A stretch of DNA of 64,000 nt from Squalus acanthias (taxonomy: Eukaryota), in assembly GCA_030390025.1 (NCBI GenBank), contig JASTWF010000033.1, forward strand, positions 498,001-562,000, written 5' to 3'. Position 1 is the first letter of the stretch, and every line of letters begins with the position of its first letter. The position numbers and the translations under genes were made by a program. The notes beneath the pieces are model-generated. The model saw only the letters and a program-made list of their open reading frames with translations, made no database searches and was not told the DNA's origin. Positions 1 to 64,000 of this stretch are shown here, one piece after another.

Positions 1-541
1 TGGCACATGAGCTCTGTCGAGAATCATATTGACAGATCCTCCGCATGCGCAGGAGAGGTGGGAAACCGAACATTTTTAGCTGTGAAAGTGAACAAGGTTC
101 TTTTTACAAAACCTGATGTAAGTTTTTAAACAACTTTAGTTTGTTAAATATTTCATTGGTTTTAGATCTGGTTTTGAGAAGTGAAGGTAATTTAACGAGC
201 AACTCTCGGTGTGGGCAAGGATTTCATTTTTTTAAATTTGAAAATGATTCTTCAAAAATGATTTATTTCACATTTACTAATGTTAAAGATAATTATGCCA
301 GAATATAGGAATTACTTATGTCTGACATTGTGAAAACGTTACATGTCTCAGAAATTTATTTCTGGTGGTGATATTCATCAGGCGGGTATGACGGGTGCCC
401 GATCCGATACCGGCCGTTTCCCACAACAGCCGGACATCAATTTCTACCCGCTCACTTTATTAAAATGTCTTTTACAACTCTTTCAATTTTTTCCCTAAAT
501 GCACTTCATCTGTTTAAAGAGGAAGTCTGTGAGGGAGAAAC

Positions 542-1692
542 ATGCCTCTTGACGATGTTGCCCAGATCCTCGGTGTGATTCTATAAAATATCAAAGCGAA
601 AACACCAGGGAACAACAACGAAGACTGATCAACTATCAGCGTCGCCTGATCAGGAGGAACTACCACCCACCCCAGAGAGTGTACAGGGAGAGGTTGTGTT
701 TTGAGATGCTGTCGGAGTAGTTGTGTGTGAGGACGTTGCGCTTCAGTAAAAAGGCAATCGGCCGACTATGTGACATGTTAAATGATGACCTGCAAACACG
801 CTCGAAGACCCGCACTGCATTGTCAGTGTCTATCAAGGTAACCACAGCGCTGAACTTCTTTGCATGCGGTTCATTTCAGGCAGGCACCGTTGACATTTCA
901 ATCTTCACCCAGACTGCTGCTGCGAGGGCCTGCATTCACCAGGTCACAGATGCAATTTTCCATAGGGCGTCAGAGTTCATAGACTTCGACTTGTCCACTC
1001 GGCAGCAAAAGGAGAGACCCTTGGATTTTATAGGATTGCTGGATTGCCCAAAGTGATTGGGGCCGTCGATGGAACCCATGTTGCATTGAAGGTACCAATT
1101 GATGCACCTGTGACATACATCAGCAGGAATTGGTATCATTCATTAAAGGTTATGATAGTCTGTGATGCAACTCAGGATCCTACACGTGAATGCAGATCTC
1201 CGGGGAAGTGTTCATGACTCCTTCGTCTTCCATCACTCGGACTTATATGGCGCCCTCAGCACATTGCCTCCAGGATCCGCATGGATATTGGGCGAAAAGG
1301 GCGGCCCGCTAAAACAATGGATGATGACACCATACCGTAGGACCAATGACGAGCCTCATGTGAGATACAACCGGGCACACCTGTCCACACAGCAAGTGGT
1401 GGAGAGGAGAATCGGGCTACTGGAATCACGCTTCCGGTGCCTGGACAGGTCAGGGGGAAATTTGCAGTACCCTCCTCTGAAATTGTCAAGGATTGTGGTG
1501 GCCTGTTGCACTTTGCACAACTTTGCCCTGCGGGAAGTACTGACCCTTAACCCTGCAGAGGAACTCACTGCTGAAATGGAGAACATGGGCGATGCCAATG
1601 TACCTGTGGCCAGGCCTGATGGGGAGGAGCCAAGTGCTGCCGAAAGTAAAGGTGCTGGGAAACTGTTAGCAGCGAACACGTTTACGAGGTGA
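542..1692 (+). pseudogene. PIF/Harbinger (HARBI1-like, DDE_Tnp_4) transposase, decayed
   Basis: Across frames: RFSKKAI..LCDML, ALNFFACGSFQ, GLPKVIGAVDGTHVAL (~1041-1088), GSVHDSFVF, WILGEKGGPLKQWMMTPY, YNRAHLSTQQVVERRIGLLESRFRCL, IVVACCTLHNFA. Contains stops and frameshifts; the expected LGD motif reads LGE. Confidence 0.92.
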
Positions 1693-2149
1693 TGAGAGTG
1701 TCGGCTTTTACCTCCCCCTCCCCAGCAAGGCACAGCAAAGTACACACACCATTTAAAGTGAAACAGTGAACCTTTATTGCAGCAACAAAGACTTTGGATG
1801 TACTTTTTTGATGTTCTTAGTGTTTAAATACAACTTGATTCCTAGATTTTTTCGACTTTGTAAACATTTCCAAAGAAAAATTGATTGATCAAAAAATGTA
1901 ACCAATTTCAAGTGACGTTTTGTGTTTCTTAGCGCAATAAACACATTCAAGTTGCAAACTAGCTTTTTCTTCTTTTTAGGCAGTTGTAATGTTGTAAGTT
2001 GTTTGTTAATAAATACGTTAAAAAATGTTAGAGACTAAATGCAATACATATGAAACGAAATGCTTAAATATACTATCATTCACAAATATAAATTTCAAGA
2101 AATAACACAACATCAACCTTTAAATAATAGCAAACATTAAATAATTGAA

Positions 2150-3778
2150 GATATGTCCCCTCGCATCTGTGCCTCAGGATTGAAGGAGGTGGAATGTGCA
2201 AAAGGCGACACCCTACTCTCTCCTGCGCTTTGCCCTTCCCCGTGACCGGAGCCCTCTCATGCCAAATGAAAGATCCCAGAGTGCCATCTCTTGCCCTTCA
2301 GCAGGTGGCTCGTGACAGCGTTTCTGCTGCTGCTGAAAGATTAACATTTTCATCCAACATAATTGACGGAGCTGCTGTCTCGTGGGTCTGCACTGTGTCT
2401 GCGCTGGGAGCAGGCAAGTGGGGTTCTACGGCAATCAAATGAACGGCTTCCGAAACTCCGATCCTTAACTGCAATAGTTGAACGAGAGAGTCGTTAACCT
2501 GCTTCAACGCCAGATTCAACTATTACCATCAAAGCAGACAAGCTGTGTGAAGCCATGGCGACCTGATTAACAATTGGCTGTGCAGTTGTGCTGAACCGAT
2601 TAATGGTCTGTAGACTTGTATCCAAATTATTGCATGTACTGCTCCCAAGAACATCAAACCCCCGCCTGATAGAGGCAAGAGAGTCACCTTTCTTCTCATG
2701 ATGATCAACCATACATTGGGCCAAAAATTCGGCTCCCTGGCTTCCCGCGGGTGCAAATATCGCGCGCGCACCTACCTACCGTGCCTGCCGTTGACTTCTG
2801 GGCCCACGGGGCTTCGGCTCTTGGGCCTCCTGCAGCTGCCGGCGCGCAGTGCTTGAGTACCGCAGGTGCGTAGTTAGTGCGATGCGTCCCCTGGGATCAC
2901 GTGGGCCATGAAGAGCCAATGGCAGCAGACCGTCTTTCATTCACAGATTTGACAGGAAGATTTGTCAAATCTATGAATAAAGATCGGCCCCAAAACATCC
3001 CTAAACCTTCCAGTTTTAAACATACAGATGAACAGACCAACTCACCTTTGCTTGCCCCAATGTCTGATTAGGTTCGCCAGGCACTGAACTGCCACGACTG
3101 ATCCAAGCAAGTGCGTGACTCTTTCCACTTGCTCCAATAACTCCCTCAGAGTGACAACACCACCGCCTGTCAGGGCACGCTCTCTGGCGTTAGGCACCAT
3201 TTTACTCTAAATTGAAAACAGAAATGAAAATGAAAATTCAGTTTTCCCTGCAGAGACCACCCACCCACCTGCTTTGGAAACAGGACCAGAGCCTGCTTTC
3301 GAGACAGGTTATTGTTCACTGATTGAAGTTTCAAACCTCAATTCTGAGGCGTAGAAATTATATGTTTAGAATCAGAGTCGAAGACCCAAACCTGCTCCAC
3401 AACAATTACATTTTACGACTAGCTCAGGTGCCTGGATAATGAAGTCACTTTGCAACAGCTATGCAACTAAACATGCTTTAAAGTCGTAATGTTAAATTTT
3501 ATCACATTTTAGATTTGACATTTCTAATAACTCTACAAACCTTGGCAGATCGCATCAAATCATTCAATTTTGGGGGGCATTGTTTTGCTGTCCATGGAAT
3601 GGTGGAGTTCGGGCTAACAGCCTGGGCAACTTCTGTCCAAGCTGCCATTTGTCCTTTCTGCGGCGCTCTTGACTTCTCAGTCCCAATGATCCGCAGGCTC
3701 TTTAAGGAGTGTGCTGATGTCATCGTCCGTTAAATTCTGAGCTCTTGTCATCATCATAACTGCGCTTGGTTTTTCCAT
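2150..3778 (-). pseudogene. Harbinger Myb/SANT-like DNA-binding gene, spliced and decayed
   Basis: Exon 1 3778-3541 (ATG..RAQNLTDDDISTLL / AAWTEVAQAVS..WTAKQCPPKLNDLMRSAK, then GT donor; frameshifted). Exon 2 3206-3046 (AG..NARERALTGGG..|GTGAG). Probable 3' exon ~2717-2150. Convergent with the transposase, as in two-gene Harbingers. Confidence 0.8.
2718..3000 (+). mobile_element. Left half of Harbinger-type MITE inserted in the Myb gene
   Basis: Starts GGGCCAAAAATTCGG after ATT; collinear with 4320-4590, including the internal hairpin. Confidence 0.8.
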
Positions 3779-4319
3779 TTCACTTTGCTGTTTAATTAAA
3801 ATTAACAAACATTATTTCAATGTTTTTAAAACACTATAAATTGCTTAAAATCTCTATAGAATTCTTTAAAACTATTTAAAATTCTTCAAATCCATGTAAA
3901 GGTCTTTTAAATTTTCCAGAAGCTTACAAAGGTTTTTGAAAACTATAAAGAAAGTACATACCAATGAGATAAACAGTTACTTTCAATGGTGAAGGCTCTG
4001 GAGATGTGAACAATATCGGGGGCGTGGCCTATGCAATTATAAATTTTGAAGGTTCTTGTGGGCGGGTGTCCCCTGCGATCGAAGCCCGAGGCTCCGTGCA
4101 CGCTGCGCTTCTGGGCGGCGTGCCGTTATATTTTGCCCAGGAGTCCTCTGGATGAAAGCGCAACTCCCCGTGGGCACAGAGACTGTAGGTAAATGCGGAT
4201 CGTGTTTTCTGGTCGGAGGCTACCGTACGCGGGCAGCCTCCGATCGCAATTTCAGGCGCAATTGTGTTCGACAAAGAGGAATGGGGGAGGGCTCAGGTGG
4301 AAATTGTAGTAAAAATAAT

Positions 4320-5078
4320 GGCCCAGAAATTCGCCTCTCCGGCTTGCCACGGGTGTAAGCATCACGCGCGCTCTTACCTACCGCGCCTGCCGTTGTGCTT
4401 TGGGCCCATGGGAACTTCAGCTCCTGGTTCTGCGCCAAGAGCTGGCGCGTAGTGCTTGCTTGTCCCAGGGGCATAGATAGTGCGATGCGTCCCCTGGGAT
4501 CACGTGGGCCATGGAGAGCCAATGGCAGCAGACCATCTTTCATTCATAGATTTGACAGGAGACCTGTCAAATCTGTGAATTGAAATCGTCCGCAAAAGAA
4601 CAGCTAAACTTAAAATAAATTTTGAAGAAATCATCACATTTATAAAATAACTATAGTTAAATAAATTAACCACTTTAAACAAAAATTTAAATTTTTGAAA
4701 AAATTAAAATACTTTTTAAACGTGATAAAAATAAACTTACCTTTCTTTAAAGTATCTAAAAAAGATAAACCTGTTGAAAAAAAAAATTATACTTAATTAA
4801 CCACTTACCTTGTTGAAAATGGATCTTGTGCCTCCTTTTTAACAGCGTAGTTTCTTCAATACTTACCCTCGCGTAGAAACCTGAAAAAAAATATACGTTT
4901 GCTGCGTGGGCGCAGCCTCTTCCATGCACGCGGTTCACCTAGGAACCGCCCCCTTCACCATACCGGAAGTTCCGGTTTCCCACGCATGCGCAGTGCATGT
5001 AGGAAACCGGCACTTCGGGACGCATTACGCGTGAGTACGGACTATGTACTCACCCGGGAAGGGCCGAATTTTTGGCCC
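4320..5078 (+). mobile_element. Complete Harbinger-type MITE
   Basis: TIRs GGCCCAGAAATTCG / CGAATTTTTGGCCC (12/14 match); 3-bp TSD AAT on both sides; AT-rich core. Confidence 0.85.
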
Positions 5079-5249
5079 AATAGTTCAATAATGAGCTGCA
5101 GTACAGCGGGAGTAAAACAACAATTAATGGAGCTGTTATAATAAATGGGTAACTGTGACAAAAAAATCAATAAACCACTGACGAATTATTAGAAGCCGTC
5201 ATAATAAAACGAAATGTAATCATTAATCAACGGGAGGTTATATTTGGTA

Positions 5250-6250
5250 GCATACCATGAAACATTTCAACCAGCCTTGGTCAGACTCCATCTGGATTAC
5301 TGCCTTCCAGTTGGGTTACTGAACATCGCGAATTATATATTGGCATTGGAGTGGTTGCAGTGCAGACACGCCAGAATATAACTAGGACTTAAAGGGTTAT
5401 ATTATGAGGACAGGCTTCTTCGGCAGCACCTCTTCCACCTAGAAGGACGAGAGCAGCAGGCGCATGGGGACACCACCGGCTCCAAGTTCCCCTCCAAGAC
5501 ACACACTCCTGACGTAGATGTATATCGCCGATTCTTCATCGTCGCTGGGTCAAAATCCGGCAACTCCCTCCCCAACAACTCAGTGGGAGTACCTTAGCCA
5601 CACGGACTGCAACGGTTCGCGAAGGTGGTTTACCACCTCCTTCTCAAGGGCAATTAGGGATGGGCAATAAATGCTGGCATTGCTAGCGATGCCCACATCC
5701 CATAAACGATTAAAGAAAAACATGTTGCATAAACCTTGCATTTGTTTTGGTTTAGAAGGTTGAGTGGTGATCTAATCGAGATATTGAAAATGGTTCAAAA
5801 TTTGGATATGGTAGACAGGGGGAATGTATTTCCACTGTTTGGGGAATCCCGAAGAAGAAGGCGTGGTCTTGAAATTATAGCTCGGCCGTGTCGGTGTGAT
5901 ATTATGAGGCACTTTTACACAGAAATGTTAGTAGGAATCTGGAACCCGCTCTTCACAGTGCTGTGGAAGCTGGGACAACTGATATTTTCAAGATTGAGAT
6001 TGATCGATTTTGTCAGCTAAGAGTATCAAGTGATCTGGATCAAAGGCGGTAAAGGAGGTTTGTGTTGGTCCATTGAATGGTGGAACAGGCTGGAAGGGAT
6101 GAACGGCCTAGTTTGGTTACCGAGTTCCGATAATTTGCATGTTTATGCGGAAAAGGTATGGTATAGGATTAATTTCCAGCTCTTTCAATGAGCCGGCACA
6201 GGCACGGCGGACCAAGTGGCCTCCCTCTGTGATGTAAGACTATGACTCTA
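5250..6250 (+). mobile_element. Old CR1 LINE 3' fragment interrupted by the 3' tail of another LINE family (~5418-5720)
   Basis: RRLSGDLIEILKMV..DMVDR translation and CR1-type tail; the insert ends GGGCAATTAGGGATGGGCAATAAATGCTGG..A-rich. Confidence 0.7.
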
Positions 6251-6500
6251 GGAGAGAGAGAGAGGAGGCATGAGAAAGAAAGAGTGGAGCGACAGAAAAG
6301 AGAAATAATAGAAAGCAATGGAGAGATGAGAGAGAACTGGAATGAAGGGAGCGTGACAGAGAGAGACAAGTAGAGAGAGGAAGACAGGGAGAAAGTGAAA
6401 GAGGGGAGAGACAGAAAGCGAGACAAAGAGAAACAGAGAGTGAGAGAAATTCATTGGAGAGACAGAGAAAGAGAGTTATTGAGAGATGGAGAGAGATATA
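6250..6500. repeat. GA-rich degenerate microsatellite
   Basis: Purine-rich (GA)n-like tract. Confidence 0.85.
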
Positions 6501-6660
6501 ATTAATGAATGCTGTTAAAATAAAAGACTTTCGCTCATTTATCACTTACCCTTTAAACACTACCCACTCCTTTAACAGGCTGTCGGTTTATTTATCCCTT
6601 TCCCTTTAAACACTAATCTCCCCTTGAATGTGCTGTTGGTTTATTTCTGTTTCAGTTGGT

Positions 6661-7310
6661 TAACCGGTCTCTCTCCGGTGTGAAGAAAGACCAAAGTCCA
6701 TCGAGTTGCCCTTCTCCCATCCTGGTAGTCGCACCATACAACGATACTGGGCTTGTTGCCTAATCACAGCGATCAATCTCTATCACTGAGTCCACAACAC
6801 ACCCAGACATGAGGCGTGAAAACCCCAGTGATGGAGTGATTTCAGAACATGAATTAGAAAATGTGCAGTGTGTTAGATCAGGAGTATCTGAGCATTTTAT
6901 CTTCACACACCGTGTAACTGTGTAAGGCTCATATACAGTTTCAATCACTCTCCACACACACAACATTCAAAAACGTCCAACCTGCAGGAATTAAGCCAGG
7001 GCATTTCAAACTGCCGGATCTATTAAAGCATTCAATGACTGTATCATTTCGCTACAGGGTGAATTCACCGATGAACCATCCAGTGACTTGATCTGTAGAA
7101 TGGTTTCACATGCACCTCGCATTCAAACTGTTTCCCTCCTGTGTGAATTCGCCGATGTACGGCCCGACTTCCGGACACATTAAATCACTTTCCAGACACT
7201 CTGCACCCAAACTCTCTCTCCGGTGTGGAATTGACGATGTCTTATGAAGGCTGTAAACGCGCAAAAATTAAACATTCAAACAGTCTCTCGCCGGTGTGAA
7301 GCCATTCAGT
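6661..7310 (-). pseudogene. Degenerate C2H2 zinc-finger array
   Basis: Minus-strand translation: LHTGERLFEC..RHRQFHTGER..FGCRVSGK*FN....AVHRRIHTGGKQFECEVHVKPFYRSSHWMVHR*IH; a further LHTGERP at ~6665-6685. Confidence 0.75.
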
Positions 7311-7689
7311 CTTTTTCACTTCGCTGTATCCTTACAATGTACTATACAATCATAGAATCAAACAGCACAGAAGGAGGTCACTCAGCCCATCCTGTCTGTG
7401 CCGACTCTTTCAAAGAATTAATTAGTGACACTACCCCGCTCCTTCCCCATAGCCCTGTAATGCTTCCCTTTTCAAGTAGCGATCAAATTCCCGTTTGGAA
7501 ATTACATAAAATTTTGTAGAATTTACAGCACAGAAACAGGCCATTCGACACAACAGGTCTACGCCGGTGTTTATTCTCCATACCAGTCTCCTACCATCTT
7601 ATCATCTCATCTTATCAACTTTTCTGTCTGCACCCATCTCCTGTAGTCACTAATCTAGCTTCTCATTAGCTGTATCTATGCTATTCTGC

Positions 7690-8605
7690 CCAACCACTCC
7701 CTGTGGTGGCGAGTTAAAAAATCTTCTGAATTGCGTGTTAGATTTCTTAGTGACCATTTTGTATTATTTGCCCCTAGTGTTTGACTCCCTCCAATTGGAA
7801 GTAACTGCTCTACGTCTATCCTATCGAAACCCTTCATAATTTAAAAATACCTCCAACCTGTCGCCTCAATCTTCTATTTTCTAGAGAAAAGAAGCACAGC
7901 CTGTTCATTAGTTCCTGATAATTGGATCCTCTCAGTGCTGGAATCATCCCTACAAATCTTTATTGCACTTCCTCCAATGTGTTTATATCGGTGTTATTAT
8001 ATGGAAACCGGAACTGTCAACAGTATTCTAAGTGTTCTATATAAGGTCAACATAAATTCTCTGCTTTCGAATTCAATTAATCGAGATCCATTGCTTTTTA
8101 TTGCACTTTTTTATAGTTCTGTTTACCTGTGTTGCTACTTTTCATGATTTGTGGATTTGTACCATTAAAACCTTTTGCGCCTCCACCCTATTTAAATTCT
8201 TATTTTCCAAGGAGTATGTGGCCTACATAACCCTCTTAACAAATGCACCACCTCACACTTATCTATATTGAAATTAATTGGTCATTTACACGCCTATTCT
8301 ACAAATATGTTAATGTGGTCTTATATATTCCTCAACATTAACTATACCTCGCAATTTGGTTTCATCCGCAAACTTTTATATTGTAATTTTGATTCCAGAA
8401 TCCAAATTATTTATGGAAATGCTGAACAGCAGTCGTCCCATCACTGATCCCTCTGAAACGCACTTTCCTCCTTGAACCAGTCTCAGGAGGTAACTGTAAA
8501 TCCTATTCATTATTTTGTAGACCGTTTGCTATCCATTCTGCCACTTGTACCCTAACGCCACAAGTCTAATATGTGGTATCTTATCAAAGGCCTTTTGTAA
8601 GTCCA
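7690..8605 (-). mobile_element. Old CR1 LINE fragment (RT to 3' end)
   Basis: MDLQKAFDKIPH motif and decayed downstream RT sequence. Confidence 0.75.
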
Positions 8606-8606
8606 T

Positions 8607-9210
8607 GGGGGAAAAATTCATTAACGCTCCGTTTGGGGGCGGCAAATTTTGAAAGCTGGGAAACTTAGCGCCAGGCGCTAATGATTCCCAAGTTTGGCAC
8701 AATACTGGATTTGCGCTCCAGGAAGGAAGTGGAGCGCTAAATGAACTGTTGCACATCATTACTGGAGCATTAAAGGACGCAGGTGGGGCGTTAGTGGTGC
8801 AGCGCTGCACAATGACACGTGCAGCGCTGTCGCGATCCGAGGCTCCTTCCCTACCTTAAAGGGAAGGGCCATGGCGGCAGGCTCTGCATTGGGAAGAGTT
8901 AGCTGGTCCTGAACGGAAGCAGCGATCCGGTCCGATCAGCCCCGTACACTCCAGTAGAGAGTCGGGCTGATCGATCGCGGCCCAGGAAAATTGAAAAAGT
9001 TGAAAAAAAATCATTTTACAAATGTTCCTACTTACCTCGGCAACCTCTCCATTAACTTCCGCCCCCGAAGCGCCCGGCATCCCGAACAACGCCTCCTGCA
9101 GTTGTCGGTTTTTTCGCACGGCGATGCTGCATGGGGTGGAACCGAAGTTCGTGCCTGGGGCGCTACTGCGGCGATGGGCTCGGCAGTGTCGTCACGATCT
9201 AATCTTTGAA
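8607..9210. mobile_element. GC-rich MITE-like insertion, truncated
   Basis: Abrupt CpG-rich block starting GGGGGAAAAATTC (similar to the other MITE TIRs) that cuts the CR1; no partner TIR found. Confidence 0.5.
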
Positions 9211-9382
9211 ATGAGCAAAGACACTATTCAATATTGCTGACATTTCACTGACATTTCCGGCACAAACCCGATGGGCCGAATGTTCTCCTTTCTCGCAATA
9301 AATTTCTATGATTACCTTTGAGTTTATATTATGCATCCCTCAGCAGCCTTTTCGCCATTTTAATTTTCCTTTTGTTGTTCGG

Positions 9383-10162
9383 CAATTTGGCACATTGGAT
9401 CCAAAATTGGCTTAGTGGCAGGAGGCAGAGGGTCATGGTCGAAGTTTGTTTTTGTGACTGGAAGCCTATGTCCAATGGTGTACCGCCGGGATCGGTGCTG
9501 GGTCCTTTTCTGTTTGTAGTGTACATTAATGATTAGATATGAATGTAGGAGGTATGATCAGTAAGTTCGCAGATGACACGAAAATTGGTGGAGTGGTAAA
9601 TAGCGAGGAGGGAAGCCTCAGTCGACAGGACGATATAGATGGGTTGGTTGGAGGTGCAGAACAGTGGAATTTAAACCTGAAAAGTTGGAGGTGATGCATT
9701 TTGGGAGGACTAACAAGGCAAGGGAATATACAATGAATGGTAGGACCCTAGGAAGGACAGAGGATCAGGGGGAACTTGGTGTGCAAGTACGTAGATCCCT
9801 GAAGGCAGCAGGTCAGGTTGATAAGGTGGTTAAAAAGGCATATGGGATACTTGCCGAGGCATAAAATATAAGAACAGGGAGGTTATGATGGAGCTGTACA
9901 AAACACTAGTTAGGCCACAGCTGGAATACTGTGTGCAGTTCTGGTTGCCAAACTATAGGAAGGATGTGATTGCATTGGAGAGGGTGCAGAGGAGATTCAC
10001 CAGGATGTTACTTGGGCTGGAGCACTTCAGCTATGAAGAGAGATTGGACAGGCTGGGGTTGTTTACCTTAGAGCACAGAAGGCTGAGGGGGGACCTGATT
10101 GAGGTGTACAAAATTATGAGGGGCATAGATAGGGTAGATAGAAAGGAACTTATCCCCTTAGT
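9383..10162 (+). mobile_element. CR1 LINE RT fragment
   Basis: [38 protein letters not shown]. Confidence 0.92.
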
Positions 10163-10199
10163 ATGTGTTTGTTTCCTAATTTATCTTTGCCTTCCTGAT

Positions 10200-10985
10200 T
10201 GTTTAATGCCCTACTTCCTATCTTTTTCCTATTCCATTTTGTCCCACTCTCCTTTTCTCTATATAATTTGTGATTGCCTCTATCTTTATTTTCAATTTTA
10301 GCCTTTTCTCTTTATTCATCCATGCTGTCTCATTGTTGAATATTTTGGTCGATGTTTTAACGAAATAATCTTCCCCATAACTTTCTTGATCTCATTGTAA
10401 ATGTTTTCAACAGCTCTTTGTCCGTATTTTTCCAGTGCACTTCTCCTATCTCCATTCTCATATCCTCATAAGCAACGTTTTTTCCCATTCCATTACACTA
10501 TTCTTTGTCTTACAAAATTCTATCTCAATCATTATCTTAAACCTTATTATGTTGTGATCACCTTTGCCTATATGTTCCCCTACACTTACTTCTGTTGCCT
10601 GCTTTGGTCCATTACTAATTGCTACATCGAGCAGTCCCTCATTTCTTGTTTGGATTCTTACGTTCTGGGTAAGAAAAAAATTCTAAACAAACCATAAATA
10701 TTGCATTCCATTTTCGCCTTTCAGTACCTCTTCTTCTCAATTTATATTGGGGTGGTTGAAACCTCGGATGATTATTTTCTCTGTATTTTACTCATTTCAT
10801 AAATTTGCATGTCTATTTCACCCTCCACTTCCCTTCCACTATTGGGTGATCTATAGTTTACCCCTATTAGAGTGAGCGATCCCTTCTCATCCTTTATCAC
10901 AATCCAAATGGATTCTGTTTCTATCTTACTGTTAAATATATAACTTATTTCTACTACCATTATGTTATCCCTAATTAGTACATCT
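10200..10985 (-). mobile_element. Old CR1 fragment including APE endonuclease region
   Basis: ESIWIVIKDEKGSLTLIGVNYRSPNS. Confidence 0.7.
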
Positions 10986-12415
10986 AGTTAGCACGGGAAT
11001 TACGAAATTAAAGGAAGAGAAAGAGTGGAAGATAAATGGAGAAAACGCAACTACAAGTTAGTCAGTGAGAAATAGAAATCAGTCATAACGAGAAACAAGC
11101 GGAGAGTTTGAAAGACAAACACAAAGTTAACAGATACAGAAATAGGGAGCGAATAGGACAAATAGAGGGTACAGCTGAGAGACAGTAGGAACTAACAATA
11201 TAATAAAACATAAGCTCACACGCTTCATAGAAAGCCAACAGTGGAAAGCCAACATTAGAAAGTGCCAGTTGACAAGTAAGGAGTCGTATGGTTCAATAAA
11301 TCGTCATGTTTATCATTAATATTCAAAGACTTCCTTCTATTTGATATTGTTCTTATCTTCAATACGTATATCAAACTGTTGATTTATTTCAAAAACATTA
11401 TCTCTAAACTGTATCTCATGTGTTGTAAACTATAGCCCAGCTTTGTCTATCTCCCTGTTGAGCAGATATCACTGTGGATGAGACACACGGATTGTTGCAT
11501 GAAATGGATGAACTGACTAACACAAGAGCTCAGCTGAAACTCAATAAAATAGCTGCCCTGCACTTGAAGTACAAATGGCGGAGCAGCCAATTAAATTAGC
11601 TACCTGACGCAAAACCCAATGTCTAACCTTCCCTGAATGTAATGCAGTTATCGAGCGATTCTTACTGCAATTCAGGAGAGGAACATCGAGGGATCAATAT
11701 TATATTAGTGACCTGGAAACACTCGGTACCACCTCTGGGCTTAGCTCAGTTGTTTATTCTGAATTAATTTAATAACAGGGTAGCCGGGTATTTCACCGCG
11801 CTCTTGAACTGCTCTCTGAATTTGGTCTGAGTCACCCCGTAAATAAATGTGTTTGTGCAGGAACTTAAGTTCTGCAGCATATATCCGAGTTGTGCAAAAA
11901 TAATTAATGAATCATTGTAATCTAAGTAATTTGTTCCTGCAATGGTATAATATAAGAAGTTAGTAACACATGTCTAAAACAAAAGTATGAAGCTGCCTGA
12001 AATTGTGCAGAGCAAAATGACGGACTTCATTCTGCTCTCCATCTCTGGGTCACTGCCATTCTCTCCCTTGCTCTGACCCCCAAGTCCCTTACGGACACGA
12101 CTGGCCACTAAAATGTGTCTGATGGTCAGAGCGTTGAGCAGCAAAATTAAAGCGAATGGTAGCAATGGGGTTAAAACTGTATCAAACCAGTCAAATGCCA
12201 ACCATCCGGGCTCAGTAAAACAGCTTGGTTTTATAACACAAAACCACGGGATATTGTCGATGATATACTTAGGTTCATAGATAAAGTACCAAGTAGCATT
12301 TTCAAACTCAGCAGAATGCAGGTGGTTGCTATAACCACAGCCGCAGTTTTCTTGGTGCAATATTTTGCTTTCAGCTTTTGGCAACAAATAGCAACAAAGC
12401 GATCAAAGGAGAAAG

Positions 12416-13180
12416 AACATAAGAAATAGGAGCAGGAGTAGGCCAATCGGCCCCTCGAGCCTGCTCCGCCATTCAATAAGATCATGGCTGATCTGATCCT
12501 AACCGCCAATCTACTATCTATCACAGAACCATCTCCTGCATCTAACAGAATTGCACACACGAAATAGGAGCAGAATCAGGCTACACAGTCCCTGGGCCCG
12601 CTCCACTACCCACAGGGCCATGACCGATCCGAACCTAGACTCATGTCCAAATTCCTGCCTGCTCCCCGTAACCCTTAATGCCCTTTACTTCTAGGAAACT
12701 GTCTATTTCTGTTTTAAATTTAATTAATGTTGTAGCTTCTACAGCTTTTTGTGGCAGCATATTCCATGGACCTACCACCCTCTGAGTGAAGTAGTTCCTC
12801 CTCATCTCAGTTTTGAAAGAGCAGCCCCTTATTCTAAGACTATGTCCCCTAGTTCTCGTCTCACCCGTCATCGGGAACATCCTCCCCGCATCCACCCGAT
12901 CCAACCCCTTCACAATCTTATATGTTTCAATAAGATCGCCTCTCATTCTTCTGAACTCCAATGAGTAGAGTCCCAATCTACCCAACCTCTCCTCATATGA
13001 CCACCCCCTCATCCCCGGGATTAACCGAGTGAACCTTTTTTGCACTGCTTCGAGAGCAAGGATGTCTTTCCTTAAGTAAGGACACCAAAACTGTATGCAG
13101 TATTCCAGGTGCGGTCTCACCAATACCTTGTACAACTGAAGCAATACCTCCCTATTTTTATATTCTATCCCCCTAGCAAT
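12416..13180 (-). mobile_element. Young 5'-truncated CR1 inserted in GPCR TM3
   Basis: Flanked by duplicated GAAAG (12411-12415 / 13181-13185); near-identical to 23086-23860. Confidence 0.95.
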
Positions 13181-13599
13181 GAAAGTGACTGTTAACCAGA
13201 CTGAACTGTCTCTGGATGCACGAGACAGGACAACGATAGCACTGCATATAGGGGTGATGAACAGAAATGATCCAGGGTAAAGGTTATAACTGATCCGAAA
13301 AAATATGACCTCGGTGATAATGACCAGTAGATCAGTCACCACCATTCCCAGCAGGTAGCGAGTGATACATTCAGAGAGCCCGCACATTGCTCGGGACAAG
13401 ATCATAATCGCAATCAAGTTAACTGTAAGAGAGAGAAGGCAAATGAGACAGGAAATTACTAATCAGTCTCGACAGGGAATTCTACACACCTGTTAATATA
13501 AACTACTTATTTGAGTGTAGGGATATTCCATTGTTCTCCCCCGAGTCCATAAACCTGCACTGTGAAGTAGGGTCATTGCACAGGGATCAGAAACGACAA

Positions 13600-14650
13600 T
13601 CTTTTCAGGCAGTGAGTTCCAGACCCCCTCCACCCTCTGAGTGAAACAGGTTCACCTCAGCTCACCTCCAATCCTACTACCAATGACATTAAATCTATGC
13701 CCCCTGGTTATTGACTTCTCTGCTAGGGGAATTATGTCCTTCCTTTCCACTATGTCTAGGCCTCTCGCAATTTTATACACCTCAATCGTGTCTCCCCTCA
13801 GAGTCTTCCACTTAAATAAAGCTAATTACACACGTATGAGGGTCGAGTTGGCTGCGGTAGATTGGAAAAATATGTTAAAAGTTATGGTGGTAGATAAGCA
13901 GTGGCTAGCATTTAAAGAAAGATTTCATAATTCTCAACAAAAATACATTCCATTGAGAAACAGAAACTCCACGAGAAAAGTGATCCAAACGTGGCTAACT
14001 AAAGAAGTTAAGCATAGCATTAGATTGAAAGAAGAAGCTTATAATGTTGCAAAGTAAGCCTGAGAAATAGGAAAGTTTCAGAAACCAGCAAATACCAGTA
14101 AAAAGGAAGAGAGTAGCAAAAGTTCGCGTTTGTCCCTTAGTGGCTGAAACAGGAGAAATTATTTTGGGGAATAAGGAAATAGCAGAAACGTTAAAGAAAT
14201 ATGTAGTACCTATCTTCACAGTAGAAGACACAAAAATTATACCAAAAATGTCAGAGAAGCACGGGTCTAATTAGGGTGAGGATCTTAACATAATCAATGT
14301 AAGTAGAAAAAACACAAGAGAAAGTAATGGGAATCAAAGCCAACAAATCTCATGGACCCGACGGCCTACATCCTAGCGTTCCAATAGAGGTGGCTGCAGA
14401 GATATTATATGCATCGGTTTTGATCTTCCAAAATTCCCTAGATTCTAGAACGATCCCAGCGGATTGGAATGCCGCAAATGTAACACCGCTATTCAAGAAA
14501 GGAGCGAGAGAGAAAACAGGGAACGACAGGCCAGTTAGCCCGATATCAGTCGTCCGGAAAATGCTGGAAACCATTATAAAGGAAGTGGTATCAGGGCACT
14601 TCGAAAATCATAACATGATTAGGCAGAGTCAGCATGGATTAATGCAAGTA
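13600..14650. mobile_element. CR1 fragments (minus 3' piece, then plus ORF2 piece) in GPCR intron
   Basis: KSHGPDGLHP..IPADWNAANVTPLFKKG..QSQHG. Confidence 0.85.
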
Positions 14651-14671
14651 AATCGTGAAAGAAAAAAATTA

Positions 14672-16640
14672 TTCAATCTAACACAACACTTCAATCTAAT
14701 AACGCACTTCAATCTAATACAGCACTACAATCTAATAATGCACTTCAATCTAAGACAACACTTCAATCTAATACAGCACTAATTCTAATAATGCACTTCA
14801 ATCTAATACAACACTTCAATCTAATACAGCACTTCAATCTAATACAGCACTACAATCTAATAATGCACTTCAATCTAATACAGCACTTCAATCAATACAG
14901 CACTGAAATCTAATTTAGCACTTCAATCTAATACTGTACCTCAATCTAATACAGTACTTCAATCTAATACAACACTTCAATCTAATACAGCACTTCAATC
15001 TAATACAGCACTTCAATCTAATACAGCACTTCAATCTAACACAACACTTCAAACTAATACAGCACTTCAATCTAATACAGCACTTCAATCTAATACAGCA
15101 CTTCAATCTAATACAACACTTCAATCTAATACAGCACTTCAATCTAACACAACACTTCCATCTAATACCGCACTTCAATCTGATACAGCACTTCAATCTG
15201 ATATAGCACTTCAATCAGATACAGCACTTCAATCTAATACAGCACTTCAATCTAATACAGCACTTCAATCTAATACAGCACTTCAATCTAATACAGCACT
15301 TCAATATAATACAGCACTTCAATCTAATACAGCACTTCAATCTAATACAGCACTTCAATCTAATACAGCAGTTCAATCTAATACAGCACTTCAATCTAAT
15401 ACAGCACTTCAATCTAATACAACACTTCAATCTAATACAGCACTTCAATCTAATACAGCACTTCAATCTAATACAGCACTTCAATCTAATACAGCACTTC
15501 AATATAATACAGCACTTCAATCTAATACAGCACTTCAATCTAATACAACACTTCAATCTAATACAGCACTTCAATCTAATACAGCACTTCAATCTAACAC
15601 AACACTTCAAACTAATACAGCATTTCAATCGAATACAGCACTTCAATCTAATACAGCACTTCAATATAATACAGCACTTCAGTCTAATACAGCACTTCAA
15701 TCTAATACAGCACTTCAATCTAATACAGCAGTTCAATCTAATACAGCACTTCAATCTAATACAGCACTTCAATCTAATACAACACTTCAATCTAATACAG
15801 CGCTTCAATCTAATGCAGCACTTCAATCGAAAAAAGGCACTTCAATCTAATACAGCACTTCAATCTAATTCTGCGCTTCAATCTAATCCAGCACTTCAAT
15901 CAAAGTCAGCACTTAAATCTAATACAACACTTCAATCTAATACAGCACTTCAATCTAATACAGCCCTACAATCTAATAATTCACTTCAATCTAATACAGC
16001 ACTTCAATCAATACAGCACTGAAATCTAATTTAGCACTTCAATCTAATACTGTACCTCAATCTAATACAGCACTTCAATCTAATACAGCACTTCAATCTA
16101 ATACAGCATTTCAATCTAATACAGCACTTCACTCTAATACAGCACTTCAATCAAATACAGTTCTTCAATCTAATGCTGCCCTTCATTCTGATGCAGCCCC
16201 TCAATCTACTGCAGCCCTTTAATCTGTTACCGCAATTCAATCTAATACAACACTTGAATCTTATACAGCACCTCAATCAAATACAGCATTTCAATCAATA
16301 GCGCACTTCAATCTAATACAGCACTTCAATCTAACACAACATTTAAATCTATTACAGCACTTCAATCTAATTCAGCACTTCACTCTAATAGAGCTCTTCA
16401 ATCAAATACAGCACTTCAATGTAATACAGTACTTCAATCTAATGCAGCACTTCACTCTAATACAGCACTTCACTCGAATGCAGCCCTTCAATCTGATACA
16501 GCTTTTCAATCTAATACAGTACTTCAATATAATACAACACTTCAATCTTATACAGTACTAATCTAATACAGCACTTCAATCTAATACAGCACTTCAATCT
16601 AATGCAGCACTTTAATCTAATACAGCACTTGAATCTGATC
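14672..16640. repeat. 18-bp satellite (CTTCAATCTAATACAGCA)n, ~109 copies
   Basis: Direct tandem repeat, homogeneous in the centre and decayed at the edges. Confidence 0.98.
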
Positions 16641-16903
16641 CATAATTTCTAAATAATGCGACACCTCACGCTAATAAAGCACCTCAAACAACGAGCCATA
16701 CCCTGTGTGCAACTAACAGATATTTCAATAACTCAATTTGTTGTAGTGGCTCACCTGGTACACCAAAGATTGCAAGAATAATGAAGTATACGGATCCGAT
16801 TGTGTAAAATGTTGACAACATGTTCTGCGTTAAGCGACCTTTCCCTGCGTGCTGCAGGCAATCTCTCTGAATTGATCTCTGAGGCAATACATTCCCTGAG
16901 CCT

Positions 16904-16913
16904 TCTATTTAAA
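16904..16913 (-). promoter_or_regulatory. TATA-like element upstream of GPCR exon 1
   Basis: TTTAAATAG on the minus strand ~85-90 nt upstream of the ATG. Confidence 0.35.
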
Positions 16914-17381
16914 CACTGTAGAATGTCCACTGGGACAGTCGGGTTGCAACAACGTTTAAATTAATTCTCGCTGTTTGAACACATATATTCAGCTTTCTTT
17001 TCCTGCTATGATGAAAGCCTCAAAGACTGTACCATTTTGATAATATTCTGGAGCGAAATGTATATGTGACGCTGCATTCGCACAAAAATGTGTTGTTTAT
17101 TTTATCAAGATGGGGCTCATCAGTAGATCTCACATTGCTTCCGTGATGCTCTGCACCCTACTGTGTTAATTCAATAGTCCAATTTCATTTTTAGAGTTCC
17201 TCTCTCGTGTCTGCTCTACTTCATTTAATTGTTAGAATTTATTTTCCAAATTAAATTGGTTCCCTGGTCTGATGAATTAAACTGTCCTGCCTTTTCTTAC
17301 AAAATTGTGAATTTAATATAACGCTATTATTGTATTTCTACAAAGGAAACTCGTCACAGCAAAACTATTCATTTCTGTACT

Positions 17382-17665
17382 TCAAACTAACACAGCCTTT
17401 CAATCTAATACAGGCCTTCCAACCCGTTAAACAATTTCAAAAAATACAGCACCTAAATCTGATACAGCATTAAAATATGATACAGCATCTAAATCGAATA
17501 CATCACCTAAATCTAATACACAACCTAAATCTAATACAGCAGCTAAATCTAAAACAGCATCTAAATCTAATTAAAATATGATACAGCACCTAAATCTAAT
17601 GCAGCACCTAAAAATAAGAAAGCAGCTCCAACTAATAAAGCAGCTGAAACTAATACAGCACCTCA
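17382..17665. repeat. Diverged 18-bp satellite (CACCTAAATCTAATACAG)
   Basis: Same register and core as the intronic array. Confidence 0.85.
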
Positions 17666-17668
17666 TTA

Positions 17669-18792
17669 TGTAAGGGGTATCTTAAGTGAGCGGTTCGAAT
17701 CACTCCAACACCCCTCCGGTTCCTAGACTTTAGGCTTATTTAGGGGTTGTGAACAAAATTGCAGTAAACAGGTTCTGATGTAAGAAATGTACTTTATTAA
17801 AAGAAAAAAAAAGGTAACAAACTTGAAACACACTTATTACTTAAACACAGATTCTGGGAACACACGGTACAAGCGAGGGAAATAACAATATATCAAACAA
17901 AACCTTATCCCTCCCAAATATCCCACTATCTGGCTAGGTATTCGGTTTCAGGAGATATGGGATAATGCTCACCAACGAATCCTTGGCAGGATATTAGACT
18001 CTTTTGTTTAAAAGGACTCCGTAAGGCCCTTGGTGCTGCGAGGTGTATGATGGCCACTGCGGCAGTCACTCTGGTTTCTTCTTGCGTGCTGATCTTCTGG
18101 CATTCTTCCTCGTGGCTTGTGGTAAGTTTTGCTAGAGCAGGGAGAGAGCTGTGTCCGCGTCGCCAGTCAGTCCAAAGAGAGAGAGATTATGGCACAGGCT
18201 TTCAAGTTATAATGTTTCTTTTTCGCGCTCAAAAACCCCACAGTAAAACGAATTCCTTTTTGAATGTAAATGACCCTTGCTTCGTCCAATTGTCCAGTCC
18301 TTGCTTAGTGATTTAAATCGCTTTCCGATTTAAACACCGCTTTATTTACACGCCAAATCTTCACTCTATTGTCCTTCTGTTGGCGGGCTTTTAAATCAGT
18401 TCTCTGGATTCCTGGTTGATTGGTTTTTTGGATGGGATAATGGCTATGAAACAGTGTGATCAAAGTTGTATTGTCATTGAATCGTTTTTAGATTACCAGC
18501 ATCTTGTTTGCCCCTGGGAATCCATATTTGAATGTGTTTGTGAGTTTTGCAGTGTCTCAAACAATTCCCAGACAGCTTGATCCGTTCACTGACCGGCCAC
18601 GCCCCTCGCAGCTTGTCTGTGAAAAAAAATGTCTCTCCCAACAATAAGATTAAAACAAAAATCAGTTTCCTCAGGTTTTTTACATCAAATCACTTCACTG
18701 AGGTCCCACCATCCCAAGTTTGTATGAAAAGTCCAAAAATCACTCCCATTAGGGCTCTGTTCGAGTTTCTGGGGGATTTTGCGAAGCCGACA
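17669..18792 (-). mobile_element. Probable solo LTR (~1.1 kb)
   Basis: TG..CA termini (TGTAAGGGG..GCCGACA); minus-strand TATAA ~18210 and AATAAA ~17795; no TSD seen. Confidence 0.45.
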
Positions 18793-18794
18793 AG

Positions 18795-20540
18795 AGTCTG
18801 AGAGGGACAGTGTGTGAGAGAGTGAGTGTGTGTGAGAGAGTCTGAGAGACAGTGTGAGAGAGTCTGAGAGAGACACTGTGTGAGAGAGTGAGTGTGTGTG
18901 AGAGAGTCTGAGAGACAGTGTGAGAGAGTCTGAGAGAGACACTGTGTGAGAAAGTGAGTCTGAGAGAGACAGTGTATGAGAGAGAGTCTGAGAGAGACAG
19001 TGTGTGAGAAAGTGAGTCTGAGAGACAGTGCATGAGAGAGTGAGTCTGAGAGAGACAGTGTGTGAGAGTGTGATTCTGAGAGAGACAGTGCGGGAGAGAG
19101 TGAGTTTGAGAGAGACAGAGTGAGAGAGTGAGTGTGAGAGACAGTGTGTGAGAGAGTGAGTCTGAGAGACTGTGAGAGAGTGAGTCTGAGAGAGACATTG
19201 TGTGAGAGAGTGAGTCTGAGAGAGACAGTGTGTGAGAGAGTGAGTCTGAGAGAGACAGTGTGTGAGAGAGTGAGTCTGAGAGAGACAGTGAGAAAGAGGG
19301 AGTCTGAGAGAGACTGTGTGAGAGAGCGAGTCTGAGAGACAGTGTGTGAGAGAGTGACTCTGAGAGACAGTGTGCGAGAGAGAGTCTGAGAGAGACAGTG
19401 AGAAAGAGTCTGAGCGAGACAGTGTGTGAGAGAGTGAGTCTGAGAGACAGTGTGAGAGGGAGTCTGAGAGAGAGTATTTGAGAGAGTGAGTCTAAGAGAG
19501 AGAGTGTTTGAGAGAGTGCGTCTGAGAGAGACAGTGAGTGAGAGAGTGAGTCTGAGAGAGACAGTGAGTGAGTGAGTCTGAGAGAGACAGTGTGTGAGAG
19601 AGTGAGTCTGAGAGAGAAAGTGTGTGAGAGAGTGAGTCTGAGAGAGACAGTGTGTGAGAGAGTGAGTCTGAGAGTGTGTGAGAGAGTGAGTCTGAGAGAG
19701 ACGGTGTGTGAGAGAGTCTGAGATTGACGTTGTGTGAGAGAGAGAGTCTGAGAGAGAGAGTGTGTGAGAGAGTGAGTCTGAGAGAGACAGTGTGTGAGCG
19801 AGTGAGTCTGAGAGTGTGTGAGAGAGTGAGTGTGAGATAGTGAGTCTGAGAGAGATGGTGCGTGAGAGAATGAGTCTGAGAGACAGTGGGTGAGAGAGTG
19901 AGTCTGAGAGAGACTGTGAGAGAGAGAGAGTGAGTCTGAGAGAGAGTGTGTGAGAAAGTGAGTCAGAGAGTGTGTGAGTGAGTGAGTCTGAGAAAGAGAG
20001 AGAGAGTGAGTCTGAGAGTGTGTGAGAGAGTGAGTTTGAGAGAGACAGTGTGCGATAGAGTGAGTCTGAGAGAGATGGTGTGTGAGTAAGTGAGTCTGAG
20101 AGAGACACTGAGTGAGAGAGTGAGTCTGAGAGAGACAGTGTGTGAGAGAGTGCTTCTGAGAGAGACAGTGTGAGAGAGAGTTAGTCTGAGAGAGACGGTG
20201 TGTGAGAGAGTGAGTCTGAGAGAGACAGTGTGTGAGAGAGTGTCTGAGAGAGACAGTGTGTGAGAGAGAGTCTGAGACAGTGTGTGAGAGACTGAGTCTG
20301 AGAGAGACAGTGTGTGAGAGAGTGAGTCTGAGAGAGACAGTGTGTGAGAGAGTGCTTCTGAGAGAGACAGTGTGAGGGAGAGTTAGTCTGAGAGAGACGG
20401 TGTGTGAGAGAGTGAGTCTGAGAGAGACAGTGTGTGAGAGAGACTCTGAGAGAGACAGTGTGTGAGAGAGAGTCTGAGACAGTGTGTGAGAGACTGAGTC
20501 TGAGAGAGACAGTGTGTGAGAGAGTGAGTCTGAGAGAGTG
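18795..20540. repeat. ~30-bp GA/GT-rich satellite (GAGAGAGTGAGTCTGAGAGAGACAGTGTGT)n
   Basis: 30-nt period with dinucleotide slippage. Confidence 0.97.
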
Positions 20541-20544
20541 TGTG

Positions 20545-20740
20545 AGGGAGCGGGAGGGAGAGAGGGGTGGGGGGAGGGGGATGGAGGGGGGAGCGGGGGA
20601 GGGGGTTGGAGGGGGGGAGAGGGGGTTGGCGGGTTGGGGGGGGAGAGGGGTTTGGAGGGGGGGAGGGGTAGCAGAGGGAGGGGGAGGGGGGAGGGTGGAG
20701 GGAGGGAAGGGGGGGTGGAGGGACGGGGGGGGGGAGAGAA
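20545..20740 (+). repeat. G-run polypurine tract
   Basis: Many runs of 3-9 G separated by short linkers. Confidence 0.9.
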
Positions 20741-20879
20741 GGTGTGCATACAAGAGTGAGAAGAGAGACTACGGGCGACAAAGGGGAGAAACAGTTTTTA
20801 ATGATAAGGAGAGAGAAAAGGGGTGAAGAGTCTGTTTGTGACCGAGAACTAAGGGATAAAGAACATGAGAGGTTGGAAA

Positions 20880-21052
20880 GGAGATAGAGAGGGAGCGAGA
20901 GAGAGAGAGAGAGAGAGAGAGACACACAGAGAGAGAGTGTGAGAGAGAGAGAGCGCGAGAGAGAGCGCGAGTGAGTGAGTGAGAGAGAGCGAGAATGAGC
21001 GCGAGAGAGAGAGCGAGTGAGAGAGTGAGACAGTGAGAGAGTGAGAGAGCGA

Positions 21053-21085
<33 letters not shown>
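20880..21085. repeat. (GA)n compound microsatellite
   Basis: Direct inspection. Confidence 0.95.
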
Positions 21086-21087
21086 CC

Positions 21088-21890
21088 AGACAGGATGGGT
21101 AAACAACAAAAAACTGAGAGTTGTGGTTAACAGCTGTTTCTGGCACTGGAAGGATTTAAACAGTGGTGATCCCCAGGGGTCAGTGTGGGCACCATCGCTT
21201 TTCTCAATATATGTGGTTATGATTGACCTGAATTTGGGTGTTGAGGTCACAATAACAAACATTGCAGCTTCCACAAAGATAAGGAGTGAGGTTAACCATG
21301 AAGAGGACTTTAGAGAACTTCAGGAGGAGAGAGACAGATGAGCAGATTGGACAGGTAGATGTCAGATGGAAATTAATGCAGAGCGATGTGAGGTGAGAAG
21401 AATAAGGAGAGGAAATAGAGACTATACGATAAAACTGTAAAAGGAGTGGAGGAGCAGAGAGATTCAGGGATTCAGATAGACAAATCTTTAATTGTGGGAG
21501 GCAAGTTGATAAAGCTGTTTTACAAAATTCCACATGGGATCCGAGGAATTATAAATAAGGACATAGAGTATAAAAGCAGAGTTAAAGCTACACCTGGACA
21601 AATCATTGGTTCGGCCACAGTCAGAATATTGTCTCCAGTTTTTGGTGCATTATTTTAGTAAGAATGTCAAGGCCATGGAGAGCTGCAGAAGAGATTCACT
21701 AAGATGATCCCAAGGACGGGAGTCTTCACAAAACTTTTCTTAAGAGTAGAGAAGTTGAAAAGGGGATCAGATAGAGGGGGTCAACATTTTGAGGGGGCTT
21801 TTAATGAAGTAACAGAAATAAACTATCCCCACTGCTTAGTGAGTCGGTAACCAGAGGATATCAATTTAAGACCAAAATAATTGAGTGACA
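21088..21890 (+). mobile_element. Old degenerate CR1 RT fragment
   Basis: RVVVNSCF..SGDPQGSV.. and decayed downstream motifs. Confidence 0.75.
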
Positions 21891-21989
21891 GGTTGATTTT
21901 TCCTTTTCTGCACAATGTCTTCCTGAACACATTTACAGTCTCATTACTGTTTGTCAAACCTCCTACTTTTGTGCCATCAGCAAATGTTC

Positions 21990-23866
21990 AGAATGAATAT
22001 TTTGTATCAGTCTTTACAGTAGAGGACACTAAGAATATCCCAACACTGGACAAACAGGGGGCTATAGGGGGAGAGGAGCTAAACACGATCAAAATCACTA
22101 AGGAAGTGGTACTCGGTAAAATAATGGGACTCAAGGCGGATAAATCACCTGGGCTTACATCCTAGAGTCTTGAAGTAAGTGGCGGTAGGGATTGTAGATG
22201 CATTGGTAATAATTTTTCAAAACTCCCTGGATTCCGCTAAGGTCCCGGCAGACTGGAAAACTGCTAATGTAACACCCTTATTTAAAAAGGGCAGTAGACA
22301 GAAGGCTGGTAACTATAGACCGGTTAGCCTAACATCTGTGGTAGGTAACATTTTGGAGTCCATTATTAAGGAAACAGTAACAGGACATTTGGATAATCAT
22401 AATTTAATAGGACAAAATCAGCATGGTTTTACGAAGGGGAAGTCATGTTTGACAAATTTGCTGGAGTTCTTTGAGGAAGTAACATATAGAGTGGATAAAG
22501 GGGAACCAGTGGACGTAGTGTATTTAGACTTCCAAAAGGCATTTGACAAGGTGCCACACAAAAGATTATTGCTTAAGGTAAAAAAATCACGGGATTGGGG
22601 GTAATATTCTGGCATGGATAGAGGATTGGCTATCTAACAGAAAGCAAAGAGTTGGGATAAATGGTTCATTCTCAGACTGGCAATCAGTAACTAGTGGTGT
22701 TCCACAGGGGTCAGTGCTGGGTCCCCAACTCTTTACAATCTATATTAACGATTTGGAGGAAGGGACCAAGTGTAACATATCAAAATTTGCAGATGATACT
22801 AAGATGGGAGGGAAAGTAGTGAGTGAGGAGGACATAAAAAACCTGCAAGGGGATATAGACAGGCTAAGTAAGTGGGCAGAGATTTGGCAGATGGAATACA
22901 ACACTGGAAAGTGTGAGGTGATGCACTTTGGCAGGAAAAATCCTAGAGCAATTTATTATCTTAATTGCAAGAAACTGGAGAGTACTGAAATGCAAAGGGA
23001 TCTGGGGGTCTTGGTGCACGAAACTCAAAAGGTTAGTATGCAGGTGCAGCAAGTGATTAAGAAGGCAAATGGAATGTTGGCTTTCATTGCTAGGGGGATA
23101 GAATATAAAAATAGGGAGGTATTGCTTCAGTTGTACAAGGTATTGGTGAGACCGCACCTGGAATACTGCATACAGTTTTGGTGTCCTTACTTAAGGAAAG
23201 ACATCCTTGCTCTCGAGGCAGTGCAAAAAAGGTTCACTCGGTTAATCCCGGGGATGAGGGGGTGGTCATATGAGGAGAGGTTGGGTAGATTGGGACTCTA
23301 CTCATTGGAGTTCAGAAGAATGAGAGGCGATCTTATTGAAACATATACGATTGTGAAGGGGTTGGATCGGGTGGATGCGGGGAGGATGTTCCCGATGACG
23401 GGTGAGACTAGAACTAGGGGACATAGTCTTAGAATAAGGGGCTGCTCTTTCAAAACTGAGATGAGGAGGAACTACTTCACTCAGAGGGTGGTAGGTCCAT
23501 GGAATATGCTGCCACAAAAAGCTGTAGAAGCTACATCATTAAATAAATTTAAAACAGAAATAGACAGGTTCCTAGAAGTAAAGGGCATTAAGGGTTACGG
23601 GGAGCGGGCAGGAATTTGGACATGAGTCTAGGTTCGGATCGGTCATGGCCCTGTGGGTAGTGGAGCGGGCCCAGGGACCGTGTAGCCTGATTCTGCTCCT
23701 ATTTCGTGTGTGCAATTCTGTTAGATGCAGGAGATGGTTCTGTGATAGTAGATAGTAGATTGACGGTTAGGATCAGATCAGCCATGATCTTATTGAATGG
23801 CGGAGGAGGCTCGAGGGGCCGATTGGCCTACTCCTGCTCCTATTTCTTATGTTCTTATGTTCTTAT
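21990..23866 (+). mobile_element. Young 5'-truncated CR1 LINE (RT to 3' UTR) nested in an older minus-strand CR1
   Basis: ORFs 22179-22604 and 22714-23625 with LDFQKAFDKVPH, KFADDTK, LVRPHLEYC; (TTATGTTC)n tail. Confidence 0.97.
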
Positions 23867-24354
23867 TGTGCTCCTGATTCCTAAATCCGAACAGTCTCTG
23901 TAAACGGAGAAGAAAAGTGGGCCCAGCACTGACCCCTAGGATAACCACTTCCAACCCTTCACCAATCTGAGCAACTCCCATTAACGCTGAGCCTCTGTTT
24001 CCTGTCCTCCGCCAACTTTCTCCCAGCACTGTTCCACTTCCTTTTAAAGTGCCCACCTGAACAGAGTGGCCATTACCCCGGGGATCCCCCAGTTACCGTC
24101 AGACCGTTGCTCGCCATGTCCCTGATTTCACTGGACATCCTTCACAGTCTCATTGAATTGTCTCGATGTCTCCCAGCCATGTGATCATCCAAAGCAGTTT
24201 CCAGTCGGAATGAAGTATTCTCCGGAACATTTCATCTCCGGTCAAAATTCCTTCTCAAAATTCCTGGAAGTTCCGGCACGACTTCTTCTGTGGAAGAAAG
24301 ACACATCGGGTTAGGGGACGGAAGAATTAAGGACCATTCTGATGTAGTCAGTGT

Positions 24355-24690
24355 CGGCCTTGGCTCATTGGTAACTCTCGCTTTTAGAATCATAAAGATT
24401 GTGTGTTCAAGCCCCCCTCCAGAGAGTTAAGCACAAAATCCAGGCTGAAACTGCAATGGGGTGCTGAGGGAGTGCCGCACTGTCGCAGGTGCCGTCTTTT
24501 GGATGGGACGTTAACCCGAGGCCCTGTCTGCACTCAAAGGTGGACGTAAAAGATGCCACGGCACTATTTCGAAGAAGAGTGGCCGAGTTCCCCCCGGGGT
24601 CCGGGGCCAATATTTCTCCCTTGACCAACATCACTGAAGCGATTATTTGGCCATTGGCCACAGTACTGTGTGTGGGATCTTGCTGTGCCC
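24355..24690 (+). mobile_element. SacSINE1/DeuSINE-like tRNA-derived SINE
   Basis: tRNA-like head (TGGCTCATTGGTA..GTTCAAGCCC); body GTGCTGAGGGAGTGCCGCACTGTC..GGACGTAAAAGATGCCACGGCACTATTTCGAAGAAGAG..; Deu-type end GTGGGATCTTGCTGTGC. Confidence 0.8.
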
Positions 24691-25440
24691 ACCGTGCAAT
24701 GTGTGGGATCTTGCTGTGCCCACAGTGCTGTGTGTGGGATCTTGCTGTGTCCACAGTGCTGTGTGTGGGATCTTGCTGTGTCCACAGTACTGTGTGTGGG
24801 ATCTTGCTGTGCCCACAGTGCTGTGTGTGGGATCTTGCTGTGACCACAGTGATGTGTGTGTGATCTTGCTGTTCCCACAGTGCAGTGTGTGGGATCTTGC
24901 TGTGCCCACAGTGCTGTGTGTGGGATCTTGCTGTGCCCACAGTGCTGTGTGTGGGATCTTGCTGTGCCCACAGTGCTGTGTGTGGGATCTTGCTGTGTCC
25001 ACAGTGCTGTGTGTGGGATCTTGCTGTGCCCACAGTGCTGTGTGTGGGATCTTGCTGTGCCCACAGTGTTGTGTGGGATCTTGCTGTGTCCACAGTGCTG
25101 TGTGTGGGATCTTGCTGTGCCCACAGTGCTGTGTGTGGGATCTTGCTGTGTCCATAGTGCCATGTGTGGGTTCTTGCTGATCCCGCAGTGCTGTGTGTGG
25201 GATCTTGCTGTGCCCACAGTGCTATGTGTGGGATCTTGCTGTGCCCACAGTGCTGTGTGTGGGATCTTGCTGTGCCCACAGTACTGTGTGTGGGATCTTG
25301 CTGTGCCCACAGTGCTGTGTGTGGGATCTTGCTGTGCCCACAGTACTGTGTGTGGGATCTTGCTGTGCCCACAGTGCTGTGTGTGGGATCTTGCTGTGCC
25401 CACAGTGCAGTATTTGGGATCTTGCTGTGCTCACAGTGCC
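24659..25440. repeat. 31-bp minisatellite (CACAGTGCTGTGTGTGGGATCTTGCTGTGCC)n, ~25 copies
   Basis: Direct tandem repeat. Confidence 0.97.
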
Positions 25441-25499
25441 TGCCGCTTTTCCTGGAGTGAGCTCCCTTCACAAGCCCCCCATTGTGTGTGAGGTTCTGG

Positions 25500-25970
25500 G
25501 CCGGGCTGAGGCTGTGAAAGGCGCTGGGGAAATGCAGGTTGCCCCGGGCTCGCTCCAATCTCAGCGCCCGCCCGCTCTCTCTGGCCGGAGACAGGAGCCG
25601 CCCCCTGACCCCGGACCCTTGGCCCCGGGTCAAACATCTACGTCATCGAGCATTGTGGCGTTACCCGCGGCCCGACCGCCATCTTGGTGTGACCGAGCTC
25701 ACTGCGCATGCGCGCTGTTGACGGCCATTAAGCCGCGCGATTAAAAGGAAAAGTGACGTCAGTTTCAAGCAAAATCACCGCTCGCTCTGAACCGAGAGAC
25801 TGAAAGTTTGTCCCGCGCCGCAGAGAGAAAGCGGCGGCTCATCGTGTGGGTGAGGTGCGCATGTGCGAACTCTGCTCCCAGAGTGCAGCGCGGCCTGTGT
25901 CACAGAGATAGTGGCCTTTCCCTGGCGCTCTGCATTGTGGGAGCTGCAGCCCGCCATGGCAGCCCGGCTG
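25500..25970. promoter_or_regulatory. CpG-rich promoter-like segment
   Basis: YY1-type CCGCCATCTT 25676-25685, NRF1-type TGCGCATGCGC 25703-25713, CRE TGACGTCA 25754-25761. Confidence 0.55.
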
Positions 25971-26035
25971 CAAATCAAATGGAGAGCCTTTGACTGAAGA
26001 TCTAAAGGTCCCTGGTTCAATCCCGGGTACTGCCA
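25967..26035 (+). pseudogene. tRNA-Phe(GAA) pseudogene
   Basis: GACTGAAGATCTAAAGGTCCCTGGTTCAATCCCGGG matches vertebrate tRNA-Phe; 5' end decayed. Confidence 0.85.
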
Positions 26036-26154
26036 ATTTTGTTCAATTTGTATCTCCTTCACTATAATTGGAAAGAATCAGGAGAGACTTTTCGCTCTTG
26101 AACCCACGCCTCCCAGACCAATAGCAGTGACCTTGGTCTCCTCATCTATGATTT

Positions 26155-27115
26155 GTGTGAGGGGACCAAATGTAATATATCCAAGTTTGCTGACGATAGA
26201 AAGCTGGGTGAGAATGTAAGTTGTGAGGAGGATGCAAGGAGGCTTCAAGGGGATATAGACGGGCTAAGTGAGTGGGCAAGAACATGGCTAATGGAATATA
26301 ATGTAGACAAATGTGAAGTTATCCACTTTGGTAGGAAAAACAGAAAAGCAGAGTATTTTTGAAATAGTGAGAGATTGGGAAATGTTGTTATTCAGAGGGA
26401 CCTGGCTGTCCTTGTGCACGAATCATTGAAAGTTAACATGCAGGTACAGCAAGCAATTAGGAAAGCAAATGCTATGTTGGCCTTTATTACAAGAGGATTT
26501 GAGTATAAGAGTAAAGCCTTCTTACTGCAATTATATGGGGCCCTGGTGAAACCACACCTGGAGAATTGTGCACAGTTTTGGTCTCCTTATCTAAGGAAGG
26601 ATATACTTGCCATAGATGGAGTGCAACGAAGGTTTACCAGACTGGTTCATGGGCTGGGTTGATTGTCCCATGAGGAGAGATTGAGTAGACTAGGACTATA
26701 TTCTCTAGAATTTATAAGAATGAGAGGTGATCTCATTGAAACATACAACATTCTTACAGGGCTTGACAGGTTGGATGCTGGGATAATGTTTTCCCTGGCT
26801 GGGGAGTCTAGAACCAGGGGTAAAAGTCTCAGAATAAGGGGTTGGCCATTTAGTACTGAGATGAGAAGAAATTTATTCACTCAAAGGGTGGTGAATCTTT
26901 GGAATTCTCTGCTCCCGAGGCCTGTGGAAGCTCAGTCCTTGAGTATATTCAAGGCAGAGATCGACAGATGTTTCAATATTAAATGAATCAATTATGTTCT
27001 TATGATATGGGGATAGTGCAGGAAAGTGGAGATGAGGTAGAAGATCAGCCATGATTGTATTGAATGGAGGAGCAGGTTTGGAGGCCAAATGGACTACTCC
27101 TGCTTATGTTCTTAT
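26155..27115 (+). mobile_element. CR1 3' fragment
   Basis: KFADDRK..LVKPHLENC..3' tail; absent from the paralogous segment at ~33510-33555. Confidence 0.92.
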
Positions 27116-27471
27116 GTGCAAACCAAATCTGACCCTTTGGATCCAGCTCCAGCCGCCCGCTGCCGGTTCGAGTCCGGTTGTGGTGACAGCGGCTCAGGGT
27201 CGCACCAACTAGGTTTTATATCGGGACAGTGTTTGAGTGAGGGGCTGTTCAGCGGTGGTGTGAGGATAATTTTTAGAATGAGGTTTGTTAGAATAAAGAG
27301 CTCTTTTTCTGTTACTTTCGCTTTACGTTCTGCCCAGTTGTATATACGGACAGTTGACAATGTTTAAGCGATGTGGTGTGTTCAATGTTTGTGCAGTAAC
27401 TCTGTCACCCAGTGTGAGCCTGAAAGACAATCCCCCAGCCTGCGTCCGAACCTATCCAACGGGTGCTTTAT

Positions 27472-27545
27472 GGCCGATTACCTCAGTTGGTGAGAGCGTG
27501 GTGCGAATAACGCCAAGGTCACGGGTTTGATCCCAGTACAGGCCA
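27472..27545 (+). tRNA. tRNA-Ile(AAT), mutated (probable pseudogene)
   Basis: Full-length match to vertebrate tRNA-Ile-AAT, but U33>G, TTC>TTT in the T-loop and a D-stem change. Confidence 0.85.
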
Positions 27546-27689
27546 TCCGAATACTTGCTTAATTTTAAGGCTATCGTAACATTTAAAATACAAACTTTAT
27601 TAGGAAACAATTCCACACCGAATCGCACAGGGGAATTATTTGGATTAACATCCATTACACCTTTGACACCGGGGCGGAGAGGCACATAG

Positions 27690-28150
27690 ACTATAGAATC
27701 ATAGATTGATACGGCACAGAAGGTTGCCATTCGGACCATCAAGTCAGCGCTGGCACTTTGAAAGAGTTCTCCAATTAGTCCCACTCCCCTGCTCTTTCCC
27801 CACAGCCCTGCAAATTTCTCCTATTCAATTATTTATCCAATTCTCTTTTGAAAGTTACTATTGAATCTGCTTCCACCGCCCTTTCAGGCAGCGCATTCCC
27901 AATCAGAATAACTGGCAGCGTAAAACATGTTTCCTCATCTCCCCTCTCGTTCTTTTGCCGGTTATCTTCAATCGGTGTCCTTTGGTTACCGAACCTCCTG
28001 CCACTGGAAAAAAATTCTGCTTATTTACTCTATCAAAACCCCTTGAAATTTTGAAAACCTCTATTAAATTTCCTCTTAACCTTCTGAGGAATACAATCCC
28101 AGCTTCTGCAGTCTCTCCACATAACTGAAGTCCCTCATCCCTGGGACCAC
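27690..28150 (-). mobile_element. CR1 3' end fragment
   Basis: CATAGA-type terminal repeats and CR1 3' sequence. Confidence 0.75.
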
Positions 28151-28318
28151 TCTATGATACGTCAAACTGAGGCTCTCCCTCTGTGTGTCTGTCTCTCTTT
28201 CTATGTCGCTATCTGTATCTCTCTTTGTCTCTGTCTCTCTCTGTGTCCTTCTCTACTCTCTCTTTCTCACTCTGTTCACAGCTCGACTGTTCCTCTGACA
28301 GATTCTACATCTGTTAGT

Positions 28319-28384
28319 TCCTCGTTAGTATAGTATCCCCGCCTGGTCACGCAGGTGACCGGGGTTCAATTTCCCGACGGGGAA
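28319..28384 (+). pseudogene. tRNA-Asp(GTC) pseudogene
   Basis: TCCTCGTTAGTATAGT[deletion]ATCCCCGCCTGGTCACG..GGGGTTCAATTTCCCGACGGGGA. Confidence 0.88.
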
Positions 28385-28846
28385 GACGCTTTTTAAAATC
28401 CCCAATTTTAAACCTTTGGGCAGCTCCTTAAAATGCTTCTTGGAAAAGGTGAACATAAAAAAAGTAACTAAATTAATTTTAAAAGATGTCCTGGCATATG
28501 AAGATATGTAAAACAACTTCCTGCACCTTTTCCTCGTTACTATAGTGCCCCCTCTCTGTTTCCCTCTCCCTTTTGTGTGGGGCACGGAGGAGGGAGAGAG
28601 TGACAGAGAAAATGAGATTAACAGGGTTACGCACAAAAAGCTGGGGTTTGGGAATAAGCACGACTGCTCTTTAAAAGAGACAGCACAGGTATGACGGGCC
28701 GAATGGCCTCCCTCTGTGCTGCATGAATCCATGAAACTCAGATGGATATCTGAGACATACACACACAAAGAGCACACACACATATCTGTCTCTTTGTGTG
28801 TTTCAGCATTTGTCTCAAGCACTGCATAACTACTTCCTGAACCAGG

Positions 28847-28886
28847 TCCTTGATAGTATAGTGGTGAGTATTCAATTCCCCGACGG
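28847..28886 (+). pseudogene. tRNA-Asp relic lacking the anticodon arm
   Basis: TCCTTGATAGTATAGTGGTGAGTA joined directly to TTCAATTCCCCGACGG. Confidence 0.75.
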
Positions 28887-29559
28887 CTACTCTCTGTCTG
28901 TCTCGCTCTGTCTCTGAGAAAAGCACAGAAGGAAACAGATTTCAAGTGGATGCCGACCCGCACTTGTTGCTGTGGTTTCGCAAACATGTCTTTTGTGTTC
29001 TCACCTAAAAAATGTAATTTTATACGAAAAGTTTGCCTGGCGTGAAAATTATCTTAATTTCACAAATGTTCATCCTTGCCTTCTGTAAAATTCCTGCTGC
29101 TTCAAAGTTAGCAGGAAATGACTCAACCTTTCTGTCAACATTTGGAACTAGACACTTTAGATGTTGCCCACATTTAACTGCAGCTCACAGTGTCAGAACA
29201 GTCACAGTTATCAATAGTCTTTCATGTATCTTCTTGTCCAGTACATCTCCCTAAAAAACTTAGCTTATCACAGCACGGCTATCAATCAATTATTTGCCAG
29301 TGTGAAAAATGTAACATTTGAAAATTAGCAACGTGTGCAAGACTGGAATCAGAGAGTCCGTGGGCAGTGATAACTTAACCTGAGCATTAAGATATTCATT
29401 AGGCTTGAGACCTTCCTGTATTGCTCAGTAGCCCAATAACTGAGGAACTAAGAGACCACAGGCCGGGGTGGAGGCTGGCCATTTTCATTTCTGTGTTGGG
29501 CTCAGTACCATACCTGCTGCTGAAGAATGAACTTAACATAATTTCAGCTTGGCTGGAGA

Positions 29560-30900
29560 TCATAGAGACATAACGGTACAGAAGGAGCCGTGCCGGCTCT
29601 CTGCAGAGCAATCCAGTCAGTCCCATTCCCCCGCTCTATCCCCGTAGCCCTGCAAGTTTATTTCCCTCAAGTGCCTATCCAGTCTCCCCTTGAGAACATT
29701 GAGTGTCTCCGCTTCCACCAATTCTGTCGGTAGCGACTTCCAGTTCCTCACCACTCGCTGCGTAAAATAGTTTTTTCTCACATCCCCCCTGTATCTCTTG
29801 CCCAAATCCTTAAATCTGTGTTCCCTAGTCCTTGTACCAAAACTAATGGGAACAGCCTTTCCCCGTCTAGCCTATCAAAACCCGTCATAATCTTGTACAC
29901 ATCTATCAAATCACCCCTCAACTTCCTTTCCTCTAATGAAAACAAATCCATCTTCTCCAACCTGTCCTTTTAGCTAAGATCCCCGGAACCATTCTGGCAA
30001 ATCTCCTCTACACCCTCTCAAGGGCCTTCACATCCTTCCTAAAGTGTGGTGACCAGAGCTGGACGCAATACTCCAGTTGTGGCCGAACCAGTGCTTTATA
30101 AAGGTTCAGCATAACTTCTCTAATTTTGTACTCCATACCTCTAATTATGAAGCCCAAGGTCCCATATGCTTTGTTAACCACTCTCTCAATATGTCCTGAC
30201 ACCTTCAGGGACATATGCACATTAACTCCCAGGTCCCTCTGTCCCTGCACACTTTTTAAAACTGTGCCATTAAGTGAGTATTGCCTCTCCTTGTTCCTTC
30301 TGCCAAAATGCATCACCTCACACTTCTCTGCATTAAATTCCGTCTGCCCATTCTGCTAGCTTTTCTATGTCCTGTTGCAGTCGATTGGTATCATCCTCAC
30401 TGTTTGCCACACCCCCAGGTTTGGAGTCATTGGCAAATTTAGAAATTCTACTCTGTATTCCGCAAACCTTGAATCTGTGTCCCCTATTCCTTGTACCATC
30501 AACAATTACAAATGTAGAAAAGTTATGCTGAACCTTTATAAAGTGCTTGTTAGGCCACAAATGGAGTATTGCGTCCAGTTCTGCTCATCACACTTTAGGA
30601 AGGATGTGAAGGCCCAGACACAGATTTAAGGTTTTGGGCAAAGGGTCCAGGGTGGAACGAGTGGAAAAACTTGTTTACGCAGCGAGTGGTGATGACCTGG
30701 AACTCGCTGCCAACAGAAGTGGTGGAAGCGGAGACACTCAATGTTTTCAAGGTGAGACTGGATAAGCACTTGAGGGAAATAAAGTTGCAGGGCTACGGGG
30801 ATTGAGCGGGGGAATGGGACTGACTGGATTGCTCTACAGAGAGCCGGCAAGGATTCGATGGGCCGAATGGCCTCTGTCTGTGCCGTTATGACTCTATGAC
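29560..30900. mobile_element. CR1 fragments (minus 29560-30460; plus ~30505-30900)
   Basis: RT C-terminal ORFs on both strands; same subfamily as 42826-44087. Confidence 0.88.
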
Positions 30901-30959
30901 CTGCATTTGTCAACCGCGGTTCTCTTCTGTGATGTTCTTACTACAGCTCGCGGAGCAGA

Positions 30960-31020
30960 GTTTCCGTAATGTAGTGGTTATCACGTTCGCCTAACACGCG
31001 AATGGTCACCTGTTAGAAAT
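30960..31020 (+). pseudogene. tRNA-Val(AAC) pseudogene, 3' truncated
   Basis: GTTTCCGTAATGTAGTGGTTATCACGTTCGCCTAACACGCGAA. Confidence 0.88.
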
Positions 31021-31549
31021 ATTTCCCATCAAAATTGAATTAATATGAAAAAGTTGAATTAATTTTGTGGTTAATTATGAGTAAAATATCCCATAAAACA
31101 CGTGCATTTTCTCTGTGCAATTCTGGGGCAGCAGCAGAATTGTATTCAACCACAATCTGTTGCCTCCTAGCCCGGTATATCTCTCACTCTACCATTACCA
31201 TCAAGCCAGGGGACCAAACCTGGTTCAATGAGATGTGTAGAAGAGCAGGCCAGGAGCGGCACCAGGCGCACCTAAAAATGAGACCATTCCAAAATGGTGA
31301 AGCTGGATATGGAACCAAAGCGGGCCAATGCAGTTGAGATACAGATTATCCAGGAACTAATTGAATGACGGAACAGGGCTGAGGGGCCTCCTCCTGTTCC
31401 TATTAGTCTGTCACCATTAAGAAAATGTTATGAAATGGCTTTCTCCGATCCCAGTGACTGATCTCATACATACCGACATTGTGCCACAGTTTATCCCACG
31501 ATCTTGCAGCCAAAATACACATTTTGAAAACCTGGAAAAGTTAAAGCAT

Positions 31550-31624
31550 CGTTCCTGGGTGCGCTCGAACCACCACCTTTTCGGTTAACAGCCGAACCGC
31601 GCTAACCGATTGCGCCACAGAGAC
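31550..31624 (-). tRNA. tRNA-Asn(GTT), near-intact variant
   Basis: GTCTCTGTGGCGCAATCGGTTAGCGCGGTTCGGCTGTTAACCGAAAAGGTGGTGGTTCGAGCGCACCCAGGAACG; one extra base plus stem mismatches. Confidence 0.9.
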
Positions 31625-31959
31625 CTTGTGAAAGTCTGATGACAACATATACTAAAGCCGGAATTTACCCAGATAAAACCTCAAGTCACAGAGAGCAAGA
31701 CAGCATCTGTCCAGTCTCTGTTCACTTGTCCAAATTAAAGAATGCAATATTTATTGTCGGAACATGGAAATAGTCGCTGAAAGAAAATCCGTTAAACAAA
31801 TGGATTTGAAAACACACTTTGAACCATTAGATCGGTTCATCAACCAATGGTGACGGTGAGATATTAACATGGTATCTGGGTTTCTCACAACTGTTGGAAT
31901 CTTCCCACGAGTTCTTTTGCTGTTGCATTTGTTCATCAATGTGGAGATCAGATTTACAC

Positions 31960-32750
31960 GTGGTCGCTTCACTGGGTGGCCTGGGAACCAGATTCACCAG
32001 AGCACAGGCCAATGATGGGACTCTGCCCTTTCTGCTCTATATAGGGATCAGTAGCAACCGAATGAGAACAACGAACCTACCACAGGCCGGGGATGGAGCC
32101 TTGGCCCATCCATCTGTGTGGGGCTCAGTTACATGCTGGATGAGATCAGCAAACTGAGAGAAGTCCGGGAACGGATCCTGATCACACCCTGCTCTGAGTG
32201 GCTCCACTGGGTGAGAACATCAGCACAGGCCAGATATGAAGCCTGTGCCCTTCCTACTCTGTGGGGCTCAGTAACACATTGCTTGAGAAGGAGTAACACA
32301 CCACAGGCCGGGGATGGAGCCTGGGCCCTTCCTACTCTGTGGGGCTCAGTAACACACTGCTTGAGATGGAGTAACACACCACAGGCCGTGGATGGAGCCT
32401 CGGCTCTTCCTATTCTGTGGGGCTCAGTAACTCATTGCTTGAGATGGAGTAACACACCACAGGCCGGGGATGGAGCCTGGGCCCTTCCTAATCTGTGGGG
32501 CTCAGTAACACACTGCTTGAGATGGAGTAACACACCACATGCCGGGGATGGAGCCTGGGCTCTTCCTACTCTGTGGGGCTCAGTAACACACAGCTTGACA
32601 AGGAGTAACACACCACAGGCTGGGGATGGAGCCTGGGCTTTCCCTGTTCTTTGTGGTGCTCAGTACCACACCGCCTGCAATAAACTAACAGGCATAAGGC
32701 CGAGTAATGAACCTGATTACATTCTGTTGTGTGGGGCTCAGTACCACACC
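31960..32750. repeat. 78-bp minisatellite (~5 clean plus several decayed units)
   Basis: CCACAGGCCGGGGATGGAGCC.. recurs at 32301, 32379, 32457, 32535, 32613. Confidence 0.93.
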
Positions 32751-33375
32751 GGGTGAGGTCTGCTGTATCTGCACTCAAGCGGAGCCCCTGGGGCGGAGCC
32801 ATCAGCTGCCTCCCTGCAAGAACAGACATGGTGAATGGACAGAGGCTTTTTTATCAATGTTTTTAAACTGATTTGACAGGCGATCCCCAGCTCTGCATCA
32901 CCCAGCAGAGAATCAAAGGAGAGTTTGAAATAAATGAGTTTCAACATCAGTATCAGAACATTACTCTTTGATTCGTGACTCTGATCTCTCTCCAGCATCT
33001 CGCTGCTGAAGATTGAACTTGACATAATTGCTGCTTTGCTCGGGATCAGTGCGGCTCAGCGGGACTTCGGCCCGTCTCTCCCTTCACAACCCATCAGTGC
33101 CGAGAAAAGAACGGGGAATTATACACATGTGTTTTGTTCTGTAACTTTATTTGAACATTTCAGTGCACTTCACGCTGTGTCCAACACAGTGAGGTCCCCC
33201 TGGTGTATCAGATTTGTATCTTTATCCACACTCCAGCTTTACATTAACACAACCTGAGCTCCGAGATCTGGTCCGGTCTCATTGCCCCGAAAGTGAGGAT
33301 TGAGCGGGAGGGGCAATGCCACCCGGGGTTAGATTTTCCTCCAAGCGGGTGATACAACATTTAATTTACTGTGAA

Positions 33376-33436
33376 GCCCAAATAGCTCAGTTGGGCGAGC
33401 GTTAAACTGAAGATCTAAAGATCCCGGGTTTCGGCA
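33376..33436 (+). pseudogene. tRNA-Phe(GAA) pseudogene with T-arm deletion
   Basis: GCCCAAATAGCTCAGTTGGG..CTGAAGATCTAAAG|ATCCCGGGTTTCGGCA. Confidence 0.88.
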
Positions 33437-33865
33437 TGTTTTGGTTAGTTTGTGTCTCCTTCACTATAAGAGGATATAATCAGAAGCGGTTTCTGCTCGT
33501 GAACCCGCGTCCACCAAATGAATGGGAGTGAAATCACATATGTGCCGCGGGATCCGGCTCCAGCCGCCCGCTACGGGTTCGAATCCAGTCGCGGTCCCGC
33601 AGCCTGGTTTTATATCGGGACAGTGTTTGAGGGAGGGGCTGTTCAGCGGTGGTGCGATAATAATTTTTAAAATGAGGTTTGTGAGATTAAAGAGCTCTTT
33701 TCCTGTTACTTTCGATTGGCACTCTGCCCAGTTGTATGTACGAACAGCTAACAATGTTTAAGCGATGTGGTGAGTTCAATGTTTGTGCAGTAACTCGGTC
33801 ACCCAGTGTGAGCCTGAAAGACAATCCCCCAGCCTGGGCTCGAATCTTTCTAATAGGCACTTTAT

Positions 33866-33939
33866 GGCCTGTTAGCTCAGCAGGTGAGAGCGTGTTGCTC
33901 ACGGAATCAAAGCCGCGGGTTCGATCCCCGTCTGGACCA
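33866..33939 (+). pseudogene. tRNA-Ile-derived pseudogene (paralog of 27472)
   Basis: Same flanks and body; anticodon arm scrambled (loop CTCACGG). Confidence 0.8.
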
Positions 33940-34040
33940 TTGAAATTTGTTCATGCTTTTTCGAAACACTTAAAATACAACCTTTAAAAAGAATCAAATC
34001 CACACAGAATCTCGGAAAGAAACTCAAATGATTTGAAAAC

Positions 34041-34283
34041 AGCCGAATCCCGGGATTGAATCAGGGACCATTATTAAATCTGTAGAGAGAAAATCAGAGT
34101 TAACGTTTCAGGTCGATGACCGTTCGTCTGACGTTAACTGTTTCTCTCTCTACAGATGCTGCCTGATCTGCTGAACATTTCCAGCATCTTCTGTTTTTAT
34201 TTGAAATTTCCAGCATCCGCAGTATTTTGCTGTTGTACCTTTATAAATCTTCAAGTCGCTCATCCCAACTGAGCTATTGCGGC
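34041..34283 (-). pseudogene. tRNA-Phe pseudogene split by a Penelope-like insert
   Basis: Halves at 34041-34081 and 34237-34283; imperfect ~14-bp TSD ACC(A/T)TTA(T)TAAATCT. Confidence 0.85.
34082..34236. mobile_element. Short Penelope-like element with inverted end and decayed hammerhead motif
   Basis: TGTAGAGAGA..GTTAACG / CGTTAAC..TCTCTCTACA inverted arms; minus strand reads CAGACGAACGGTCATCGACCTGAAACGTTAAC. Confidence 0.7.
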
Positions 34284-35068
34284 TACGGAGCAACCTACAG
34301 TGCGTCATCCTCTCGGAGGGAAAGGGAAGGGTTTGTGTCATGAATCCGCTGGGATTGCATCAAGCATCTAATTCACCTGCAGGCTGGAGGAGCAGAGGAA
34401 GCTGGAGGGAAAGAAGTGATAGGAGCAGAAGGAGAAGCCCTTTGAAACTGGCAGAATGTGTGTCTGACTGTTGTTTCAAATGATGCCGGACAGCCCTGCG
34501 TGGATTGGCAGTTTTCCCAGGAGCTGCATTGTTCGGTGCCTGCATTTTAGACATGGAAACATGTACAGCAGCAGCTTGTGGTAATATTTCACCTCACTGT
34601 ACATTTCAAGTGGATGCCAAACCGCACACGGTGCTGTGATTTGCGCGAACATGTCTTTTGTGTTCTCATCTAAAATGTCATTTTGTACAAACAGTTTGCC
34701 TGGCGCGAAAGAGTTAAAGAGGGGACAAAGAGTAAAATGGACGGGGTTGCTGCGGTGTGTGAAATATGGTGACGATCTAGGGTTATTATCCGAGGCAACG
34801 CTGCAGGATCCTTTAAAGATCTCTCGCGGATCCACTGAAAATGGTCGAATATGCAGCTTTGAGAGGGGCTTTCTGCACCGTCAGGGCAGGAACCGGGAGT
34901 GAGGGAAGGACACTGTCGGTATCTGTGCTGAGTTTGAGCCTGTGAAGAATTGAACAGAGAAAATAGACGGGTTCTTTGAGATTTTTAGCTTTATTGATAT
35001 TTAACCACCAAATGAATTGTTCCATTTTTTTAATATTAACTCAATTTTAATGGGGAAGGTTTTCAAAA

Positions 35069-35142
35069 TGTTTCCGCCCGGTTTCGAACCGGGGACGTTT
35101 TCGCGTGGTAGGCGCACGTGATAACCACTACACTACGGAAAC
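35069..35142 (-). tRNA. tRNA-Val body with ACC anticodon (variant or pseudogene)
   Basis: GTTTCCGTAGTGTAGTGGTTATCACGTGCGCCT-ACC-ACGCGAAAACGTCCCCGGTTCGAAACCGGGCGGAAACA followed by TTTT. Confidence 0.88.
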
Positions 35143-35580
35143 TCTGCCGGACTTAGCTGCAGGAAGAACATCACAGAAGAGAACTGCGATTTGCAAATGC
35201 AGGTCTGGGATTAACTTTTGTATTAATACACTTTATTATCTGAATTTCACAAAACACATTAAACTCTGTAAAAAGATGAAAAATTGTTCTAATTGCTGAA
35301 TTAACTTTCTGTTTCAGACTGACGGAAATCCTAACATGGTCACCGAGTGACAGGCAAAACTTTCATAAGTGTTTTGTCTTTTGCTTGTGATGAATTTTCA
35401 CCAGTTCCCATTTTACAGACGGTATTTGAGGAGTTGGTTAAAAATGTTCAATGTTTATCACACCGGGAATCTGCTGCTGCCGTTGTTCAGTTTAACACGA
35501 ACCGACTATTGTCGCCGCTTTTACACAGGGGAGGAAACTCGCCCCTGGAGGTTCACCTGGAGCAAGTTACAAAATCATTC

Positions 35581-35651
35581 ATACTGCCCGGGATTCAAAC
35601 CAAGGCATTTCGCGTGGAAGGCGAGCGTGATAATTGCTACAGTCCCGAAAC
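35581..35651 (-). pseudogene. Degenerate tRNA-Val
   Basis: Residual GTAGCAATTATCACGCTCGCCTTCCACGCGAAA. Confidence 0.7.
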
Positions 35652-35940
35652 CTCTGTTCAGTTTGTCAGCCGCAAGTCAGAAGGATGTGTTGCGGGAGAA
35701 GGTGACCCGCTGACTCACCTCTCTCTGCACTGATTGAGATTGTGTCGCTTATCCGTCAAACAACATCACTTCTGTCCCGCACTAAAAACTCTCAATCCTT
35801 CTCCTCCGCTCTCTTTCTAATCAAGTAATTGGCAAACGAATCAGTAATAAGGTTCCCTCGGGCTTTTGCTGGTGGATTTACTGATAAACCGAGAAATTGA
35901 GAGGAAGCTCGAGCACAGGCAGGGTCCTTGCGACAGACCA

Positions 35941-36000
35941 GACCGGCTAGCCCAGTCGGTGGAGTTTAGGATACTTCATCCCTAGGTTGGGGAGTTTGCG
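35941..36000 (+). pseudogene. Degenerate tRNA-Lys
   Basis: GACCGGCTAGCCCAGTCGGTGGAG; 5' flank shared (inverted) with the copy ending at 36512. Confidence 0.65.
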
Positions 36001-36437
36001 TTTTAAATTTTTGGGCTGATATTAAAGGCGATTCCCAACTCGGTCAGTAAGAGTTTCATATAAATGCGGTTCAACAAAATAAGAAAATCTCTCCTTGATT
36101 CCGGAAACTTGTTTCTCTCCAGCCGCTCGCTGCTAAAGATTGAACTGCATTTAATTTCCCCTTGGCCCGGTGTCAGTGCGGCGCAGTGGGACTTCGGCCC
36201 GTCTCTCCCTTCACAACCCATCAGGGCCGAGAAAACAACGGGGAATTTTACACACGTGTTGTGTTCTGCAACTTTTTATAAACACTTCAGTGTATTTCAC
36301 TCTGTGTCCAACACTGTGAGGCCTTCCCTGGTGTGTCAGCTTCCGGGGTTTATAAACACTTCAGATTTCCTGATACTGTTGTTGAATCGCATTTTTTGAA
36401 AGAGTCATTGACCGAGAGGTGGGGATCGCCTGTGAAA

Positions 36438-36512
36438 CCAACCCAAAAATTTGAAACACAAACCGCCCCTGAGATTAAGAGTCTCAGGCTCTACCGACTG
36501 AGCTAGCCGGGC
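36438..36512 (-). pseudogene. tRNA-Lys(CTT) pseudogene, 3' half decayed
   Basis: GCCCGGCTAGCTCAGTCGGTAGAGCCTGAGACTCTTAATCTCAGGG. Confidence 0.88.
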
Positions 36513-37057
36513 CGGTCTGACCGCGCGCACTGCTTGTGTAAGAAACCATGAACCAGTTTCCCATCAATTCCCAGGTTTACCAGTAAATCGGCCAACAAAA
36601 GCCCGAGAGAACCTTATTACTGATACTTTGCCAATCACTTTAATATGTGTTTTCTGGTTAGCAACACTCATGCCCCTGGGAAATGTTCTCCTTATTTACT
36701 TTATTAAAACTCTTCATGATATTGAACACGTTTACAAAATCTCCCCTTATCTTCTCTGCTCTGAGGAGAACAACCAGTTATTCTCTTCTACTCCACGTCA
36801 CTGAAGTCTCGCATCCGTCCTAAAGCGGAGTGCCCGAATTGCAAACAATACTCCAAAGGTTTGGCATAACTTCCCTCATTTTGCCCTCTATGCCTCTAGT
36901 TATCAAGCCAAGGATCCCGTTTGCTTTTCTAACACAAGACAAAATGCTGCGGATGATGGAAGTTTGAAATAAAAACAGAATGTGCTGGAAATACTCAGCA
37001 GCTGTGAATGGTAGGTGAATTGGAGAAAAGCGAATTGGCCTCAGGATAGTGTATACG

Positions 37058-37128
37058 GGTTCCATGGTGTAATGGTGAGCACTCTGGACGTTGAATCCAG
37101 CGATCCAATTCAAATCTCAATGGAACTT
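37058..37128 (+). pseudogene. tRNA-Gln (TTG anticodon), mutated
   Basis: GGTTCCATGGTGTAATGGTGAGCACTCTGGACGTTGAATCCAGCGATCC..; U33>G and T-stem deletion. Confidence 0.87.
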
Positions 37129-37419
37129 GCTTCCCTCTTGTCCCAGCTGTTGTAATATTTGGGATAAGCAAGTAATAGTAGTTTTGATGACAGCTGTGTG
37201 ATTGGCTGCTCAGCAGTGGGAAAGTGTAGACGCTGAAGGTTTGGATGAGAAAAGGCGGGGCCAAAATGGAATGGTGGAGTTAAAATTGTTCAGTTCTTCC
37301 AATATTGCTGCTGGGCGAGGTTTGCAAGTAGCCTTGAGGGGGCAGCGATGTATCGCCATTGCGGTGCTGGTCCCGGCCACAAACTCCGCTCCCGAGCCAC
37401 CGACTTCATCCCTATCCCT

Positions 37420-37910
37420 GGCCACTGAGGCTGAACCAGGCAGCTTGCAACCTTGGTGCCGTATTTGACCCCGAGATGAGCTTCCGACCAAGACGGTCTA
37501 CTTCCACCTCCGGAACATCGCCCGACTCCACCTCTGTCTCAGCTGATCTGCTGCTGAAACCCTCATTCTTGCCTTTGTCACCTCTAGACTTGACGATTCT
37601 AATGTACTCCTGGAAGGCCTCCCATCTTCCTCCCTCCATAAACTTGAGCTCATCCAATCCTCTGCTTCCCGGATCCTAACTCGCACCATGTCCCGTTCAC
37701 CCATCACCCCGGTTCTCACTCACCTACATTGGCTCCCAATCAGGCGACTACCCAATTTTCAAATTATCTTCCTTGTTTTCAAATCCCTCCATGGACTAGC
37801 CCCTCCCTATCTCTGTAACTTTCTCCAGCCCTACACCTTCTGAGATCTCTTCACTCCTCCAAATCTGGGCTCTTACACATCGCCGATTTTAATCCTTCCA
37901 CCATCTGCCG
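37420..37910 (+). mobile_element. L2-clade LINE 3' ORF2 fragment
   Basis: NLGAVFDPEMSF, YFHLRNIARL, ETLILAFVTSRLD, ITPVLTHLHWLP, LHGLAPPYL. Confidence 0.88.
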
Positions 37911-38790
37911 TGGTGGGATTGTGAACTCAGGTCTCCAGATCATCATGAAGTCGGTGGTTGAGGAACAGAGTTTGTGACGGGGACCAGCACTGCAATGGCG
38001 AATCATCGCTGCCCCCTCAAGGCAAACCTCTCCCACCAGCGAGCACTGGACAATTTTCTCCCCACCATTCCAATTTTACTCTGGATTACTGGTCGAGTAA
38101 CACAATCACTGTGCCGCCAATCCCCGTATTTAACTGATTGAAGAATCGTTAATGAGCAGCGCAGTCTGAACCAGGAAGAGTCAGTTCGAACAGTAAATTC
38201 AATGTCAAATCAGGCACAGAAAGCGAGATAAAGAGAGGAAAATAAAGGTTGGATTAAGATAGAGAAAAAAGAAAGAGAAAAATGTAAAAACATTTTTATT
38301 GTTAAAAAAATATTCAACAACAATTTATATCTGAAGGAATGTGATTCCACACTTATAAAAGTTTATTTTCATGCCAGAGAGGTTATTTGGCAGTAATTAA
38401 GACAGTTAAAAAATGGGACTTAGACTGAAATGGACGGGGTTGCTGCGGTGTGTGAAATATGATGACGATCTCGGGTTATTATCCGAGGTGACGCTACAGG
38501 ATCCTTTAAAGATCTCCCGCGGATCCACTGAAACCAGTCGAATGTGGAGCTTTGAGAGGAGCTTTCTGCACCGTCAGGGCAGGAAACGGGAGTGAGTGAG
38601 GGACACTGTCGGTATCTGTGCTGAGTTTGAGTCTGTGAAGAATGGTATGGGCTCAGATAATATACGGAATCTATGAGATATTTTATTGATATTTAATTAC
38701 AATATGAATTCTTCAATTAATCATATTTGTTCAATTTTAATGGGGAAGGTTTCTTTCCCGTTTCCAAACGGGGACCATTTCTCGAACATA

Positions 38791-38855
38791 GTTTCCCGCC
38801 CGGGATTGAATCGGGGCTTGTGAGGGGAACTTGATAAACACTACACTACGGAAAC
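38791..38855 (-). pseudogene. tRNA-Val pseudogene
   Basis: GTTTCCGTAGTGTAGTGTTTATCA..; internal deletion. Confidence 0.8.
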
Positions 38856-39150
38856 CTCTGCTTAGCTGAATATCCAGAAAGATCTGTTCAGCGAGAAGGT
38901 GAAATGCTGAATCCCAGATTCTGGATTAATTTCCTTTCACTAACATTTCTCCGACCGAAACTGCACAAATCAAAAATGTTCCTTTCAAAATCATTAAACT
39001 CTCGAATTTCCGCGTCGCCACACAAATCTTCTGAATCAGAGGCCTCCAGTTTTGCCACTCAATCAATGTCCCTTTGCAATTCCCTGCTCCCATCCACACT
39101 AATTACTGCACCACTGTCGATCAGCGATAATAGATATTCAAAGTGATCAG

Positions 39151-39204
39151 GCCATGCGAGTTCAGTCGGTAACAGGCTCTTGGGTTCGGACCCCAAGTTA
39201 GGCG
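39151..39204 (+). pseudogene. tRNA-Lys relic
   Basis: CAGTCGGTA..TGGGTTCGGACCCCAAGTTAGGCG; flanks paralogous to the 51435 and 58172 copies. Confidence 0.7.
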
Positions 39205-39751
39205 AAGGTTATTGTTAAACTTTTTGTTTGTTGCTTTCACGGCAAATCATCATGAATTCACCGGTAATTTTCTTTGGCACAATGAAAGAAATGCTAACTG
39301 AGGGAGAGTCGATACTTCAATCATTTTATTTGTGCTTTGCACGTTAACTGTTACCCAGATCTCCTTTTACACACGGTACTTTAGGAGTCTGGTTTAGAGT
39401 GTTCATTGCTGATGACACCAGGAATCTGGGGCAATATTTGTCAAATTGAACAGCACCGGTTATTTCCACCGGGCTCAGAAAATAGAACCAGCAGTGAACA
39501 TGAAATCCCATTGTGCTGACATTCAGATTAAACGCAGTCAGCTTTGAAATAAAGTGAAATAATTTTACACTGAAAAGATTTGTAAGTAAGTATTTGGGCC
39601 TTTAAAAAAGTTTGTAGCATCTGATTCCTGTTCATGTCACTTCTTCCTCTGTTGAATAAGAAAGGAGGGGTTTGACGTTGTCCAGACTGCACTGCGCCTG
39701 ATGTTTGTGAGCTCATCCTTTATATTGAGCGGTTTCTCGCCTTTTGATCGG

Positions 39752-39841
39752 CGTCATCTTTAGCTCAGCGGTTACCTCGCAGCACCAACTTAATTCTAAT
39801 TTCGACCCCTGTCTCACCGCGGGCGCTGCCTGGCGTGTTTT
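39752..39841 (+). ncRNA. Vault RNA-like gene, copy 1 (more decayed)
   Basis: CTTTAGCTCAGCGGTTACCTCG..CCGCGGGCGCTGCCTGGCG plus T-run; upstream TATA-like (39719-39727) and TGACGT (39673). Confidence 0.8.
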
Positions 39842-39964
39842 TTTGTCCTTTTCAATCCCCTTATTTTACAATGAAACAAATTGTAGCCGTGATTTTAATT
39901 CAGCAGTGTGAGATTTTTCGAGGAAACCTTTAACTGATTCAATAACCTATTCTTATCAGTAAGT

Positions 39965-39995
39965 GTAACCCGTATTCGATTCCCGGTTAGGGAAG
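39965..39995 (+). pseudogene. tRNA-Glu-like 3' relic (paralog at ~52272-52301)
   Basis: TTCGATTCCCGGTTAGGGAA resembles the tRNA-Glu 3' end. Confidence 0.5.
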
Positions 39996-41563
39996 TAACA
40001 TTGACATCACCGTTTTTAATTAATTAAAGCGAATAAATAACATGCAACTAATGTGAAAAAATTAAGAAATGTTTGAATCACCATTAATTAACTGATAACC
40101 TTCTTTTGCAGAATGATAAATATTATAATATGGTGACTGAGGGACAGTCGAGACTTCAGTCATTTATTTTGCTCTTTGCATGTGCTGAACTGTTAACCCA
40201 TATCTCATTTTACACATTGTAATTTAGGAGAATGTTTTAAAATGTTCATTGCTTGTAAGAGCAGGATCTGGGGCAACTTTTTGTTAAATTTAAAAGGACC
40301 GGCTATTTCACAGAACAAAAATGCTCTGACATAATGTTTTCAGACCACACACTGACCGATCTTTCTTCGGCCCAAAGTGGATGATCTGACACTTGCCCAC
40401 GTTAAACTCCATTAATCACAGTTCCGGGGAGATTTAATAGAACTGTTCAAAATTATGGGGGAAACTGTTTCCACTGACAGGAGGGTCAGTAGGGCTGTGG
40501 GGGAAGAGCAGCGGAGTGGAACTAATTGGAAAGCACTTTCAAAGTTGCTACATCAATTGTTCATTTTAACCTGCGATTGATAATTTTTTTGTAACCACAA
40601 GTATTAAGGAATAATTCAAGTATGTGAGACATCTTATAATTGTTTCAATCATCATTAATCAACCAACAACATTGCGTTGCACACTGTAGGAATTGTTAAC
40701 ACGTTTACTGGGTGACAGCCAAACTGCAATAACTTATTACAGAATCACAGAATCATACAGCACAGAAGGAGGCCATTCGCCCCATCGTGCCTGTGCCGGC
40801 TCCTTGAAAGAGCGATCCAATTATTTCCACTCCCCAGCTCTTTTCCCGAAGCCCTGCAAGTGTTTCTTTTTCAATTTATTTCCCTTTTGAAAGTTAATAT
40901 TGAATCTGCTTTCACCACCATGTCAGGCAGAATATATTTACACCAATGTTATCCAAGTCCCATTTCACACAGTGATTTCCCTGCTTTGCATGTCATGAAA
41001 TGTTATCCCTTCTCATTTTACACACTATATTTTAGGAGTTTGCTTAAAAATGTTCAATGCTTGTGACATCAGCCATTGTTAGATTGAAAAAGATTGCAGC
41101 TCCTTTCCTTGGTAATCTCTGCCCCAAAGTGCTGTTGATGCTCATTCGTTGAGTATATTCAAGGCTGAGATCGATGATTTTTGGACTGCAGTGGAATCAA
41201 GGGATATGGGGATAGGCAGGAAAGTGGAGTTGAGGTCGAAGATCAGCCATTATCTGATTGAATGGCGGTGCAGTCTCGGGGGGCCATAAGGCCCACTCCT
41301 GCTCCTAATTCTTTCGTTCTTATGTCCTTTCACAGCAGAGCAAACTCGCCCCTGGACATGTATAAGGAGCAAGTTCCAAAAAAATGTTTCCGTGAACGTG
41401 AAAGCTCCTGCACTGCGGAAACGTCTCCACTTTAAGTACCAGGTCAGATGGAAATGTTCAGCGAGCAGGTGAAACGCTGAATCCCACTTTTCAGGGATGT
41501 CCCAAAGCGCTTCACAGTGGCGTGAAAAGAAATGAGTTGCACTTAGTTATTAAATATAGGGAA

Positions 41564-41647
41564 TATCAGAAGGGTGATTCGAACCCACGCCTATTAAATG
41601 AAACTGCGACGTGAAGGCAGCGTCTTCGACCACTCGGCCATCCTGAC
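41564..41647 (-). pseudogene. tRNA-Leu(CAG-type) pseudogene; anticodon reads CAC
   Basis: GTCAGGATGGCCGAGTGGTCGAAGACGCTGCCTTCACGTCGCAG..GGCGTGGGTTCGAATC. Confidence 0.87.
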
Positions 41648-42294
41648 AGCTCCTAAACTAAATTGCAAGTTATCACTTGCACATTTAGAAAGTTTCAGTC
41701 CGGATGCTTGTTCGATGCTACTCGAAGGCTCAGTGACCGGGATATCATCTCCCCCGGGGTGTTTCTGAACCTCTGCTCGGTGTATGGGGAGGTTTGGCCC
41801 GGGTCCGTGATATCTCGCAGCCCAGGATGGACAATAACCCTCTGAGCTCTGGAGCTGGGGAAGAGCGAGTAATTAACGGGTTTGTTTCCGCGTCTGAAAT
41901 GCGGCTCAGATCTGATGATATTAACCGAGGCCGGGGTTGCGAGATGTTGCATTTTGTTTAGGTTTAATCAGAGGAATATCCGCCGTCAGGAGCTGAAAAG
42001 GACTAAGAGCTGAAAAAACACAAGAACATTGATAAGAAATGTAAGCAATTGTGATAAACTCGAAAAGTGTTTTCTGGTAGTTTAGTGGTTTAATTGTTTT
42101 AATCACCATTCATTAACCGATAGAGTTGTTTTTTGCAGAGTTAAAGAGATGCTCACACTGAGGGACAGTCGAAACTTCAATAACTTAAATTTAATAATTT
42201 GCGAAACTTTATTCATTGATGAAGTTTTATCACCGATCTGATTTTACACACTGTGTATTAATTTATTTCACAGAAATAATACTCTCGAACATAA

Positions 42295-42368
42295 TGTTTC
42301 CGCCCGGGATCAAGCCGGATGCTTTTTCGAGTGCAAGGCGAACGTGATAACCGCTACACTACGGAAAC
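42295..42368 (-). pseudogene. tRNA-Val(TAC-type) pseudogene; anticodon reads TGC
   Basis: GTTTCCGTAGTGTAGCGGTTATCACGTTCGCCTTGCACTCGAAA..; T-loop damaged. Confidence 0.85.
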
Positions 42369-42825
42369 CATTGGTTCACACTGCCTCCGGAAAGATCTGT
42401 TCAGCGAGAAGGTGAAATGCTGAATCCCAGATTCAGGATTAATTTCCCATCACTAACATTTCTCTGATAGAAACTGCACAAGTCAAAAATGTTCCTTTCA
42501 AACTCATTAAAGTCCCGAAATTCCTTCTCCCGAATCTTCTGAATCAGAAGTCTTTGATTTTGTCCACTCAATCTATGTCCCTTTGCAATTTCTGCTCCCA
42601 TCCACACGACTTACTGTGTAACTAATTAGTGTCGTTAAACTTGGGAATATACGCCTATAGAAGACTTTTGGATTAGCTTTTATGTCAGCAGTCATTCTAT
42701 TCTCATACCCTCTCTTTTACCTCTTATTTTCCTTTTCACATCTCAAATGAACTTTCATGAGCCTGATTCTCAGATATATTAGGACAGTTGAAGTCTCCCA
42801 TTATCACTGCTCTATAGTTCACAGT

Positions 42826-44087
42826 CATAGAGTCAAAACGGCATAGAAGGAGGCCATTCGGCCCATCGAGTCCGTGCCGGCTCTCTGTAGAGCAATCCAG
42901 TCAGTCCCATTCCCCCCGCTCTGTCCCCGCAGCCCTGCAGGTTTATTTCCCACAAGCGCCTATCCAGTCTACACTTGAAAACATTGAGTGTCTCCGTTTC
43001 CACCACTTCCGTCAGCAGCGAATTCCAGGTCCTCACCACTCGCTGCGTAATTTTTTTTTCCTAACGACCCTCCTGTATCTCTTGCCCAATAACTTAAATA
43101 TGTGTGCTTAGTCCTTTTAACATCAACTAGTGGGAACATCCTTTCCCCGTTTAGCCTATCCAAACTCATTATAATGTTGTATACCTGTATCAGTTCACCC
43201 CTCAACCTCCTTTGTCTTAAAATACTCCTGTGCCGCGCCTTGGGACGTTTTATTATGTCAAAGGCGCTATATAAATGCAAGTTGTTGTGGTTGTAATGAA
43301 AACAAATGCAGCTTCTCCAGCCTGTTCTTGTAGCTAAGATCCCCCATCACCGCAACCATTCTGGTAAATCTCCACTGCACCCTCTCAAGGGCCTTCAAAT
43401 CCTTCCTAAAATGTGGTGACCAGATCTGGACGCAGTACTCCAGTTGCGGCCTAACCATAACTTTATGAAGGTTCAGCATCACTTCTCTACTTTTGTACTC
43501 CATACCTCTATTTATTAAGCCCAAGATCCGATATGTTTTGTTAACCACTCCCTCCATATGTCCTGCCACCTTCAAGGACCTATGCACATTAAATCCCCGG
43601 TTCCTCTTTCCCTGCACACTCTTTAAAACTGTGCCATTATGTGTATATTGCGTCTCACTGTTCCTTCTGCCAAAATACATCACTTCACACTTCTCTGTAT
43701 TAAATTCCATCTGCCACTTGCCTGCCCATTCTGCTAGCCTTTCTCTGTCCTGCTGCAGTCGATTGGTATCATCCTCACTGTTTGTTACACCCCCAAGTTT
43801 GGTGTCGTCGGCAAATTTAGAAATTCTACTCTGTAATACAATATCCAGGTCATTTATAAATATCACAAAAGCAATGGCCCCAGCACTGACCCTTGGGGAT
43901 CAACACTGTCTACCATCATCCAGTGTGAAAAACAGCCATTTACCACAACTCGCTGTTTTCTATCGTTCAGCCAATTCCTTATCCAAGCTGCCACTGACCC
44001 TGCTATTCCACCAGTCTCAATATTGTAAACCAGCCTTCTATGTGGTACTTTATCAAACACCTTTCTAAAATCCATGTAGACAACAGC
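42826..44087 (-). mobile_element. CR1 RT-3' fragment carrying a short SINE/L2-type tail insert (~43215-43295)
   Basis: MDFRKVFDKVPH, KFADDTK; insert GCGCCTTGGGACG..AAAGGCGCTATATAAATGCAAGTTGTTG. Confidence 0.92.
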
Positions 44088-46943
44088 CATTTGTATGAAT
44101 TAGCTGCGCAAATAGATGTAAACAGATATGATATAATCGGGATTACGGAGACATGGCTCCAGGGTGACCAAGGCTGGGAATTCAACATCCAGGGGTATTC
44201 AATATTCAGGAAGGACAGACAAAAAGGAAAAGGAGGTGGGGTAGCATTGCTGGTTAAAGAGGAGATTAACACAATAGTAAGGAAGGATATTAGCTCTGAT
44301 GATGTGGAATCTGTATGCGTACAGCTGAGAAATACCAAGGGGCAGAAAACGTTAGTGGGAGTTGTATACAGACCCCCAAACAGTAAAGCTGAGGTTGGGG
44401 ATGGCATTAAATGGGAAATGAGAGATACGTGCAATAAGGGCACAGCAGTTATCATGAGTGACTTTAATCTACATATAGATTGGGCTAACCAAATTAGTAA
44501 CAATACTGTGGAGGAGGAATTCCTAGAGTGTATACGGGATGGTTTCCTGGACCAATATGTCGAGGAACCAACTAGAGATCAGGCCATCTTCGACTGGGTA
44601 TTATGTAATGAGAAAGGATTAATTAGCAATCTTGTTGTGTGAGGCCCCTTGGGGAGGAGCGATCATGATATAATCGAATTCTTCATTAACATGGAGAGTG
44701 AAGTAGTTGACTCAGAGACTAGGGTCTTGAATTTAAATAAAGGAAACTACGATGGTATGAGACGCGAGTTGGCTAGGGTGGATTGGGGAGCATTACTTAA
44801 AGGGTTGATGGTGTATTGGCAATGGCAAACATTTAAAGATCGCATGGATGAACTACAGAAATTGTTCATCCCTGTTTGGTATAAAAAAAAATGTGACTCA
44901 AACGTGGCTAACAAGGGAAATTAGGGATAGCATAAGACCCAAGGAGAGGACATATAAATTGGCCAGAAAAATCAGCAAACCTGAGGATTGGGAACAGTTT
45001 AGGATTCAGCAAAGGAGGGCAAAGGGATTAATTAAGAGGGGGAAAATAGAATATGAGAGTAAGCTTGCAGGGAACATAAAAACTGACTGTAAAAGCTTCT
45101 ATAGATATGTGAAGAGAAAAAGATTGGTGACGTCAAGCGTAGGTCCCTTGCAGTCAGAATCAGGGCAATGTATAATGGGGTACAAAGAAATGGCAGATCA
45201 ATTAAATACTTACTTTGGTTCTGTCTTCAAAAAGGAGCACACAATTAAACTCCCAGAGCTGTATTGGAACATAGGGTCTAATGAGACGGAGGAATTGAAT
45301 GAAATCAGTATTTGTAGGGAAATGGTGTTCGGGAAATTGACAGGATTGAAACCGATAAATCCACAGGGCCTGATAATCTACATCCTAGGGTACTTAAGGA
45401 AGTGGCCCTAGAAATAGTAGATGCATTGCTGCTCATCTTTCAAAATTCTATAGACTCTGGAACAGTTCCCATGGATTGGAGGGTAGCTAATGTAATCGCA
45501 CTATTTAAAAAAGGTGGCAGAGAAAAAACAGGGAATTTTCAACCGGTAAGACGTACATCGGTAGTGGGCAAAATGCTACAGTCCATTATAAAAGATGTAA
45601 TAGCAGAGCACTTGGAAAACAGTGACAGGTTCGGACAAAGTCAACATGGATTTACAAAAGGTAAATCATGCTTGATTAATCTACTGTAATTTTTTGAGGA
45701 TGTAACTGGTAGAATAGATAAGGGAGAACCAGTGGATGTGGTGTATTTGGACTTTCAGAAGGCTTTCGATAAGGTCCCGCATAAGAGATTAACGTGCAAT
45801 GTCAAAGCACAAGGGATTGCAGGTAAGGTACTGACTTGGCTAAAGAACTGGTTTGCAGACAGGAAGCAAAGAGTTGGAATAAATGGGTCTTTTTCTGAGT
45901 GGCAGGCAGTGACTAGTGGGGTACCGCAGGGATCGGTGCTCGGACCCCAGCCATTCACAATATATATTAATGATCTAGACGAGGGAATTAGATGTAATAT
46001 TTCTAAGTTTGCAGACGACACAAAGCTGGGTGGGCGTGTGTGCTGTGAGGAGGATGCAGAGAAACTCCAGTATGATTTGGACAGGTTGGGTGATTGGGCA
46101 GATGCATGGCAGATGCAGTATAATGTGGATAAATGCGAGGTTATCCACTTTGGTGGCAAAAACAGGAATGCAGTTTATTATCTGAACGGCAATAGATTGG
46201 GAAAAGGGGAAGTGCAACGAGATCTTGGAGTCCTTGTGCACCAGTTGCTGAAGGTAAGCATGCAGGTGCAGCAGGCGGTTAAGAAGGCAAATGGTATGTT
46301 GGCCTTCATAACGAAAGGATTCGAGTACAGGAGCAAGGATGTCTTGCTGCAGTTGTACAAGGCCTTGGTGAGACTGCACCTTGAGTATTCTGTGCAGATT
46401 TGGTCGCCTTATCTGAGGAAGGATGTTCTTGCAATGGAGGGAGTGCAGCGAAGATTTACCAGACTGATACCTGGGATTGCACGAATGACGTATGAAGAGA
46501 AATTGGGTCGATTTGGCTTATATTCGGTAGAGTTTAGAAGAATGAGAGGGGATCTCATTCAAACTTATAAAATTCTAACAGGACTAGACAGACTTGATGC
46601 AGGAAGGCTGTTCCAGATGGCGGTGAGTCCAGAACCAGAGGTCACAGTCTAAGGATAAGGGGTAAGCCATTTAGGACTGAGATGAGGAGGAATTTCTTCA
46701 CCCAGAGAATGGTGAACCTGTGGAGTTGTCTGCCACAGAAGGCAGTAGAGGCCAATTCATTAAATATATTCAAGAAGGTGATAGATATATTACTTAAGGC
46801 TAAAGGGATCAAGGGATATGTGGAGAATGCAGGGACAGGGTACTGAATTTGGATGATCAGCCATGATGTCATTAAATGGCGATGCAGGCTCGAGGGGCCG
46901 AATAGCCTTCTCCTGCTCTTATCTTGTATGCTTCTATGCTTCT
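44088..46943 (+). mobile_element. CR1 LINE with nearly complete ORF2 (APE endonuclease + RT), inactivated
   Basis: YDIIGITETWL, GGGVALLV, GVVYRPPN, SDFN, SDHDII; LDFQKAFDKVPH, GVPQGSVLGP, KFADDTK; several stops and frameshifts. Confidence 0.97.
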
Positions 46944-47039
46944 GTGCAGACTTCAGCGAACATCCTCATTTCTGACCTTATTTTGGAGGGAAGGTCATTG
47001 ATGAATCAACTGAAGATGGTTGGGCCTCGGACACTGCCC

Positions 47040-47639
47040 TGTCTAGGACCCTCGTGATTTTGAACACCTTTATCAGATCTCCTCGCAAACTGCCCTGCTC
47101 TAAGGAGAACAACGACAGCTTCTCCAGTCTATCCACGTAAATGAAGTCCCTCATCCCCCGAAACATGCTTGTGGAACTTTTCTGCCTTCACATCCTTCCT
47201 AAAATGTTGTGCCCAGAATCCTCCACCTGAGGCCGAACCAATGAAGTATAAATGTTTCGCATTACTTCCTTGCTTTTGTAATCTATGACTCTATTAATAA
47301 AGATGATGTGGAGATGCCGGTGTTGGACTGGGGTGGACAAATGGGAGAAGTCGCACAACACCAGAAGAAGGTCACCTGACGAATGAGCAGCGCTCCGAAA
47401 GTTTGTGATTTCAAATAAAGCTGTTGGACTATAACCTGGTGTTGTACGACTTCTCCCATCTATTAATAAAGCCAAGGATCCCTTATGCTTTTTAACAGCC
47501 TTCTCAACTTGTCCCGCCACCTTCAAAGATAGATCAATCTTTGGTAAATCCAGGTCTCTCTGTTCCTGCACACGATTTAAAATTGTACCATTTAGTCTAT
47601 ATCGCCTCAGTTCAATCTTCCGCCCAAAATGGATCACTT
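47040..47639 (-). mobile_element. CR1 fragment paralogous to ~58785-59210
   Basis: Collinear sequence with shared deletions. Confidence 0.85.
47303..47458 (+). mobile_element. Short Penelope-like insert with minimal hammerhead ribozyme motif
   Basis: 13-bp TSD TCTATTAATAAAG (47290-47302 / 47459-47471); inverted arms 47341-47364 / 47436-47459; GGTCAC-CTGACGA-ATGAGCAGCGCTCC-GAAA-GTTT-GTGATT. Confidence 0.82.
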
Positions 47640-47885
47640 TGTGGTGGATCGCCACCTAAAACGGGCATAATCCACTCTTCCGTCTGTGGACAAATTTCCA
47701 GCCCCTTACCTTTAAGGCAGAAGTGGGCGGGGCCTCAGGTTTTACCCAGAGAATTCTGGGAGTTTACCCAGGGAATTCTGGGACCAGCTTTCTCAGACAT
47801 TTTGTTTTGCCATGCAGTGAATAAAAGCTTTTTGTATTCCACATATGGATTCAGTCTCCATTCGTGTTTCGCGGCAGCCTCAACA
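47640..47885 (+). mobile_element. 5' LTR of Gypsy element (246 bp)
   Basis: TGT..ACA termini, AATAAA at 47820, immediately followed by a PBS. Confidence 0.9.
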
Positions 47886-47886
47886 T

Positions 47887-47900
47887 TGGTGACCCCGACG
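47887..47900 (+). promoter_or_regulatory. Primer-binding site for tRNA-Trp
   Basis: TGGTGACCCCGACG is the reverse complement of the tRNA-Trp 3' end CGTCGGGGTCACCA. Confidence 0.92.
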
Positions 47901-47928
47901 CTCAGAACGTATTCCGAGCACTGCAACG

Positions 47929-58469: not shown

Positions 58470-59430
58470 CAAAAGCACAGAAGGAGGACATCCGGCCCAT
58501 CGAGCCCATGCCTGCTCGCTGCAAAACGCTTCAGCTCGTCCCACTCCCCCGCCCTCAGCCCTGCAATATATTTTCCTTCGGGTACTTATCCAATTCCCTT
58601 CTGAGAGCCACGATTGAATCGGTCTCTACCACGCTTTCAGGTAGTGCATTCCAGATCCTTATCACTCGCTACCCAACGTTTTTTTTCCTCATGTCGCCTT
58701 TGCTTCTTCTGCCAATCACCTTAAATCTTGATCCTCTGGTTTTCGACCCTTCCACCAATGGGAACAGTTTCTCTCTATCGACCCTGTCTAGAACCCTCGT
58801 GATTTTGCACACCTCTATCAAATCATCTCGCAATCTTCTCTGCTCTAAGGAGAACAACGACAGCTTCTCCAGTCTAGCCACGCAACTGAAGTCCCTCATC
58901 CCCGAAACAAGCTTGTGAATCTTTTCTGCCTTCACATCCTTTCAAAAATGTTGTGCCCAGAATCCTCCACCTGAGGCCTAACTAATAATGTATAAAGGCT
59001 GAGCATTACTTCCTTGCTTTTGTAATCTATGACTCTATTAATAAAGCAAAGGATTCCGTATGCTTTTTAACAGCCTTTTCAACTTGTCCCGCCACCTTCA
59101 AAGATGGATAAATACACCCCCAGGTCTCTTTGTTCCTGCACCCGATTTAAAATTGTACCATTTAGTTTGTGTTGCATCTCCTCAATCTTCCTACCAAAAT
59201 GGATCACTTCACACTTCTCTGTGTTAAATTACATCTGCTGTGTCTCTGCCCATTTCACCACTCGGTAGATGTCCTCATGAAGTCTGTTACTTACCGTATC
59301 ATTGTTTACTACATTTCTGAGTCTCCTGTCATCTGCAAACTTGGAGATTCAGCCCAGTATACCCAAGTCCAGGTCATTAATATATATGAAAAAGAGCAGT
59401 GGTCCTAATACAGACTCCTGGGGAACACCA
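58470..59430 (-). mobile_element. CR1 RT-3' fragment
   Basis: RLEKLSLFSLEQRRLRDDLIEV..RVDREKLFPL. Confidence 0.88.
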
Positions 59431-59439
59431 CTGCATCCT

Positions 59440-59600
59440 CCTCTCCCCTGTTCCCTTGCCTCTGTACTTGCTTAAAACCTGTTACATCTCTAACTTTTTT
59501 CAGTTCTGACAACAGGTCAGCGACCTGAAACGTTAACTGTGTTTCTCTCTCCACAGAAGCTGCCTGACCTGCTGAGTATTTCCAGCATTTCCTCTTTTTA
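59440..59600 (+). mobile_element. Penelope-like fragment with minimal hammerhead motif (second family)
   Basis: CAGTT-CTGACAA-CAGGTCAGCGACCT-GAAA-CGTT-AACTG at 59501-59539, then GCTGCCTGACCTGCTGAGTATTTCCAGCA tail. Confidence 0.72.
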
Positions 59601-60014
59601 ATTAAGACACAAACACATTCGTTCAAAATCAAAATCAACCTGCAGGTGGCTACACACAGATTAAACAGAGCCAGAGAGACAAAGAGAATCAGGAACTATC
59701 GTGAAATAGACAAGAGATATTGACAAGGACTAAAAGCGCTTTGCTTTCTGAAAATTGCCTGACCGCCTGTAGTTAATTTGATGGTTGATTTCCTTACACA
59801 CCTTGGAATTCAGGAGAGCCTGGTTCCAGGGGATAGATGGCCTCCTCCTGTTGCTATGTTCCCAAGTGTAAAGTCTGGATCAATTTCTGCCAATCACACA
59901 GCCTTCCTAAATATAGCACCGTAATTCTATTCTTATAAAACAAGCCCCTGAAGTATCCGCCAGCTGTGCAGGTTCATACTCTAGTTATCTTCGAAATCTA
60001 ACGAGCAGCTCAGC

Positions 60015-60085
60015 GTTTCCGTGGTGTCGTGATTATCACGTTCACCTAATGTGAAAAGATCCCGGATTGAAACTGGGCGGAAGCA
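60015..60085 (+). pseudogene. tRNA-Val pseudogene
   Basis: GTTTCCGTGGTGTCGTGATTATCACGTTCACCTAA..GAAACTGGGCGGAAGCA-TTTTT. Confidence 0.8.
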
Positions 60086-60199
60086 TTTTTAAAAACATGT
60101 TAAACAAAATATTCGATAGAATATTAGAATAATACACATTTGTGATTCAATATTAACAACTAATACATTTGCTGTTCCTCTGTACAGTTCTGTTCACAC

Positions 60200-60830
60200 T
60201 CACAGGGTCAAAGAGATGGTATGGAAATGGAATGGCAGCCAGCATAAAAGGTAATCCAAACGCCTTCTACAGGCATTTAAATAGAAAACGTGTCGTAAGA
60301 GGAGGGGTGGGGCCGAATGGGACCAAAATGGAGACCTACGCAAGGAGGCAGAGGGCATGGCTGAGCTACTAAATGAGTACTTTGCATCTGCCTGCACCAA
60401 GGAAGAGGATGCTGCCACAGACATAGTGAAGGAGGAGGTAGTGGAGACACTTGATAGTATAATAATTGATAAAGAAGAGGAATTAGTAAGGCTGGCTGTG
60501 CTTAAAGTAGATAAATCACCAGGAGCGGATGGGATGCATCCTAGGAAACTGAGGGAAGTAAATGTGGAAATCGTGGAACAACTGGCCATAATATTCCAAT
60601 CCTCCATAGATACGGGGATGGTGCCAGAGGACTGGAGAATTGCAAATGTTCAAAACCACTGTTCAAAAAAGTGTATAAAGATAAACTCAGCAACTACAGG
60701 CCAGTCAGGTTAACCTCGGTATATGGAAGCTTTTAAAACAGCAATCAGGGTCAAAATTTACAGTCACTTGGATAGGTGCGGATTCATTAAAGAAAGCCAG
60801 CACGGTTTTGTGAAAGGCTAATCGTGCTTA
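60200..60830 (+). mobile_element. CR1 ORF2 internal fragment
   Basis: LLNEYFAS..KSPGADGMHPRKL..PEDWRIANV. Confidence 0.88.
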
Positions 60831-60909
60831 ACCATCGTGTTTTTCGCTGCCGAACGGCCTACACCTGCTCCTGTTTCTCATGTAGTGATGTTAAGATTGG
60901 GTCCCACTT

Positions 60910-62465
60910 GAGAAATCTTAAAAGAAGTGGCTTGTGAGATAGTTGATGCGTTAGTTTTAATTTTCCAAAATTCCCTAGATTCGGGGAAGGTTCCATTAGA
61001 TTGGAAAATAGCGAATGTAACTCCTTTATTCAAAAAGGGAGGGAGACAGAAAGCAGGAAACTACAGGCCAGTTAGCTTAACATCTGTCATAGGGAAGATG
61101 TTAGAAGCTATTATTAAAGACGTTACAGCAGGGCACTTAGAAAAGTTCAAAGTAATCAGGCAGACTCAACATGGTTTTGTGCAAGGGAAATCATGTTTTG
61201 CCAATTTATTGGAGTTCTTTGAGGAAGTAACATATGCTGTGCATAAATGGGAATCGGTGGATCTACTGTTCTTAGATTTCCAGCAGGCATTTGATAAGGT
61301 GCCACATCAAAGGTTATTGAGGAAAATAAAAGTTCATGGTGTAGGGGGTAACATATTGGCATGGATAGAAGATTGGCTAGCTAACAGGAAACAGAGAGTA
61401 GGCATAAATGGGTCATTTTCTGATTGGCAAAATGTAACAAGTGGTGTGCCACAGGAATCAGTGCTGGGGTCTCAACTTTTTACAATTTATATCAATGACT
61501 TGGATGAAGGGACCGAAGGTAAGGTTGCTAAATTTGCTGATGACAGAAAGATTGGTAGGAAAGTAAATTGTGAAGAGGACCTAAGGAGGCTACAAAAGGG
61601 ATATAGATAGGTTAAGTGAGTGGGTAATGAACTGGCAAATGGAGTATAATATGGGAAAATGTGAAGTCGTCCATTTTGGCAGGAAGAATAAAAAAGAAGC
61701 ATATTATCTAAATGGTGAGAGATTGCAGAGCTCTGAGATGCAGAAGGATCTGGGTATCCTAGTGCATGAATCGTAAAAGGTTACTATGCAGGTACAGCAA
61801 GTAATTAGGAAATCTAATAAAATGTTCTCGTTTATTGAGAGGGGAATTGAATACAGAAGTAGGGAGGTTATGTTGCAGTTATACAGGGCATTGGTGAAAC
61901 CACACCTGGAGTACTGTGTACTGTATTGGTCTCCTTATTTAAGGAAGTATATAAATGCGTTGGAAGCAGTTCAGAGAAGGTTTACTAGGCTAATACCTGG
62001 AATGGGCGGATTGTCTTATGAGGAAAGGTTGGACAGGCTAGGTTTGTATCCGCTTGAGTTTAGCAGAGAAAGAGGTGACTTGATTGAAACATATAAGATC
62101 CTAAGGGGTCTGGACAGGGTGGATGTGGAGAGGATGATTCCTCTTGTGGGAGAATCTAGAACTAGGGGTCACAGATTAAAAATAATGGGCCGCCCATTTA
62201 AGACAGAGATGAAGAGAATTTTTCTCACAGAGGGTCGTGAGTCTTTGGAACTCTCTTCCTCAGAGGGAGGTAGAAGCAGAGTCTTTGAATATTTTTAAGG
62301 CAGAGGTAGATAGATTCTTCGTAAGCAAGAGGGTGAAAAGTTATCGGGGGTAGGCGGGAATGTGGAGTAATCGGATCAGCCATGATCTTATTGAATGGCA
62401 GAGCAGGCTCGAAGGGCCGAGTGGCCTACTCCTGCTCCTAATTCGTATGTTCGGATGTTCGTAAT
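60910..62465 (+). mobile_element. CR1 RT to 3' UTR, inactivated
   Basis: YRPVSLTS, LDFQQAFDKVPH, KFADDRK, LVKPHLEYC; (TATGTTCG)-type tail. Confidence 0.95.
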
Positions 62466-62613
62466 AAACATACTTCGCACAATAACAGCAAGTGGGTCAG
62501 GTTATCCATATCAGTCAGATGGAATACCTGTGAGGTAAAAAGTTGTGTTTGATTCTTACGTTATATTTGCTTCAATTATTTCCTTTTATTTCTAGTTTTA
62601 AACCGGGACAACC

Positions 62614-64000
62614 ATAGAGTCATAGAGTCATAGAGTTATACAGCACAGAAAGAGGCCCTTCGGCCCATCGTGTCTGCGCCGGCCATCAAGCCCTGTCTAT
62701 TCTAATCCCATTTTCCAGCACTTGGTCCGTAGCCTTGTATGCTATGGCGTTTCAAGTGCTCATCTAAATGCTTCTTGAATGTTGTGAGGGTTCCTGCCTC
62801 TACCAACCTTTTAGGCAGTGAGTTCCAGATTCCAACCACCCTCTGGGTGAAAAATGTTTTCCTCAAATCCCCTCTAAACCTCCTGCCCCTTAACTTGAAA
62901 CTATGCCCCCTGGTTATTGACCCCTCTACTAAGGGGAAAAGTTCCTTTCTATCTACCCTATCTATGCCCCTCATAATTTTGTACACCTCAATCAGGACCC
63001 CCTCAGCCTTCGCTGCTCCAAGGAAAACAACCCCAGCCTGTCCAGTCTCCCTTCATAGCTGAAACGCTCCAGCCCAGGTAACATCCTGGTGAATCTTCTC
63101 TGCACCCACTCCAATGCAATCACATCCTTCCTATAGTGTGGCGACCAGAACTGCACACAGTATTCCAGCTGTGGCCTAACTAGCATTTTGTACAGCTCCA
63201 TCATAACCTTCCTGCTCTTATATTCTATGCCTTGGCTAATGAAGGCAAGTATCCCATATGCCTTCTTAACCACCTTATCTACCTGTCCTGCTGCCTTCAG
63301 GGATCTATGTACATGCACACCAAGGTCCCTCTGAATCCCTGTCCTTCCTAGGGTCCTACCATTCATTGTGTATTCCCTTGCCTTGTTAGTCTTCCCAAAA
63401 TGCACTCACAATTTTCAGGGTTAAATTCCATTTGCCACTGTTCTGCCCATCTGACCAACCCGTCTATATCGTCCTGTAGACTGAGGCTTCCCTCCTCGCT
63501 ATTAACCACTCTACCAATTTTCGTGTCGTCTGCGAACTTACTGATCATACCTCCTACATTCATATCTAAATCATTAATGTACACTACAAACAGCAACTGA
63601 CCCAGCACCGATCCCTGCGGTACACCACTGGACAAAGGCTTCCAGTCACAAAAACAACCTTTGACCATCACCTTCTGCCTCCTGCCACTAAGCCAATTTT
63701 GGATCCAATGTGTGTTAGGGGGGGATTAAATATGTGGGGTTATGGGGATAGGATGGGATATGTTAGGGGGAATTAAATACGTGGGGTGACGGGGGTAGGG
63801 TGGGATATGTGTACTGTGGGGATTAAAGCAGGGGACAGGGTACTGGATTTGGATGATCAGCCATGATCGTATTGAATGGTGGAGCAGGCTCGACGGGCCG
63901 AATGGCCTACTCCTGCTCCTAGATTCTATGTTTCTATGTTTCTAAATTGCCCTGGATCCCATGGGCACTTACCTTCTTGACCAGTCTCCCATGCGGGACT
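62614..64000 (-). mobile_element. CR1 RT-3' fragment interrupted at ~63710-63943 by a plus-strand SINE-like 3' piece with a CR1-type tail
   Basis: [25 protein letters not shown]; the insert ends (CTATGTTT)n and the CR1 resumes AAATTGCCCTGG. Confidence 0.9.

Follow-up and report, generated by a model that had tools for sequence, protein, structure and literature searches.

Minimal hammerhead ribozymes (min-HHRs) are known from the pseudo-LTRs (pLTRs) of metazoan Penelope-like elements (PLEs), where a type-I core and a short helix I are combined with an extra nucleotide separating 9 from 10.1, the absence of loop 3 and, at the family level, palindromic positions 15.2-16.2 (Cervera and De la Pena 2014, PMC4209133). 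Most of these motifs stand singly in genomes and have been attributed to truncated PLEs; sharks are not named in the available portion of that paper, and its supplements may differ. Insertions of endonuclease-positive (EN+) PLEs are often built of a pLTR in direct orientation and, next to it, an inverted copy truncated at its 5' end, together with a tail of 30-40 bp at one end and a target-site duplication (TSD) (Arkhipova et al. 2013, PMC3846280; Craig et al. 2021, PMC8557442). For such inversions, self-priming on an antisense template has been favoured over double priming (PMC3846280). For Poseidon of Anolis carolinensis (PAc), cutting and extension at ATT affect both strands in vitro, RT starts at two sites bounding the tail on uncleaved RNA, and cleavage by the hammerhead requires the protein (Frangieh et al. 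2024, PMC11167929). Finally, animal non-LTR retrozymes are derived from PLE pLTRs and were present in the single chondrichthyan sampled (Li, Clavereau and Pollet 2026, preprint 10.64898/2026.07.22.740005). Among the publications listed by literature searches, none deals with the PLE hammerheads of sharks, judged by titles and abstract starts; the supplements of the cited papers may list such motifs.

Here, we describe a 156-nt insert at 47303-47458 of the window (the whole 64-kb stretch of Squalus acanthias DNA analysed), which is a real but ordinary PLE stump whose structure defines it as a truncated EN+ PLE insertion. It shares with the min-HHRs all the traits listed above (the palindrome as a family trait), while this copy differs in lacking G10.1-C11.1, in having G.U at 15.2-16.2 and in its helix II of 5 bp. 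As in the complex EN+ PLE insertions, the pieces stand head-to-head, the tail is confined to one end, and the TSD is accompanied by an empty site; unlike them, the insert carries no ORF at all, measures only 156 nt and has a junction without a palindrome, and its TSD is of 13 bp compared with 8-10 bp in the rotifer examples. An AT-rich ATT target, two tail-bounding 3' ends and apparent copying through an uncut hammerhead are features in common with PAc. However, the PAc ORF starts inside the hammerhead, whereas the sole ATG in the present hammerhead depends on U47384 and its frame closes after 11 codons. The likeness to non-LTR retrozymes lies in the pLTR derivation, the non-coding nature and the type-I hammerhead; the insert differs from them in not being tandem, in having a single motif and in containing an inverted piece with a tail.

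The insert was delimited by self-comparison of the window and is bracketed by two direct repeats identical at 13/13 positions, so the TSD and the coordinates given in the earlier note are correct (Table 1). By itself, a repeated 13-mer is weak evidence, as chance repeats of this kind at 60-300 nt spacing reach a mean of 0.5 per shuffled window (20 shuffles). It is the empty sites that make the TSD call decisive. The paralog at 58783-59210 can be aligned with either side of the insert, with flanks of 90% and 84.5% identity around 59034-59046 and a gap of 169 nt equal to the insert plus one TSD; the claim that the paralog at ~59030-59050 lacks the insert is thereby borne out. Two more distantly related LINE copies, one near 43.5 kb and the other near 30.1 kb, likewise run through the target site without a break, i.e., the site is empty in 3/3 aligned paralogous LINE copies of the window. 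Moreover, 216, 192, 229 and 19 contigs from four public runs pass from 47302 directly into LINE sequence. A TSD at an AT-rich site and an empty site are thus both present, as in a truncated EN+ PLE insertion. The homolog of the interrupted LINE fragment at 43391-43685 lies inside an ORF with an RVT_1 match, and its motifs are those of what we take to be CR1.

Table 1. Coordinates of the features in and around the insert (positions in the window; hammerhead numbering as in the available portion of PMC4209133)
Feature	Position	Strand	Remarks
Host LINE fragment	47037..47639	-	decayed, RT-type, split by insert; homology to 43391-43685
Left TSD	47290..47302	n/a	13 bp, 85% AT, ATT on both strands
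PLE tail	47303..47340	-	38 nt, only on inverted piece
Left arm	47341..47364	-	inverted copy of last 24 nt of pLTR
Junction filler	47365..47371	n/a	7 nt, no match in family contigs
Forward pLTR piece	47372..47458	+	87 nt, 5'-truncated, without tail
Minimal type-I hammerhead motif	47372..47408	+	
Helix I	47372-75/47405-08	+	
Core C3-A9	47376-82	+	CUGACGA, C3 = 47376
Extra nucleotide between 9 and 10.1	47383	+	
Helix II	47384-88/47392-96	+	U.C at 10.1-11.1
G12-A15.1	47397-400	+	GAAA
15.2/16.2	16.2 at 47402	+	G/U
U16.1-U17	47403-04	+	predicted cut after 47404
Right arm	47436..47459	+	end of forward pLTR piece; 47459 common to arm and TSD
Right TSD	47459..47471	n/a	13/13 identical to left TSD
Empty paralogous target site	59034..59046	n/a	single 13-mer copy, without insert
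Second insertion, hammerhead-bearing PLE stump	50708..50807	+	100 nt, forward only, without tail
TSD of second insertion	50693-50707/50808-50822	n/a	15 bp

Two pieces of pLTR joined head-to-head compose the insert: an 87-nt forward piece and, beyond 7 nt, a 62-nt inverted piece (47303-47364) made of the 38-nt tail and the 24-nt left arm. The inverted arms of 24 nt had been recognised earlier, and 23 of their 24 positions (96%) are indeed complementary. They pair because both truncated copies of the pLTR end overlap there. A hammerhead-bearing pLTR end, an inverted 5'-truncated copy and a 38-nt tail at one end only are what the layout of a truncated EN+ PLE insertion requires, and all of them are present. 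Separately, a reading of the arms as those of a DIRS element or a MITE was ruled out, since they are internal, do not lie at the insert ends and are explained by the pLTR overlap.

Family evidence came from assembled contigs, not raw reads, of four public runs (X1, X5, X9 and X18, the last taken as RNA by guess only), compared with 47200-47560. The family terminus lies at 47303, where loose ends occur in 161, 119 and 25 contigs of X1, X5 and X18, respectively (median about 250 nt); before this position, agreement is 0.36-0.38 in these three runs, i.e., the flanks are unrelated. In X5, 22 contigs extend beyond 47364, where they match about 47412-47435 in reverse complement (agreement 0.97). On the forward side, two long pieces begin at 47372 (piece 11 of X18 and piece 19 of X5), and 50 contigs of X9 have a loose end before 47372 with sequence unlike 47365-47371. 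Since the family homology starts at 47372, we regard 47365-47371 as filler. It should also be mentioned that the tail at 47321-47329 is complementary over 9 bp to 47422-47430, just 3' of the hammerhead. In this copy, 10/2000 shuffles gave an equally good stem, and in a distant metagenomic relative (L002, see below) 210/2000 did, so we claim no conservation; as modelled, natural RNA could close this stem around the tail-less RT start.

As for the hammerhead, CUGANGA, GAAA and U16.1-H17 of the min-HHRs are all present in this copy, as are a helix I of 4-5 bp and the extra nucleotide, and no other letters are listed among family contigs at 47397-47400 or 47403-04. Of the type-I layout drawn in the earlier note, the core, the extra nucleotide and GAAA hold; stem II has 5 bp rather than 4, U47384.C47396 having been omitted, and of stem I (GGTCAC/GTGATT) the inner helix holds, while the outer two G.U pairs use 47370-47371, upstream of the family homology. 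The descriptor search that had been suggested was run with a minimal-HHR descriptor composed after the motif was already seen: the strict form gave 0 matches in the window, and the form tolerating a 10.1-11.1 mismatch gave 1 (C3 = 47376) and matched 0/200 dinucleotide shuffles. Searches with Rfam models returned no hammerhead at the gathering score in the window and none at E<=10 in 47200-47560 (2 chance matches only). In an alignment of four rows, of which two are nearly identical, helix I has 4/4 pairs in every row and 97% of helix cells are paired, versus 28-44% when the alignment is slid; covariation is thin and amounts to 1 compensatory pair in 9, a value reached by 120/500 shuffles. Taken alone, the hammerhead folds no better than shuffles (z -1.08, 23/200).

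Two paired positions of this copy depart from the model. In place of G10.1-C11.1 there is U47384.C47396, while the pair is kept in the second window copy (see below) and in the metagenomic loci L001 and L002, which were selected by a pattern requiring it. At 16.2, this copy has U versus C in the family, where C at 47402 accounts for 99.3, 98.6, 99.1 and 100% of the summed contig depth in the four runs. The family state at 15.2-16.2 is therefore palindromic, just as had been guessed with AAGCTT; with G.U at this place, the helix III self-duplex is computed at +2.4 kcal/mol, versus -4.5 kcal/mol for the L002 motif. No other letter is listed at 47384; however, the 47353/47446 difference between the arms is also unlisted, although one of its two sides has to deviate from most family contigs. 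Contig differences lying some 12 nt or less from an aligned end therefore seem unreported, which makes it likely, and not more, that U10.1 is private to this copy. The G10.1-C11.1 pair is described as conserved and structural, and the available passages on it give no rate for a U.C mismatch. Such a mismatch at 10.1-11.1 would be expected to harm cleavage. Judging from the sequence, the changes at 10.1 and 16.2 probably disable the ribozyme of this copy, so "ribozyme-bearing", as the insert had been called, suits the family better than the copy itself.

The window contains a second, related insertion (50708-50807), which is 81% identical to the first over 83 nt and has an empty paralog near 57.8 kb. 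Its hammerhead has G10.1-C11.1 intact and a decayed GAAA box. We also observed a GAAA tetraloop closing its helix II and one compensatory change in helix I. Both copies begin a short way 5' of the core, 4 nt upstream of C3 in the first and 14 nt in the second. When model R1, whose training set included these two copies, was applied to the window, it matched solely the two separate training copies.

The link to PLE ORFs was provided by L001 and L002, two metagenome loci that were found by a hammerhead pattern, i.e., chosen because of the motif, and that represent one family (99.6% identity over 677 nt). In L002, a 177-aa ORF is followed after 753 nt by the same motif (84% over 37 nt). This ORF has no Pfam match, scores 0.97 to GIY-YIG clusters by Atlas features, and shares 44-47% identity with the C-terminal ends of the proteins P0001 and P0002, both of which have RT and a Cys-rich linker ahead of the endonuclease (GIY-YIG on P0001 is below cutoff). 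Such a linker before the endonuclease, which L002 also has, is a trait of Neptune/Nematis, according to the available part of PMC8557442. The L002 sequence after the motif follows, in the same order, the forward end of the insert and then the tail (5/1500 shuffles as good), the post-hammerhead parts being singly weak (446 and 160 of 5000 shuffles). In L001, the same pLTR end adjoins an inverted RT fragment (RVT_1, E 1.5e-5, sub-cutoff). Taken together, these data tie the motif and the tail to PLE ORFs via a distant relative only. The Penelope-like origin that had been proposed thus finds support in the motif downstream of a GIY-YIG ORF in L002 and in the PLE layout of the insert itself, and the proposed extreme truncation is evident from its 156 nt without an ORF; having no RT/GIY-YIG ORF, the insert is not an autonomous PLE.

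Some further observations concern relatives of the motif. Both L001 and L002 are themselves head-to-head PLE composites: positions 1-373 of L001 are an inverted RT piece and positions 1-109 of L002 an inverted 3'-region piece, each joined to a truncated forward copy. A contig of 3967 nt from X18 has the motif at its positions 55-128 with 11 differences, and its size would suit a full-length PLE. The first hammerhead-pattern scan of viral contigs gave 0 matches, and the exact post-hammerhead and tail patterns were found in 0 viral contigs, 0 metagenomes and 0 prokaryote genomes. One bacterial and three viral hammerhead-pattern matches (L003-L006) were rejected as chance, lacking helix I or II on inspection; with model R1, L003 gave E = 0.099 and L004-L006 no match.

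Given this evidence, we believe that the insert is very probably a dead-on-arrival insertion of an EN+ PLE, truncated to the pLTR end; a double-nick priming route is its likely origin. In such a scenario, the RT/GIY-YIG protein of a full-length element would have introduced a nick into each strand of an AT-rich site, the two being separated by 13 nt. One of them would have primed RT at the tail-less pLTR end, so that 87 nt were copied through the hammerhead cut site until the forward cDNA stopped just 5' of the hammerhead core; priming by the other would have taken place at the tail end, which lies 38 nt further 3', and 62 nt were copied from there. The two cDNAs might then have been end-joined head-to-head via the 7-nt filler, with repair leaving the 13-bp TSD, and the 24-nt arms would be the stretch copied into both. 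The fit to Poseidon lies in ATT on both strands, one tail-minus end, one tail-plus end and a cut site crossed intact. The hammerhead is the minimal motif ordinary for the family, which according to the literature requires a second copy or PLE protein to cleave, and which here stands singly and has since been altered at 10.1 and 16.2. This copy lacks an ORF, has a single hammerhead and carries two changes that destabilise it, so it is probably inert.

The priming step is the only part of this scenario that is contested by an alternative of the same PLE origin, in which the inversion came from one intermediate, such as an antisense or tail-bearing template, by self-priming or by switching of the template, or in which a longer inverted insertion was later shortened by a deletion. 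Self-priming is the published reading of head-to-head (palindromic) PLE junctions (PMC3846280), and a single junction cannot fix the route. We consider such an origin less likely. Against it, the present junction has no palindrome, and the inverted piece skips 47372-47435 while having 38 nt that are missing from the forward piece; as the latter is without a tail, the tail cannot derive by fold-back from the insert's own first strand. Cutting and extension of both strands in vitro (PMC11167929) also disfavours a single intermediate. Returning to double-nick priming, we could go further and see in the insert a minimal footprint of priming at tail-plus and tail-minus starts on uncleaved RNA, with a forward cDNA that ends where the hammerhead begins on its 5' side, and a hairpin that favours the hammerhead fold, a reading that we consider doubtful. 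If it is true and tiny hairpins of this kind are abundant in the lineage, their junctions would allow double priming and self-priming to be weighed against each other genome-wide, and those hairpins that are intact could be fold-back, trans-dimerising ribozyme RNAs or re-mobilised mini-elements.

A mini-element is also what the earlier note had in mind for the insert itself. A dedicated non-autonomous 156-bp hairpin (SINE/MITE-like) with functional arms, transcribed and re-mobilised by PLE proteins, would agree with the compact, TSD-flanked structure, with the strong predicted fold of 47341-47459 (z -7.31), in whose ensemble helix I/II pairing goes up from 0.02-0.03 without the arms to 0.63-0.78 with them, and with the report that pLTR sequences alone suffice for trans mobilisation (PMC3846280, in the available portion). 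However, none of the 32 contig pieces listed, of 34,491, bridges the junction, and the summed contig depth of X1 (not a copy number) is about 0.5 million at the junction bins versus about 4 million per piece, which leans against a fixed mini-element, even if contigs cannot prove absence. Furthermore, family homology ends at 47372, other copies continue differently past 47364, the second copy in the window is without an inversion, and the ends at which RT starts both face outward, as expected of a one-off product. We therefore consider a mini-element improbable, and the notion of a self-contained mini-element or a non-autonomous family with arms of its own is not supported, as the arms are the overlap of two truncated pLTR ends in a usual PLE 5' inversion. 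Even less probable is a monomer of a non-LTR retrozyme, a tandem hammerhead repeat spreading via circular RNA. The size and the type-I hammerhead are compatible with it, and the chondrichthyan mentioned above speaks in its favour; yet retrozymes are defined, in the available text of the preprint, as tandem units with at least two complete hammerheads, the insert is single and head-to-head with a PLE tail, and no boundary of either window copy coincides with the cut site.

Both PLE minimal hammerheads and inverted-plus-tail insertions have already been published, and a single copy such as this one matters little. It can serve as a clean small example in which 156 nt bring together a TSD, an empty site and the two RT start ends. 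Larger sets of copies like this one bear on the way in which head-to-head inversions of PLEs arise and on whether the hammerhead cut plays a part in insertion.

Finally, we would like to comment on the surroundings. At about 47640, the host LINE is broken by an element with an 864-aa stop-to-stop ORF (47640-50487) that has a DUF7041 match and weak protease, RT and RNase H matches. We take it to be a Gypsy-like LTR retrotransposon; no LTR pair was found in 47560-50560. Vault RNA genes were identified with Rfam at 39751-39840 and 52062-52153, within a block of roughly 3 kb that occurs twice (39120-42292 and 51405-54497, 82-86% identical) and is surrounded by tRNA genes and tRNA-like copies. Overall, the window is repeat-rich and vertebrate-like, and it contains long tandem arrays at 14670-16690 (period of about 18 nt), 18700-20400 (low-complexity, TC/CA-rich) and 24655-25440 (about 31 nt).
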